A DNA stretch of 63,827 nt, counting the filler. It is 8 parts of 8 records of this genome, joined end to end, with 100 filler letters (N's around TTAATTAATTAA, not from the genome) between each part and the next. Parts side by side here need not be neighbours in the genome. Positions count along the whole stretch, not along the records: positions 43,226 to 60,683 come from SRR7504441_4530; 7 more parts are not named here. One strand, written 5' to 3'. Position 1 is the stretch's first letter. Each line of letters begins with the position of its first letter. Under the pieces are notes generated by a model, which was given only the letters and a program-made list of their open reading frames with translations, had not been told where the DNA came from and did no database searches. Both the position numbers and the translations under genes were made by a program. Of the stretch, positions 1-63,827 are shown piece by piece.

Positions 1-130
1 CCCCGACTTTCTAATAAATGTACTTATACATGATTGTACGAGTACTCGTATGCCCATCACACGTACTCCGTAGACTCAGTATCAATCCAACGACACCACA
101 ATAGCTTACTAAACCGAGATGCTCGAGAGA

Positions 131-1859
131 TCACGGTGCGTTGTAACGCTTGGCCTTGTTCTCGGCGCTGTGCATCGGACTCATCTTGGTCAGATGGCTC
201 CGACTGTTGAACGAGTTCGGATCGAGCGGCGCATCCGAGTCGAGCGAGCACCTGTTAGTCTCTGCCTGCCCGTCCATCTCGGGAGGAGGAGCTCCTATCA
301 GATCCTCGAGCGCTTCAAGCTTGGGGAAGCCTAGCTCGGCCTGGCTCACCATCCGCCGGCCGACTGCCACCGCGCCCGCCCAGAGCAGCACACAAGGTAT
401 CAGCCCGGCCTCGCCCGTGTAAAACGACCAGCGCCATGCACGCGCGCTGTGCTCGCCGCCGGTGGCGTCTCTGACCGCGCCCATGATCACGTTGGAGGGG
501 ACGTCGCCGAGCAGGTGGATGATCACTGTGCTCATGGCCATGGCAAACTCCTGTAGCTCGGGTTCGACACACCACATGCACGCGTAGTTGCACGCAGTGG
601 TGGTGCAGAGCAGCACGGCCATTGCGGTGAGTAACGAGCCGAAGAAGGCGACCTTCTCGGTCATCTCGGTGGCCAAGATCAGGAAAGGCAGACCGATCAT
701 CACGAAGATAGTGTTCTGCCGGCACGCCACCACAAACCCGCCCAGCCCGACATCGAGCCCCACAATACCGCTGCCCAGACCCGTCAGCCCCGCCCCTGGG
801 GCTCTGGCCGCACCGGTCGAGCAGCTTGCCGCCAACCGCCGTCCCGATCAGCCCGGCCAGGGCGGTGACCGCCCCCATCTCAAGCCCGGCAGTCGTCTTG
901 TTCTTCTCGATTCCAGTGTGCGTCACAAAGTCGATTCCCCAGTAAACTAAGCCCTGCACACGCATCCTCATCCCCCCCCCTGGGCGGCCGGGCACCCCGA
1001 TGCACCAGATGAACGCGGCGTACCCGAGCACTGCCAGCATGTATCGCAGGTTCTTGAACAGGCGGAGGTGCATCAGCAGTTTTTGGCTCGAACTCATCTG
1101 GTCTCCCGAGAGTGCCGCGGCCTCGCGCGCTGCCCGCTTCTCTGAGCGCCGGCCGATCGGGGCGAAGAACGAGAGTATGGCCAGTGGGGCCATCACCAGC
1201 GCCTCAAGGAAGAAAGGGCCGCGCCACCAGCCGGCCGATGACGCAGTCGAGCCTAGCCCGAACCCGACAGCACTCCCGAACGGGACTGCGCAGAAGTAAA
1301 TGGCCAGCCAGAGCCCCCGGTGAGCCTCCGGGGCGATCCTGTTGATGAACGGCGGGGCGATGCACCCGAAGGCGGCCTCGCCCACACCCGATAGCGCCCG
1401 GGCGGTGAGCAGAAGGTAATAGTTCTCCGCGAGGCCTGTGAGCGCGACCGCGGCGCACCAGAGGAGCAGGGTGGCGCAGAGCAGCTTGGCGGAGGAGCAC
1501 CATTTGACCAGCACGGCCGAGACCGGGGATCCGACCATAAACCCGACCATGAAGATGCTCCCCACAAGCCCCAGCCGGGCCCCGGAGAGGCACCGGTCGT
1601 GGTGCTCGGTCTTGCCGGAGATGGTGACCTCGCACGGGCGGGCGGAGGGCACCCCGCCGGTCACCTCGGTCTTGATGTTGTCCAGCACCCCACTCACTAG
1701 GTACCGGTCAGTGTAGTTCAGCAAGTTGATCAGTGTCAGCAGCGTGAGCAGCACCCGCGGCCGGAACAGCTTGTCGCGCCAGTCCAGCGGCCGGGCAATC
1801 GCCGGGATCTCTTTGTAATCGGACTCGCCGGCGTCGGCCGGCGGCTCCGGCTCGGGCAT
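131..1859 (-). CDS. Spinster-family MFS transporter (2 short introns)
   Basis: Motifs LINLLNYTDRYLVSGVL, ARALSGVGEAAF..IAPPFI, IHLLGDVPS. A 43-nt GT-AG intron joins ORF 315..1859 to ORF 131..835. Confidence 0.9.
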
Positions 1860-2058
1860 CGGAGCAGGCCGTCAGCTGTCCGTCAAATGCTGGCCGTCTG
1901 TGGTCCAGAGGGCTTTCTGCCCTTTGGCCTCCTGTTCCGTTGGTGTGAATAAATCAAAAAGAGAGAGTAAATCGAGAAAAAGAGAAATCCAGAAATATCG
2001 TTATGTAAAGTAGCCCAAGCGAGCGCAGGCTGTTAGAGCAAAGGCGCCATACAAGCGG

Positions 2059-2698
2059 ATGTCGAGGATGTACGCAGGAGGATACGGATACCCCGCTCCG
2101 GGGTTCGGGGGATACGGCCACCACGGCCACCCGTACGGCGGCCCCGGCTTCATCCACCCGGAGGAGGTGTCCAAGATCCAGGCGGCCGAGATGGAGGCCG
2201 AGAAGAAGGCTTTTGAGGAGGGTAAGAAGTACCATGAGAGCCAAGTCGCGGCGGCCCAGAAGGCACACGAGGACGGGGCGAAGGCATGGGAGGCGCACAT
2301 GGCCGCCGAGAAGAAGGCCTACGAAGAGCATCTGACGGCGCACGAGAAGGCGGCCAAGGAACATCATGTCGCCCATGAGGAGATGATGTGCAAGCAGATG
2401 GAGATGATGGAGAAGCAGAACTCGGCCGCGTACACCGGGGGGCAAATGCCAGGCTACTCGTACCCCGGCTGCCCCGGATACGGATACCCGGCCACCAGCC
2501 ACGCCACACCAGGCTACGGCAACCCCGCCACCAGCTACGGTTACCCCGGCTATGGCTACCAGCATCAGGTGCGATCTACGGGCCCCGGCCCGGGGACTGA
2601 GTCTTGCTTGTTGACAGACCGCCGCCAGCTCAAGCTGCACCCCGGCCACGGCCTTCCCTAATAGCCCATACTCGCGGGGATGCACCTCGTACTACTAG
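2059..2698 (+). CDS. Gly/Tyr/Pro-rich protein with central helical repeats, function unknown
   Basis: ATG 2059; probable GT-AG intron 2569-2617; stop TAG 2696-2698; GC-rich coding-like sequence. Confidence 0.65.
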
Positions 2699-2946
2699 GC
2701 TCTCTACATCAGCCAACACCTCCAATCAAAACTCTAAGCTTCTACATCTTCAATGCGGTCAACACTTGTCTTTGGTTCGGTCCGGATTAGCATTCTACCC
2801 TCGACGCGGATGCCTGTATAATTGATCATCACCCTTCCGATCAATGGGATCAATAAAGTGTAAAAGTGCCTGCGACTCAAGTTCAAAAATCCGATTATTA
2901 GAGCACAAAGGATTCTTAGTCTTGTTTTATAGAAGCTGTATCGGGT

Positions 2947-5900
2947 CTAGACCTCGCCGAAACCCGTCGCCGCAAATTCTACTGCTGTCTTTAGCTTTGC
3001 GCACATTTGATCGATCGACGTGTAAGCCGGAATCTCTATCTGATTGAAACACGCATGCACCATTGGCATCGCCTCCGGGCTGCTGCTCCCGCTCGATAGC
3101 TTGAACTGCGGCCGCAGCACCGCAAATCCTGCAGCCGGCTCAGCTGCTCAGCGGCTAGGCTAGGGCCACCGGTGGCAGGAGGTCTCTTGGATCCAGTGAC
3201 GAACTGGAGCATCAGCGATCTTTCTCTGTCATCGAACCGATCTTTCATAATCTTCCAGAACCACTTGGCGATCTTGCTGTCGCACTCCACAGTGGTGCAC
3301 TTCTTGAGCGCCCCCACATCGTCCCGGGTCATCACTGGCTGACCGCACAACATAGCCTCGAGCGCTCTAGGCGACAGCTCCGAAATAGCCTCGGCCGGCA
3401 CTACACAGTGAAACCCGTTGCTGAACGCTTGGAGCGCCCGCTCCCGCGACTGGCTCACGTGGAATCGGGCCAGCGCGTTGAGGAACTCTTCTCGGTCAGC
3501 CAGTGTCACAGGCTTGTCTGAGCCGGAGGGCACGAGAGGCAGCTGTCTCTGCCCGAGATAGTCGTGTGAGATTTCAGCCTCCCAGACTAGGCAGCACACG
3601 TCCTCTATGTAGTCGTCTGTGACCTCCTGGCGGTCGGTGATGTTGCCCTGTCCGTCTCGGACCAGCCCATGAAGCGTGTCCCACATGTTGCTGGCTGTGA
3701 CAGGACAGATCTGCTTGTAATCGGTGAACTCAACCGCACACGAAGGGTCAAGCAAGTACTTGTAAACAAACGGGGCAAACTGGGCCCCTATTTGTATCCC
3801 CCTGTAAAGGCAGTACCCGACGAATGTGCCCGCGAACTTGTAACGCATCCACGCATCGCCTTCGCAGTCGATTATATCTGCCCAAACCAGCTGTCAGGGC
3901 GCGCCCAGCCAGAGGTTGATCAACCGTTGATCATGTCTCGCTCAAAGAAGTAGGTCATGCTCTGAATGTTCCTCTGAGTGTCCGGCTCGACCAAATTGAA
4001 CAGCCGGACCATCGGATGGAACAAATCAGCGCACACAATCCCGGCCCACTCGCGGGTGAGGGCGCCGTAATCCATGCCTTCTTCGCCTTCGAACTTGATG
4101 CACAGGCCTTGCAGCCACTCGTCTTTCCAATGGAAGCTCTTTTGATACGAAGCCTCAAACGTCCGAGGCAAGCCTGCACTCCACTCAGACAAGCCCGGCC
4201 GATGAGGCTCACCGAGAGAGCATTCGCCGTCGGCAGCCTGGTCTACAGCCTGGGATCGTGGCACTTGGAAGTCGTGACAGCCTGCCCTAGCGGTGCCGTC
4301 CTCTGCAATATCGTTGGCTTGCTTAACTTCAAGCATCCGTTCCTGCACCTTGGCGATCGCCTGCAGCTGAGCTCGATCCAGCGAGAATCGCTGCTCCGCG
4401 GCGGCCGCCGGCCCTTTGTTGATCTCTTGAATGGCTTCTGCGACCAGCTGGTCGTCCATCTCCAGTTTGTTCTCCTTCTGAGCGATCTGATGAAGCACCT
4501 GCCGTGCGTGCACCAGACTGCACCCGGTCGCTTCAATGACCCGCTGCGCCGCCGAAGTCCGACCTGTCCCCCATCCATCAAGCTCAGGCCATTGCGCGGC
4601 CCGGCACCAGCCTCGGCGGGCGCGCCGTCGCTCATTGCGACCGTCCTCGTCGGCAGTGAACCCTCCGACACAAGCTGGCGCTGCAGTTGTCTGAGCTCCT
4701 GCTTGGCCAGCAGGATATTCCCGTTGTGCTTCTGGAGCACCTCGCGCGTCTGCTCTCGGGGCATACCGATCACAGCCACCAAAGCGTCCTCGGTGGAGCG
4801 GCAAAGCAGCCTCTCGTCGTGGTTGAGGCCTGGCCAGCACACCGTGAGCTCTGCGCAGCCGGATGGGCACCGGACGCTGGCAAGCTGCCAGTGGCTACTA
4901 GTGTGGATAGATCGTTGATCAGACCTGACCAAGCCTCAGAGCTGGGCTACACAACCCGCCACCATCTTCCTGCAGAGACGAGCCGTACCGCCTGTACGCC
5001 TCAGCGCACCCCAGCCTCAGGCTTTGCTGGGCGCCACAGATGATCTAAGCCCCAGCTCACTCGCAGCGCGGCCCGAGCACTGTCACCTCGAACAGCATTT
5101 CCTCCACAAAGTCGCCTTGGAGCAGCATCCATACAATGCTCGGGTCCACACTCAGCCCTGGCACCGCTTGGCCCTGCACAGTCCGCTTGGCAAGCTGCTC
5201 AAACTCGGCTCGGGAGATCATCCAGCGCCCATCGTCGTGCTCAGGCTTCTGTTCCTGATGCGACCGGACCTGCTGGGCCAACTCTTCCAACTTGCCAGAG
5301 TGCTGCTGGTCGGCGGCGGTGACTAGCATCATCAAACGGAACACGACTTCTTGCCAGTCAGCTTTGTCGGTCCCGGCCATGCATTGCTCGTCAAACTGAG
5401 CGAGCAGCGCCTCGATCTGGTCATCAAACATGCTCGGGCTGCAAGGCGAGTCTGACTGGACGCTCTGCTCCGAGTCACGCTTAGTGTCAATCCTCGTGAG
5501 CTGCGGGTGCTCTTCTTGCTTGACTAGCTGACTCCTGCACCGGCTCACGGCGGCTGGGGCGGGCGGGACCTCGAGTAGTATTCGAAGTCCTCGGATTGCG
5601 ACCGGTACACCTTGAACCGATCGTTGTCTGGATTGTACTCAACCACCAACCCCTGCTCGGAAGAAAGTAACCCCGTCAGAATCAGCACCTGATCCCCCTC
5701 CCGAAGCTCCTCAAAATCCGACTCTCGGCTGTTGACCCTCGACAGCGACGCCGGTGCAGCCTGCTGCTGGCTGGCCGCCTGATCCGGCTCTACGAGAGTG
5801 AACGTGCACGCATCTTCCACGCTCCGCCGCCACATGATGGCACGGCTGCCGCCACTGCTGGCACAGCTCACGAACGAGCCTCGTGGCACCTGCCGGTGTG

Positions 5901-7603
5901 TAAAGCAAGCTCGATTCAGCGGGGCAGCGCACGTTGTCGTGAGTCGAGCTCACCACCTGGACCAGCTTGCCTTTGCAGCCCGGGGGGGACGGACTGGCCA
6001 CGGGGAACAACGCCTCATTCTGCCAAGCAATCTCAGCCACAGATCGCCCGGCCGGCAGCTATCAGCCACAAAGCACCTGGATGCGAAACACCGCAGGTGG
6101 ATCCGACTCGCTGATTCCGAATCCACCGTCCTGCTTGCTCGCCACCCAGGCGCCCTCCGGCACATTCGGGGTGCCCGCGGCCACGTGCAGCGTGCACTCC
6201 CGGAAGGTGAGATCTGAGAAGGTGGCCTCCGGCTTGGCCTTGACCACCAACCTGAGCGCATCCTCGGCCGACTTAGTGAACGAGGCCGCCAGCGTCCTGT
6301 TGGCCTTGACGTAGACCCACCTGGCGTGCAGCCGCTCCGGGTTCTGCTTGCACGCTGCAAACTGCATCAGCACAGTGCGCTGCTCCTCGCCTGGAGCCTC
6401 CGGAGCGGTTGAGTCTGGCACGGGCTCTTGGCTGGGCTGGGGCGCTTCGAGTTGAATCGTGTCCTCAGCGCCCATCGAGTCCACCAGCTCGGGGCTGATA
6501 CTAGCGAGTGGTACGCCGCCCGTTTCGAGAGGGCCCGGGTGTTTCTGGGTGCCGTCTTGACTCTTGATGCTAACCCAAGAGCCATCGACTGGACTATTGG
6601 TCAGCTGCCCGATCCGCCTGAGCAGCCTCGCCAGCTGCTGGCCGCTGCACGGCCGGCCCGGCAGCTGGACTGTAGCCTGGCCTCGCTGCCACCGGAGCAA
6701 GACTGGCCGCTGACCAGCCGGCTGGGCAGGTGGAGGAGGCCCAGGGTCAGCTCTTCTGATGTTATCCTGCTCTGTAAAGGGCAGTTTCACCGGCAGAGCC
6801 CCGGCCTGATCGAGCCGCACGGTGTACAGCACCGGCTCGATTACGTCAGCCGCGGTGGCCGCCCTGTACCTGGCTACATCTATCACCTCGAGGTGCTGCA
6901 ACAGCTTGCCCGGAACCCACTGGCCATCCACCAGCGCCTCCACCCTCGCTCCCGACTTGATTGGGCCCACCCGGCGGACCGAGGCCTCCGACCGCGCATA
7001 GCAGTCGGAGGATGACTCGGCCAATTGCACCGTGTAGCACATTGAACCGCCCTCGAGCACCTGCTTCACCACTCCGCTCTTCCACACCGGCGACTCTGCC
7101 GGCTCTGTGGGGGTGGGCCAGTCGTACGGGTCGCAAGTCTCTCCCACCAGCACCAGCACCGGCTCGCCAGGCTGCAACCGCCCCCGCCGGGCCGCCACCA
7201 GCCACTGGTCCCGGCTGAGTGTGCGCGAGATTGCGCTCGGGGTGCGCAGGTCCTGCCACCACGCGTCCGGCTGGTGAACGTTGTTGAGCACGTAGTTGAG
7301 CGCCGCCTCCATCTGCCCGCCTGCCGGGGCGCTCCCGACGTGGTAGAGCGCCTTGCGCGCCTGTTCAGCGGTGAACCCGAAGTCTTCGGTCAGAGCTGCC
7401 CACACCGCCTCCTGCCCCGGGCGCGGCCCCGGATGCTGGGTTGAAGGGCCCAGGCAATCCCCGGCGGGCGGCCCGGGCGGCGGGAGGGCCGGCGGGGCAG
7501 GTTGGTCAGCCGGCGCCGAGTCGGACCGGGGCGATCGCGGCAGCGTTGTGTGTCGGTCCATCGTGCCGTACCTGTCCACCGGCGCCGAGTCGAGCCGCGG
7601 CAT
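2947..7603 (-). CDS. HECT E3 ubiquitin ligase with N-terminal UBA-like domain(s), multi-exon
   Basis: IKFEGEEGMDYGALTREW, KWFWKIM, LQFVTGSKRPP. After splicing the C-terminus reads PMVHACFNQIEIPAY...TGFGEV* (catalytic Cys). UBA-like FGFTAEQARKAL...EAALNYVL. Internal exon boundaries are only partly resolved. Confidence 0.8.
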
Positions 7604-7702
7604 TTGTCCGAGGAGCCTTGTGAAGCCGAGCTGCAGAGAGATGACGTTGTTGGCGGTTGGGCGGCGGTTGGGCTGCGGAGTGAAGCTACAGACAAGGACA
7701 GC

Positions 7703-8751
7703 ATGGGCAACTGCAAAGCCAAGGACGCTGAGGAGGGCGGGGCCGGGCACGATGTGGAGGACACCCCGCCCCGACCAGCCACCGCAAAGACCGCGCCGGC
7801 CGCCGGAGAGCCGACCAAGTTCGTTGTGAGCAGCAAGGCCAATAAGATCCCCGCGGAACCTGCGGGGAACACGCAAGCGAAGGAACCGGATTACACCCAG
7901 CTGCTTCAGGTGGTCAACGTGAAGGACACCTGTGTGCTGATCCCATCGATCGGCCTCCGGGTGTGCAAAGAGGACGTCCCCGGCCAGAACCCTGTGCCGA
8001 TGCTCCGGACCAAGGCAGGGATGAAGGTAGCAGCCGCGGTGCACACGCACCTGCAGTCCGGACCAGGCTGGTCGCCGGCGCTGCTGGCCGAGGCCGGCAA
8101 ATGCGAGGCGTATGTACACAAGGACACGGTGACTCTCTCGCTAGGGCCAGACGTGCCCGCGGTGCAGTACCTGTGTCCGGGGCCGAATTTCACGGGACCG
8201 GAGAGCAACCCGGAGGCCGTGCCGGGGATGCTCGGGGTGCAGCTGTCGCCCAGCGCCAAGCAGACTGGACTCAAGTTCTCCGTCCTACCAATGGAGAGCC
8301 CAGCAGAATCGACTGCGCAGCCGCCCAACGAGCCAGCGGCGGCCGCGATGCCCGAACAGCCAGCGGAGTCGGCTGCGGCGTCCAAGCCCAAGCCGAAGTC
8401 GAGCGAGGATCTGGAGAAGCTGAGGGCCAAGTTCCACGAGCTGGGCGTGATGCTCGACAATAACAAGGACGGGTATATTCAGCCCGAGGAGCTGTCCATG
8501 ATGGGGCGGGAGCTGGAGGGGCTCGCGGAGGGCAGCCCGGAGTGGGACAAGCTGCTCGAGATGCACATCATCGACAGGGACAAGGGCGGCCGGCTGTCGG
8601 TTGAAGAGTTTGTGCTGATGTGCCTGGATAACACGGAGGACTTTTGGGAGGCGGGCCAGGATGCGCTGGCGGTCGCGCAGAAGGAAATTGAGTTGCTCAA
8701 GCAGCGGCGCAAGCTGTCCGTAGACCCCGTCGCCTCGGTCGCGTTCAGACG
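7703..8751 (+). CDS. N-acylated EF-hand protein, 3' partial
   Basis: Starts MGNC (myristoylation/palmitoylation-type N-terminus); EF loops DNNKDGYIQPEE and DRDKGGRLSVEE; runs into the spacer. Confidence 0.75.
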
Positions 8752-8851
8752 NNNNNNNNNNNNNNNNNNNNNNNNNNNNNNNNNNNNNNNNNNNNTTAAT
8801 TAATTAANNNNNNNNNNNNNNNNNNNNNNNNNNNNNNNNNNNNNNNNNNNN
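8752..8851. other. Artificial contig spacer (also 14539-14638, 23731-23830, 32033-32132, 36948-37047, 43126-43225, 60684-60783)
   Basis: Seven identical 100-nt N-runs, each with a central TTAATTAATTAA (stop in all six frames). Confidence 0.98.
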
Positions 8852-10269
8852 GCTACCACCGAGCCACTCAGCTGATTGCCTACGTTTGGTCCTGGCTCAC
8901 TGGTCACGGCCTCGAATACAGGGCTGTTGCGCCAGCGGACGCCTTGGGCGGGCGAGACTTCCAGCACCACATTCACATCCTTCTCGAGCACGACATCCGC
9001 CTGGTTTGCGCCGCCGCTGCTCTTGGGACTGCCACCCACAACAACCTCTCGAGGCCGCACAGCCTCCGCTGCAGTGTGGCTGCCTGGGCTGTCGAATCGG
9101 CTCGGCGGCAGGTACGGCAGGCTAGCTGCTGGCTGGCCCATCCCCATCGCCTGATCGAGCTCATCCTTGGCTGAGTCAAACTTGGATCGCGCTGCCTCGC
9201 TAATCAGCTGCGATTCCTTCACTTCAGCCTCGATAGCCGCCGGCGTCTTTGGCGAGCCCTCCAGGCGGTCCTGGCTGTGCCCGGCAGCTCGATCCTGCTG
9301 AGGAGGGGACATGAAGCGCGATGCCTGGAGGAGTTCCTCTGCCTCGCGCGCGCTCTCTTGCTGACGCTGCACTGCTGTAGCCACGGTGTCCACCACTCGC
9401 TGCTCTGCAGCGTGCCCCCCGCTCGCACCGCCGCCAGAATCGACCGACTGCGGCTCCGGGGACTTCGCTGGCGACTCAGACTTGGCGAGCATCCTCGCTG
9501 CGGCAAGCGCCAGAGAGACCTCCGGTGCCGCGGCCACCTGAGCTGTGGGCGAGCCTAGCCCGATCGCCCGGCTCCTGGCCGCGGCGGCCTCGGCCTCGGC
9601 CCGCTTGGCGGCGGCCAGGTGCTCATCGACCTTCCTGCGCGCCGCGGCCGACTCTTGCTCGGCCTTCTTTTTGGCGGCCAGGTGCTCCTCCACCTTCCTC
9701 TTGGCCGCAGCGGCCTCTTCCTCTGCCTGCTGCCGGGCCAGCGCGTACTGCTCGGCCGTCCGCCGGGCCAACACCGCCTGCTCGGCCGCTGTTTGGCTTT
9801 TGACCTGCTCCTGGACCACTCGGTCGTTGAAAAGCTTCTCGGCCTCCAGGTGCTCCTGGGCCGCTTCCTGTTCGGTCGCCCGAATCCTCGCCACGGTCGC
9901 CGCACGCTCTTGCCGGGCCCGCTCCTCGGCCGCCGCATTGGCCTCGGCCTGCTTCCGCGCCGCCTCGGCCCGCTCGGCTTCGCGCTTCTCGGCGGCAGCG
10001 GTAGCCTCGGCCACGTTCACCGACAGGGCCGGTGTGAGCAGCGAGCGGGGGTAGGCTTGCTTGACCAGGTCGGTCTCCACCTCCGGGTGCCGCAGCGCGC
10101 TGAGCCCCGACCCGCGCGAGCCCAGCTGCGAGATGGCTGCCTCTTGCTGGCGCGAGCTCCAGGCCTGGGCCGTCTGGTCCACGATGGCCGGCTGCTCGCG
10201 CAGCGGCCGGTTGCGCACGCACCCGCGCTCTTGCCACTCGGGGGCCGACAAGCTGTTGGGGGTGGGCAT
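8852..10269 (-). CDS. Ala/Glu/Arg-rich coiled-coil protein, 3' partial
   Basis: Open frame from ATG 10269 with repeated AAAKRKVEEHLAAKK-type units; divergent from the next gene. Confidence 0.6.
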
Positions 10270-10418
10270 GAGAGCTGCTTGTGACTCCTTCGCCGCGGTG
10301 GCCTGCCCGGTCCGCTTGGCGAACCTAGCCTCTCTCCGGCAATTCGAAGCCGAAGGTGCCGTTTGAAATCCGTTAATCGCTCGGGGGAGCCGACAGATTC
10401 GTGCCGCCAGCAGTGCAC

Positions 10419-13169
10419 ATGGAGCCGGATGTCGCGGGCATGATCATGGCCGAGCACGTTGCGGTGTACATCCCGGACGCGGCGAGCCTGCTGTTGGTCA
10501 GCCTGAGCTGCCGGCATTGGCGCCAAGAGTATTTCCACGAAGCCGTCCTGCAGCGCTGGCTCAACGCGAGGCTGTTCGGAGTCCCCAAACCGCCCTTGCA
10601 CGGGCCGCCCCAGCCCGCGCTACACGCCTTGCGACGCCGAGTCGGGCTCCAGAAGCTGAGTGCGACGCAAAAGCCGTGCAAGCGCATCAAGGCGGCGGGC
10701 TTCTCAAGGAGAATTTGCACGGTCGGAGGGGTGGTGGTGGTGGGAAGTATGGACGGAGATGCTAGAGTTTACGACCCCTATCACGGCTACCAGAGGTGCG
10801 CCGGCAGGAGCCACATGGCCGGCGCACTGGCAGCCCCGATGGGTCGTAAACTCAAGGGGGACGTATCTGCGTTGACTTGTATCGGCGACCAGAGCGTGCT
10901 CGTGGGGACGGACGCGGGTGAAGTCGCAGTCTGGGATCTGAGGGCGGAGCCCCAACTGGCCACGTGCATGCAAAAGCTGCCCGAGCAAGAGGCTGGCTGG
11001 GGTGGCGGCTGGGGTCTGAGTGACGATGAAGATGCTCAGGAGGAGTGGGTCATGCCAGTGGCCGGTGCGCCAGCATTTCAGGACCGGGCAGCCCCTGGGA
11101 GGTGCTCAGGGTGCTGCGCCGTGCTGCTTCAGGACGGGAGAGAGGCAATTGTTGCGACATTTGAGGAATGGCGATCAGAAGATTCAACAATCATGGTATG
11201 GCAACCTTGCCCCAAACACGACGAGCCGGGTTGGAGTGAGTATATCCGCGCAGCAAAAGCGCGAGTGATGGCCAGGGCTGACGAAGAAGATATTTTAGGA
11301 ATAATGTTCGCATGTAGGACAGGTGAGCTCCATGCTGCGACTGTACTCGGTGCTGTCAAGTGGGACCAAACGCTGCTCGCATGTGCTGCTATCAAAGGGA
11401 ACATATTCGCTGTGTCAAGCAGCACCGGTCAAATCACGCTGATGAAGTGCGAGCTGCTTGGGAAAGAGCTTGAAGCAACACAGATTGCTGACATGCAGAT
11501 GTCAAGCGCCACTGACGGTGGTGACGAGCCAAGCTCGGGGATGCTGCTAGCTGCTGAAGGCCGTTTACTCGCCGCAGCAAGCTGGTCTAGCTCGATCGTT
11601 GATGTTTGGAATGTGAGCTGCCCAACAAGCCCAGTCAAGGTGATGAGCATCAACCAGGAAGCGACTCGAAGTGTCTCGATTCTGCGGTTGTGCGATGGAC
11701 TTGTGATTGGCGGTGATGAGCCCGGGCGAGTATTTGTTGCCGATCCATTCTCTGGTGCAGTGCACACAACGAAGCTATCCACAGATTCGATGCCCAGTGA
11801 TGGTGATATAGTGCTCTCTGATTTATGTGTGAGCTCAAAGTATCTGGTTGGATGTTTCAATGCCGAGAGTACCGTAATCCACTTCTACGACTTGGGCACT
11901 AGTGCTGCGCACGATGGCTCAAGGGTCCTTGCAGAAGCGCGACGAGAGATAGTGAGGAAGGAACGTCAGCAGCACATGCAAACGTGCCACGGGGATGATT
12001 ACACCGAGGAAGAATCAGATGAGGAGATGGACGACTCACTCTCTGACATTGGCGACACCCGCTTCACAGGGATGTCTGTCATACCGATTGAAGGTGCTGA
12101 GTACAATGACACTGCATTGGTGGCCAAGCGCTTATCGACAGGTCAGGACGTGGTGATCGGATGTGAAGTGTGGGATCAAGCCTCCTTGGCTAAGCTCAGC
12201 ACACTGGAAAAGCCATATCCAACAAGGATGGCATCTGTAGCGGGCTACGACTTGCTGCTGTGTGCAAGCCATGGAACATTGCAACTGCTCTCGCTTCCAG
12301 ATGGCACAAAACGAGGAGAGATCACGCTGCCGGGGCTGAATACGGATGAAGACAAGCCATGGAATGACGAACACGTGAAAATGTTGTCAGCCTCGGCGGA
12401 CCGGCCGCAAGCTCTGGCTCTCACACAGCGCAAGATTTTCCTCATTACTGTCAGCCCTGGATCTGCACATGCGCTCAACGCCCGGCTTTGCATTGATTTG
12501 GACCAAAGCAGCGATTTTGCCCAGAGATTCCCAGAAACAGATGGTAGATTCGGACGGTCCTTTGGTCCTGCTGTTCTCTGGCACAACGATGGCAATCCTG
12601 TTGCCGTAATAGCCTCCTATGATGATCATGCGACTATCCACTTCATCACGCTCAGCAACCAATGTGTCGCAAGCAGGGCTGTTGTCATGCACAAACCCAG
12701 GCCTACATATGTAGACGACAAAGCTTTGGTGGGTGATCTGAAGATATGGAGGCCTGACCTGTGCGACCATTCTCAAGACATGTTAGTATCTGTTGGGTCC
12801 GGCGGAAAGCTGTGCATAACAGCCATGGCAGGGGACAAGGACGTGGAAGCTTCGTGGAGGGTTACCAAGACAAATACCACGATGTGCCACGGGCTTGCGA
12901 TCTGCAGTTCCATGAATCTGGCATTCACCTTCTCGCACGGTGAGAACCGAGGCTTGTGGTGGGATTTGACGTCGAAACAACCTATATATAAGCAGGAGCC
13001 GCTGGGCGAGGAGTACCGACCAGGTAAGTTTACAGTGTTTCGCTGTGAATTTACTGCTGATGATACTGGATCGGTGGTGTTTGTCAACTCCAATGACTGT
13101 GAGGCTCCCACAACCGTGATGCTGAAGCCTATGCTCCTCGAGGAGGCAAGCGATGGCTCTGATGTTTGA
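10419..13169 (+). CDS. WD40/beta-propeller repeat protein, intronless (~916 aa)
   Basis: Long ORF with WD-like ends (VGSMDGDARVYD, VGTDAGEVAVWD, IVDVWN, IHFYD, LWWD). Confidence 0.7.
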   Translation: MEPDVAGMIMAEHVAVYIPDAASLLLVSLSCRHWRQEYFHEAVLQRWLNARLFGVPKPPLHGPPQPALHALRRRVGLQKLSATQKPCKRIKAAGFSRRICTVGGVVVVGSMDGDARVYDPYHGYQRCAGRSHMAGALAAPMGRKLKGDVSALTCIGDQSVLVGTDAGEVAVWDLRAEPQLATCMQKLPEQEAGWGGGWGLSDDEDAQEEWVMPVAGAPAFQDRAAPGRCSGCCAVLLQDGREAIVATFEEWRSEDSTIMVWQPCPKHDEPGWSEYIRAAKARVMARADEEDILGIMFACRTGELHAATVLGAVKWDQTLLACAAIKGNIFAVSSSTGQITLMKCELLGKELEATQIADMQMSSATDGGDEPSSGMLLAAEGRLLAAASWSSSIVDVWNVSCPTSPVKVMSINQEATRSVSILRLCDGLVIGGDEPGRVFVADPFSGAVHTTKLSTDSMPSDGDIVLSDLCVSSKYLVGCFNAESTVIHFYDLGTSAAHDGSRVLAEARREIVRKERQQHMQTCHGDDYTEEESDEEMDDSLSDIGDTRFTGMSVIPIEGAEYNDTALVAKRLSTGQDVVIGCEVWDQASLAKLSTLEKPYPTRMASVAGYDLLLCASHGTLQLLSLPDGTKRGEITLPGLNTDEDKPWNDEHVKMLSASADRPQALALTQRKIFLITVSPGSAHALNARLCIDLDQSSDFAQRFPETDGRFGRSFGPAVLWHNDGNPVAVIASYDDHATIHFITLSNQCVASRAVVMHKPRPTYVDDKALVGDLKIWRPDLCDHSQDMLVSVGSGGKLCITAMAGDKDVEASWRVTKTNTTMCHGLAICSSMNLAFTFSHGENRGLWWDLTSKQPIYKQEPLGEEYRPGKFTVFRCEFTADDTGSVVFVNSNDCEAPTTVMLKPMLLEEASDGSDV

Positions 13170-13423
13170 CCATCTACTTATTTCTTCACTTATTTCAAGA
13201 CGAAACTCTGGATATATAAGCATTAAATAATTTTATAGATCTAAGCATTGTCAATAAAAATAATTGGTCGGCAGTAGGTCGGCACCCATTGTTATCATTT
13301 AATGTGTGATTTGTGTTCAGTTTGTATACAGTTTTGTGAGTATATGCTAGTGTGTGCCATTCGTACTTGACATAAGTTTCATGGTCAATGCCAACGTTGG
13401 CCAACATGTACACTCACAATCGA

Positions 13424-14538
13424 TTAGTTGGTGGGGCTATCTTCCATTTTCAACAATCCCACTTCATAGGCCTTTGCTAGAATTGCCCTCATGGACATGA
13501 ATAGACTCTGACACAAAAAGAGCACACGCAACGACGCAAAGAGCTCGAGCCGGTTGCCAAAGTCAAACACCTGAGCCACATCAGAGCAGACCAAAGACCA
13601 AACTACCGCAGGATGACCCTTGGGGGCCGGCTCGCCCGACAGAAACGTCACCGGCTGCGCCTCGTCAAATGGCACAAGGAATCCCCCGAGCTCAATCACA
13701 AAGCCTGCTAGCTCCTCTTGCTTTGAGTACAGCTCGTCACATGCCCCTGTGTCCAGCATTTCTTAGCTTGCAGACTTCACAAATCTCACCTTGCTTAGCG
13801 TGGATGTCTGTGTGCTGAGCTTCAGCGGCCCTCTGCTCGGATTTCTGCTTATCGATAGCGTCAAATGACCTGCAGTCACAATCAGGTAAGATATAAAGTA
13901 CACAGGGCAAACCTGTGAGGTAGCTGCTCCTCCTGCAGATGTTCGCCCCTTTCACGCTGCCGGATTTCTTTCAGCAAATCACCCAACTCTGTGCAGTTGA
14001 GATCGGCCTGCAGCGACGGTCAGGTTTCCACAGCAGTAATTTTTATGGCACCTGTAGCCCCGCTTTGACTGCCTGGCGTGCCTCGTCAAATTCATTGAGT
14101 TGAAGCAACGCCGTGCCAAGCCGCACTGACGCCTTGACAAACCCTGGGTTGAGCTCGAGGCACTTGCGAGCATCGGCTGCGCATAGATGCCACGCCTTCA
14201 TCTTTTGATGGATGAGAGACCGGTTTGAATAAAGAATATGGTCCGCTGGGGTGGCGGCAATTGCGCGGGTGTAGCACCGAATAGCTGCTTCAAATCGGTT
14301 CTGTTTGAACGCCTGCAGCGGCTGCTGCAGCCTGCTGTTTCCTGCGCTGGGCAGCCGCCCGCTTGGCCTCTGCCGCCGCTCGCTTGGCCTCCTCTACCTC
14401 TTCCAGCTCAATCTGCTCCCGAGCTCCGGCGGTCAGAAACTCCTCCACCTCCTCCTCCTCCTCCTCAGCAGCAGCAGGCTCCTCAGCTGCCCGTTTGGCA
14501 GCGGCCATCTCTTCAGCCGCCTTCTTTGCAGCTGCGGC
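13424..14538 (-). CDS. TPR-domain protein (STI1/SGT-like TPR block), multi-exon, 5' partial
   Basis: An exon missed by the ORF track (14312->14053) reads AFKQNRFEAAIRCYTRAIAATPADHILYSNRS...ADARKCLELNPGFVKA..RLG.AL. It links to downstream exons through ~43-nt GT-AG introns. Confidence 0.7.
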
Positions 14539-14638
14539 NNNNNNNNNNNNNNNNNNNNNNNNNNNNNNNNNNNNNNNNNNNNTTAATTAATTAANNNNNN
14601 NNNNNNNNNNNNNNNNNNNNNNNNNNNNNNNNNNNNNN

Positions 14639-15346
14639 CTCAGCGGACTGCTCTGGCTCCTCAGCAGGTTGTGCAGGCTCAGCAGGCTGTGCAGGCTCGC
14701 TTGCTGCAAACGTCCCATCGGGTCGCTCAGTCGTGGCTGGCTCCGGTTCGGCAGGCTGGTCTGCAGTCGAGGCCTGCGCGTCTGCTCGCTCCGGCGGTAC
14801 AGCCTCGGCTGGCCCTGGCTCCTCGCCGTCGGCAGGCTGCTCTGGCGCTGCTGGCTGCTCGGGCTCGGCCACCTCATCTTGACTGGCCAGCCCCGCCTCC
14901 GACGGCTCGCTGCTCCCAGCAGCCGCCTGCTGCGCCAGGTCATCGGCCGGTCGCGGCTGCTCCTCCCAGTCGCCCGGCTCTGCTACTAGATCTGGCTCCT
15001 CCGACGCCACACCAGCTTCAGCCTGCGGCGCGCTATCGTCGGGCTGCTCCTCGTCGTCGTTCGGGTTGGTCCACACCATCCCGTCGTCCGCACCGTCGAC
15101 GAAGTCACTCTCGTCGAACCAGTCGTCGTCGCCCCCGGATGCCTCAGCCTCGGCCTCCGCGTCCCGGCGCAGCTCTGCCGCCGACTCGTCCGAGCCGTCG
15201 TTCTGGGCCGCCTCGGCCTGCATCACCTGCCTGGTGACCTCGATGGCCCGCCGGGTGCTCTCCTCCACGTCCATAGGCCCGGCCTCCTGCTGTGCCGACA
15301 GCACCGCGCACACCGCGAGCACGAGGCCCAGCAGACGACGACGCAT
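14639..15346 (-). CDS. Secreted acidic low-complexity protein, 3' partial
   Basis: Signal peptide MRRRLLGLVLAVCAVLSA; E/D/P/A-rich; EPAQPA repeats. Confidence 0.7.
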
Positions 15347-15426
15347 CGTGCGGCCCGCGCTGTCGATCGGCTCGGCGCTCGCGAGGCCCGGAGAGCTCGA
15401 GGTCCCGAAGGAATTTTTTTTTCGTC

Positions 15427-16476
15427 ATCACAGCTGCAGAGAAGAACCGGGCTCGGTCTGATCCCGCCGATCGAGATCCCCGGCGGCGGGAGCACCGGCG
15501 GGACGATCGGCGGCCGCACCCGTACCACCACCGGGACGACCCACGGGACCGGCGCTACTCGCGCGACGTGGAGCCCGGTGCCCGTGGGTGGCCGGGCGGT
15601 GTCCGAGAGGCGGGGCAGGTGAGCTGCGGGGTCAGCGCGATTACAGTCAGCACAGTCAGCGCGATCACGATTACAGACCGGCTCGGGACGACAGGCACTG
15701 GTCCCCGGACCGTTCGTCTGGCGGTGGGCGCGGTGGTGCCGACCGGGGACGCGCGGATGAGCGCGACGACCGGCGCGGTGACCGAGAGAACAGTCGGCCG
15801 GAGGAACCGGCGCCGGAACCTCAGGCGATCGAGCTGGATAGCCACCGGCTGTCGCAGCGACAGAAGCAGATTGATTTTGGCAAGAACACGATCGGCTATG
15901 ACAACTACCTCCGCAAAGTGCCCCGGTGCCCCACAGCCTGGCCACGGCTGAGCGCCCCCAGGGATCGGCGGCGCCTGGGCAAGGACCCGATGACCCCGGA
16001 CATCCATGCCAAAATCTCTAAGCGCTGCTTTGACGGCCGGATCAAGGTTTGGCGCCGGTGCTGCCGCTGGCTGGCCGCGCGGGACCGGCGGGGCAGCGCA
16101 CTTCACCGGTACGACCATCCCGAAAGCAAGGCACCACCAGCGGGGGGGCAAAAGGCCGAGCCGGCGGCCAAAGCGGCGGAAGTCCCAGCGGACCAGTGAG
16201 GCTGGCTGCGGGGCCGGTTGGTGAGGTCGGGTTCAGTGTGGCGGAGCCGACAAAGGATTGTGTGAACAACATCGACGAGCTGCTGGCCGGGCTGCAGGCC
16301 GACGAGGGGTGCGCTGCTCGGATAGGCCAGGCTGAGCAGCGGCGGTGTGCTTCAGGGCTGATATGGACGCGGGGGACATGAATACACTAACCAACCAGCT
16401 GCTGGACGAGATTAGCGACGACGACTCCGATCACGAGGCCGGGCAAGACATAGCCCAATCCATATATGGGGTGTGA
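15427..16476 (+). CDS. SLBP: Histone mRNA stem-loop binding protein (SLBP), multi-exon; start codon unresolved
   Basis: RLSQRQKQIDFGKNTIGYDNYLRKVPR..DPMTPDIHAKISKRCFDGRIKVWRR..ALHRYD is the SLBP RNA-binding domain. Several ~36-47-nt introns; stop TGA 16474-16476. Confidence 0.88.
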
Positions 16477-16573
16477 GCCCAACTCAGACGATTTTAGAGC
16501 CCATACATAGGCGAGGCGTGTACTCGAAATAACAACCACAATATTGCGTGACTAATTGCGTGCACATCGGACT

Positions 16574-16614
16574 AGCTGACAGTCAGCTGACGGTACCAGG
16601 TACCGTCAGCTGAC
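16574..16614. repeat. Nested perfect palindromes
   Basis: GTCAGCTGACGGTACC-A-GGTACCGTCAGCTGAC (16+1+16, 16582-16614) overlaps AGCTGAC-A-GTCAGCT (16574-16588). Confidence 0.95.
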
Positions 16615-17121
16615 CGTACTTCACAAGAACATTCCGCACTCGTTTTGGGCTGGACACAGCTCCTTGCAGGGGACACTGCCGGAGCCAAGCGGCGCTGCCA
16701 GCAGCCCAGATGCGGCCGGGCGGGTGGTGAGCTGCTGCAGGGCCCAATGTGGAGCCAGATCGGCCCAGGCGAGCCGACCCACGCCGTCAAGCCGCTCAAC
16801 AGTGGTTCCGGCTCGCCCGCCCGACCGACTGGCGGCACCGAGCCGGCCACACCCCAGCCGTGGTTCCGGCGCTCGCCGAGGCCCGTGTCGATCCAGCTGC
16901 CCTTCAGTCCGGAGCAGCCCGAAAAGCCGGAGCCCGACCCGCAGATCAAGCCTGATGAGCCGGTCCAGCACGACAACCCGATCTGCGACTGGTCGGCCGA
17001 GCTACCTTTCATTCTCACCAACCCACCCCCAGAGGTGCTTCTCCATGAAGACGACAAGCTGTTCGTGCTGTGTGGCGAGAAGGTCGATGCTTTCCCTGAT
17101 GCTTTTGATACACCGGCCTGA
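16615..17121 (+). pseudogene. Orphan 3' fragment resembling the C-terminal end of a Slo/BK K+ channel RCK2 domain
   Basis: Ends LPFILTNPPPEVLLHEDDKLFVL, like the Slo1-family (Y/F)VITNPP...L...D.(I/V)F.L motif. No channel body upstream. Confidence 0.5.
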
Positions 17122-17177
17122 AACCGCCAACGTCACTTATCATAGGATTATCATCGGATGACCCCATTCCATTACAG

Positions 17178-20100
17178 TGGGCAACCTGAACATCACCTGC
17201 ATCTGCTGGTGCTCCGCGCGCCCGGCCAGCTGACCGGCCTGGCAGGAGCCCCACCAATCCACAGCTGCTGGCCTGCTGTGCCGACGACCACCGGCTACGC
17301 GTGTGGAACGTGGTCCAGGGCGCCGAAGTGTTCAATGGGGATATGGGCAAGGACCGGGCCGAGTGTGTCGCCTGGTCCCCGCACGACCGCAACCTGCTGG
17401 CCTACTGCACGGCCGCTGGCAGCATCCGGTTTGTCGACATCGCCCAGGGGATGTCGTACGCGCTCCCGGCCGAGCGCCCGCTCACCGTGTGCAGCTGGAA
17501 CTCGTCGCGCGCTGGGCAGTTTGCAGTGGGCACTGCCGAGGGAACTGTGATCCTACTAGATCTGCAGGGCACTCAGATCACCCGGAAGCGAGTATGGACG
17601 GCTGAGGAGGAGCAGCACATGGACAGGGTGGCCGACCTCAAATTCGACCCGATGGGCTCGAACTACACCTACCTGCTGGTGGCCTTCAGCAAGGGCGAGA
17701 TCCTGCTGCTCGACGGGGAAGACATGCAACCAGTCTCTGGGACCAGCTTTGCCGGCTCACCTGGTGGGCTCTCGTCGGTCTGCTGGGTGCCGGAGCAGCC
17801 TGGCCGGTTTGTGACCACATCCAGCGCAACTGGACTGCTGCGCGTGTGGAACGTTTCCGAGCCCAAGCCAGTGATTGCCCGCAAGGCTCACGACTCTGGG
17901 TTTGTGGCTCTCAATTTCTTCCCTGGCAGCGCTGAGGCACTCGCCGTGTTCAAGGACGGCACTGCAGGGCTGTACAGCCTGCAGGAGGGCAGCTGGCTCT
18001 GGCGATCAGACGGTGGGCACACTGAGACCATCTTTGGGTGCAAGTTCAGCCGTCACTCGCCAGACCTGCTCGCAACAGTCTCGTACGATGGGACTCTCCG
18101 GATCCTGAATGTGGCATCTGGTCGGCTCGAAAACACCATCGAAGTGGCCAAACGGACGCTGTACTCGGTTGACTGGAGCCCGCCGGGCGACGGGCTGCTC
18201 GCAGTGAGCACCGGCGATGGCTATGTGGTGCTGGTGCAGGCTGACAAAGGAGTGACGACGGAGTTTATGCTGCATAACTCGGCGAAGGTATACAGAGTGG
18301 CCTTCAACCCGCTCGTGGATCAGCAACTGGCCTCGGTCGGCGCCGATGGCTTTCTGGTGGTCTTTGATACGGCCGGACGTGTCCACAAGCGGTTGGGCCA
18401 CCCAAAGCCGTGCTTTGGCTGTGACTGGTCAAAGTTTGAGCAAGCTGTGCTGGCCTCCACTTGCGAAGATATGATCGTCAGGGTATGGGACGCCTCACCA
18501 GGCGCTGGCTCCACGCCGATTGCACTGCTCAAGGGTCACACAGCCAAGGTATTCAACGTGAGCTTCTCGCCGTTCTTTGCAGAGCAGCTCTGCTCATCTT
18601 CAGACGACTACATGGTGATTGTGTGGAATTTCAAGACTGGCGAAAAGATGCAGCAGCTGGAGGGGCACACCGACAGAGTGCGCGGGCTCAGCTGGCACAA
18701 TGCACTCCCGCATGTTCTGGTGACTGGCTCTTACGACTGCTCAATCCGGGTGTGGGACGTGCGAAGCGGTTCATGTCTTCAGGTGAACCAGGACCACGGG
18801 GCAGACGTTTACGGGCTAGACTCGCACCCGCAGCGGCCGTTCATGATGGCCAGTTCGTCAAGGGACATGACCACGCGCCTGTGGAGTCTGGAGGACCTGG
18901 CTCGCGACCTGCAGATGCAGCTGATCCTGGGCCAGTCGGCTAACATATTCGGCGAGGCATCAGACTGGCAGCTGGGCAAGCCCAGCAAACAGGAAGAATC
19001 GAGCTATGGCTGCCCACAGCGGCCTCAGCTTTGTGGCAAGGCAGCAGCGGAATTGGCACAGTCTCTCCAGAGGGAGATGCCGGAGTGTGACAGGTGCTAC
19101 ACCCTGCTCCAATACTTTGCAGTACCGCAGGGCAGCCTGCAGCTGATGTCCATTCTGCAAGAGATTGCAGGCGCGGGCACATGCGCCACTTGTGGTCGTG
19201 AAAGCGAGGTATTCATGCCGTCCCAGGTCTCGACTGTGGTTGAATTGCAGATCGCTGCTCTGCAGCACCGCAAGACAGCCGGCGGCAAGCGACAAGAGGA
19301 GCGGTTGCGCGAGCAGGCGAAGCTGCAGCTGCTGCTTGGCCGTGTGGCGGATTACTGCGAGTCGATGGTGCAGCTTGGCGAGTGGGAACAAGCTGTGGCA
19401 GTAGCGCCTGGTGTGTCTGAGCAGTTCTGGAGACAAATGTCGCTCCGTTACGCAGAACACCTTGAGGAGCAAGGCCTGAGCGACAAGGCAGCAGTCCACT
19501 GGATAGCGTGTGGTCATGCAAGCCAAGCAATCAAATCAAGCATGAGCAAAGGGCTCTCCAGGGAGGCGTATGTGCTGGCTGCATCGCAGGCGCATGGGCG
19601 CGTCCCAGGCATCGCAGCTGCAGCAAAGCCTGCTGCCATCGAGTCCGGTGATGAAACCGAGCTCATCAAAGTAATCAAGAGCAGAGTGAAGATTTACAAT
19701 GAAACTGCACAGCCGATCCTTGCTGCATGCTGTCTGCTGGCAATAGAAAAGACAGATGCCGCACTGCAGACGTTGGTGACGGCAAACGAGCTGGCCCTGG
19801 CTCTGGTGCTCTGCCGTGTGCTTAGGTATCGAGTGACACCGCAGTTGTATCATAATATGGCGCATTGCTGTTCAAGGCTGGGCAATTACACTGTGGCACT
19901 ACAGTATGCGCAAGCCAGTGGCGAGCGTGTGGTAGATCAGCTTTGCATGGCCGTGACTGCCAAGATGGGCTCAGGAGCTGATTGGTTTTTCACCTCTGCA
20001 GGCCGCAGGGCTCGAACAGCGTTTGGTGAAGACGCACCTGGGCTGGCCGCAGAAGGCAAGATAGCAGAGGCGGCACGCTGTTACGTGCTAGCAGGAGACA

Positions 20101-20633
20101 GCGCTGCAGCGTGCAATGTGGTGCTGGAAGCGCTGCACCCGATGGTAGCTGGTGACTCATGGGATCTGAACCAGGCCAAGGCAATGGTTCGCGCCGTGGG
20201 ACTGGGAGATATCAAATCTGTTGATCAAGATATTAGAGGCCAAGTGCTGTGCTACGCGGCACTGGTTGGGCTGTTTGAGGCGTTCTGGCACGACTATAGA
20301 ATGGTCTGGCATGGCTTGGTGCTGACAGTGGAGAGCAAAGCCCATCTGCTGCCAGCAGCTAGCAAAGAGAAGGTGTCGAACCATGTACAAAGCTTCCGGG
20401 GTATCCTCGCCAAGATGTCTGGCCTAGGCAAGACGCTCTACACCACAGGGCAGCTGCTGCCCAGTGCAGCGCATAAGCCAGGTTCCGAGTCAGCGGCTTC
20501 AGGGATGATGCTCACAGGACCAGTCATAGAGCTGGATAATGGGACCCACATAACGTACTCGGAAGGCCTAATGTGGGCTGAAGTGATTCCCTTCTCGCCG
20601 TCTAAGAGTGGGGCACTACTCAATCCATTTTAA
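17178..20633 (+). CDS. WDR17: WDR17-like WD40 protein; N-terminus apparently missing
   Basis: GHTETIFGCKF, DHGADVYGL..HPQRPF..ASSSRD.T.RLW, YCE.MV.LGEWE.A.AVAPGVS..FW, and C-terminal LMWAEV.PFSP..SG..LNPF. One GT-AG intron near 17209-17245. Confidence 0.85.
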
Positions 20634-20726
20634 ATCGTACTCGTACTCGTATTCCTGATTAATTCCTGATGTAAATTTCCGTACAATTTATTGTCAAAAG
20701 TAACTAAAGTCTATCACTATGCTGCT

Positions 20727-21594
20727 TCAAATCACCTCTGCAGCGATCAGTGAGCATTCACGGGCTCTGCGACATCTTGCCGCAAAGGAATCTTCGCGCT
20801 TGATCATTCCGCCCATAGCATTTGTTGTCATGTCCTTTGGTCCGGCCGCTGTGTTTATTGTGACTGGATTTATCGCTGGTCGGATATCAATGGCGCCCCT
20901 TCGTCTAAATTTTGCTTGCCGGCTGTGTTTGTGTCGAGGTATTACTGGCCACGATTTCAAATAAACTTTGTGATTACAGTGCCCACCAGGATGTTTTCTC
21001 AGGTATTGCTGGTGCGACTCATCAGCTCGAAAGAACGGTGAAAAGTCGGACATCATGCACACCTCCGTGGTTACATTATTGCAATGCCGCCACTTGTTGT
21101 ACTTCACCACTCCTGAGGCGATCAGCTGACTAAGCTCTTGTCTCACCTGACGGGCGATGATCCACTGTTCATCCGTGCTGCAGTAGACGACAGAGCCATA
21201 TTCACTGCCCTGATCACTGCCTTGCTCATTCTCGGTAGTCGGGTCATGAATCATAAAGAACCGCTTGATTACTGATTCAAAGAACTTACCGCCGCCGATG
21301 AACTGGAATTGATAAACCTGGAATCGCAGCATGAGTCCCCAGTTTACCAGGCGAGGCCGGCACCTCCCTGAAGTCCTGGCCGCCGTGGATTGGGTCTGGG
21401 CTGCTCTGCCAGAGCCCGTCGCTTTTTGGTCCTATCCAACCCACGGAGCCCGCAACCAGCTGACCCGAGCGGCTGCGAAAGCTCTCAAGGAAACGCTCGA
21501 GACCCCAGTGGCTGCCCCCGCCCACAGCGCATTGCTCGACCAGGATGCCATCGGCGACTATTGGTGCCTTCTCCTTCTCGACGCACCCTCCCAT
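20727..21594 (-). CDS. MsrA-like protein with GSHWG replacing the catalytic GCFWG; MGGC N-terminus
   Basis: FFMIHDPTTENEQGSDQGSEYGSVVY, FFRADESHQQYLRKHPGGHCNH; GT-AG intron 21318-21363. Confidence 0.85.
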
Positions 21595-21901
21595 TTTCGG
21601 GGCCAGACGTGACAGCAGCCCAACTTGGCGGTGCCCTCAGCTCTCTGAGCCATCACGTGTCGGTTGAATCAGTGGTGGAGTGTGGCGCCGCGAAACAAAG
21701 CGAAGGATTTAGGACTACGACGCTACGAACTCTGTACACCGTAAGCAAAGTTGCACTTGGTTAGGACTCGATACAAGCTTGTAGGAGGACCCATGCGTTA
21801 TCAGTGAGACTCGGGAAGTCTATCGAGGATGACAAATTTGATACACGTGTATAAGGCATATAATTATAGCCACGTCCTAATATGGTGAGATTGCGAGAAA
21901 A

Positions 21902-22504
21902 TTACAACCTTGCGGTGGGCCAGTCGAAAACTTCCCGGCGTTTGGCGGGATCCTGTGCGTCATACTGCAGCATTATGCTCTTGTCCAGCTCAATCTGCAC
22001 ACCGTGCAGCCTCCCACGCCGAACGCACACTCGGCTGAAGCATCTTGGGCTCAGTGCTGCCACCGCCTGATTGTGCAGCGAGGAGCCGGCGAAATGCTTA
22101 ATGAACGCCGGGTCTTGGTATAGAACCAGATTGAACCAATCGGCTTCCGGGTCTCGGCTGATCGCGCAGCTGGCGTAGCTGAGCACACTGACCGCTGAGA
22201 GCATGAGCCCCCCGCACAGCCGCTGGTCGCAGGCCCACAGCTCCTGTCTGGCAGCATCCGAGAGCCCATGCCGGAGCTGCCCGATGAAGCACACAAACAG
22301 CCAGCTCGAGTCCCGCTGGAGCGCTGCTGCCGCCCCGGGCACCAGCACCAGTCGGGCTGGCCGGTCGCCGAGGGGGTTGTTGGTCTCACTCTCTGGCTGC
22401 CCGGCCTGCCGGATGGTGTAGTCTAGCAGCTCTCGGATCCAGCCGCGTTCCGGCCAGCTCGGTTCCGCCCCCCGGGCAGCAAAGATCTGGTCCACCAGCT
22501 CCAT
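21902..22504 (-). CDS. Hypothetical protein, 200 aa, intronless
   Basis: Clean ATG-to-stop ORF, divergent from the esterase gene 80 nt away; globular composition. Confidence 0.65.
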   Translation of the reverse strand: MELVDQIFAARGAEPSWPERGWIRELLDYTIRQAGQPESETNNPLGDRPARLVLVPGAAAALQRDSSWLFVCFIGQLRHGLSDAARQELWACDQRLCGGLMLSAVSVLSYASCAISRDPEADWFNLVLYQDPAFIKHFAGSSLHNQAVAALSPRCFSRVCVRRGRLHGVQIELDKSIMLQYDAQDPAKRREVFDWPTARL

Positions 22505-22584
22505 CTTCGGGTAGGCGATCTACTAATCGGCGGGCATGAGCCCACCGGAGCCGCACTATAACGGATTTTTGCTGCTACAGTCGT

Positions 22585-23529
22585 ATGCGGCGCCTCGGAA
22601 GCGCAGCCACACTGGTACTGGCGGCCGTGCAGACCGCCGCGGGGCTGCCCACCAACACCAGCTCCCCGCTCGTTGTGAACGGCTCGGCCGGGCTCACCGG
22701 GATCTCCGTCTCGGGCTTCTCGTCGGGCGGCTGCATGGCCCAGCTCCAGTTCATGCGGTTCGCCGGGCAGGCCGACGGGCTCGGGTACGACGGCTGCGTC
22801 AATATGGGCTCGGCGTACATCCCGCCGGGGGACAAGGCCAAGCTCGCCGGCAAGGGGGTGTATATCGAGAACGGGATCCACGACCCAAGGTACCACGGCG
22901 TGATAGGGAGCGCGGGGGGCTGGGCGGACGTGGTGGGGGCCGACCGGCTCAAGATGATGACCGACGCACCGACCGGGCACGCCTGGCTGACTGTCTCGCT
23001 GCAGCAGGGCTGCTCGGACAGCAAGCCGATCCAGAACTGCCAGGAGCGGGACGTGGCCGGGCTCATTTTGCAGAATACGTACCCCGGACTGATGCGAGCC
23101 CCCAACCGGGGCACTGGCGGTGGCCAACTGTACTGGCTGGCTCAAGCGACGTACGTGCCCGGTGGCGACACTGGTAAGGCGGCGGTGTGGACAAACGCTG
23201 CCGTGTTCAAGCCGTCACAGTGTGGGGAGATGAGCAAATGTAAGCTGCACGTGCACTGGCACGGGTGTGGCATGCGGCCCGGGTCCGGCTGGCAAGTGCA
23301 CGTGCACTCGGGCTTGAACGAGTGGGGCGAGCGGAACGGGATTGTCGTGCTCTACCCGTCGGCCGATGGAGGCAACGGTTGCTGGAAGAGCAAGGCAGGG
23401 TGCAGCGGGGCTAGCTCGGACCCGGATACTAAAACTTGCTGGACGCAGCTGGAGATGGTGCAGCGGATGATGGCCGATCTGAGGGCCAACAAGGCCAAGC
23501 TCACCCCGATCCAGCCTGAACGCCCATAA
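22585..23529 (+). CDS. Secreted polyhydroxybutyrate-depolymerase-family esterase
   Basis: Signal peptide; ISVSGFSSGGCMA.QL lipase box; G.HD, GHAW, CKLHVHWHGC, GLNEW...N.IVVLYP, NGCW motifs. Confidence 0.8.
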   Translation: MRRLGSAATLVLAAVQTAAGLPTNTSSPLVVNGSAGLTGISVSGFSSGGCMAQLQFMRFAGQADGLGYDGCVNMGSAYIPPGDKAKLAGKGVYIENGIHDPRYHGVIGSAGGWADVVGADRLKMMTDAPTGHAWLTVSLQQGCSDSKPIQNCQERDVAGLILQNTYPGLMRAPNRGTGGGQLYWLAQATYVPGGDTGKAAVWTNAAVFKPSQCGEMSKCKLHVHWHGCGMRPGSGWQVHVHSGLNEWGERNGIVVLYPSADGGNGCWKSKAGCSGASSDPDTKTCWTQLEMVQRMMADLRANKAKLTPIQPERP

Positions 23530-23945
23530 CATGTAGGATTTTACTGAACTTTTTGTACGTTTACTGCCGGTATGTCGGTATGTTTTTGCTACCGCCCCTG
23601 CGCACTTTTGTCTCCCTCCCGTGACCGACTGCTTGTGTCTCCAGCGCCCGTCCGAGCCTATCTCCCGTCCGAGCCTATCTCCTAGCACCCTGGGTGCTGC
23701 AGCTCTTTTGCCGCGTTTTTACTTTGCGGCNNNNNNNNNNNNNNNNNNNNNNNNNNNNNNNNNNNNNNNNNNNNTTAATTAATTAANNNNNNNNNNNNNN
23801 NNNNNNNNNNNNNNNNNNNNNNNNNNNNNNGGGGCGCCTACCTACGGTGCGGCCCTCTCTGAAAAGGCGGCCATCAGCCGAGCGGCGCGAGTACCGGCCG
23901 GCCGGCTCGTGGCGCTGGCCGGCTCCTTTGCGCAAGGCGGGGCGG

Positions 23946-24794
23946 ATGGGGCCGCTGCAGAAGCTCCTGACGGTCCTGGCGCTCGGGTTCATGGTCGGGT
24001 GCGGGATGATAGTGGTGCGCGGCCAGAACCCGATCGAGCTGCTCCGCCGGGCGCTGAACGAGGGTGTTGTGCTCAACGGATGCTCGGCGGTCTACCAGAG
24101 CTGGCACGACCCGGGGGCGACCCACCCTTGGACGGGTGACCTCAAGCAGCACTGGCGCACCGTGAGGGACGAGCTGCACGCCTGGGAGCACAAGCAGGCC
24201 GGGCCACCCCCGGCGTTCACTGCGCTCGACGAGATCCAACGGATGATCGCGCCGCACAAGCAGTGGCGCACACTATGGCTCAGGGTGTACGGTGAGGATA
24301 CGCTCGTAGCTACAGACTTCCCCAAGACGCTGGGGCTGCTGCCGGCGGGCAAGGCCTTGAGTGTGATGTTCTCGGTGCTCGGGCCGGGGGATGGGCTCGA
24401 GCTGCACAGGGGAGACGTGAATGCAGTGCTGCGCTACCACCTCGCACTCGAAGTGCCGCCGCTCTCGGCTCCGGAGGCGGACGAGCCGCTCGCGCTGATG
24501 GTGGCAGACAAGCTGTTGTACCGGAGGGGCGAGAAGGTCCGGTACGATAAGCACGAGTGGGCTGAAGGCAAGGACATGTTGTTTGATGACACGTACATGC
24601 ACTTCGTGATCAATGAGCGGACCACCGGGCGGCGGGTGGTGTTGTTCATGGATTTGCCGCGGCACGACTGCAACTGGCTCACTGGCCAGTTTCTTAGCTT
24701 TGTCACCCGGTACATTATGCCGCACGTTCCGCGGATACGTTCGTTGATCGACAACATCAACGACAACTGGCGGCTGATGAGTTACTCGAAATAG
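23946..24794 (+). CDS. Aspartyl/asparaginyl beta-hydroxylase (LpxO-like) 2OG-Fe(II) dioxygenase
   Basis: VMFSVLGPG..L..HRG....LRYHLAL.VP, W.EG...LFDDTY.H.V.N....RVVLF.D; N-terminal TM anchor. Confidence 0.9.
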   Translation: MGPLQKLLTVLALGFMVGCGMIVVRGQNPIELLRRALNEGVVLNGCSAVYQSWHDPGATHPWTGDLKQHWRTVRDELHAWEHKQAGPPPAFTALDEIQRMIAPHKQWRTLWLRVYGEDTLVATDFPKTLGLLPAGKALSVMFSVLGPGDGLELHRGDVNAVLRYHLALEVPPLSAPEADEPLALMVADKLLYRRGEKVRYDKHEWAEGKDMLFDDTYMHFVINERTTGRRVVLFMDLPRHDCNWLTGQFLSFVTRYIMPHVPRIRSLIDNINDNWRLMSYSK

Positions 24795-24831
24795 TTTATA
24801 AATAAATGATTATTGCTAGTATTTCAACATT

Positions 24832-26491
24832 TTATGGAGGAGGCCCGCGGAACCAGCCTTTGCTCTTAGGCTTACTAAGCTCAACTGAAGCCTCAATCTC
24901 AGGCTCGGGTGCCGGTGCAGGAGCCTCAGGTTCACACTCTTTGCTCGTCCCAGGCTCCTCACAAGAGGGCACAGATGGATCCTCGGGCCCAGACTCCTCA
25001 CCCGCAGCTGCGGACGGCTTGTCAGCTGGTGCAGGGGCTGAACCCTTGAACCAACCTTGCTCAGAGCTTGGCGACGCAGCCACTGCAGCCAGCGCTGCCG
25101 CTCGCTTTGCCACCGTAGCTGCTTCAGCCGCCTCTACGGCCGCAACTGCCACTACTGCGGCCTTTGAGGAAGCTGCAGCAGCGGCCGCCGCAGCCTCAGC
25201 TGCTGCGGCTTCTTGTGCTGCCCTGGCTGCAGCTGCATCTGCATGAGACACTGCTTGGCTCTCTGGAGCTTTGGATCTGGTGGCCAAAAGCGCCCTCTCG
25301 GCCGCCTGACACTCTTGCTTTGCCCTCACAGCAGCCTCTCCCGCGTGTGTGGCCGCATTTTGTGCTGCCCTCAGTGCTTCGCCTGCTACTTCAATATCCG
25401 AAGTACTGGCTGCTGCTCGCTCTTGCTCTGCGGCCTCATCGGCGGCATCCTTGGCTTCCTTGGCCGCCTTGGCCGCGGCTGTCACTGCCTCCTGGCCGGC
25501 ACGAGCCAAAACATCGGCTGCCATCTCCGCAGCTGCCATCTCCGCAGCCCTCAACTCGGCAGTAGGGTCTCCGATGGGCTCTTGGCCCGGCTCATCGACT
25601 GGCGCTCCGACGCTGGCCTGCGCCCCACCGATCGCCTTCCACCGCTCGGCGCCTTCCGACTCCGGGCCGTCTGCCACAGATAGAGGCCCTTCAGTGCCTT
25701 TCTCAGTCGGGAGGTCGCCATGTTCCTTCTGATACCTTGCAAGCTTCTTCTGCAAGTCGCCCTGCCAGCCCAGTCAGCCACAGCTCCGGCCGGGTCGGCG
25801 CACGATCAGCCCGATCTTCCTGTCGATCTCCATACGCTGTTTGGTCACCTCCTGTTTGGCTACCTTGTATCGGTTCTCTATCTGTCGCACAGCTCAGCCT
25901 GAGTTACAGCCCTGAACACCGACCGTCCTCTCCAGGCTCTTATTCCGCTCGCGCAGCGTGTCGTTCCGCTCGCTCACCTCGTTGATCTGCCCGCAGCGCC
26001 TCAAGCCCGCTAACCCAGCCAGGCACCGCATCCCTCCGCTGGTTCACCTCACGCTGGAAAGCCCCCCGGATCTCGTTCGCCACCCCGACCCGCTGCCACG
26101 CGCCCACCGGGCTGCCAGCAGAGCTCAGAAGCGCGCGCCGGTGGCGGGGGCGCCTGCTGTCCGGCCGCTCACTACCCCAGCCTTCACCCAGCACTGCGCG
26201 CTCACTCTCCATGCGCATCCTCAGCGCCGTGGCCATCTGCTTTTGGGCGCCCCCGCTGGCGTACTTGTTGGGCCGGGGCGCCAGCTTGAGCTTGGTGAAC
26301 GTGTCGACCGCCTGGCTGAACGCGTCCCGGTCTATCGAGCGCGCGTCTACAGTCCCGGCCTCCAACAGGCTGCGCGGCACCGGCTGCAGCGAGCCGTTGG
26401 GCGGCGAGGCCACGAAGCGGGCGGCTGCCGGATCCTGGGCGGCTTTGGGGCTGAAGCATCCGGACGGCCCTGAGGAGTCGCGCCGACGCAT
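24832..26491 (-). CDS. Ala-rich coiled-coil hypothetical protein, multi-exon
   Basis: ORFs 25940..26491 and 24832..25755 can be joined through short GT-AG introns; no recognised domain. Confidence 0.55.
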
Positions 26492-26737
26492 CTCCTGGAG
26501 CGGACAGCCTCCTCTGGTCCAGGCCAGTGCTCTCCCGACAACGGCATTTATAACGGATATGAGGTATAGCTAACTGCTTTCTAGCCCTGTAGCTTCAGCA
26601 CGTAATTACTTACTACATGTATCAAATCAAGGGTAAATGTCCTCATTGACCATGTCCTCAGTGTGACAACCACATCATCGCGATGTTACCATGCAGATCT
26701 ATATCATGCGCCAGTCTTCGCAGGTAGCACGATACGC

Positions 26738-28684
26738 TCAGCACGATGGTGAGAAGGTGCATCCCGGCCGCCAATACGGTTCCTCAGGGAGATAAGCACC
26801 GGCCTTGTGCATGACCAAGGGCGAGTCTTCACTCGGTCGGAAGTCGAAATTCTCCGGATCGCGCAGCTTCATCTCGGATTGGTTCAGCTCAAGTATGTCC
26901 TTCCAGACGGTAAACAACCCCGGACCGGGCACAGGGCCGGCCTGGCCCGTGATGCGTTTGCTCACCGAGCTGTAGAACGCACTGTGCCGGTTTTGCTGGC
27001 TCAGATTGAATCCCGAGTGCAGTGGCGAGGTGACAGCACAGAGGTCGCCCTGCCCGTATTCACTCGTATTGAACACGGTGTTGGCAAAGAACCGATTGTA
27101 GTCCCCCTTAAGTATCACGCCAGACGCGGCCCCTTGACCGACTGGGTACCGCCCTGGCTCATCGTTCCTATCGAACAGGGGTTGGCCACAGTTGAATACC
27201 ACATTATGGTCAACCGTCAAATTGAGGTTTCTGTCATCGCCACGGACGCACTTCTCCCTGCAGTCGTGAACCCAGTTGTGATCCCACCGTTTGGTACAAT
27301 TGGCTCGAAGGCTAGGAGGCAGACTGTAGTTCATACAGGAGGTGAACGAGTTGTCAGCGTGAAGCCCCGCGCTGTCCAATCCAACCAGCCCGCACTTATA
27401 CACGTGGCTCAGCGTAATCCGGTTGGACCGTTGGCTGGTTAGCACCCCCATTGAGCCTGTTCTCCGGACCGTGGCCCTGCGCACGGTGTTGTCGTTCCCA
27501 CGAGTCACACCCCCTGGGATTGCTAGCCGCGGTGAAGATCCTCGCAGCGTCGGGGACGCGTCTCCAAACCCGAGTTCGATTGGTGGAAAGTCCAATGTGC
27601 CGAGCCACCCGACGTCCTCGATCAACACCTCATCGATCAAGTTGTTGCTCCCGACCACTTTGATTCCACCGTTGTTGGCGTACCGTAAATGCACTTTGGT
27701 GATCGTGTTGTGGTCGCCTTCGATCAGCGTGGCGCTTGCCGGAGGGCCGGGCACCACATCCCGGTGCCGGATCTCGCGCTGGAAGGTAGGATGGAGCAGC
27801 TGCACCTCGCTGACCGAGCATGCGGTGCAGTTGCGGAGTCGGAACGTGCAGCTGTGAAGCGAGAGATTCGCCACATGCACCGGGCCCGAACCGCTGTCGA
27901 TGCAAAAGTCGCGTACCATCACCGCCACCCGATCCCCGGGCGGCTGAGAGTCGGGCGCCCACAGGTAAAGAGTCCAGCTCTCGGTGTCCACAAACCACTC
28001 GCCTGGACTGTCCAGCAGGTCGAGTTTGCCGCTCAGGAAATACAAATTCTCCGTCGCCTGTTCCATGTAGGCCCCCTTGCCGCCTACATGCCCATACTGG
28101 CTGTCGCGCGGGTCGTAGCTGAACTGACCAGCCCCGTGTCCGAGCACGGGGCGGGTCCAGGTCAGGAAACGGAACCCCACGTTCAAAGTGGCCAGCGCGC
28201 CCGTCGTGTTCATCTCCGGAAGCCTCGGGTCCACAATCACCCCGTCTCTCAGCTGGGTGCCGTTGGCAGTGCGCGCCCACGAGTCCAGCGAGAGCGGCCC
28301 GCCCGGCACGTCGGCTGGGCCGCTGCCCAGCTGCATGTTCGGCCAGCGCGCCTCGGGCAGCCACGTCTGCCCCACAAACAACTGGCTGAACTGACTCCGG
28401 AGCCCGGCGGGGAGCTCGGTCCGCCAAATCGCCCCGGCGTGCCGCACCCACCGGTCGGGCACTGGTTCGGTCCCAGTGATCACCGTGGCTGGCCCCTGAC
28501 CCACCAGCCGGACCCCCGGGCGGAGCGGCCCAAGCCCCCGGTGGGTGCCGGCAGCCAGGAGGCAGGTGACCGGCCCGGGGCGCGCTAGGCAACCGGCCAG
28601 GCTCTCGCCCGGCTGAATGACGTGGCCGGCGCACACTGGCAAAACCAGCCCGAGAGCCCACAGCTTCACGAGATCAAGTGGCAT
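26738..28684 (-). CDS. Secreted right-handed beta-helix (pectin-lyase-like) protein, intronless
   Basis: Signal peptide MPLDLVKLWALGLVLPVCAG; QLFV....PEARWPN, YFLSGKLDLLDSPGEWF, HNWVHD, HNVVFN, DFRP..DSPL. Confidence 0.75.
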   Translation of the reverse strand: MPLDLVKLWALGLVLPVCAGHVIQPGESLAGCLARPGPVTCLLAAGTHRGLGPLRPGVRLVGQGPATVITGTEPVPDRWVRHAGAIWRTELPAGLRSQFSQLFVGQTWLPEARWPNMQLGSGPADVPGGPLSLDSWARTANGTQLRDGVIVDPRLPEMNTTGALATLNVGFRFLTWTRPVLGHGAGQFSYDPRDSQYGHVGGKGAYMEQATENLYFLSGKLDLLDSPGEWFVDTESWTLYLWAPDSQPPGDRVAVMVRDFCIDSGSGPVHVANLSLHSCTFRLRNCTACSVSEVQLLHPTFQREIRHRDVVPGPPASATLIEGDHNTITKVHLRYANNGGIKVVGSNNLIDEVLIEDVGWLGTLDFPPIELGFGDASPTLRGSSPRLAIPGGVTRGNDNTVRRATVRRTGSMGVLTSQRSNRITLSHVYKCGLVGLDSAGLHADNSFTSCMNYSLPPSLRANCTKRWDHNWVHDCREKCVRGDDRNLNLTVDHNVVFNCGQPLFDRNDEPGRYPVGQGAASGVILKGDYNRFFANTVFNTSEYGQGDLCAVTSPLHSGFNLSQQNRHSAFYSSVSKRITGQAGPVPGPGLFTVWKDILELNQSEMKLRDPENFDFRPSEDSPLVMHKAGAYLPEEPYWRPGCTFSPSC

Positions 28685-28791
28685 CTTCACCGGGCCGTCC
28701 GGGCGATCTCGGAAGTCCGTTGTGGCTCGACAGCGGCTCACAGCGCGGACAAGCTGGTTGCCGCGTGTGTTTCGAAAGCACACGCGCATAT

Positions 28792-29475
28792 ATGGAGTGG
28801 TCGGTCGTTTCGGGGGACCTGGCCGGCGAGGGGGTGGCGCTGGTGTGGGTGGTCGCGCACCTGGTTGGTGCTCCGCTGGCCCAGGCCCAGTTGGCGAGCC
28901 GGGGCTATGGATTCTACGCAGACGAACCGTGCTGGCGGAACGGGCTGATGATTCCGACCCAGCTGTTCACGCTGCCCGCGCTCTGGGTGCTGGCCATGCC
29001 CGGCTGGTCCGGGCTGCAGGCCTGGTCCCGGGTGTGCGACCAGTGCGGCTGGGGCCGGTTCGGATGGGCTTTTGCATGGATCTTCCCTACCGCGATGCTG
29101 CTGGATTGGGCGCTGATCGATATGCCGTTGCAGCTCACCGCCCACCACCTGGCGTGCCTGGCCGGCCATCTGGCCGGCTGCATCTTTGTGCCGCCGGCTG
29201 GGTTTCCGTACTACTTCTCGGGCGTAGTGGCGCTCGAAGTCGGCTCGGGCGCAAACAATTACTATATGGTAGACCCGTGCCTACCAAGTGCGCTGCTCTG
29301 GTTTGTGGTCATGTCGGTCTCCAACCTGGTGTGCGCGTGGGCAACGTATCACGGGCTGCAGCATGCGAAAGGCCCGGCCAAAACTTTTGTGATGGCGCTT
29401 GTTCCGGTGCTGCTGTTTCTAAGGCAACGAGAGTGCTGCCAAGGCTTAATGTTCGAGTTAGCACTGGTTGCATGA
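28792..29475 (+). CDS. Multi-pass membrane protein, TLC-domain-like
   Basis: Several hydrophobic helices; AHHL and ALEVGS motifs. Confidence 0.55.
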   Translation: MEWSVVSGDLAGEGVALVWVVAHLVGAPLAQAQLASRGYGFYADEPCWRNGLMIPTQLFTLPALWVLAMPGWSGLQAWSRVCDQCGWGRFGWAFAWIFPTAMLLDWALIDMPLQLTAHHLACLAGHLAGCIFVPPAGFPYYFSGVVALEVGSGANNYYMVDPCLPSALLWFVVMSVSNLVCAWATYHGLQHAKGPAKTFVMALVPVLLFLRQRECCQGLMFELALVA

Positions 29476-29641
29476 CTGGGATACAGATATTAAAAATAGC
29501 TATCAGAAGCGTTTACGAGTACCAATGTACGTAATGCTTATTAGGCGGTCGCACAATTTATCAACCGAAGCACCAAACATACAATTCATCAGCTTCCCGT
29601 GGCTTACCTATGAGATTATGAAGCAAACATACAATCCCGAT

Positions 29642-30689
29642 CTACGCAGATCCGTCGCGTGTCTTGCACTCGAATTGCTCTGCCAGTAGCTGTCTGAGCG
29701 CCTCTGCCCTCTCTGACTACACCAAGCCACTCAGACCACCGGGCAGCCAGCCGGCCACCTCGCGGTTGGCCTCGTAGCATTCGGCCAGATGGGCCACCGC
29801 GTGGGCAAACAGCGAGTGCTGCCCGCCATTCAGCTCCAGCCGCACTCCGACCAGCTGCGCCCGCCTCCCCGCCCGCACCAGCCAGAGGCCACACCTTCTC
29901 CGCGTGGTCCACCGCCCCTCGAGCGTCCCCGCGCGCCTGGCACACCCGGGACTGATTGAGCGCCGCCGCCGCCGCCGCATCGCTCATCCCCTGCCGGCGG
30001 CTCGCCCGGCGCGTGGCCACGCCGTACCATCCGATGCTCCTCAAGCAGGCCAACCACCTCGCCCGCGGCCTCGTCGGCCCCTTTCAGGTCCCCGCGCCCG
30101 AGCAGCGTCTCCGACAGCGCGTTGAGCGCGGCGGCCAGGCTCTGCGCGTCCGGGGCGCTCTCGTCGGCCCCGCTGGCGGTTTCTGCCTGCGGCCAGGTCC
30201 GGTCGGCCAACGCGGGGCGCGCACCAGAAGCTCGCGCCGGATGCCGACCACCTTGCGGGCCAGGGCCTCGGCCTCGGTCAGCTCATCCCGGGCGATGAAC
30301 AGCCGGACCAAGTTGTGCAGCGCCGTGGCCGACGAGCGGTGCCGCTCGCCGAATACGAGTATGTATATGTCGGCCGCCTCCTGATAGGCCTTCCCGGCGG
30401 CCTCGAGCTCGCCCATCGCCTTGTGCACCCGGCCCAGGTTGTTCAGCCCGCTGGCCAGCCCAGGGTGCAGCCCCTCCACCCCGCTGAACAGCTGGCGCGA
30501 CAGGGCAATCGACTGCTCCGCTAGCGCCCGGCTGTCCTCGTACCGGCCGGCCGAGAACTGGGTGAGCAGCTGCTGGTTGAGCCGTTGGATCCGCTCCACC
30601 GCAGGCCCGTCCACGCACCCCCGTCGGCCGGCCTGCAGCAGTTGGCCCGCCCAGCGAGGCCCAGACCTCATCAGCAGTGCCCGCGCCAT
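29642..30689 (-). CDS. Kinesin-light-chain-type TPR protein, multi-exon
   Basis: HPGLASGLNNLGRVHKAMG...A...YQEA, HRSSATALHNL, LAAALNALS; short introns. Confidence 0.75.
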
Positions 30690-30730
30690 CCAAAAGTTTT
30701 CGCCCGCGGCGGCCGCGCCCTTGCAGCACG

Positions 30731-31681
30731 ATGAGCCGCTCCTCGAGCTTGATGCAGACAGTGCTGGCGGTGCTGGCGGCGGCGGCGGTGGCTCAGCACC
30801 AGCAGTGGCCCGGGATCAACGAGTCTGCCTTCATCTGGCCGGCCCAGTGGTCGGCTGTGCAGGAGATCCACCTCACCTCCGGGCCGTTCGCCGGAGCGGT
30901 CCAGCGCGGCCGGATTGTTTACGACTTCGTCAACCAACGGACGCGAGAGGACCAGGCGCTGGTGGCCGGGCCGAGCGTCAAGACCAACTACACCTCGGAC
31001 AACATGACCGAGTGGTTTCACGGCCCGATCTGGTACTACATGGACTGGACCACGGGAGTGTGTATGAGCAACGACTTCGGGATCGGTCCGGCCCCGGCGC
31101 GACCCTTGTGAGCCGGCAAGTGCAGGGATGGTCTTCCCCGACTTTCTGGTCAACACCAGCTACCCACGGCACACTGGCACCACCTTCATCTACAGCTACG
31201 GCCAGCGGAGCTCCAGCCGGGGCTACCTCAACACTACGGTCAGTCGCCCGGCTGCCGGCTCTGACTCGAAGGGCAGTGGATCCAAACGGACGGCAGCGCG
31301 GGGTTCGGGCTGCCGCGCGGATCAGACTTGTTCGAGTGGTATCTAGACAGCGAGCTGCGTCCGGTGCGGATGAGAATCCCGTCGACACTGGCAGCTGACT
31401 TAGTGATCGACATAACAGACTTCAGCACCGCAGTGGACAGCCGGCTGACCGAGCTGCCGGAGGCCTGCACCAAACCAGTGCTGGCCGCGCGGCCGCCTAG
31501 GCACTGGTCCCGGCTCCGGCTCCGTGAGCCGCCTGTGTGCGAGCAGTGCAGTACACCTGATGCAGAGATATGCCATACGCTCACGGATCCGAAGCAGTGC
31601 GAATTTCTTGCTCCACAATGCCCGTGTGCATGCGTTTGCTGTCAAACTGGAATCGCGCCGCCGAGTTGGTGTAAAAAGTGA
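30731..31681 (+). CDS. Secreted ependymin-related (EPDR/LolA-fold-like) protein with Cys-rich tail; 2 introns
   Basis: Signal peptide; WPAQWSA...GRIVYDFVNQRTRED, YYMD...G.C...DFGIGMVFPDFL, RPVRM, ELPEAC. Confidence 0.6.
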
Positions 31682-32301
31682 CGAGCTCGCGTTGGCTAGT
31701 CCCTTACATGTGCTCGTACTGCTCTACAACGTATACGCTTGTACACTCGTACTTTTGCACGCCCCTATGGCGCGCAAAACTCTCAATATGAGTCTCGTTT
31801 ATCTAACCCTACATTAAACTAGGGTTACCTATAGCGGGGGCTCAGGCTTAGAAGCCTAAGCCAATAGAGTACCACTCCGGGAGACTACCACTAAAGGGGG
31901 TGGTCAAACAATGTTCAGTGTCAAGGGTTCAAGGCTCGGGATCAGTCTTCTGTTTCGGTTGCTGTTCCGGTTGTTGTTTCGGTTGTTGTTCCGGTTGCTG
32001 TCGCGGGCCGTCGGATACGGGCCGGCCGGCGTNNNNNNNNNNNNNNNNNNNNNNNNNNNNNNNNNNNNNNNNNNNNTTAATTAATTAANNNNNNNNNNNN
32101 NNNNNNNNNNNNNNNNNNNNNNNNNNNNNNNNGCGCTGGAGTCGAACCTGCCCGCCGGGGCGCTCGGCCGGCCGCCTTGGAACCCCCCCACCAAACCATG
32201 CCACCACCCGCACACAAGACGCTGTCAGCATGCCATGATTGCCATCCGCCATGATCAACGACTCGGTGAACGGCACTCGGACAAGTGTCAAGTGAAGTGC
32301 A

Positions 32302-34801
32302 ATGCCTGCGGACCTGGACGACGCGGCGGCGGCGATCAAAGCCTCGATGTCGGGCAAGCCTTCCCGGCCGAACGACTCGCTGGACGAGGCAGCCGCGGCG
32401 ATCAAAGCCAGCATCAAGCAGACCCCGATCAAGGACAAGGACGCAAAGCCGCCAGGCAGCCGGCCCCCAGTACCCGGGCCGAGGGCGGGGCAGCGCCGGA
32501 CGTGCGGGGGATGGGCGTAGTGGTGCTACACCCGGGGTCGTACCACCTCCGGATTGGAATGGCCTGGGATAAGAAAGCCAAGCTGGTCAAACACTGCGTC
32601 GCCCGCCGGCGGGACCCGACCAAGCCAGCCCCCCAGTGCCGGACCCCTCAGAGTGCAGTTAGCGGCACATGGGCGCGGACGGACCCTTTGCGCGAGCACG
32701 AGCTGCTGCTGGTCGAGAGCGAGCTCAAGGACGAGAAGAACAGGGCCAAGCAGCAGCACCGGCCGTCCAAAAAGGCAGGCTCGGGCCGGCCGGCTGGTGA
32801 GTGCGAACAGGCGAGGATGCTCGAGACAGTTAGCTCGCTCAAGAAGCCCAACATGACCCAGATGACCAGCCCGCCCTTCCCGGAGCCCGTTGTCCGGCCG
32901 TGGACCACCAACCTGCCTGAGACGCGACAGCACGTCTTTGGCGAAGAAGCAGTCAGGATCGCCTCTGGCCAGCCGTGAGTCCAACGGACGGCCAACGGAC
33001 GAGCTGGGGCAGGTATGAGCTGCTCTGGCCGCTCCAGCGGGGCCACTTCAACAGCGGGTGCGGCTGCTGGCTCAGGCAGGCGCCGAGTACCCTGCAGGCT
33101 CGGGGTGGCTGGCACCTGCAACCTGCTTGATTTAATCTGGACGCACGCGATAAAGACAAAGCTCGGTGCCGGCCTGCGGGTGGCCTGGCCGAGCGGCCCG
33201 CAGAGATCATGCCGCGCGACTTCGCCAACTACGCTGTGGCACTTGTGGTGAGAGACACGATCAATAGGAAGGAGGTAGCAGAAATGGTGCACATTCTGCT
33301 CCGCCGGATGCGCTTCCGATCAATATTCGTGCTTCAAGAGTCTGTGGCCGCCGGCTTCGGGGCCGGGGTTTCGACCGGTGCCGGGTGCAGGTTGGGCTGA
33401 GCTGAGAGCCGGTGCAGGCTGCGTTGTGGACTTGGGACATCAGACCACGTCTGTTTGCTGCATCGAGGATGGTTACTCGATCCCACTCTCCCGGCTCGAG
33501 ATGCCGTGCGGGAGCGACGACATCACCCACACGCTGCACTGGCTGCTCCAGGCGCGCCGCTGTGGTTGCTGGCCGCTGACAGCTGGGACAGCGAGTAGAG
33601 TGTGATGAGTTCATCAAGAACCTGCCAGACGGATCACAAGCGGGCGGGCAGATGAATAACCCACAGCACGCGGCGCTGTTCCAGCAGATGAAACACGAGC
33701 TGTGCGAGCTCCGGTGCGCGCATGTATAGCACTGTTGTGCTGCGTTAAGTATGTACTGTAGTGCTGTAGTACAGTTTAGAGTATGGTGTTGCTGAAGGCT
33801 GTGCAGGTACCTTAATCCAACCACCGAGCTCCAGCAAAAGGGCAGCTACGAGACCAGACTAGTCTGGCAGCCCAGGTACTAGCCTGGCTGGCGGGGCTGA
33901 GCGGTCCTCTGCAGCCCGGGCGGGCCGGTCACGCAGTGGTCGATGGCGAGTAACTCGCTCCACTGTGTCGCCGCGATGGCGATTTACCACCCTCGTTTGG
34001 CCGAGCCTCTTGTTGGCGCGCTCACTACTGAGAAAGGTGAGCGCGACCGGTCGGGCCGGAGTGAGCGCTGGGCAGGGAACTACACGCTTCAGCAGTCAAT
34101 TGCAGACTCCAATCTGTCTGTGCCTGCCCCCCCTACACTGGACAAGGACAAGGTAGCTCAGCGGCCGGACGCAGACCGAGCGCTGGGCAGGACAAGGAGG
34201 ACAAGGACGACGATAAAGAGAAGGAAAAGAAGGACGATAAGGATAAGCTCATCGTGGGCGGTTAACAGAGCCTTCTTAATAAGGAAATCACGGTTAACTC
34301 AGGGCATGGTGGGGACGGCAGTCTGGTGCCTCCTATGGGCCTCGACCAGGCAGGCCCACGCCCAGGCTGTGGCGCTGACTCCAAACCGCAGGCGATCATG
34401 CTGTCAATCTCGCGGGTCGGTGATCGAAAGGAACTGAAGAAGAAACTGTTCAACTCTGTGCTGTTGGTGGGTGGAGGTTAACAACGTTTCCCAATTAGGA
34501 AATGACGGATGGCTCAGGCGCTAACATGAAGGGGATGGTCGGGTCGATCGAGGACAAGCTGATATGCCGGCTGGAGGGGAGCAACTGGCTGTGTGGCACT
34601 GACCCAGTCGAGAGTGTCGAAGTGCTTGGGGCAAACAAACTGGCCGGACTGAAGGACGCGTCCACTGGGACGCTCTCATGGAGGGGTGCCACGATTGCTG
34701 CGCAGGCGGAGGTCTCCAAGGATATGTACATCTTGCAAGCCGAGTGGATGGAAGGCGGCACCAGGCTGCTCCGCGAGAAGGCACCGTTTGGGTTTTCTTG
34801 A
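32302..34801 (+). CDS. ARP8: Actin-related protein 8 (INO80 complex), ~12-13 introns
   Basis: VVVLHPGS..LRIG.A, YELLWPLQRGHFN, QESVAA.FGAG.S.GCVVDLGHQTTSVCCIEDG, GLDQAI..SI, SW.GA, EWM.GG.RLLREKAPF. Confidence 0.9.
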
Positions 34802-35130
34802 AATTTGCTGCGATACAAGGTACTACTACTCGTTCATATTCATTCTACTATTCATTCATACTATTGCAATTTCAACAGCATGTGCACTTGCCACTAGCTT
34901 TACACTCTAGAGCTTTACACTACATGTAGCTGGCCAGCCATGTGCAATGAATTCTCATACTTAGAACTCTAAATATTGATGTCCTCGATCAAACTAATTA
35001 CTTGTACGAGTATAATTTTTATAAAATAATATCAAACACATTTTGTTGCAATTATTTAAGTGTGCTGTTCGTGATCAAGCGTCAATGCGTCATCATCAAG
35101 ATCACATCTGTTGAAAGCACTCCGACAACT

Positions 35131-35797
35131 TTAATCTAGGTGGTCATGGCCATCGTCTACTACACCCTCATCCTCATCGATATCCGTGCTGTTCGTGCTA
35201 TTGGTGCTGCTTGGAGGAGGGAATGGCACTGTGAATTCAGCAGATACAACTTTGCCACAAGGCACATCAAGGTGGATACAAGGGTAACCTTCTGCGTCGT
35301 AGTCCTTTCCGCTGAACTGCACCAGTGTATGGTTGGCTCCGTTGAGTTCGAGGACTGCCTCACCAAGCCTGTCAGTTGCCTGATATGAGCGGTTTGTCAT
35401 CATGACCTATGGCAAACATACCAGTGACAGGTTTGTCTTGGGCCATGGAAACGGGCATGCCATTTTCATCAGTTTCAGCAGGTGCTCCATCGCCTGCAGC
35501 AGGATTCGCGTTCCCAAGGTTTGTTCCGATTAGTATATTGCGTTCCATTCCACCCACGATATTGCCAACATCGGTACCAATTATCACATTCTGCTTGTAT
35601 TCAGCAGTTGGTTGAATCCGGTCAGGACGACCCATGTTAGCAAGATTTGCGCCTACTAGTGTGGTTTTCTGGTCGCGCTTGAGTTGAAGAATGGCGTGAT
35701 TGGTCGCATCAAAGTCCAAATTGATTATACCTCCAGGCCCTTCGAGATACACTTGGAAAGTCGGGCGAACCACATAAGCTAATGTCTTCGAGTCTAT
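35131..35797 (-). pseudogene. Low-GC frameshifted fragment resembling phage/virus fibre or adhesin-type repeat proteins
   Basis: No ATG; NVIIGTDVG / NILIGTNLG repeats; FAIGHDDKPLISGN then a frameshift (~35372) to DRLGEAVLELNG; visibly lower GC than flanking genes. Confidence 0.45.
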
Positions 35798-36006
35798 CTA
35801 ATAACAACTACAATTGTAAAAAAACCCGGACGGGTCACTCACGGGTTTCTAAAGTGTATACAAAAGGACGGGGAATCGGGGATCGAGACAGCTGACAGCA
35901 TGCGCAGCCGGACAGCGTATATTAAAGACAGTACGCTCATGAAGTCATGATTGACATGATGATTGATATAATTATATTGTAATGCAACGACTATGCACGC
36001 CACTAT

Positions 36007-36947
36007 CTAGAATTTCATCGCTTCTTGACAGATCTCGGCAGATTCATCTTTCTGCACCCAGACATACTCGTCTCGATATTCGAGCAGCTCCCTCGCCAAC
36101 GGCGGCGTGGCCGCATCAGTATCCGGCCCGCAGCTGTTCGGACAGCAATACACACATATAGTACTAAAGTCGAGCGCCTTTCCGGCGACCGCCTGGGCCA
36201 GCTCCGGACTCATCTCGGTATCCTTCCGCAAGGCGTGCTCTAGGGCCGACTGCTGTCCGGAATCAAGCGCTTGATCCACCTGACAACATCTCGTAACCAC
36301 CAGCCAGCCCGCGCGGATACCCGCAGATAGTACAAAAGCGCCGGCATTAGCTGCAGCTCAAACCGTGTCTGGCTGCCGCAGTACCGGCAGCGGCCGCCTG
36401 CCTGGCACTGGCCGTTGCTCCATGCCCAGAGCGGCTCGCGCGAGTATCGCAGGACCTGCTCGGGCGCCGCGTTCAGCTTCTTCTGCCGCCCCGGGCTCGG
36501 GCCCCGGCCTGCGAGCCGGCCACCCGGAACAGCTTGTTGGCCTTGTCGCTCTTAGTCTCCTTAAGCTCGTCCAACTCGGACTGATTGATCTCGCCTACCA
36601 GGTCGCTCGCTAGAGCCACGACCCAGCTGGCACCCTCCGCCCTCACCCGCTGGTTGTACTGCTCGAGCAGCTGCTGGGTCTCCTCGTCCTCCTCGTCCGA
36701 TTCGTCGCTCTCCGGCTCCGAGTCTTGTATCAGCCCGAACTCAGGCAGTTCATCCGCCTCCCAGCTGCACGCCGGCTCCCCCGCCGCGCCCGCACGGATC
36801 TACCTCGCGTCAAACTTCTCCTCCGGGTTGGGCTCGTCATCCCCGAGCGCGTCCGGGCCGTAGAATGGGTTGGCCCTGCCTGGGGGATCGAGCCGACCCT
36901 CCAGCGAGGCGGCGCACCGGGGGAGCTGGCAGCGAAGGGCGCGCACG
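36007..36947 (-). CDS. PDCD2/PDCD2L-family protein, 5' partial, multi-exon
   Basis: PEQVLRYSREPLW, CRYCGSQTRFELQLMPALL, LDFSTICVYCCPNSC, EYVWVQ. Confidence 0.88.
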
Positions 36948-37047
36948 NNNNNNNNNNNNNNNNNNNNNNNNNNNNNNNNNNNNNNNNNNNNTTAATTAAT
37001 TAANNNNNNNNNNNNNNNNNNNNNNNNNNNNNNNNNNNNNNNNNNNN

Positions 37048-37956
37048 GTCTATCTTTTCTGAGAGACCCGGAGAATAGCCACGTGCGCTCTACTCTAAAG
37101 GTTTTGAGGTTCCTATCCACGGAAGTAGCTCGCCTGACAGACGGGATGGCTGCCGCGTTCAAAGCTAGAGACTTTGAAGCAGTGATTGCGCTGAGTTCGG
37201 AGGGGGTAGCACTCGAGACCGGGGATAAGAAGCACACGAGTGTGATGCTACTCAACCGCGGAAAGGCCAGGCACATGCAGGCCAAGGCTAGCAGCTCCGG
37301 GTCTGACGAGGAGGCCAAGGCTGCGGCACATGCTGCCTGGCGGAAGAGTCTGCATGATCTGCAGAGTGCGAGCTACCACGACGAGGCCGCGCTGGAGCCT
37401 TACCTGCTGCGGGCCGAGGTGCTTCAGGGGCTAGAAAGGTGGGAGGAGGCGGTGCTCGAGATAAAGGACGCCATCAGCAAAGGTCCAGGTAGTCAGAGCG
37501 TCGAAGCGCTCAATAAGCTCAATCAGGCTGAGTTCCTCGTGCGCAAGGCCAAGAGGCCAGACCTTTATCAACTGCTTGGAGTCAAATTTGGCCGCAAGGC
37601 TTCTGAGCTTGAGATTAAGAACGCGTACAAGAAGCAGGCGCTAATCTGGCACCCAGACAAGCAGACCGATAAATCGGAGGAAGAGAAGGTGTGGCGCTGC
37701 TCTGACCGCCTGAGGGCTTTGATCTACAGGCTGAGGCGACGAGCAAGTTCCAGCAACTCGGCGAGGCGCTTGAGGTACTCACGGATTCTTACATGAAGGG
37801 CTTGTGGGACGAAGGTACGGGAATTAATACGCACCTTGCTAGGCGGTGATAAAGTGGCTCATACGTTGTGGTTTGGTCACAGGGCACGACCTCGCGTCGA
37901 TCAAGCAACATGTGGAACTACGGAAGCAGCAGCAACAACAACAACGCTCTCGATGA
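37048..37956 (+). CDS. TPR + J-domain co-chaperone (DNAJC7-like), 5' partial
   Basis: DLYQLLGV...ASELEIKNAYKKQALIWHPDK...KFQQLGEALEVLTD; TPRs upstream; two introns (41 and 68 nt). Confidence 0.85.
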
Positions 37957-38252
37957 CATTAGTTTTCGTAGATGTCAAGCTACTAGTTACTGCTGTACAT
38001 GATTGCAGCCTAGAGTCTAAGGATGAATTTGCTGACATATCATTTTGTGTAGATATCATGGTCATTTTGAAGAATCTATGAGGATTTATTTATTCATGGG
38101 TCGACTAGATTGAATACATCTCTATTGGCTCTGGATGTTCTATGAGTCCGACGAGACAACTAATGTTGCGAGACCAGTTAGGAACTAGAGACTACAAAAC
38201 TTGGGTCATAGCCGGATGGTTAATCTCAGGCAACAGAGAGGGTCTCGATCGA

Positions 38253-40868
38253 TCACGTCGATGCCTTTGCAGCAGCGGCCTTTCGTCGCTCACGCTCTTT
38301 CGCAGCTGCTTTCGCAAGATTGTCCTGAGGCAGTCAGTCAGTTAGTCTACTCAGATGGGCAGGGCTCAACTGCACCTTATGAAGCTGCGATTTCTCCATG
38401 TGCTTCTGCAGCACTTCAGGCGAAGGAAACTTGCGGTTGCAGAGGTAGCAAATAGCACTGCCACTGCGCTGGCTCGGCGCCAGGCAGCATCTCACACCTG
38501 ATTGGAACAGCTGGCTTTTTCAGAGGACTTTTTGGAGGATCTGGCTGCTTTTTGACATTGAAGTTTGTCACTTCGAAAGAGAAGTCCGCCTGAACCCCCA
38601 TGGCTCGCAAGCCAGCCTAGCAGCTAATTCAAGGATACCATGGAGTCCTTTGACTTGGGCTTGACCAGAGGAGCGCCTGCCGCCACAAAGTCAGGGGCTA
38701 GCAATTACTTGCACAGTGACCCTGCACAAGCGGCTGGTCGCCTGCCTTGTTTGCTGCATTCCACTTGTCCACTTTCGACTTTTGCGTCTTCTTGGCGCTG
38801 GCGATTGAAGAGGAAGTAGCCTTCTTCTTCTTGGCCTTGGGAACTCCAATCACCGCCACGTCCTTGGATGCATCCGGCACCAGCGACGGCAGTCCAGCTC
38901 CCGGGATGTATCCGCCGTGGTTATCTGTGCGGTCGCCCATGGGTATAAGTGGGGGCAGAGCAATCTGAAAACACCGCTTCCTGGAGGCAGCGTAGAGCCC
39001 ACAGCTGCGCAGGCTTCATAGTCATTTTTGGCCGGATCGAAATAATATGCTTGGCCGTCTCTGTCATTATGCCGACATTTCAGAAATCAGAGAACAAGCC
39101 CTTGCTCGTACTTAAATGTGTAGTATACTCCTGTGCTCTTATCATAGTACTGGTCCGTCTCCTTATTGTAAAAATATCTGCACTCGCCCGTCAGACTGAT
39201 CAGTCCAGCAGTGGCACCCTGAAATTGGGTCCCGCTTGAATCCATTGTCTATTGCAACGTCGTCATCTTCGCCGCCTCGCTTATCCCTTGCGCTCCGGGC
39301 CTGTTCACATCCGATGGTTGAGATGACTATCATCAAAAACAAAACTGTCTCCAGAGGACAGCCGACCCATTACGCCATAGGCGACTACCAGTGGAGAGTG
39401 CCACTGGCCAGCACAGCCGGCCCGAGAACTGCAGGCTTTGTACCTGAGCCATCGCCATAGCTTGTTCCACTGCAGAGTGTGCGCCCGATGGATCGCCTCT
39501 GTGCGCCGGTGGATTGTCCCGGCTTCGAGCTATCGTCACTGAGACATATTTCCCGTCCACGCGGATGCCCATGTCGTCCGCCTGTGCCTTGCGAATCAAG
39601 ATCGCGGATGCAACACAGCGCAAAGGTCGCATCGTGGACCTGGCGCAGCGCTTGGCGCGCGTGGGTGGCGCTCTCAAACTCCACAAATGCTAGCTGCCTC
39701 TCTGGGAGGTGTCGCACCTGAACCGCCAAGATCTGAGAATCCGGAGATCGGTATGGCCGCTGCAGTGTCGAGGATATTTGTGGAGGACTTCACCTCAACC
39801 AGCTGCCCAAAGGGATTGAAGGCATTCCGCAGCGCTTGGTCGGGCGCATCCGCTGGAATGTCGCGCACCAGCAGGGTCTGCGAGTTGCCCTAGTGAACCC
39901 ATGCCCCTAACCAGACCACGATAGAGCACCGTCTCTTGCCCTTTGCCGCCTTTGCCGCCCTTGCCACCACGAAAGCCCTGGACAGCTTCCTCGAGCGCGA
40001 CAGCGTTGCCAAACCGCGAGGCCTGGCACTGGGCCGCCCTCAGCCGACGGACTGAGAGAGGCAGTCACCTGGAAGCACTCCTGCCGTCGGGCGAAGTTCA
40101 TAGTATTGCACTGTGTGCATACCCAATCCGAATGCTTCTTGTGCTCCTGGGTCGGAGGCTGCCTCTCAGTTCGGAAGCACGCCTCGAGCGCACACGTCGC
40201 GCCCTCCACCTTCCAAACCCTCATCCGACTCCGGGTCGGCCGGTCACCTCGAGGGTGCCATACATGGCTAGCATCTTTGCCCCGTCCTCAGTCTCCATCT
40301 CTATTGCAGCAGACGACGGGTCGAGCTGATGCAGCTGCCCGACACTCAGACTCGGCGCCCGCGCCCGGCACCTTAGCCACTGTCCCAATGTACATGGCTA
40401 TCGTCTCCAGCACGGCATACACCGCATCCTCGCTGCATCCCCGAGGCAGGCCCTGCGACGCTGCCTCCGCCCCGCGCTCGCTGCTGCGCGACTCACCCGG
40501 ATGATTACGCGTCTAGGGTCGTTCCGAGGGGGGCGCCTGTCCGACCGGCTCGCACAATCGATCCCCTGAGCCCGGCACCTGTCGTCATACCTTTCACCAC
40601 CAATCCTCCCCTGGAGCTGAGGTGATCGGCCGCCGCCTCGCCGGTCCCGATCCCCCCGCGACCGCGATCGCGATCTGGAGCGCCGTCGCTCCCGGCTGCG
40701 CGAGTGCCGCCGCCCGTCGTACCGCCCGTCGTACCGCTCGTGCGATCGATCCCGCCGCCCCCGGTCGCGCGGAGATCGGCTGCGGGAGCCTCGCCGGCCG
40801 TCACGGGAGGCCCCGCCGGTGTAGATCGTCTCGGCCTTGAACCCGTCGTTATAGTCTTCGAAGTCCAT
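38253..40868 (-). CDS. RBM5/RBM10/SUA-like splicing factor (RS region, RRM, RanBP2 ZnF, RRM, OCRE, C2H2), many introns
   Basis: DWVCTQCNTMNFARRQECFQ; LAFVEFES; OCRE NGFKRDPISGYFYNKETDQYYDKSTGVYY; CYLCNRKFPSPEVLQKHMEKSQLHKDNL. Confidence 0.85.
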
Positions 40869-41062
40869 CGCGGGCTAGCCGGACGAACCGGTCAGGCTAC
40901 CCAACCGCCGAAACAGCCGCCTCTACCGTCGACCACCAGCCTCTTTGGCGGTATCGATGGCCAACCACCTGCGCGAATCCGTTGGAACAGCTGCAGTGCG
41001 GCGCGGAGTGGGGTACTGTTCAGCTTCAGCAGTGCGGCGGCTCTGGTCAACCGGGTGGCTGC

Positions 41063-42932
41063 ATGCTGCGTTCGGGCATGCGGTCGAAGCTGCTGCTGTT
41101 GCTCCCACTTCTGGTCAACGGGGCTGCCACTCTGAAGCTGGCGTCGGTGCTGGCGTCACACATGGTTGCGCAGCACTCGGCCCCCGTCCCAATCTGGGGA
41201 CACGCGCCGGCGGGGCAGCGTGTCGAGGTTACTTTAGTAACCACACTGGGTAGCCGCACAGTGTCCCAGCTTGCCACTGCCGCTGGCACATTTACCGTAG
41301 CGCTGCCTCCGCAGCCAGCCGGGCTGGAGCCTGGAGAGATCACTGTTCGGGCTGGTGCTGACAGGCTTAAGCTTGAAGATGTGGTGTTTGGAACCGTCGT
41401 GCTATGCTCCGGCCAGTCGAATATGGGGCTCGGGGTGGAGGCCACGGAGAATCCGAGGCAAGTGCTGGCTGAGGCTGGCCACCACGGGTCCGGGCTGCGG
41501 CTTATGAATGTTGCCAACACCCAGGCTGGGTGCAACGCCACCTCGCCGCTAGCTGATGCGCCTGTAGACCGGCCATGGAGCACCCCAGGGGCTGTCTCGC
41601 CTGCCAATTTTTCCGCTGTAAGCAACCCAGCGCTAACTCTGTAAAAGCCTTACCATCGTCTTGTAGGCATGTTACTTTCTGGGTGTGGAGCTCACTAAAC
41701 GGCGGCCACAGCACCCAGTGGGGCTGATCACAGCAGCCTGGGGTGGCGTGGGAATCGAGGTTTTCATGACGCACAGAGCGCTTCATCGATGCGGTAATTG
41801 CGGTCACAATCGTGGTGGCTGTGGTCGCACGCACCAACCGCCACCCTCCGCAGTAGATTATAGCAACCCAGATCCAGGGCTAGAGTATATCCAACAGCGG
41901 CGAAGCACTGCCGCCGCACCCACTTGTGGAATACCTCGCGTGCCCGGCACACTGTGGAATTCCATGATTGCACCGTTGCTGCCACTGCGCTTGGGTCTGT
42001 TTCTCTGGTATCAGGGCGAGTCCAACGCCGACCAACCGACACTGTACAGGCACTGCCTAAGAGAATTGATAGTGCAATGGCGTTCCGAGTTCAGTGCTGA
42101 GTGGAGCAAACTGCCAGGACAGCTCGAACCTGCGGACGCGGTGAATTTCACACCATTCACTGTCGTGCAGCTCGCCCCCTGGCCTAATCAGGACTCAGGA
42201 CTGCTCCCCAAGATGCGATTTGCTCAGCAAGAGGCAGTGCGGATGCTGCCACAAACCGGCATGGTGGTAGCAGCTGATCTCGGGGATCCAGCGGGTGTGT
42301 TTCATCCCATTCACACTCCATACAAATCTGAGCTAGGCAGGCGGGCGGCCTTGGTGGCTGACCGGCTTGTTTTCGGCAATAAGAGCGTGGAATTGCATGG
42401 GCCGCAGGTAGTAAACGTTACCTGGGATGTGTATGAGCCCAGCTGGGGAGCCGCTTGGCATCACGGAACTCCTTACGATCCAACGTTCCAAGACGTGTCA
42501 ACCGCCTGTGGGTTTGCTGCCGATCCTGGTGGGAGTGGCCCCTGGCTTTGTGGCGGCTTGCGCGTGATGTTCGATAGGGACGTTGTTCTTCGTTCGAGCT
42601 ACGGCGGGGTTTACGGCCTGCAGCACGCGTTTGAGTTATTGAACGAGGTCTATGCAGAAGATGAGAACGCCGCAGATCGGCGGCGAGTCAACGAGACAGC
42701 GTGTCCGAGCATGCTGTGGCCCAACTGCTCACGCTGTCCATGCAAGCAGCCGCTCGCGCTACTGAGTGGCTCGCAACATTTGCAACCTTTCCGTACTCTG
42801 CAATTCAACACGACCTTCGTATCTGGCGTGCCTGCTGTTTTGAGATATGGCTTTGGTGATTATCCATCCCTTTTACTGTACGATGCTATGGATGGAAGGC
42901 CGGTGGCACCATTCAATGTGTCGATCGAATGA
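41063..42932 (+). CDS. Secreted sialate O-acetylesterase (SGNH family), 1 intron 41618-41666
   Basis: EDVVFGTVVLCSGQSNM, FSAACYF, PVGLI.AAWGG..IE, LWNSMIAPL, WYQGESNA, IH..YK..LG.R. Confidence 0.9.
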
Positions 42933-43292
42933 GACTCGCAGACCAATGCATTGCATAGGACGATAGGATGTCGATTTGCTCTAGATTTTCTCAACCTAGA
43001 ATCCTAGCTAACCATTTTATTTCCGGAATTCAATACATAACTGCACTTAGCCAGACGTAGGGATGGACAGCCGGTAATAAAACGCCTTCACCGCCTTCAC
43101 CTTCCAAAAAAAGTCAGCGCGCTCGNNNNNNNNNNNNNNNNNNNNNNNNNNNNNNNNNNNNNNNNNNNNTTAATTAATTAANNNNNNNNNNNNNNNNNNN
43201 NNNNNNNNNNNNNNNNNNNNNNNNNTGAGCCCATCGGAACGAATACAGCTTTAGCCGACATTTATTATCTTGGACACCGCCACACCGGAACA

Positions 43293-43884
43293 ATGCTACG
43301 GCTGTGCGCCAGCCAGGCCGGCCCGCGAACAACCAGCAGCATAATGCTACGGCTGCGCGCCAGCCAGGCTGGCCGGCGGCTGTTGCCGCGGAGTGGTTGG
43401 CCGGTAGAGCTGCTGGTCGACGTCCAGTGGGGCGACCAGGACGCTTACCACCACGTAAACAACACCACGGTGCCCCCGGCCCGCGCCCACCGCAGCCTCG
43501 GGGCAGTTCTTCCGTTGGTTCGAGTCGGCGCACATCAAATACCTCGAGCAGCTCGGGATCATGCTTCAGGGCAACGCGGCCGACGCCGAGGGCGCGATCA
43601 TCGCCCGCTCAGAGTGCCAATTCGTCAAAAGCATTAGTTATCCCGGTGGCACCGCCCGTGGGCCCGGGCGGACTGCGGGGACAGAGGCGGTACTGGTGCG
43701 GTGCCGGGGGACTGAGGTCGGGCGGACGAGCCTGGCCGTCGAATACGAGGTACGAGACAGCGGGGCGGCACTGTGTGCCGTTGGGAATGCCACACTGGTG
43801 CACTACGATCACACCAATCTCAGGTCGCTACCGCTGACAGCGGAGCAACGTGCCAGAATAGAGGCGATAGAAGATATCAAGTAA
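43293..43884 (+). CDS. Hotdog-fold acyl-CoA thioesterase (4HBT/YbgC-like)
   Basis: VQWGDQDAYHHVNNTTFFRWFESA after removing intron 43470-43506; Arg-rich transit-like N-terminus. Confidence 0.88.
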
Positions 43885-43938
43885 AATGCCATAGTGATGC
43901 ATACTCAAACAAGTATAACGCTAAGCCAGATAACAACT

Positions 43939-45090
43939 CTACAACAGAAAGCTAGTGACATCGATCGCGTAAAAGTGCGGCGACACCACCCTCGCTCTTT
44001 TCACTTTGGCGCTGGCCGAGAAATCGAGTTGGCTGAGCTCGATCAGCCGCCAGGTCATGTCTACCCGGCCTCGATGGTACAGCTGCCGCGTCTTGGGAAC
44101 GCTGAGTGTAGCCATCGTAGTAGTCTCCAACGGATCCTGTGGCCCAGAACTGGCCACAGTGCCCTTCACCTTGTAGACCGTGTTCAGGATCTCCTGGCCC
44201 AGGGTGAGCGCCCCCTCTAGATCAGTCGGCGGGTTAAATCGCATTGCAAACGCCTTCGCAAAAAACGCTCTCACAAACCTTGCCGGCCCGCCCCCGTCGC
44301 CGGGCAGACCCAGCAGGTTGAACCCATGCCCTACCGGTGTCGGCACCACTGGCCCACTGCCCGGCTGGTACGGGTCGCTAGCCCACGGATACCACGAGTC
44401 GCTGACGGATGCCTGGCTGGACCGATCGACAGCCGGCCAACTCGGCTGGAGAGCCACATATTGGTTCAGGTTGTTCAGGTGCCAGCTCCAGTCGGGGTCG
44501 TTGGTGAGCACCCCGACCGTGTTGTTGTGCAGCCGGGCCGCCCCGCGGACAAATTCGAGCACCGCAGCATCCCCTGAGGCGTCGGCCAGGCCCCAGGCGT
44601 AGGTGATCTGCGGGCTCATCGCTGGAGGATCGGGGATCACACGGAGCCGGTTGGGACTGGCGAGCTCCGCCCGGAGCTGGGCGATGCTCTCGAACTGGGA
44701 GAGCAGCCACTGGTCCATATCTCTCGCGCAGATCCCCGGGGCGTCGGCCGGCTCGTACTGGCTCAGCTTGAGCATGTGGTGGCCCACCACCAGGCCGGCC
44801 TCGTTCATTCCTCCGATAAACCCGAGGCGGCCGGTGAAGCTCGCGCACCGGCCGGCCGGATCCGGGGCGCAGTCCCCGCCGCAGGCTGTCCCGTTGCCGC
44901 CGCCGAGCAGGGCGCCCCGGAGAGTGGGAGAGAGAAAGTGGCCGCCGTGGGCCGTGACGAAGTCGCCGCTCTCGACGGTGTTGGCCACTACGGTGCCGGC
45001 CGGGGACGGGACCAGCACCTGGGTGCACCCGGCGCAGCCCCCGACCAACAAACCGAGCGCCGCGAGGAGCCGGGAGCACAGCTGCGGCAT
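43939..45090 (-). CDS. Secreted choloylglycine hydrolase / penicillin V acylase family Ntn-hydrolase, intronless
   Basis: Signal peptide, then N-terminal nucleophile CT; GMNEAGL, DASG.A.VLE, GVLTNDPDW.WHL.NL.QY, GLPGD.....RFVRA. Confidence 0.88.
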   Translation of the reverse strand: MPQLCSRLLAALGLLVGGCAGCTQVLVPSPAGTVVANTVESGDFVTAHGGHFLSPTLRGALLGGGNGTACGGDCAPDPAGRCASFTGRLGFIGGMNEAGLVVGHHMLKLSQYEPADAPGICARDMDQWLLSQFESIAQLRAELASPNRLRVIPDPPAMSPQITYAWGLADASGDAAVLEFVRGAARLHNNTVGVLTNDPDWSWHLNNLNQYVALQPSWPAVDRSSQASVSDSWYPWASDPYQPGSGPVVPTPVGHGFNLLGLPGDGGGPARFVRAFFAKAFAMRFNPPTDLEGALTLGQEILNTVYKVKGTVASSGPQDPLETTTMATLSVPKTRQLYHRGRVDMTWRLIELSQLDFSASAKVKRARVVSPHFYAIDVTSFLL

Positions 45091-45141
45091 TGTGCTGGCT
45101 AACGGCAATTTTTGAGCGGTCGGGGGTCAATCCGGGCCATT

Positions 45142-48100
45142 ATGGATCCCGCCCTGCTGGCCCTTATCCAAAGCCCGGGGCTCTTGCCACAGCAGCAGCT
45201 GCAGCTGCTTGCGGTGCTGCAGCAGCCGGGGCTCACGCCGCAGCAGCAAGCCGCCATCATGGCGGCGGTGCAACGGCCGCAGCCCAAGCCGCAGCCCAAG
45301 CCGCGCCGCCCGGCTGTCGACGAGGATGAGGGCGCTGGAGGGGTGCAGGCCGACAGCGAGGAGAACATTTTCCACCGGTATGTGTGTCGCAGCGGCAATC
45401 CTGCCCCGCACCACCCTGGGGACATCGTCGAAAGCGTCTCGCTGGCCGGTGCCGCCCGGCCGGTGGTTCGGGCTGAGCGATTGGCAGACGCGGACCTGCC
45501 GCCGGCCGCGTTCCCGATCCTGGAGTCGCTCGGCCCGCAGGTGGCCGCCGGGAAGGTGACCCCTACCTGTGGCTGGGGCTGAGAGTGGGCGGTGCAGTTA
45601 TCGGACTTGCAGCTGGAAGGCGTCCAGTTCGCCGCTCAGCGACACCAGCAGTTCCTCAGCGGCGGGTCGCGGGCCGCCTTCTACATAGCCGATAGCGCCG
45701 GAGTGGGCAAAGGACGACAGATCGCTGCCATCGTGATCGACAGCGTCGCGCGGGGCAGGCCTAAACATCTGTGGTTCTCGGCATCGTCCGACCTGATAGA
45801 AGACGCCAGAAGAGACCTGAGGGACCTGGACTGCCCCGGGATTAACGTAGTGAACGGCTGCCAGGAGCTGGACTCCAAGACAAAGGCGTTCGGGCTGAGC
45901 TCAAGCTGCAAAACGGGGGTGATGTTTTCGACATACGCCACGCTCGCCTCCTCGGGTGGCAGCGGCAAGCAGTCGCGGATCCAGCAGCTCATCCAGTGGT
46001 GTGGGCCGCAGTTTGACGGCGTGGTGGCGTTCGACGAGTGCCACAAGGCCAAGAACTTTAAGGACGCGAGCGACGAACGCGCCGGTGCCGGAACCAAAAT
46101 CGGGCAAGCCGTAATGCAGCTGCAAGCCGAGTTGCCCAGAGCTAGGGTGGTGTTTGCGTCGGCGACCGGTGTGACTGAGCTCAAGAATATGAGCTACATG
46201 ACCCGACTCGGGCTGTGGGGACCGGGCACATCGTTTGAGGATTTCCAGAGGTTTAAGCGAGAGCTGGATAAGAGGGGAGTGGGGGCGCTCGAGATGCTTG
46301 CGATCGAGATGAAGACCCAGGGCATGTACGTCAGCCGGGGGCTGGGGTTCAGCCAGGCCGAGTTTGTGATCGACGAGTGCCCTATCACGCCAGGGCTCAA
46401 GCAGATGTACGACGGGGCTGTCGAGCTGTGGCAGGAGCTCGGCCGGGCGTTCCGGCAGGCCCCTGCTGAGCAGGGGGCGGGCCGAGGGTTCTGGGGGCAC
46501 TCCCAGCGCTTCTTTAAACAGATGGCAATCAGTATTAAAGTGGACCACGTTGTGAGGAAGACGCAAGAAGCACTGGCGCAGGGGTTTGCTGTTGTGATCG
46601 GGCTGCAGACCACCGGTGAGGCGAGCATGGAGCAAGAGCTTCGTAAGGCTGGCCGGCTGGAGGGCCAGTTTGTGTCGACGGTGCGGGAGATGCTCACTCG
46701 ATTGATTGGCACGCTGCCAGAGACAACCAAATCTGGCGAGTCGCTGCCAGAGCTCGCAGCCACAAAGCGCCGGCTGATGGACAGAGCGCAGCACATGGAG
46801 CTGCCCAATGCTGTGCTCGACTCGTTGATTGATGGGCTGGGAGGCCCGGATAAGGTGTCGGAGATGACCGGACGGTCCGGGCGCATCATTCGGAAGCGGG
46901 GGAGTGTAGTTTATGAGCAGCGAGGGTCCAAGGAAGATGACCGTGAGAAGCTCAATGTTAACGAGTGCAAGCGATTCCAGAATGGGGACAAGCTAGTAGC
47001 GATTATCTCGGACGCAGCCTCAACAGGAATTTCACTCCATGCGTCGCGCGGTGTAAGAAACCAGCGACGAAGGATGCACATTACGCTCGAGCTTCCATGG
47101 TCTGCAGACAAGGCGATCCAGCAGCTCGGCAGGACACACAGGAGCAACGCAGTGTCAGCACCGCTGTACGCACTAGTGACCTCAAAGCTAGCTGGCGAGC
47201 GGCGGTTTATTGCAGCTATAGCCGGGCGGCTGCAGAGCCTGGGCGCCCTCACTAAGGGAGATAGGCGGGCTGCTAGTGGCCAGGACCTAAGCCAGTTTCA
47301 CTTCGATACTCGGCACGGTCGGCGTGCGTTAGCTGACATGGTCCAATCGGCCTGCGATGCGGGATCGGTTCATGCTGCGCAAGGGATGATGATGGGACAC
47401 GCGGCGCAGCCCCCCGACGCGGGCTGGCTGGAGCTGTATGAGCTGATGAGCCAGGCGAGCATGCTGGACGATGCCACCACCGTGATGAATGACGCCTCTA
47501 AGGCCGACGTTAAAAAGTTCCTCAACCGACTCCTGTGCGTCCACATCGACGGGCAGGACAGGCTGTTCTCAAAGTTCTCGGCTAACCTCTCTCGCACTGT
47601 GGCAGCTGCCAAGAGTGACGGCACATACGAGGACGGCATGGCGGACCTCAGAGGGAGTTCCATCACCACTCACGGGGCACCATCGGACGTGCACTGCGGT
47701 TTGCAGTACCGCACCCTCCGAATCGACCGTGGGATTGGCTACGAGCGCGCCACACAGATGCTGCGTGATCACCCGGGCGTCAGTGACAAGTCTGGGTTCT
47801 ATAGACTCAAACAGCCGGCCCCGGGCGGCCGGCGGCACTACTGCTTGGCCCTGCGCAAGCAAGGATTCTCTAGCCACGGGAGCCCACCTTTTCTGCTTTC
47901 GAGGCCCAATACAGGCACCAAGTGGGGCGAAGAAATTGCGAGCGAGTTCCTACGAAAGTACGAAAGAGTCGAGCCAGCTGATGCAGAGGCAGCATGGGTC
48001 AAGATGTATCAACAGACTGAGAGCGGCTGCATGCACGGCGCCAGCTGCTCTAAAGCCGGCCGAGGGGCTGGCGGCCGATGCATCACAGGCACACGGATGA

Positions 48101-48801
48101 CCGACGTCGGGATCCTTTTTGGCAAGGTGGTGCCGTACTGGGGAGCAATCCAGCAGGTGATCACGGCATCACGAGACTCTATAACAGCCGAGGAGCGAGC
48201 AGTGAGGGTAGTGAGGGCCGAGACCACTGAGGCTCCTGCGTCTCGCCATGTCGGAGTGCGCTTCCCGCCACATCTGCTCAAGCAGCTTCGTGATCACCTG
48301 GCGGCTCACGACAAGAAGCCTAGCGGCCCTGTCCAGTCTGTCTTGTCCTTCAACAGTAACCCCATGCAACCGGCTGCTCCGTCCGTGCTCCCAGCTGCCC
48401 CGTCGCCACCCCCGCCTGCTGAGGACCCTGCCCCTGTAGTCGCAGCGGCAATGAAGAAGATGAGCACAGTTGCCCAGAAAACGCTTCAGAGCTTTTTTGG
48501 TAAGCCAGCTGCTGAGAGGGCCCCTCCACAGCCGAAGCCACTGTCTGACCTGGAGAGGGCCATTCAGGCAAGCTTGCAGGACACCAATCCGCCTGCTGCT
48601 CAGCCACAGGTGATTGAGCTATCTGATTCACCGCCCGTAGCGCAAGCTAGCCTACGGGAGGAGCCCGCTGCGCCGGCCGCGTCGGGCAACACGTTGCCCA
48701 AACCAAGGGCTGAGAAGCGGAAAGCACCGAGTGAGGGGAGTAGCCTCCGCGACTTTTTCACCAAGAAGCTCAAGGCAAAAGCTGAAACAGAGAACCTATG
48801 A
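45142..48801 (+). CDS. SBNO: Strawberry notch homolog (SBNO/FORGETTER1-like), 2 introns
   Basis: LSDLQLEGV, DSAGVGKGRQIA, FDECHKAKN, ASATG, VIGLQTTGE, EMTGR, IISDAASTGISLHA, QQLGRTHRSN. Confidence 0.95.
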
Positions 48802-49114
48802 GGCGAGTTCATTTGGTCGTGCTGATTATAATTACACCTATAGATGCCAATTTCAAGTGCATGATTGTGTGGCATTCCGTTCTAATTCAGTTCTAATTCA
48901 GTTCTAATTCATGGTACATGACTTGTACTCGAATAAATTTGCACACGTTTTCGTTTTAATTAAAGCTTGACTCTTGTACTAATTAAAGCTTGACTCTTGT
49001 ATATTTATTTATGAATCTTGAAGTTCCCTCTTTGCTGCATAGGAAGCCTATCCGATTGATCATGCGATCAAACACTTGTAGCGCACTTCAATAGCATAAT
49101 GTTACATGTATGGG

Positions 49115-50452
49115 TCACTCCTGTAGTCGCTCTTTCATCCGCTTTGCATACCATTCGACAAACTCCAAGACCCCTTGCTCATGCTTCTGATTGTAAGGAC
49201 CAGGCTCGTATGCCGGGGAGGAGACACCCTTCTGCTGCCGCTCGACCAGGAACTGGTCTTGCTCATTGGTGGCTAGCCAGACTTCGGTCAGCGCCTTCAA
49301 GTCATAGTCCACGCCCTCGACAGCTGCTGCTGGCACGAGCCAAGTTGTCACCACTTCCGTTTCTGTCGGCGAAATGGGCATCACCCTAAAGCTCAGTGCA
49401 TAATCCGCCTGCCAGTGATTCCAGGTGGTCGGGTAGTGATAAAAAGGCGCATTTCCCACATCTTCCTCTGCTGGCATTCGGCCAAGCCTCTGGTTCACCG
49501 CCGGTCGGCCAGTCATCGTCATGCTGGTCGCACCCTTTGTGAACAAGTGCCGCATCGCCCGGAACTGATTGTCGTCGCCGGCCGTGAACTTGGAGGGCAG
49601 CTCGAGCCGCTCAGCCGTTTGCACGTCGTTGTCGTCCGATTGGATCCAGTTGGCAGGGAACGACACAGTGAGCTCTGGGTGGTTTTTGGGGCAGTGGTAG
49701 CATTCCCGATTGTTCTCCCAGGTGAGCTTCCAGTTGCTTTTCTCGACAATCCGGGTCTTGTGCGCCACCTTGGAGTTGGCTAGATCGTATGGCATCAGGT
49801 AGTTGTCCATAGTGGCTCGAAGTGGCTCAAAGTCTGGAGGATTCTCGGCGACACAGATGAACACGTATGTCTGGACGGTTTGGAGCTGCACTGGTTTGAG
49901 CCCATGCAACGACTCGTCAAAGTGATCGCCCATGTCGCGGGCGAATCTGAGCCCGCCGTCGGTGATATCATAAGCCCAGCCGTGGTACTGGCAAGAGAGC
50001 AGCTTGCCCTCCACTCTGCCAGTGGAGTCATCACAAAGCTTAAACCCCCGGTGTCGACAGATGTTGTGGAACGCTCGGAGCTGCCCGTCACGGCCCCGGA
50101 TGACCAGCACCGGGCAATTGCCCGCTTGTACCGTCAGATAGCTCCCAGGCTCCTTTAGCTCGACGTCGTGCCCTACAAACAGCCACTCCTTTTCCCAGAT
50201 GTGCTCCAGATCCGCTTGGTACACCCGCGGATCCGTAAAGAACCAACCCGCCACACCGCGCCCGGCCTTCCGATTGCCCAGTTCGGCCAGGATCCGGGCG
50301 TGCGATCGGCCAGGAGGACAGGGGACCGTGTCCTCGATGTCCACCGGCGCCGCGCAGACGGCCGTGTGGACGCAAGCGGCGCACCGGCTGTGATGGGCCG
50401 TTTCATGCAAATGCCCCGTCACAACCGCGGCCCGGCGGTGGGCTGCGGCCAT
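49115..50452 (-). CDS. Rieske non-heme iron oxygenase alpha subunit, GbcA/Stc2 (betaine N-demethylase)-like, intronless; alternative in-frame ATG at 50575
   Basis: FHNICRHRG...CQYHGWAY (Rieske); NWKLTWENNRECYHC..NHPEL; AVEGVDYDL..LTEVW.ATNEQD..LVE..Q.GV.SPAYEPGPY. Confidence 0.9.
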   Translation of the reverse strand: MAAAHRRAAVVTGHLHETAHHSRCAACVHTAVCAAPVDIEDTVPCPPGRSHARILAELGNRKAGRGVAGWFFTDPRVYQADLEHIWEKEWLFVGHDVELKEPGSYLTVQAGNCPVLVIRGRDGQLRAFHNICRHRGFKLCDDSTGRVEGKLLSCQYHGWAYDITDGGLRFARDMGDHFDESLHGLKPVQLQTVQTYVFICVAENPPDFEPLRATMDNYLMPYDLANSKVAHKTRIVEKSNWKLTWENNRECYHCPKNHPELTVSFPANWIQSDDNDVQTAERLELPSKFTAGDDNQFRAMRHLFTKGATSMTMTGRPAVNQRLGRMPAEEDVGNAPFYHYPTTWNHWQADYALSFRVMPISPTETEVVTTWLVPAAAVEGVDYDLKALTEVWLATNEQDQFLVERQQKGVSSPAYEPGPYNQKHEQGVLEFVEWYAKRMKERLQE

Positions 50453-50651
50453 GTCTGCAGGCTGGGGGTGTCTGTGCAGAGCTTCGAACTCGATGTGCCC
50501 CTTGTGCACGGCCCTGTGGCATTCGTGGCAGTGGAAATGTGGGTCTGTTAGATCTCCTGAACTAACGACCTTCATTAGTTGTGGATGGACAGACGCCTCT
50601 CGCCGTGCACACGTCTCGCCGTGCACACGAAGAGGCGAGCTTTGAGCGCAA

Positions 50652-53486
50652 ATGCAGCGGCCGGGCTCGGTGGCCATCATCGGCGGCGGGGTCGCCGGAG
50701 TCTCCCTCTCACGCTGTCTGGCAGAGCGGGGCTTGAAGGTGACGCTCCTGGAGAAGTCAGCACAACTGTGCTCCGGGGCCACTTGGCACGCGGCCGGGCT
50801 GGTGACGCGGTTCGCCGGCTCGTCCAAGCTGAAGAAGCTGCACGTCCGCAGCCTGGCCATCCTGAACGGCCTGCACGAGTCGACGCCGGGCGGCATCGGC
50901 CTGCACACACCCGGCAGCATCCGGCTGATCGAGAAGGGCAATCCGGACCGGTACTTGGAGGCAGCCCAGCAGGTGGCGATGGCCAGGCACTACGACGAGC
51001 CAGGGCTGCCCACCCGGATGATTGGGCCCGAGGAGGTGAAGGCGCTGCATCCGTTGGTAGAGCTCGATAGGATCGAATGTGGCGTGCACACTCAGCTCGA
51101 TGGCGATACCGACCCGACCCTTCTCACCAACTGTCTGGCGGGGCTGGCCAAAAGGGCTGGGGCCGAGTACCGGCTGCGGAGCACTGTCGACGGCGTGACG
51201 AAGACCCCCGAAGGGTTTGCCGTGACGTACAATGATCGAGATGGGCAGGCATGTGTCATAGAGGCGGACGCAGTGGTGAATGCAGCCGGGCTGTGGAGTA
51301 TGCAAGTATCCGAGATGATCATTCCGGGGTTCGCCCGACACCCCGCAATGTTGATAGAGCATCAATACGCCATCTCTGAGCCAATCGAAGCCATCAAAGC
51401 CCACCCGACTCGTCTGCCTGTTCTGCGTGACCTTCAAGGCTCAGCCTATATCCGACAGGAGGGCAAAGGACTGCTGGTCGGCCCGTACGAGCAGGAGTGT
51501 AACGCCACCAGCTGGGGGAGTGGCGCCAACGCACCGCCAACCGACTTTGGTATGGAGCTGTTTGGCGGTGAGCTGGATAGGATCACAGACAGCCTGATGG
51601 CTGCTGTGGAGATAATACCAGATCTTGGCACCGTCGGCTTCTCGTCTGTCGTGAATGGGCCCACCATCTGGACCGGCGACTCTCTGCCCCGGTGTGGCCG
51701 CACAGTTGTACCCGGGTGGTATGACTTCAATACGCTGTCTTACGGGATCACACACGGACCTCCGTTGGCAGAGTACCTGAGCCACATCATGCTCGAGGGC
51801 GAGCAGCCTTTCGACATGTCCGCTGAGTGCGATCCGCTCCGGTACGGCGACTGGGCTACCCCAGCCTACGTCGAGGCCAAGGTAGCCCGCAGCCTAGACT
51901 GGCACCTGAGCGGGGGGCCAGGTCAAGGACACGTATGCTAGAAACAATTCGGTCGGGTTTGGCAGCTACGAGAACCGGCAGGCGGGGCGTGAGCATCTAG
52001 CCCGGCACCCACTGTACGAGCGGCTGGCTGCACACAAGGCCTGCTTTGGGTTCTCAGCCGGTGCCTGTTGGGCTGTGCGGCCGGCTGATTTGGGTCGGGC
52101 CAGGGGTCGAGTCGCCCTGCTTCTTCTATAGCGGAGATCAGGCCGTTGACCCGTGCAAACTACATGAGCACGACTGGGAGCCGCACGTGGCTCGAGAGGC
52201 CAGTTCCGTGCTCACCGGCGCCGGGCTCTCATTTGCCTCCTTCTCCAAGTTCCGAGTGTCAGGCCCAGGCAGCCGCCAATTCCTGGATCGGACCACCACC
52301 AACAAGCTCCCAGCCGAGGCGCTCTGCGCGAGTGTGCCAGTGGCTGAGCGTGTGTGGCAGGCGGGCAGGTGCAAGCTATCCTATGCGCTCACGCCGTCTG
52401 GCAAAGTGCTCGCGGAGTTCACAGTGTGCAAGCTGGCCGAAGACGACTTCTACGTGGTCGGGTCGCGGGACTATAAAGACCACGATCTGCAGTGGCTGCG
52501 AGACTGGGCCAGCCCCGGCATTGTCCTCGATGATCTATCGGAGCAGGCATAGGCGGCCAGTGTCGCCTCCTGAGCAGTGCGACACAGGTCGACGTGTTGC
52601 ATCTGGCTGGGCCCAAGATCGAGCCGCTAGTCCAGAAGGTGCGCTGCTCGACTGGTGCTGGCTTCAAGCGAGCTGTGGGCGGCAGCTGATCGGACATGAG
52701 CCTTCACAGAAGTTCTTCCAGATGAAGCCGGCCCAGACTGCCCAGGCCGGGACCCCGTTCAGGTGTTTCAAGCTCTCCTTTTCGGGAGAAGCCGGGTGCG
52801 ACACCATGCAGCTTAGCCGAGCTCGGGGTAGGTACGAGCTTCATGTGGATCGGAAGCATTCAGTAGCATTATGGGATCAGCTGGTAGAGTGCGGCAGCGA
52901 GTTTGGGCTGGAGCTGTTTGGCAACTATGCGCTCAACAGTCTGCGGATTGAGAAAGGGTTCAAGCTCAAGGCAGACCTGGACTACACACACTACCGCGAG
53001 GCCGGTGCTGCAGGCCTGCAGGCGCCGGAATGAATCTTGTGCGTAGAGATCGATGCGTTTGTCGACAGCCGGAAAGACTTCATAGGCAAGGACGAGGCTC
53101 ATGTTCCAGAGAGGCAGTTCTGCAAGTTCGAGATCGCCACCGGACCAGGCGAGGCATGCACAGCAGGCCGGGCCACTCAGGGGCTTGCAGGCTGGGGCTG
53201 GAGCATCCCGGGCGACTCGCCAATCCACTCAACACAAGACGACTCGCTCGTGGGAGTTGTGACGACAGCTGCCCTGGGTGCTCGTACCAACAGGACAGTG
53301 GCTCTTGGGTACCTCAGCAGCGACGCCGAGCGGGATCTTAGTTCGGATCAATTTTATGTGGAAAGCTTTGGCCAAAGGTGGGCGGCCAAGCGGCTCGGAA
53401 TGAATGAGCTGCCTGCGATACATGTGGAAGCTGGCACTTCGGCGGATGCAGGTATTGCGGCTGCAAAGCAGCACCATTCGTTGTAG
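50652..53486 (+). CDS. Dimethylglycine/sarcosine dehydrogenase-like FAD oxidoreductase with GcvT domain, 8 introns
   Basis: VAIIGGGVAG, LEK..L.SGATWHAAGL, EHQY, PVLRD, VNGP..WT.D..P, DP.RYG, SFSKFRVSGP, SFSGE.GYELHV, YALNSLRIEKG. Confidence 0.9.
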
Positions 53487-53558
53487 CTAGGTTTTAGCTA
53501 CGTATACGTAGTGAATCAAGATTATTTATAAATAATGCGAAACCCTAGTCATAGGCCT

Positions 53559-55373
53559 CTAAATCCACGGCCCGTAGAAGCCACCATTCTCTTTCATCTG
53601 GGTGCAGAACCGATGGTTGTCCGGCATCATCTCTGCTCGCCAGAAGCCTTGCTGGTGCTCCCTCAGCCTGGCGAGCATCGCTTCAACCATATCGGGCATC
53701 TCAGCAGCCAGATCACGACGCTCCCCTGGATCTCTAACAACGTCGTATAAGCAGGGCTGCTCGGGTGTGCAGGGCACGGAGCACAGCCATTTGTCGTGAT
53801 TGTCGCCCCACGAAGATACATCGGTGCAGTTCAGCACAGCCCCTTGACTCACTGGCAAGAGCTTGTCGCCCTGCCCGATCAGCTTGTAAGCTGCTTCGGG
53901 GCACAGCCCTGTCTGATTCTCCAGCGCAGCCGCCCTGAGCCAGCCCCCGCCCGTTCCCAGCATACAATCGCGCAGAAACCCCTGCCTCCAGCTCTCACCG
54001 GCCGTCTGACCATCGCCGCCGCCCGCTATCAGTTTATAATCCCCAACTCGTAAGATATTGTCTGCAATCAGTGCCTCGGTCCGGTGAGTGCTGCCCGTGA
54101 GCAGGGCCGGCCACAGATCCACGCTGTCCAGCTGCCTCTGGACCCCACTCGTCGATACACCGGCAAGCCGCGCGAACGTGGCAAACCAGTCAACCTCGTG
54201 AACTGTGCCATTGTACCACCCACCGCGGAGCGAGCTGCCTGGTGCCAGGAGCGAGGACCATACGAACGCCATCGGGCGCACGCCGCCCTCCCACCAGTTG
54301 AGCTTCCCACCCCGGAGAGGCGAATTGCTGTGGCCGTTGTTGCTCGGCCCTCCTGCGACGCCATCAGTGGCAACGACCGTACGGCAATAGATACCGTTGT
54401 CGCCCATCACGACCAGTACCGTATCCTGCCACATGCCGCGGGCCCGTAAAGCCTGGCTAATGTTGGCCACGGCCTCATCCAACGCCGACATCATCGCCGA
54501 CACCATCAGCCGATTGCAGCCACAGTCGGACCCAGGCCCGAGCTGCGGGAAACGCTGGCTGGGAAGACACTCGAACCCCTGCCGTCCATTGGCAGTCACA
54601 TTCCAGTCACACTGGTGACGCCCGGCGTATAGATCAAAGAACCGCTTGGGCACCTGCAGCGGCACGTGGGCTTGCTGGTAGGGCGCATATATGAACAGCG
54701 GCTCTGACAGGTTGTGCTGCATTATAGTGCTAACGTGGCGCTCTGTAAAAGCAAACACCGAGTACTCGGGGTACAGCTCCGGCTGCGTGGCCGGGCCGCC
54801 GGGGCCGGGGCTGTCCGCCCGCCACAGGTCGGTGCCGGGGCAGCCGCCGTGCGAGGTGTTGTGATACCAATGATCCTCGGCCCCGCCCAGATAGCCCAGC
54901 CAAGATTCAAACCCACGCTCAGACGGCAGCTTGCCAGCGGTGGCAAAGCCCAGGTGCCTGCCCCACCTGCTCAGCCCGAGCCTGGTAGCTCCGCACCACT
55001 TGCCGGCCGCGTGCCGCCGGTACCCAGCCCTCGCCAGAAGCTCCGGCAGCAACGTCCAGTTGCCCGGCAGCGCCGACGGGCTCCCATTGTCGCCCCCGCC
55101 CGCGTCGCTGCCCGCCCCGCCGTAGCCGTTGCCAGTCGGGTACCGTCCCGTCAGCAGGGCCCCGCGGCTGGGCGCGCACCAGTTCCAGGTATAATGCGCC
55201 CCCAGCCGCACGCCGTCCCGGGCCAGCTCGTCCATGGTCGGGGTCAGCACCGCCGGATCGCAGTATCCGACGTCGCAAAATCCGACGTCGTCCAGCACAA
55301 TCAGCACCAGGTGCGGCGGGCCAGCCGCAGCCGCAGCCACCAGCCACAGCAACAGGCCAGGAAGCGTCCGCAT
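53559..55373 (-). CDS. Secreted arylsulfatase (ARSB-like)
   Basis: [34 protein letters not shown] (formylglycine motif), GKW|HLG, LRGGK...WEGGVR; short in-frame introns. Confidence 0.93.
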
Positions 55374-55490
55374 CAGCTGGGGCGTCGACGGAAGTCCGGA
55401 GGAGCGAGTGCAGACTCCGGACAGACTCTGACTGCTCACGCTGACGGCCGTTGGAGCGTCCGGCGAGGCACCCCGACTAGGCCACACACG

Positions 55491-57487
55491 ATGTCTGAGC
55501 CGCAAACCAAGCGCCAGCGGGTCGGTGGGCCTGGTGCTGGCCCGACCAACCCGCTGGTCTCCCCGCTGCTCACCGACCTGTACCAGCTCACCATGGCATA
55601 TGCCTACTGGCGGGCGGGCCGACACGAGCAGCACGCCGTCTTCGACTTGTTCTTCCGCAAAAACCCGTTCAAGGGCGAGTTCACCGTGTTCGCCGGGCTG
55701 AGCGAGGTGCTCAAGTTCATCGAGCACTTCAGCGTCTCCGAGTCCGACGTCGCTTACCTGCGCGAAACCAAGTCGTTCGCGCACGCCGACCCTGGCTTCT
55801 TCGACTGGCTTTCCGAGGTGCGCCGGGGCTGGCCGGGGCAGAGCGGCCGGGCGCAGGTGAACATGAGCAAAGTGCAGGTCTACGCGATGGAGGAGGGCCG
55901 GCTGTGCTTCCCCCGGGTGCCGCTGCTGCGGATCGAAGGCCCGTTGGCCACGGTACAGCTGCTCGAGACCACGCTGCTCTGCCTGATCAACTACCCGTCC
56001 CTGATGGCCACAAACGCCGCCCGATTCCGCCTGGCCGCCGGGTCGTCGAAGAAGCTGCTCGAATTTGGACTGCGGCGCGCACAGGCAGCGGCGCTGCGCG
56101 ACAGGGCTGAGCACCGGGCGGCAGGGGCCGGATGGTGGGGTGTCGGCCTCGAGATACGCGTACATGGGTGGGTTTGATGGGACGAGCAACGTGCTGGCGG
56201 GCAAGCTGTTTGGCGTGAACATCGCGGGCACGCACGCACACTCGTACATCACTTCGTGGACCTCTATGGCTGAGATCAAAGACCCTCAAATCACCACACC
56301 GACAGGCGACAAGGTCAACTTCGTCGAGCTGGTGCTGGCCGCCCAGCAGGACCTGGCCGGGAAGCTCACCCACGCCTACTCCAACACCAACCAGTCGGAA
56401 CTTGCAGCGTTCATCGACTACGCCCAGGCGAGCTGTGGCTGTGTTTGCGGCACCTGAGCCGGTGCAGGCCTACCCGAATGGCTTCCTGGCGTTAATCGAT
56501 ACGTACGACACGCTGTTCTCCGGTCTGCTCAACTTCATCTGCGTCAGTCGGGCGCTCTTTCAAGTGCGGCAGAGCCAGTGCCCTGCAGCTGAGCCCGGGG
56601 CCACAGATAGGATATACACCGATCGGTATCCGGCTCGACTCTGGAGACTTGGCCTATCTGTCGCTGCAAGTGCGCGAGACATTCAGGCAGGTGGAGGCGG
56701 TCTATAATGGCGAAATGCCCTTCAGCAAGCTGACAATCGTGGCGAGCAACGACATCAATGAGAACGTGTGCCGCGCTGATCGAGTCGTGCAGCTGAGCGG
56801 TCGCTGGCAGGTGCTGCATTCGCTCAACAGCCAGGGGCACGAGATAGACTCGTACGGGATCGGCACCCACTTGGTCACCTGCCAGGCTCAGCCAGCGCTC
56901 GGGTGTGTTTTTAAACTTGTCGAGATCGGCGGCCAGCCGAGGATCAAACTCTCTGCTGAAGTCGGCAAGACCACTCTCCCAGGCCAGCCCCCGTGCGCTG
57001 GCCCAGCTTACCGGCCAGCAGGCAAGAAGATCGCGTACAGGCTGTACGATAAGCAGGGCGAGTCTGTTCTAGACATGATGGTGGGAAAAGCTGAAGCTGC
57101 GCCGGGTGCCGGTCTCCACAGCGTGGCTTGGCCGGTTGCGAGCCGGAGGCGGCAGGGCAGCAGACGCTGTGCCGTCACCCGTTTGAGGCGATGAAGCGAG
57201 TGTACGTGACGCCTGCCCGGGTAGAAGAGTTGCTCAAGCTAGTCTGGGACGGTGAGGCTGGCTGTGTGTCGCCGGGGCTGAGCCTGCCGGCAGGCAAGGC
57301 ACTGGTGGATCTAGATGAGCACGTGCAAGTGGCCAAGGAGAGGTTGCAGACTGACTTCAAAGTGTGCCGACCGGACCACGTGCGGATGCTCAATCCGACG
57401 CCTTACAAAGTGTCGGTGAGCGACGAGCTGTACAGCTTTGTGCATAAGCTGATGGAGTCGGAGGCGCCTATCAAAGAGATAGAATAG
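55491..57487 (+). CDS. NAPRT: Nicotinate phosphoribosyltransferase, 7 introns
   Basis: [79 protein letters not shown]. Confidence 0.97.
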
Positions 57488-57897
57488 GCCTTCAAATCTA
57501 CGGCTGATCAGCCGCCTTGCACAAAGTACACAGCACGAATGCGGGTGTCTGCACGGGGCCTTGTTGAGGGGACCAGCAAGTCCTCTAAGCAAGCTCCCGG
57601 GTGGATATCCGTGTAATAATTGTGTCTCCTAGAGCTGCTTCACTGACTTTGTCATGAGTATGCAAGACGGTGTGTGCACACACACATATAGAACTATTTA
57701 AATTAAGTATATTTCTAGATACATTATCGAGTGATACTGGATAGGATTATTGTATGGTGTGTATAATATAGAATTATGAAACTGCGAACTCAAGCTTGCA
57801 AGGCCGGAGCTCGATGTACGAGTATCTATCGATTATCTAGCCCACGAAACTCCGCAAGCACATATGCACATGGTCGTTACTGCGCCCCACACGAGTG

Positions 57898-58990
57898 TTA
57901 TGCCATTGGGTCGACGGCCCCGGGTGCTGGCTCCTCCTCCACTTCCTCGTCCTCGTAGCTCTTGCTAGACACCTGCCCACCTAGCTCCAGACTGCCTGCC
58001 GCCAGGCCCACCTCAATCCTGTCTGTCATCTTCTTCAGCGTGTCCTCCAACATTTTGCCGAACTCGGCCGCCATCTCCTCCATCTTGTGCGCCTGCTCCT
58101 GGATGATCGCGTCCTTGCTCTGAAGCTGCTCCTTGCTCTCTTCGATGTGTCGTTCTAACTTCTTCTCCGAAGTTCCTGCCAGGCCTCTCTCAAGGCCGCC
58201 CGGACACCCAGCGCCCACTTAATTGGTCCTGCAGGTCCACAATATTGTTATTCAGCGTATTGATCTCCAGGATGAATCGCTCCTGTCCCCGCTGCTCGCT
58301 ACAGAGTCTGCACCACTGGACTGCCTGCATCGCTTTATACTGTCGAGTCATATCCGCAGTTATGTCGAGGGTCCGGAGCTTTTCCCTTTCGAACTCATCG
58401 TAGAATTCCTGCCAACCACTCACGCCAGTCCACCCGCCCGGCCCGCACCTTAACTCGCTCTCGCAGCTCATTTTTGGCGTGAATCGCCTCGGTGGCTTCC
58501 TCCTTCTTCAGCACTGGGCCCAGCCGGGTAAGCCCCAGCCAGCAGCCAGTAGCTACTCAGCTCGCGCTCCAGAAACTGAATCCGCAGCTTTCCCATCTGC
58601 GCGATGTCTTCGGGCGTGATCTCGCCGGCCCCCGCTGCCAGAGTGGTCAGCCCGGCAGCGGCCCGGCGCGCACCGTCGTCGCCCTTCTTCTTCGCGCCAC
58701 CCTTCTTCTTCTTTGGCGCCCCGCCGCACAGTCGCAGCGCTAGTCTGATTGTGCTCCCCTCGCGCACCCCGTGGTCGACGAGCCGGCCCGCTGGCGGCAG
58801 CCGGCGGCCCCCGTGCCACAGGCACTGCTCGCACGCCGGGACCCCTGGCCAGCCGGCTGGGGCACCGGCGGCCGGGCGGCGCACCGTGCAGGTCCTCTAT
58901 CGCGCCCATCAGCTCGCCCACCCGCCCGCGTCCCCGCACGGCCACGGCCGAGCCCGGCGGGAGGAGGCCCCCCTGCACCGCGAGCTTCAT
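57898..58990 (-). CDS. Ubiquitin-like domain fused to DRC12/CCDC153-like dynein regulatory complex protein, 7 introns
   Basis: 77-aa UBL ending STIRLALRLCGG, then APKKKKGG...DITADMTRQYKAMQE...MEEMAAEFGKMLEDTLKKM (CCDC153 pattern). Splicing gives a continuous frame to TAA 57898. Confidence 0.8.
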
Positions 58991-59038
58991 TGTGTGCAAA
59001 TTTAGAGGGGTGGAGAGCAAAATCCGGGCACCCTCGCA

Positions 59039-60382
59039 ATGGACAGTGCCGACAGCGGCTTCGGAGCCCTGCGCGGGGGGCTGCCGTCGCGGCAGCGGCA
59101 GCGGATCGAGTCGGCGTTGCACCGGGCCGACCAGCTCAACCTCCGCCGGCTCGCCCCGCTCCCAGCCCTCCTCAAGCAGCCCCGGCCAAAGTCGGCGCTC
59201 GCCCGCACCCGCAGGCCGCGCGCGTCGCCCGGCAACCGCGCCGTCTCGGCCTGGCTCGGGCGACGGCCCCGGAACACACGGCACGGGCCCGGCTGGGCCG
59301 AGCTCTGCCGGGTCTCAGCCCCCGCGCCGCTGCCAGAGCCGAGCCCCGCGGAGGCGGCGCCAGAGGCTGCTGCTCCAGAGGAGGCTGCACCGGCTCCGGA
59401 GGAGGCGACACTGAGCTCTCAGGCCGTGGTGGGGCGGCGGGTGCTCGAGCGCGCGGCGCAGGCTGTGCGCACCGAGGCGCGGACGGACAGGCGCGAGCAA
59501 GAGGAGCTGGAAATGATGCGGCGGGAGATGCGGGCCGAGCGGCAGGCGGACGTGGTGGGCGAACTGGCCCGGGCCGTCTCGACCCATGTGCTCAACTTGT
59601 GCCCTGAGCCAGTGATCTGGCACGCGACGACGGTGCACACGGTGCTCTGGCACTGGTTTGGCAGCTGCAGGTACGAGACCCAAGCAACAGCTAAGCTCAG
59701 TTTCCTGCTTGCCGTGTGGCATACATACCTGCAGCTGTATAACGTGCGCGTATGGGCCAAGATTGTGGTCGGCATTAAAGCGGTCCGAGGGGCGGAACTG
59801 GTGCGTGGTCGACGGCGAATGAAAGCCGAGTTAGTGAGATGGCGCGCTGCGGCAGCGCTTGGTTGCCGGGTGCGTCGTAGGCAGTTTCAGGCAAGCCGGG
59901 CTCCGTTCGATGTCCTGGCCGCCTGGGCAGAAGTGCAACGACTGATCCGGTGGAGGGCGGTGAGTTGGTCTAGCCGGGCAGCCTAGCTCAATGGGTGTGG
60001 GTAGGTTCAGCACAATCTGTGGCCACGACACGGAGAAGATGTCCCGCTAATAGAAGAGCTTGACAGCCGATTCGTGGACCAATCACACTTGCGCCCGGGA
60101 GTTTGGGACGAGATTGTGGAACAAGATAGACTAGCGCGGATGGAAACTGCGGCGAGATGGCAGAGGCTTGCTCCAGTTGCTTACAGGAAGTGGCGTCAGT
60201 ATATGTCATATCGTTCGCTCCAGTACCGGCGCGAGAGGCAACTAAAGGAGCAGCTTGGTCAAGTTGGGGATCTTGGTAAAGCTCTGAGAGAACACAAGCA
60301 TCAGGTGGTGGCTCGGATTAGGTTGGAGGCTGCGCTCTTGTGTGATCTCAGCCACAAGCGAAACAAGCGGACCTCGTGTTAG
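59039..60382 (+). CDS. Hypothetical Arg/Trp-rich helical protein (weakly Sfi1-repeat-like), intron 59960-60004
   Basis: ORFs 59039..59986 and 60074..60382 join in frame through a 45-nt GT-AG intron; recurrent W in basic helices. Confidence 0.55.
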
Positions 60383-60783
60383 GAGCTCTTCATGATCATG
60401 AGTGCTGCATTAGTGCGCATGTCTTGAGCGTCAGCGAGTGTTATCTCCATACAATGTCATGCATGTACAAGGGTAATACTCGTACTGTAATGTTATACGT
60501 GCAGTCTACGCGTATGTAGTCTTCGAGACGAGTCTTCGAGACTTAGGCTTGTCCGACTTGTCGTGGATGGCTAGCACCACTAGCAAGTGCTCACAACGCG
60601 CTGGAGCACCATGCCTGTTGTACAATGTCATGTTCTTTTCACAGGTGATGCGGGTTGTTGTCTAATGTTCGCTCAGAGACCCCNNNNNNNNNNNNNNNNN
60701 NNNNNNNNNNNNNNNNNNNNNNNNNNNTTAATTAATTAANNNNNNNNNNNNNNNNNNNNNNNNNNNNNNNNNNNNNNNNNNNN

Positions 60784-60813
60784 CACAGGCTCACTGATAC
60801 TGTATAAGCCCGA
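60784..60813 (+). repeat. 30-nt repeat copy A (contig start), candidate introner/MITE terminus
   Basis: CACAGGCTCACTGATACTGTATAAGCCCGA; exact reverse complement of 63798-63827. Confidence 0.9.
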
Positions 60814-62355
60814 TCTAACCTGATCTCCGCCGTTGCTCGGGTGCGAAACTCGCTGGCGTACGCCACGCACCGATTCTTCCAAGAGAATGGGTTTCTGTAC
60901 GTCCACACGCCGCTTATCACAGCGTCCGACTGCGAGGGCGCCGGGGAGATGTTCCAGGTCACAACTCTGCTCAACAGCGTGGACCCGGCCAAAGTGAACC
61001 CGACCCGCCGAGCGGCCTCCGAGCAGGAGGTGAAAGAGATCCAGGGCAAGATCTCTGCAAGCGTCGAGCGCGAGGCCGAGCTCAAGACCGACGAGAAGAA
61101 GAACAAAAAGGTGCGCCGCCGTCTGCGCCGCTCTGATCGTAGATCGTGTAGGCAATCGCCAAGGGGACCAAGGAGCGGGCTGACCTGGAGGTGGCTCTGA
61201 GGAAAGCTCTGGAGGCGAGAGACGAGGGTGACCTTGCCCGGGATGAGACTGGTGCCGTGGACTACACACGGGACTTCTTCCAGAAACCGTCGTACCTAAC
61301 AGTCTCTGGACAGCTCAATGTCGAGACTTACTGCTGCGGACTGTCGAGTGTGAGCGCGCCCGGCCCGGTGGCAATTGAGCTGGTGATCCGCAGGTTTACA
61401 CCTTTGGGCCTACTTTCCGAGCAGAGAACTCCAACACTACTAGGCATTTGTGCGAGTTCTGGATGATCGGTACCGATGCCACGCGGGCCTGTTGCTGACT
61501 TGGCTGCGCAGAGCCGGAGATCGCTTTCGCTGACATCAACGATGACATGCGCTGCGCGGAGGACTACGTCCGGTTCTGCTGTCAGGTGTTGGGGGCTGTA
61601 GGTGCTGGCTGAGCATGGCGCTGTGCAGTACCTGCTCGATCACCACATGGACGAGCTGGAGATCTTTGAGAAGTTTGTGCAGCCGGCCGATGGGTCCAAG
61701 AACAACTGCATCGAACGACTCACCCAAGTGTGCAACACACCGTTTGAGAGGCTCACATACACTCGAGTCATCGAGATCCTGCAGGTCAGTGCGTGAAGGC
61801 CTCTGCGCTTAGCTGGAGGTGACAGGAGACGGTAAAGGGTGGGCATAAGTTTGAGGAGAACGAAATTGTTTGGGGCATGGACCTCGGGTCGGAGCATGAG
61901 CGATACATCTCTGAGCAGGTGCGTGCAGCCAGGTTGTTACAGGCTGAGCTGGGCTGCAGGTGTTCAAAAAGCCATGCATTGTATACAACTACCCCAAGGA
62001 AATCAAGTCGTTCTACATGAAACTCAACGATGACAAGAAGACAGTTGCAGCGATGGATATCTTGGTCCCCAAAGTGGGAGAACTAATTGGCGGGTCTGAG
62101 AGGGAATATCGGTAGCTTTCTGCTCACTATTATGGCTCACTGTGCTCCAGGCTGGATGTGCTCGAGGATCGGATAACTGAGCTCGGTCTTGACCTTGAGG
62201 CGTACCGGTGGTACCTAGACCTGCGAAGATACGGCACAGTCACACACTCAGGGTTCGGCCTTGGATTCGAGAGACTGATTCTCTTTTCTACCGGAATGGA
62301 GAACATTAGAGACGTGATCCCGTTCCCCCGGTACCCGGGTCATGCAGAGTTCTAA
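60809..62355 (+). CDS. asnS: Asparaginyl-tRNA synthetase, 5' partial, 7 introns
   Basis: [92 protein letters not shown]. Introns 61111-61151, 61350-61393, 61470-61511, 61586-61628, 61785-61825, 61919-61959, 62112-62150. Confidence 0.97.
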
Positions 62356-62730
62356 ATCTCATCACCAACAACGATAGGCATCGCAAGCTGAGTGCACCGT
62401 ATCACAATTCACATACATGTAGCAGACATGACTTAAGGCATGACTTGTATACAATTCATACAAACTTGTCTTGTAGACTCGCTGCATACTCGTTGCATGT
62501 ACACGATTGTAAGAGCTTGAAATTTTAAAAACTTAATACAACTAACATTACAGGTACATGTACAATCTAATTAAATCTAATGTACAAACGCGTTGGGTGT
62601 ATGACCAAGGGACATGTTAGGGACATGTACAATCTAATCGTCGCCTCGGCTTAAAACGTATTTAAAACGTATGTTGGCGAAGCATTTAATTTTTGACCGC
62701 AAAATCAGTGAATATTTGATTGAATCTTTG

Positions 62731-63802
62731 TTATAATGCGAATTGATCTGAATTCTCTTGGGGCTTAGCAGCGGGCAACACCCGGACTTTGCAGCTTGCC
62801 ACACCGAACTCCACGATCGGCACAAGTGACATCCCACGAAGGCCTTGATATGCCACACCAAGATTGATTTGATTCTTGAAGAAAGTCAATTCGCCGTTAT
62901 CAATGTCACAAAGAACTCCGATCCGGTCACCAACATTAGCGGCTTCGGCATACTTCTCTTGGGTTGCACGGTGCCACTTGCTTCCAGTCCCGAGGTCATG
63001 TCAACTCTTGCAGTTGAATGACCTGTGTCTTGTTCTTAAACCTTAGTTGGCGCATTTCTTCTGTCTCTATTTGCTCTTTTTCTTTTCTTAATCTTGCATT
63101 AATGGCATGCTGTTCCATAACCTCCTCTTGCGTTGCCTCCAACAAGTTTTGAGACTCTCGCTGCTCCACAACAACTGCCTCCAGGATGAATGCAACCAGT
63201 TATTCTGGACGTGGTACAGCGACGAGCACGAAAGTACTGCAGCAATGCTACGGATCGATGCACTCTGGAACTACTTTGTAAGCCGTGGCTGCGTTACCGA
63301 TGCCTCGCTGGGGCTGAAAATTGGCTCAAAAACGAGCTCCAAGTCTCTCTCCGGGCTACTTACGGTGACCCACGATAGCTGTTCTTTTTTGCTAACCAAT
63401 TCGACCTACCCGGGTGCGATCTGAGTCTGCAACCAGCGCGAGAAGCTCGGCGACCAGCGCCTGGCTCACCAGCCACTGCATCTTGGACGCCTGACCCCAG
63501 TGACGGCGCCTCTAGGGTGCACACCTCATCCAAGGCGTCCAAGCCGGACAGCATGTCCTTGAGTTCATCAGTGTTCATTGCCCCGGGGTCAGGCTGCCCC
63601 AAACTGCCACCAGACCCGTCGTCCGCACCGCCACCAGACCAATCAGCTCGCCCCCCTGCACCGCGCCATGCAGGCAGACCTTTGATGAGATCGCAGATGG
63701 GGCCACTGTTTGAAGATGTGGTCTCCGACAGGTGTCGATGTGGTACAAAGATGTTAGCAATGTCACTCGAGTTCAAGCACGCATTATAGATGCAGGCTCG
63801 GG
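62731..63802 (-). CDS. Fragmentary gene(s), 5' partial; ends in the C-terminal half of a SPRY domain
   Basis: 63000->62731 reads ..GDRIGVLCDIDNGELTFFKNQINLGVAYQGL...LVPIV (SPRY). Upstream coiled-coil and low-complexity frames do not join cleanly. Confidence 0.45.
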
Positions 63803-63827
63803 CTTATACAGTATCAGTGAGCCTGTG
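63798..63827 (-). repeat. 30-nt repeat copy B (end of window)
   Basis: TCGGGCTTATACAGTATCAGTGAGCCTGTG; reverse complement of copy A. Confidence 0.9.

Follow-up and report, generated by a model that had tools for sequence, protein, structure and literature searches.

Natural ubiquitin fusions are textbook knowledge for two ribosomal proteins and are otherwise scattered curiosities. The precursors of eL40 (UBA52/RPL40) and eS31 (RPS27A/RPS31) are cleaved by deubiquitinases, and their ubiquitin part has a chaperone role. In FUBI-eS30 (FAU), a divergent ubiquitin-like leader that ends in Gly-Gly is cut off to free a small basic protein. All natural N-terminal ubiquitin fusions that we know of are cut after Gly-Gly.

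Here we describe a gene in which a ubiquitin-like domain (UBL) is joined to the ciliary protein DRC12 (CCDC153). Like the genes for eL40 and eS31, it has one N-terminal ubiquitin-type unit in frame with a small basic cargo, with Gly-Gly directly at the junction and no Met at the start of the cargo. It differs from them in that the cargo is an axonemal coiled-coil protein instead of a ribosomal one. Also, as judged from the sequences, the DRC12 fusion is limited to a few lineages and has more than one origin, and its ubiquitin part seems to have been free to decay into a lysine-poor UBL. FUBI-eS30 shares with this gene a divergent leader ending in Gly-Gly before a small basic protein, but its cargo is ribosomal, it is near-universal in animals, and it has one origin.

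The fusions reported in 2019 in PMC6332867 resemble ours in that automatic annotation easily misses or misnames them (one of our fused proteins, P0249, is named "L40e"). In the main text of that paper, "coiled-coil", "flagell", "ccdc," and "dynein" have 0 occurrences, and CCDC153/DRC12 is not mentioned. Compared with the fusions in that text, those described here have the same cargo in three separate lineages and form what appears to be a visible decay series from ubiquitin to UBL. We found no description of a ubiquitin-DRC12/CCDC153 fusion in the literature searched. DRC12 itself is described from Tetrahymena thermophila (UniProt Q22RH5; PDB 8TH8/8TID chain S; Ghanaeian et al. 2023, PMC10504270). 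The Tetrahymena protein is orthologous to our cargo, is of the same length class, and has the DMTRQYK motif, but it lacks a ubiquitin-like leader.

The fusion gene and its transcripts

By "window" we mean the whole stretch of DNA that was analysed (63,827 nucleotides, filler included). The fusion gene and its surroundings have the following features.

57898..58990, minus strand: whole fusion coding sequence (spliced model), 8 exons, 807 nt, 268 aa plus stop
58885..58990, minus strand: exon 1, with the start codon, the codons of UBL residues 1-35, and the first base of codon 36
58845..58884, minus strand: putative intron 1, 40 nt, GT-AG, phase 1, within the UBL
58674..58844, minus strand: exon 2, UBL residues 36-77, GG/AP junction, Lys-rich tail APKKKKGGAKKKGDD
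58711..58725, minus strand: proposed cleavage site, Gly-Gly codons 58725-58720 and Ala-Pro-Lys codons 58719-58711
58635..58673, minus strand: intron 2, 39 nt, GT-AG; joint 58634/58674 in X1 and X3 contigs
58557..58634, minus strand: exon 3, where the DRC12 coiled coil begins
58514..58556, minus strand: intron 3, 43 nt, GT-AG; joint 58513/58557 in X3
58449..58513, minus strand: exon 4, from RNA contigs and the spliced model
58409..58448, minus strand: intron 4, 40 nt, GT-AG; joint in X1 (cut +1)
58325..58408, minus strand: exon 5, family-invariant DMTRQYK motif; match to 8th8_S residues 63-87
58283..58324, minus strand: intron 5, 42 nt, GC-AG; joint 58281/58324 in X1
58219..58282, minus strand: exon 6, from RNA contigs and the spliced model
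58176..58218, minus strand: intron 6, 43 nt, GT-AG; joint in X1 and X3
58012..58175, minus strand: exon 7, DRC12 C-terminal conserved block; match to 8th8_S residues 118-162
57973..58011, minus strand: intron 7, 39 nt, GT-AG; joint in X1 and X3 (cut +3)
57898..57972, minus strand: exon 8, acidic C-terminal tail and TAA stop (57898-57900)
57766..57897, minus strand: 3' untranslated region, minimum extent (X3 record 5 reaches 57766)
58991..59038, no strand: spacer between the fusion ATG and the plus-strand ATG, 48 nt
59039..59986, plus strand: divergent open frame, ATG at 59039

The minus-strand ATG is at 58990, and the stop codon ends at 57898. The preliminary description of this DNA had claimed a 77-aa, lysine-poor UBL that is joined to its cargo without a Met at 58720/58719, and this can be read directly from the model. 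The UBL has 77 aa, one lysine, and the C-terminal sequence LRLCGG (residues 72-77), which is a tail of the L-R-L-x-G-G type. The final Gly codon runs to 58720, and the Ala codon follows it in frame from 58719. Directly after the Gly-Gly, and with no Met, comes APKKKKGGAKKKG; the cargo part (191 aa) thus begins with APKKKK, and the next Met is about 30 codons downstream. Exon 2 lies in a stop-to-stop frame (58468-58896) without any ATG before the junction; translation of the Lys-rich tail therefore requires an upstream start that is brought in by splicing.

The gene model as first described is correct: it is one open reading frame in which introns 2-7 (six of the seven) are confirmed by joints in RNA contigs, while exon 1 and intron 1 were placed by homology only. 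The six RNA-confirmed introns are 39-43 nt long, and the size of intron 1 (40 nt) agrees with them. All of the introns are GT-AG except for one GC-AG (intron 5), which is the sole near-canonical placement inside that joint's 4-base ambiguity. Removing intron 1 would restore both the frame and the conserved motif G-[IV]-P (here, G-V-P). The ATG of exon 1 is the first of its frame, with an in-frame stop 109 codons upstream, and exon 1 aligns without gaps to the N-terminal half of the relatives' UBLs.

The UBL and DRC12 are one reading frame and one transcript across the junction, as had been predicted. Two RNA contigs cross the GG/AP junction with 0 mismatches: X1 record 4 (58596-58634 and 58674-58785) and X4 record 8 (58687-58881). 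The latter runs unspliced into intron 1 and retains it (depth 2.9); retention would set the ATG out of frame, and this contig may be pre-mRNA or DNA. RNA-derived sequences of relatives encode the whole fusion from its Met: the contig L002, which is free of introns, has both parts in a single frame, and P0004 is an ORF from a Trinity transcript. In four contig runs, exon 1, the spacer, and the plus-strand neighbour had no RNA cover, although contigs cannot show absence or transcript starts. We did not count the pile of matches at 58680-58719 (X1, X4, and X5; depth about 16-63) as expression. These are matches of 32-34 nt with 2-3 mismatches and long loose ends; they are Lys-codon repeats of other organisms. 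Over the 3' untranslated region, X3 record 5 has a few indels and mismatches and is probably from another strain.

The fusion gene had also been said to share a 48-nt promoter with a divergent, possibly Sfi1-like gene. The 48-nt spacing between the two ATGs holds, but the "shared promoter" amounts to this distance. A promoter and terminator scan found nothing; its consensus is bacterial and is irrelevant for a eukaryote. The Sfi1-like label is not supported: the plus-strand frame has no Pfam match at E ≤ 0.1, including none to the Sfi1 repeat (PF08457), and no match to PDB sequences (best E 2.6). Its best score in the Atlas is 0.88, to clusters without a name, and a cluster in which 12% of the members carry Sfi1 ranks only 15th (score 0.78).

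Identity of the two parts

Exon 2 alone matches the ubiquitin family in Pfam (PF00240) over profile positions 34-71 of 72, with E = 5.6e-4 and 20.1 bits; this is below the cut-off of 25.4 bits because exon 2 holds just half of the domain. Exon 1 alone had no match in Pfam. In all five relatives scanned, PF00240 scored 34-68 bits (same cut-off). The spliced model matched canonical ubiquitin at 18.9 bits over residues 29-77 (phmmer, in a set of 253 sequences). The window's UBL is identical to ubiquitin at 21 of 76 positions and is the most degenerate of the series, with R74 replaced by Cys.

We predicted the fold for a relative, P0001, and not for the window's own protein; the two UBLs are 47% identical with one internal gap only. 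In the AlphaFold2 model of P0001, residues 1-72 form a beta-grasp fold (pLDDT 87-93; strands 2-6, 11-15, 40-44, 47-49, and 65-70; helix 22-33). A disordered segment (74-91, pLDDT under 50) starts at the Gly-Gly, so the scissile site is predicted to be exposed, and one long helix follows (97-248, pLDDT above 94). The next-best ubiquitin-type matches of P0001 in the PDB are the eL40 and eS31 fusions, which cover residues 1-82 and so extend a few residues past the Gly-Gly into the basic tail.

The C-terminal part had been identified as CCDC153, and the comparisons uphold this: by homology, it is an orthologue of CCDC153/DRC12. Exon 7 matches the Tetrahymena chain 8th8_S at E = 3.3e-5 (chain residues 118-162), and exon 5 has a colinear match at E = 0.035 (chain residues 63-87). 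Against a profile of 17 unfused DRC12 orthologues, the spliced model scored 184.9 bits over residues 79-254. All of the alignment columns that are invariant in DRC12 (DMTRQYK and the F..ML..L..M block) are present in the window model, and the architecture fits the class (about 190 aa, with a basic disordered tail and one coiled-coil helix, disorder and helix being those of the P0001 model). Residues 80-251 of P0001 match residues 3-172 of Tetrahymena CCDC153 (E = 1.8e-24), which places the junction at the cargo's very N-terminus. We set aside the Pfam matches of the coiled-coil exons alone, which are weak chance matches between coiled coils (E = 0.009-0.17). We also set aside the top PDB match, 4yxx (a designed repeat protein), which has no single significant stretch and was taken to be driven by composition.

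Distribution of the fusion among DRC12 genes

Twenty-six database proteins of the same clade, one of them labelled Telonema subtile, carry the junction GG/APKK, and these 26 fused relatives align end to end with the window's spliced model. As judged from these alignments, the fusion architecture is conserved throughout the clade. We compared 21 near-complete fused sequences, including the window model (210 pairs). As the preliminary description's reading would have it, the Gly-Gly and the A-P-K-K after it do not vary: GG-APKKKK (G76 G77 A78 P79 K80-83) is invariant in 21 of 21, R72 is kept in 19, and L71 is kept in 17. Mean pairwise identity is 44% for the body of the UBL versus 78% for DRC12. 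Within the UBL, the positions of the fold core are kept (I30, L43, L50, G35, P37, and G47), and the surface lysines and I44 are not. The leaders of this clade, and of P0208, have 0-1 lysines and have lost the I44 patch.

Three proteins (P0011, P0019, and P0023) are unfused and begin with M-APKKKKKK, with the Met exactly at the position of the Gly-Gly. They nest within the fused clade, as sister to the fused P0020 (100/98) and then to P0055 (100/97). This lineage is a "natural experiment": without the leader, the Met falls exactly at the proposed cut. In the close clade, 11 proteins lack PF00240. In five of them, the sequence begins only at an inner Met that lies past the tail; another, through a frame slip, has Arg residues where the Lys run should be, and one (P0011) is truly unfused. 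Three others have unrelated residues just upstream of the exon boundary; we rejected these as unfused proteins, as they reflect intron read-through, as in L001. P0007, a close relative, has an unrelated N-terminus in place of the UBL, an observation that counts against reading the fusion as a cleaved precursor.

The preliminary description had treated the fusion as a one-off. Instead, it recurs in at least three DRC12 lineages, some with canonical ubiquitin, and the same kind of fusion appears to be present in at least three separate marine protist groups. By sequence comparison, two further lineages carry comparable fusions. One of these includes Incisomonas marina (GG/MAKK and GG/MPKK), and the other has GG/GPKK. 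Some of the fusions in these other lineages have canonical ubiquitin joined to DRC12, with the junctions LRLRGG/MAKK and LRLRGG/GPKK. (We used the N-terminal 76 residues of P0206 as the ubiquitin reference; P0213 is identical to it at 75 of 76 positions.) The fusions with canonical ubiquitin are found on many contigs, including genomic contigs of 2.03 Mb, 76.8 kb, and 21.6 kb. A single clade of the three fused groups was rejected (AU p = 0.005, for the three-way union).

Most unfused orthologues with complete N-termini begin with M-[APG]-P-K (53/95), in line with the M-x-P-K start that the preliminary description gave for CCDC153 orthologues. Just two of the 150 best family representatives have a ubiquitin-type leader. 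Six representatives with long N-terminal offsets (P0063, P0080, P0129, P0130, P0137, and P0205) lack a ubiquitin domain; these appear to be cases of a translated leader with an internal M-[AP]PKK, of intron retention, or of two gene calls merged into one. In the Incisomonas-type clade, P0209-P0211 begin at the Met after the Gly-Gly of their fused kin and are either unfused genes or shortened gene calls.

Proposed processing and its alternatives

We think it probable that this gene encodes a ubiquitin-type precursor, and that cleavage after Gly-Gly frees DRC12 with the N-terminus that it normally has. The conservation pattern and the precedents suggest that a deubiquitinase-type protease would make the cut, co- or post-translationally. 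DRC12 would then begin with A-P-K-K-K-K, which is the end that unfused orthologues have once the initiator Met is removed: the Gly-Gly stands immediately before the cargo's native first residue (GG/APKK versus M-APKK or M-PPKK). The cut would also free the leader, which is nearly lysine-free in the window's lineage and would probably be a disposable by-product. By analogy with eS31 and eL40, the leader would most likely act as a chaperone in cis, or as an aid to expression, for a small protein whose disordered N-terminal tail is very basic; it may also, or instead, be a means of setting an exact N-terminus. Two caveats are that the window's UBL is so degenerate (21/76, with Cys at R74) that recognition by deubiquitinases is not guaranteed, and that a shorter transcript could in theory be translated from the next in-frame Met into a protein without the tail.

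The exposed X-P-K end would fit the motif of the N-terminal methyltransferase NTMT1/NRMT1, whose substrates have X-P-K/R (PMC8874984; bioRxiv 10.1101/2020.04.13.040139). As in those substrates, A-P-K-K would follow the proposed cut here and G-P-K-K would follow it in another fused lineage, as a match to the motif only; the 53 of 95 unfused orthologues above would also have it, as [APG]-P-K after Met removal. A methylation step is speculation, and among the literature matches listed, none links CCDC153 to NTMT1/NRMT1. Furthermore, the motif is absent from the Incisomonas-type fusions (GG/MAKK), so N-methylation is not a general reason for the fusion.

The UBL might instead be kept permanently at the N-terminus of axonemal DRC12, where it could, for instance, serve for docking within the N-DRC linker or towards the adjacent doublet. 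Permanent N-terminal UBL domains occur in many proteins, the fold core is conserved, and a UBL that has diverged this far (21/76) could have escaped deubiquitinases. We nevertheless consider a permanent domain unlikely, because the surface of the UBL drifts but the Gly-Gly and what follows it do not vary, and because the nested unfused lineage has one Met for the whole domain. Also, some fused lineages carry canonical ubiquitin with LRLRGG, and canonical ubiquitin is known to be cut from any C-terminal extension in cells. In the P0001 model, a disordered linker separates the UBL from the helix, and the Tetrahymena N-DRC model, as described in PMC10504270, has DRC12 as a plain coiled-coil homodimer without such a domain. 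We give a somewhat lower chance to the idea that the leader is cut off but is itself the point, with ubiquitin or another modifier with a free Gly-Gly being supplied in step with flagellar assembly and DRC12 being a mere carrier. Two lineages do keep canonical or near-canonical ubiquitin (P0206, the reference, and P0213, at 75/76), and most of the UBLs keep R72 and the Gly-Gly, which are needed for activation by E1. Ubiquitin conjugation is known in flagella, according to PMC2733750. However, the leaders of the window's clade and of P0208 are almost devoid of lysines (0-1), no longer have the I44 patch, and evolve fast, which is the pattern of a relaxed by-product and not of a working modifier, and the nested unfused lineage manages without the leader.

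The remaining alternatives deny that a fusion protein is made. If transcripts of this species started in or after intron 1 and the first downstream Met were used, then the UBL frame would be a relic, and neither the UBL nor the Lys tail would be translated. The lack of RNA cover for exon 1 in the four contig runs is compatible with this (contigs cannot show transcript starts), as is the one contig that keeps intron 1 sequence and stops at 58881. In a relic, though, stops and frameshifts would be expected to accumulate, and the frame is open and homologous from the ATG at 58990 to the end, with G-V-P restored at the splice. Given that the Lys-rich tail is present in the complete family members seen and that transcripts of relatives encode the full fusion, we regard a relic as very improbable. 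We put next to no weight on an artefact, in which a chimeric assembly or an erroneous gene model joined ubiquitin to DRC12 through the low-complexity run of Lys codons. That run does draw unrelated contigs (the pile at 58680-58719, with its loose ends), and one member of the cluster (P0249) is annotated as ribosomal protein L40e. But the junction precedes the Lys run, and RNA contigs cross it with 0 mismatches. It is also identical in the genomic window, in genomic contigs as long as 2.03 Mb, and in numerous transcript contigs that are independent of each other and come from several sources.

DRC12 may have acquired ubiquitin as a cleavable leader on at least three separate occasions, each followed by convergent decay into a lysine-free leader that keeps only the fold core and R-L-x-G-G, a scenario that we find plausible without quite favouring it. 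If it is true, then the ubiquitin-precursor strategy would have in DRC12 its first recurrent cargo outside the ribosome. The scenario would further mean that DRC12's basic, tubulin-facing N-terminal tail has a production problem that is solved by fusion to ubiquitin, as in eS31 and eL40. The problem could lie in folding, in solubility, in protection, or in the need for an exact N-terminus, which might be methylated.

These genes also flag a systematic annotation error, in that they are named "ubiquitin" or "L40e" or are shortened to an inner Met. Overall, the same non-ribosomal cargo, a ciliary N-DRC subunit that was named only in 2023, is ubiquitin-fused in three protist lineages. They appear to make up a full decay series, with canonical ubiquitin at one end and a leader almost free of lysine at the other, and in one lineage a single Met seems to have taken the leader's place again. 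The set offers a comparative system for asking what service the ubiquitin moiety does for its cargo, which features a leader that is cut off must keep, and whether the conserved Lys-rich X-P-K N-terminus of DRC12 matters, for example in contact with tubulin tails or in alpha-N-methylation.

A ubiquitin-like domain and DRC12 in one spliced frame

The window is GC-rich eukaryotic DNA, with long intron-free ORFs alongside genes that have very small introns. The fusion gene begins, on the minus strand, at ATG 58990, which is the first ATG in the exon-1 frame (there is an in-frame stop 109 codons upstream). Thirty-five codons past this ATG a splice is required (GT 58884 ... AG 58845, 40 nt), which rejoins the frame from 58844, and the spliced product of exons 1 and 2 is a 77-residue ubiquitin-like domain (UBL) that ends in LRLCGG. 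The last Gly codon of the UBL ends at 58720, and the codons from 58719 are APKKKKGGAKKKGDD, without a Met. No ATG lies upstream of the junction in the stop-to-stop frame that holds exon 2 (58468-58896). The complete model has 8 exons (807 nt, 268 amino acids) and 7 introns of 39-43 nt, of which six are GT-AG and one is GC-AG (58283-58324). The model confirms the preliminary description, in which a UBL was joined to DRC12 in one spliced frame with no Met at the junction.

Three of the seven introns (in the region 57973-58884) are multiples of three and open in frame, so that reading through them yields a plausible but wrong protein. Other genes of the window are single long ORFs, so the intron load of this genome is very uneven. 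Further features of the window are as follows (coordinates, strand, content).

315-1871, minus: MFS transporter, long open frame
17190-20633, plus: WD40 protein with a Gemin5-type TPR domain, long open frame
45583-48801, plus: Strawberry-notch frame of 1072 codons (AAA_34, E 6e-104; Helicase_C_4, E 1e-94; SBNO, E 3e-14)
49115-50989, minus: Rieske/ring-hydroxylating oxygenase alpha subunit, long open frame
53559-56285, minus: sulfatase, long open frame
56496-57487, plus: nicotinate phosphoribosyltransferase, C-terminal exons (PF17956, E 4.6e-17 at 57095-57487), downstream of the fusion gene and convergent with it
59039 (ATG), plus: divergent upstream frame of 315 codons, 48 nt from the fusion gene's ATG

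The stop codons of the nicotinate phosphoribosyltransferase and the fusion gene are about 410 nt apart. For the 315-codon frame, searches of Pfam, PDB and the Atlas found no family, and its earlier label of "Sfi1-like" is unsupported; the shared promoter proposed for the 48-nt gap is putative. Short runs of N, in pairs, occur at several places in the window outside the fusion gene.

An index search found eight data sets with a small share of matches, seven of which are metatranscriptomic RNA libraries of marine or aquatic origin. The RNA evidence comes from four of the eight and consists of contigs throughout. Introns 2-7 were confirmed by joints with 0 mismatches (58634/58674, 58513/58557, 58407/58448, 58281/58324, 58174/58218, and 57969/58009), and four of these six joints are present in two studies. 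Two contigs cross the junction: record 4 of library X1 spans 58596-58634 and 58674-58785, and record 8 of library X4 spans 58687-58881. The C-terminal half of the UBL and DRC12 are therefore on one RNA. Two observations speak against a clean picture: contigs of the four runs do not cover exon 1, and X4 record 8 (depth 2.9) is unspliced through most of intron 1. If this intron is retained, the frame from ATG 58990 enters an unrelated frame of 253 codons. We infer that this contig is pre-mRNA or DNA carry-over. Support for intron 1 comes from the end-to-end alignment with fused relatives, which accommodates both exon 1 and the G-V-P that the splice restores.

A deep pile of matches at 58680-58719 was rejected as evidence of expression, as it consists of Lys-codon repeats of other organisms. 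In three of the four runs, unrelated transcripts pile up over this Lys-codon run as short matches at high depth, which can mislead expression estimates and might seed chimeric assemblies.

Both halves are recognizable by homology. Exon 2 alone matches positions 34-71 of the 72 in the Pfam ubiquitin profile (E 5.6e-4), which is half a domain and hence under the gathering score, and the spliced model matches canonical ubiquitin at residues 29-77 (18.9 bits). The C-terminal part had been described as CCDC153, and this is borne out by matches to chain S of PDB 8th8 ("Coiled-coil domain-containing protein 153" in the Tetrahymena N-DRC model) from exon 7 (residues 118-162, E 3.3e-5) and exon 5 (residues 63-87, E 0.035, via a DMTRQYK motif), and, for a profile built from 17 unfused orthologues, by a score of 184.9 bits (residues 79-254). 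The name DRC12 for CCDC153 comes from Ghanaeian et al. 2023 (PMC10504270), where the protein is described as a homodimeric coiled coil of the N-DRC linker that cross-links to DRC1 and whose disordered regions were suggested to reach the tubulin tails of the adjacent doublet. In P0001, a fused relative from the databases, residues 80-251 align to residues 3-172 of Tetrahymena CCDC153 (E 1.8e-24), so the junction coincides with the point where the cargo naturally begins. AlphaFold2, given 17 aligned fused proteins, models P0001 with a confident beta-grasp at 1-72 (pLDDT 87-93), a disordered stretch at 74-91 that starts at the GG (pLDDT <50), and a single long helix at 97-248 (pLDDT >94).

Conservation of the fusion and its junction

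A search with the read-through of exons 2-3 found 5 proteins of 261-273 amino acids, all 5 with the ubiquitin domain PF00240 (query coverage 100%). Scoring on the DRC12 part of P0001 gave 48 proteins. PF00240 is present in 16 of the 27 closest (E <= 1.2e-53) and in 0 of the 21 more distant ones (<=49% identity; from Goniomonas, Pavlovales, Vitrella, and others). Among the 11 close proteins that lack PF00240, 9 can be put down to gene calls that are truncated or include an intron, or to a frame slip, P0011 is truly unfused, and P0007 has an unexplained foreign N-terminus. In P0007 (87% identical in DRC12), an unrelated, repeat-like N-terminus replaces the UBL and the A-P; this could reflect chimeric assembly within the Lys-codon run, an alternative first exon, or a real variant. 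Once cluster members are added, 26 proteins carry GG/APKK (the slash marks the junction), and the model from the window aligns with these over its whole length. One clade member is labeled Telonema subtile in EukProt, and from this one label we infer that the fused clade, and probably the window, is telonemid or close.

In 21 near-complete sequences (6 of 27 rows were dropped as partial), G76, G77, A78, P79, and K80-83 are invariant. Mean pairwise identity (210 pairs) is 0.44 for the UBL versus 0.78 for DRC12. Relative to canonical ubiquitin, the fold-core positions I30, L43, L50, G35, P37, and G47 are retained in 20-21 of the 21. The tail is retained as well (L71 in 17, R72 in 19, and an aliphatic residue at 73 and the GG in all 21). 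K6, K11, K48, K63, I44, and V70 are not retained. Identity to ubiquitin ranges from 51/76 to 21/76, with the window's UBL the most degenerate, and the lysine count falls from 5 to 0-1. The window's leader has one lysine left; the leaders of P0002, P0003, and P0052 from its clade and of P0208 from the Incisomonas-type proteins have none of ubiquitin's 7. This complete loss in two separate fused lineages is convergent.

The unfused P0011 reads ...A-M-APKKKKKK, and a related contig (L001) starts gcc-ATG-GCG-CCG-(AAG)5, followed by an intron. In the clade tree, P0011, P0019, and P0023 are sister to the fused P0020 (100/98) and then to the fused P0055 (100/97), for which the simplest reading is that this lineage lost the leader. 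One Met stands where the leader would be, directly ahead of the Ala that comes after GG in the fused proteins. More broadly, 53 of 95 N-terminally complete unfused members begin M-[APG]-P-K (25 MPPK, 22 MAPK, and 6 MGPK), and the remainder are mostly M-x-K-K.

Recurrence in other lineages

We ran a profile of unfused DRC12 against 1.84 billion representatives; the family so defined has 1485 members at E <= 1e-3, of which 153 reach E <= 1e-30. Among the best 150 of these 153, only P0009 (from the window's clade) and P0119, from Incisomonas marina and on a 2.03-Mb contig, have a ubiquitin domain. Relatives of P0119 and a further group are as follows.

Fused proteins outside the window's clade
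P0206: relative of P0119; leader canonical ubiquitin; junction LRLRGG/MAKK
P0207: relative of P0119; leader ubiquitin-like; junction GG/MPKK
P0208: relative of P0119; leader a lysine-free UBL, on a 76.8-kb contig; junction GG/MAKKK
P0213-P0215: further group; leader identical to the ubiquitin of P0206 at 75 of 76 positions; junction LRLRGG/GPKK

The P0213-P0215 fusions are present on many contigs. P0209, P0210, and P0211 (Incisomonas-type) start at the Met after GG and lie among fused rows on the tree; they are either true unfused genes or gene calls that miss the ubiquitin exon.

A tree built on 143 DRC12 domains splits the fused rows into three separate groups: the window's (12 rows, support 100), that of Incisomonas (7, 95), and the third (2, 93). 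Across well-supported branches the fused label must change at least 4 times. Forcing the three groups into one lowers the log-likelihood by 86.3 units (AU p 0.0047 for the three-way union; the groups were named after the tree was inspected, and DRC12 is short). By parsimony, three gains are strongly preferred to a single gain followed by dozens of losses, but the tree itself is blind to gain versus loss.

Two members of the ubiquitin-DRC12 clusters, P0249 and P0243, bear the source annotations "large subunit ribosomal protein L40e" and "ubiquitin", respectively. The ubiquitin moiety misleads naming in a systematic way, and databases do not recognize the fusion.

Predicted cleavage and a possible role of the leader

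Eukaryotic cells cut C-terminal extensions off ubiquitin, as in polyubiquitin, eL40, and eS31. At the predicted site in DRC12 fusions, a deubiquitinase-type enzyme would cut after Gly-Gly and release a DRC12 whose N-terminus is the one that unfused orthologues acquire when Met is removed. The preliminary description had proposed such a precursor, and as far as computation reaches, the gene model, the transcript across the junction, the conserved architecture, the exposed and invariant GG-APKK, and a recurrence that includes canonical ubiquitin support it. Cleavage is suggested by the pattern of constraint (cut site and fold kept, surfaces lost), by the established rule for ubiquitin extensions, by the Met swap in the P0011 lineage, and by the disordered linker at the GG. 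A UBL that is never removed, as a permanent domain, would keep its fold too; given the swap and the linker, we consider it unlikely. That the leader matters as a modifier or as a supply of ubiquitin is less likely still: P0206 does carry canonical ubiquitin, and the window's clade has lost K48, K63, and I44.

It is improbable that the UBL frame is an untranslated relic in the window's species, where the contigs do not cover exon 1 and one of them retains intron 1; the frame is open from ATG 58990 through the splice and aligns with fused relatives throughout. An assembly artefact, of the kind that Lys-codon runs might seed, is scarcely credible with contigs from two libraries across the junction and fused relatives in several groups.

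As to why DRC12 would be made this way, DRC12 resembles the ribosomal cargoes in being a small protein whose head is disordered and very basic, so that the most economical guess is a cis-chaperone or expression role for the leader. Cleavage might also give the exact X-P-K N-terminus for NTMT1-type methylation in the window's clade and the GPKK lineage; given the GG/MAKK junctions of the Incisomonas type, this cannot be the general reason. Lysines have almost disappeared in the window's subclade and, separately, in P0208; more speculatively, this would fit a leader that should neither be extended into chains nor tag its precursor for degradation.

Lineage-specific N-terminal fusions of ubiquitin to non-ribosomal proteins are known from Bigelowiella and Guillardia, where the partners include actin, F-actin capping protein, P1/P2, NiSOD, and HMG-box proteins; the main text of that report (PMC6332867) names no ciliary or CCDC partner. 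We found no description of a ubiquitin-DRC12/CCDC153 fusion in the literature searched on DRC12, the N-DRC, ubiquitin fusions, and Telonema, nor one through a link of CCDC153 with NTMT1/NRMT1; among the papers listed that mention both CCDC153 and ubiquitin, all were omics lists on other subjects, and the word ubiquitin is absent from the N-DRC paper (PMC10504270). The DRC12 fusion belongs among the natural ubiquitin-fusion precursors but differs from the known ones in that the same cargo was hit repeatedly. It is no isolated gene model: ubiquitin leaders recur, and evolve, on this recently defined ciliary subunit, in a system that lends itself to direct tests in cultured protists.

Follow-up and report, generated by a model that had tools for sequence, protein, structure and literature searches.

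The contig that closes the window begins in the 3′ end of a genuine, spliced intron of asnS, and the identical 30 bases found at its two ends are most likely an assembler stub, left where both contig ends meet one sequence. As the origin of the second copy we tentatively put forward a genuine duplication: the intron-exon junction of asnS would have been copied locally, in inverted orientation, during a rearrangement, giving two copies in all. This explanation ranks first among those weighed here, followed in order by a chimeric join, a mobile intron-generating element and a library adaptor. We also reserve a low probability for readings beyond these four.

The window, which is the whole stretch of DNA analysed (63,827 nt), consists of eight contigs joined with N44-TTAATTAATTAA-N44 spacers, and the last of them occupies positions 60784-63827 (3044 nt). 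The features of this contig are collected in Table 1. Its first 30 bases, CACAGGCTCACTGATACTGTATAAGCCCGA, return as their exact reverse complement at its other end, without a single mismatch, as the original prediction had it, and the observation that the repeat terminates the contig on both sides proved equally correct. At either end the contig breaks off where the shared word has its outer edge. On the inner side the identity is exact and ends sharply, with the two arms diverging at base 31 (T versus G), and the inverted identity amounts to exactly 30 nt. When up to three mismatches were allowed, the 30-mer matched the window at these two places only. None of 100 dinucleotide shuffles gave two matches, and the identity of the arms is therefore not a product of chance.

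Table 1 Features of the last contig (positions along the window)
Feature	Position	Strand	Remarks
Left repeat arm (contig start)	60784-60813	+	Exact 30-nt terminal inverted repeat
asnS intron, last 25 nt	60784-60808	+	Branch-like CTGAT; AG at 60807-60808; RNA contig of run X5
Next asnS exon, first 5 nt	60809-60813	+	CC-CGA, the A/R of HLRARSN; inside the shared 30-mer
AsnRS catalytic core (eight exons; seven introns, each 39-44 nt)	60809-62355	+	Splicing by hand, RNA joints, homology
SPRY domain, C-terminal part only	62731-63000	-	Profile positions 44-115 of 121; Pfam, relatives
Coiled-coil-like ORF	62996-63199	-	TGA stop where the SPRY piece begins, out of frame; loose ends of run X6
Stretch bounded by an opposite-strand joint	63184-63396		Inverted in run X9; one X9 DNA contig
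ORF of 147 codons, in phase with the right arm	63360-63803	-	First 75 codons without evidence of coding
Right repeat arm (contig end)	63798-63827	-	Exact reverse complement of the left arm

The repeat had further been described as multicopy, and this does not hold in the sequence examined, where it is confined to two places in the 63.8-kb window. A self-comparison of all eight contigs returned no other repeat of at least 24 nt that involves the 30-mer. Diverged copies, counted from 16 matching positions of 25 upwards, did not rise above chance in the window, with seven weak matches against 0-6 for 30 shuffled queries. The terminal inverted identity in the other seven contigs is 0-2 nt. Among the 16 contig ends there is no second pair with a stub of 8 nt or more in common, and none of the 14 remaining ends carries the stub described here. 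Beyond the 30-mer the flanks show no likeness, as their local alignment score of 19 compares with a mean of 18.2 for shuffled sequences (s.d. 2.3, maximum 29).

In a de Bruijn-graph assembler, a path that is attached to one node at both ends yields a contig that keeps k-1 bases of this node. The repeat measures exactly 30 nt, which equals k-1 for k = 31, and it is on this ground that we read it as a stub left by a hairpin of the assembly graph; the value of k is one that we infer. If so, 30 nt is not the size of any biological element. As the shared sequence would continue outward, only the inner edge, after CCCGA, would be a real feature of the reads. The pattern may work like the already known k-1 contig-end stubs at inverted repeats, with which it shares the fixed length, the exact identity, the abrupt inner edge and the stop of both ends at one base. 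It differs from them in that k is presumed and that the stub lies across a biologically meaningful junction, covering an intron 3′ end together with 5 nt of the exon. Where the length of an exact terminal inverted repeat fits k-1, a graph stub is the first reading to consider, even if the repeat lies on a real splice site.

The splice site itself is real. An RNA contig of 151 nt from a marine metatranscriptome (run X5, depth 2.7) covers 60808-60864 with one mismatch. Its upstream part, ...GAGCATCTGCGGACCATCGCGCACCTGCGG, is exon sequence that encodes EHLRTIAHLR. The contig reads ...CACCTGCGG and then G-CCCGATCT, that is EHLRTIAHLR-ARSN, which places the joint exactly at AG/CC (60808/60809). The codons G-CC-CGA-TCT give A R S and match the EHLR..AHLR[AP]RSN of relatives, with no residue gained or lost. 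Splicing of the asnS mRNA at AG/CC in phase 1 is documented by this single contig (depth 2.7, one run), which identifies the 25 nt at the left contig end as the 3′ terminus of a true asnS intron that is removed from the mRNA. The original prediction that asnS is interrupted here and must be spliced, with precisely this joint and phase, is thereby borne out. The elements on which it was built are also as claimed: the in-frame TAA at 60805-60807 just before the AG, the AG itself, and the frame (x)CC-CGA-TCT-AAC. The sequence after the AG had been assigned to the conserved HLR region, and rightly so, since the CC-CGA codons align with relatives and with the solved AsnRS 6pqh, which aligns from that conserved R at its residue 136 of 490. 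The A of the CTGAT motif sits 11 nt before the AG. This agrees with the branch spacing that had been supposed for this genome, as the seven internal asnS introns show branch-like motifs, identified by eye, 11-16 nt before their AG.

The rest of this intron and the upstream exon fall outside the contig, and the 5′ part of asnS with its upstream exon is found nowhere else in the window. Downstream of the left arm, splicing by hand across seven GT-AG introns (41, 44, 42, 43, 41, 41 and 39 nt) gave an intact reading of 417 residues that ends at the stop TAA at 62353-62355. By Pfam, exon 1 belongs with the class II tRNA synthetases (PF00152). Six of the seven internal joints are seen in Logan contigs of two marine metatranscriptomes, and the contig thus offers RNA-backed, very short introns from a poorly sampled marine protist. 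The idea that the whole 3-kb contig is a Pack-type TIR element, raised earlier as an alternative, fails because the transcript crosses the left boundary: an asnS exon that lies beyond the contig is joined to position 60809. Pack-type elements hold gene fragments bounded by TIRs; here the 417-residue reading is intact and the introns are RNA-confirmed to the extent just given.

The whole asnS reading shares 80.6-82.3% identity with five proteins of environmental or transcriptome origin. One of these, labelled Telonema subtile (81.3%), is the nearest AsnRS that carries a name; chlorophyte proteins reach about 60%, and any taxon label given to the contig rests on one gene at 81% identity. A search of the literature on telonemid nuclear introns returned nothing pertinent. 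We also considered the 'big outlier chromosome' of the Mamiellales, which PMC3491373 describes as a lower-GC region with many introns of 40-65 bp in housekeeping genes. The idea was dropped, as the introns here have 63% GC and are not AT-rich, AT-rich dips are present in other contigs too, and the closest AsnRS with a name belongs to Telonema subtile and not to a chlorophyte. Within asnS, the joints 60962/61511 and 61437/61511 in DNA run X6, together with many loose ends at about 60901-60975, come from the conserved AsnRS of other organisms. They were set aside in view of their likeness of 90-95% and their sides of 24 nt.

The right arm presents a different picture. The two copies had been described as lying in the sense orientation and the same codon phase of two unrelated coding sequences. 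As to phase, the frame that runs from the right arm on the minus strand does stay open over 147 codons and shares the phase of the left copy; as to a second gene, this frame is not supported. No homologue of the ORF was found at E ≤ 0.001 (131 candidates, proteins of 80-258 aa) and no Pfam family was recognized in it. RNA depth is absent from 62620-63827 in runs X1 and X5, both of which cover asnS, and contigs of DNA runs X6 and X9 reach neither end of the contig; such gaps are no proof by themselves. The first 75 codons show a GC3 of 0.50-0.57, compared with 0.71 in asnS, and lack a codon-position GC pattern; a coding-like pattern begins only near an internal ATG at 63578. If the right arm is a copied junction, this in-phase opening of 147 codons would have to be a coincidence. 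We put its chance at about 1 in 3 where the junction lies inside a real exon and, from composition, at about 1 in 20 where the first 75 codons do not code for protein; this counts against the duplication proposed below. The claim of two unrelated coding sequences is not supported, and the ORF adjoins a broken fusion of coiled-coil and SPRY frames.

This fusion is one of several joints near the end of the contig. The SPRY and coiled-coil frames meet out of phase at 62999/63000, and among 150 SPRY relatives no SPRY match extends upstream of 63027. Two separate contigs of DNA run X6 read through 62999/63000, one on each side. In the hand translation of their loose ends, the SPRY side continues as ..AFRRSFGWVY/DLGTGS, like the ..PWGWVYDIGTG.. 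of relative P0004, and the coiled-coil side as ..LQELT/VALQVKE. The contig therefore carries a junction that breaks two frames open elsewhere, and 62999/63000 is a breakpoint relative to another population. One contig of DNA run X9 shows a joint between opposite strands at 63184/63397. Altogether the last 830 nt hold three joints that are not common to other populations, the third of which is 63797/63798, the inner edge of the right arm. A locally rearranged stretch is thereby flagged beside an essential gene.

Our preferred explanation is the following. In the assembly graph the 3-kb contig would form a hairpin loop. Its two ends would enter the same sequence in opposite orientation, and the cut would fall 30 nt inside this common stem. 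The left stem would be the region upstream in asnS, represented here by 25 nt of an ordinary intron 3′ end and 5 nt of exon, and it may run on outward from the contig. The right arm would be a second, inverted copy of this intron-exon junction, probably the only other one. It may have arisen by a local rearrangement, either an inverted duplication or a template switch spanning about 3 kb. The stretch concerned would be structurally unstable and without expression, and the broken coiled-coil/SPRY gene lies in it as well. The shared sequence passes the splice site by 5 nt and so enters the conserved CC-CGA codons, which align without gaps with the nearest proteins and with each of the 11 relatives' loci that were inspected out of 80 retained. 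For this reason a copied junction is favoured over the end of an element. The two copies lie 3 kb apart and inverted, and the other 60.8 kb of the window hold none further. Inverted duplications at breakpoints are known from staggered-break inversions and from replication template switching (FoSTeS/MMBIR). With these the present case shares a short inverted copy about 3 kb away, a sharp edge and other breakpoints within 830 nt; it differs from them in that no microhomology is visible at the junction. On balance we regard a real inverted duplication of the asnS junction in two copies as the leading candidate, held with less than even confidence.

The same graph shape would result from an artefact, an inverted chimeric join of 63797 to the minus strand at 60813, in which case the second copy would not exist in the genome. 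Such a join could stem from single-cell whole-genome amplification, from chimeric reads or from a mis-join in the graph. The contig would then fold onto its own upstream sequence, so that the assembler cuts it k-1 nt into the shared node. The junction has no evident biological logic, lying 5 nt into an exon with no likeness after it, and the two further joints of the last 830 nt break frames that are open in other populations, all of which fits a chimera. A low-depth inverted joint also occurs in a contig of a public run (X9), and such joints hence do occur in data of this kind. Lasken and Stockwell reportedly described, in 2007, inverted joins over a few kb as the typical chimera of multiple displacement amplification. 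A chimera nevertheless demands that the true continuation past 63797 be missing, which is unlikely in unamplified shotgun data, and the junction shows no microhomology (..CAGGC/TCGGG versus ..TTAGA/TCGGG). We therefore hold a chimeric join to be doubtful, and less probable than the real inverted duplication.

The original prediction was of another kind, namely an introner or MITE-like transposon that is mobile and creates introns. Its 3′ end would supply a branch site and an AG, it would sit in the sense orientation in two genes, and its repetition would break the assembly. Introner elements are said to have been described by Worden in 2009 and by Huff in 2016. They are reported from Micromonas pusilla and other aquatic eukaryotes (PMC11282704; see also PMC9860276). 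The survey gives their presence in 5.2% of the genomes examined and finds them 6.5 times commoner in aquatic organisms (PMC11282704), a frequency that speaks for the idea in a marine protist. Common to introners and the present case are a repeat that ends at a used 3′ splice site, its sense orientation to the gene and a marine protist as host. The left copy is a spliced intron end, and each copy reads in the sense direction of an open frame, with one phase common to the two. The 25 nt of intron have 44% GC, compared with 63% in the seven internal introns of the gene, which hints at a different origin for the left-arm intron. In none of the 11 relatives' loci inspected is HLRxRxN interrupted by an intron, these loci being distant (at most 83% identity over 54 aa) and mostly intron-free or bacterial, while the relatives at 82% are transcripts. 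The spliced mRNA moreover carries an 8-nt palindrome, CGGG/CCCG, centred on the junction, and this could be a target of the transposon type; against this, the palindrome was noticed post hoc, and GC-rich Arg/Ala codons make one cheap.

Several results weigh on the other side. Introners form families of many near-identical introns in unrelated genes, in contrast to the two copies, 3 kb apart, found in the 63.8-kb window, where the weak matches hardly exceed those of shuffled queries and the 14 other contig ends carry no stub; a low-copy family may still exist beyond the window. An RNA joint is seen for the left copy only; the right copy, over which runs X1 and X5 show no RNA depth, may or may not be an intron, and the supposed second coding sequence has neither homologues nor a Pfam family nor, in its first 75 codons, a coding GC pattern. 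The 3-nt TSDs of Micromonas IE1, which also has TIRs, lie inside the intron (PMC11282704); here the extra shared bases are exonic and number five. To run 5 nt into conserved codons, an element would need target specificity or a coincidence of 1 in 1024. Target specificity or an exonised terminus had in fact been read from the shared CCCGA, yet the boundary lies in codons that align with relatives, and a copied junction fits it better. An unseen, mirrored 5′ end had also been proposed as the source of a GC donor. The mRNA has three G's before CCCGA, and therefore a 5′ end that is the exact inverse misfits it, giving a CT donor or an AA acceptor and not GC or GT. Nothing here shows a jumping intron-making element. 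Its most concrete form, a low-copy intron-generating DNA element of an unsampled marine protist lineage that uses a palindromic CGGG/CCCG-type target, so that its copies have the first exon bases in common, and that landed in asnS, where it is spliced out, and in a lineage-specific neighbour, is in our judgement improbable, as is the introner reading in general. Should the introner reading hold, the few cases of visible intron gain would be enlarged by a new lineage and by a target-specific mode.

A library adaptor, primer or vector remnant on both contig ends would explain why the 30-mer stands at both of them in inverted orientation, and an adaptor or primer had been named with the original prediction as an origin that would refute it. 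The 22-nt core of the repeat has no exact match in 241 million metagenome records, in 32 million prokaryote contigs or in 2.9 million viral contigs, which argues against a common adaptor. The mRNA includes the final 6 nt of the left copy, of which the last 5 encode conserved residues, and the 30-mer is missing from the other 14 contig ends. This explanation is already close to refuted, and we consider it very improbable. Since the species is absent from the metagenome_contigs collection, where the best locus for asnS exon 1 reaches 83% identity over 54 aa, the null result of the 22-mer search speaks to an adaptor and not to copy number. The species is likewise absent from the protein collection searched, in which the best AsnRS stands at 82%, and the public runs contain at most a fraction of 0.14 of the contig's words.

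A search of the last contig against Rfam returned one chance match to 5.8S (E 0.55) and nothing else. A 1069-aa ORF, for which no taxon was obtained, was placed by the Protein Atlas in the SBNO-type helicase family.

The window concatenates eight contigs of 3.0-17.5 kb and GC 0.53-0.63, and any feature spanning one of the spacers between them is not real.

Positions of the features discussed, along the whole window
Feature	Position	Strand	Remark
Spacers	8752-8851 and six more		all-frame-stop
AsnRS coding region	60809-62355	+	
Spliced asnS junction	60803-60816		palindrome centre
Seven asnS introns	61111-62150	+	GT-AG
TGTAA	62508-62512		asnS 3' UTR
End of 3' UTR RNA contig	62520		polyA library
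Coiled-coil/SPRY joint	62999/63000		within 62996-63000
Inverted match, asnS intron 4 3' end	61613-61628		15/16
Inverted match, right-hand ORF	63656-63671	-	15/16
X9 joint, first segment	63518-63397	-	
X9 joint, second segment	63184-63245	+	joint 63184-63397

Among named relatives, the asparaginyl-tRNA synthetase (AsnRS) comes closest to a transcript of Telonema subtile (EukProt EP00656), at 81% identity over 417 aa, and identity to chlorophyte proteins is about 60%. By sequence comparison, the source of the assembly may be a telonemid-like marine protist. The seven introns of asnS are very short (39-44 nt, 63% GC), carry branch-like CTRAY motifs 11-16 nt upstream of the AG, and are confirmed by RNA joints in six cases. 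In the other contigs of the window, ORFs free of introns reach 1110 codons. Past the asnS stop codon, the RNA contig over the 3' UTR stops shortly after the TGTAA, a possible polyadenylation signal of the UGUAA type.

After splicing, the asnS mRNA carries ..CTGCGGG|CCCGAT.., with the exon-exon junction as the centre of an 8-nt palindrome, CGGGCCCG. Intron 4 of asnS has, at its 3' end (GCATGGCGCTGTGCAG), an inverted match to the minus strand within the right-hand ORF (GCATGGCGCGGTGCAG); set against chance, this match is borderline, with 0.1-0.3 expected by a rough estimate.

At 62999/63000, a coiled-coil ORF is fused out of frame to half of a SPRY domain. Both frames stay open beyond this point in two separate DNA contigs of the public sequencing run X6. 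The fusion comes either from a deletion or rearrangement that made a pseudogene, or from a mis-join.

A single 215-nt DNA contig of a second run, X9 (depth 2.6), links two segments on opposite strands, separated by 31 other letters. In the X9 population this would mean that about 200 nt are inverted, unless the contig is a chimera.
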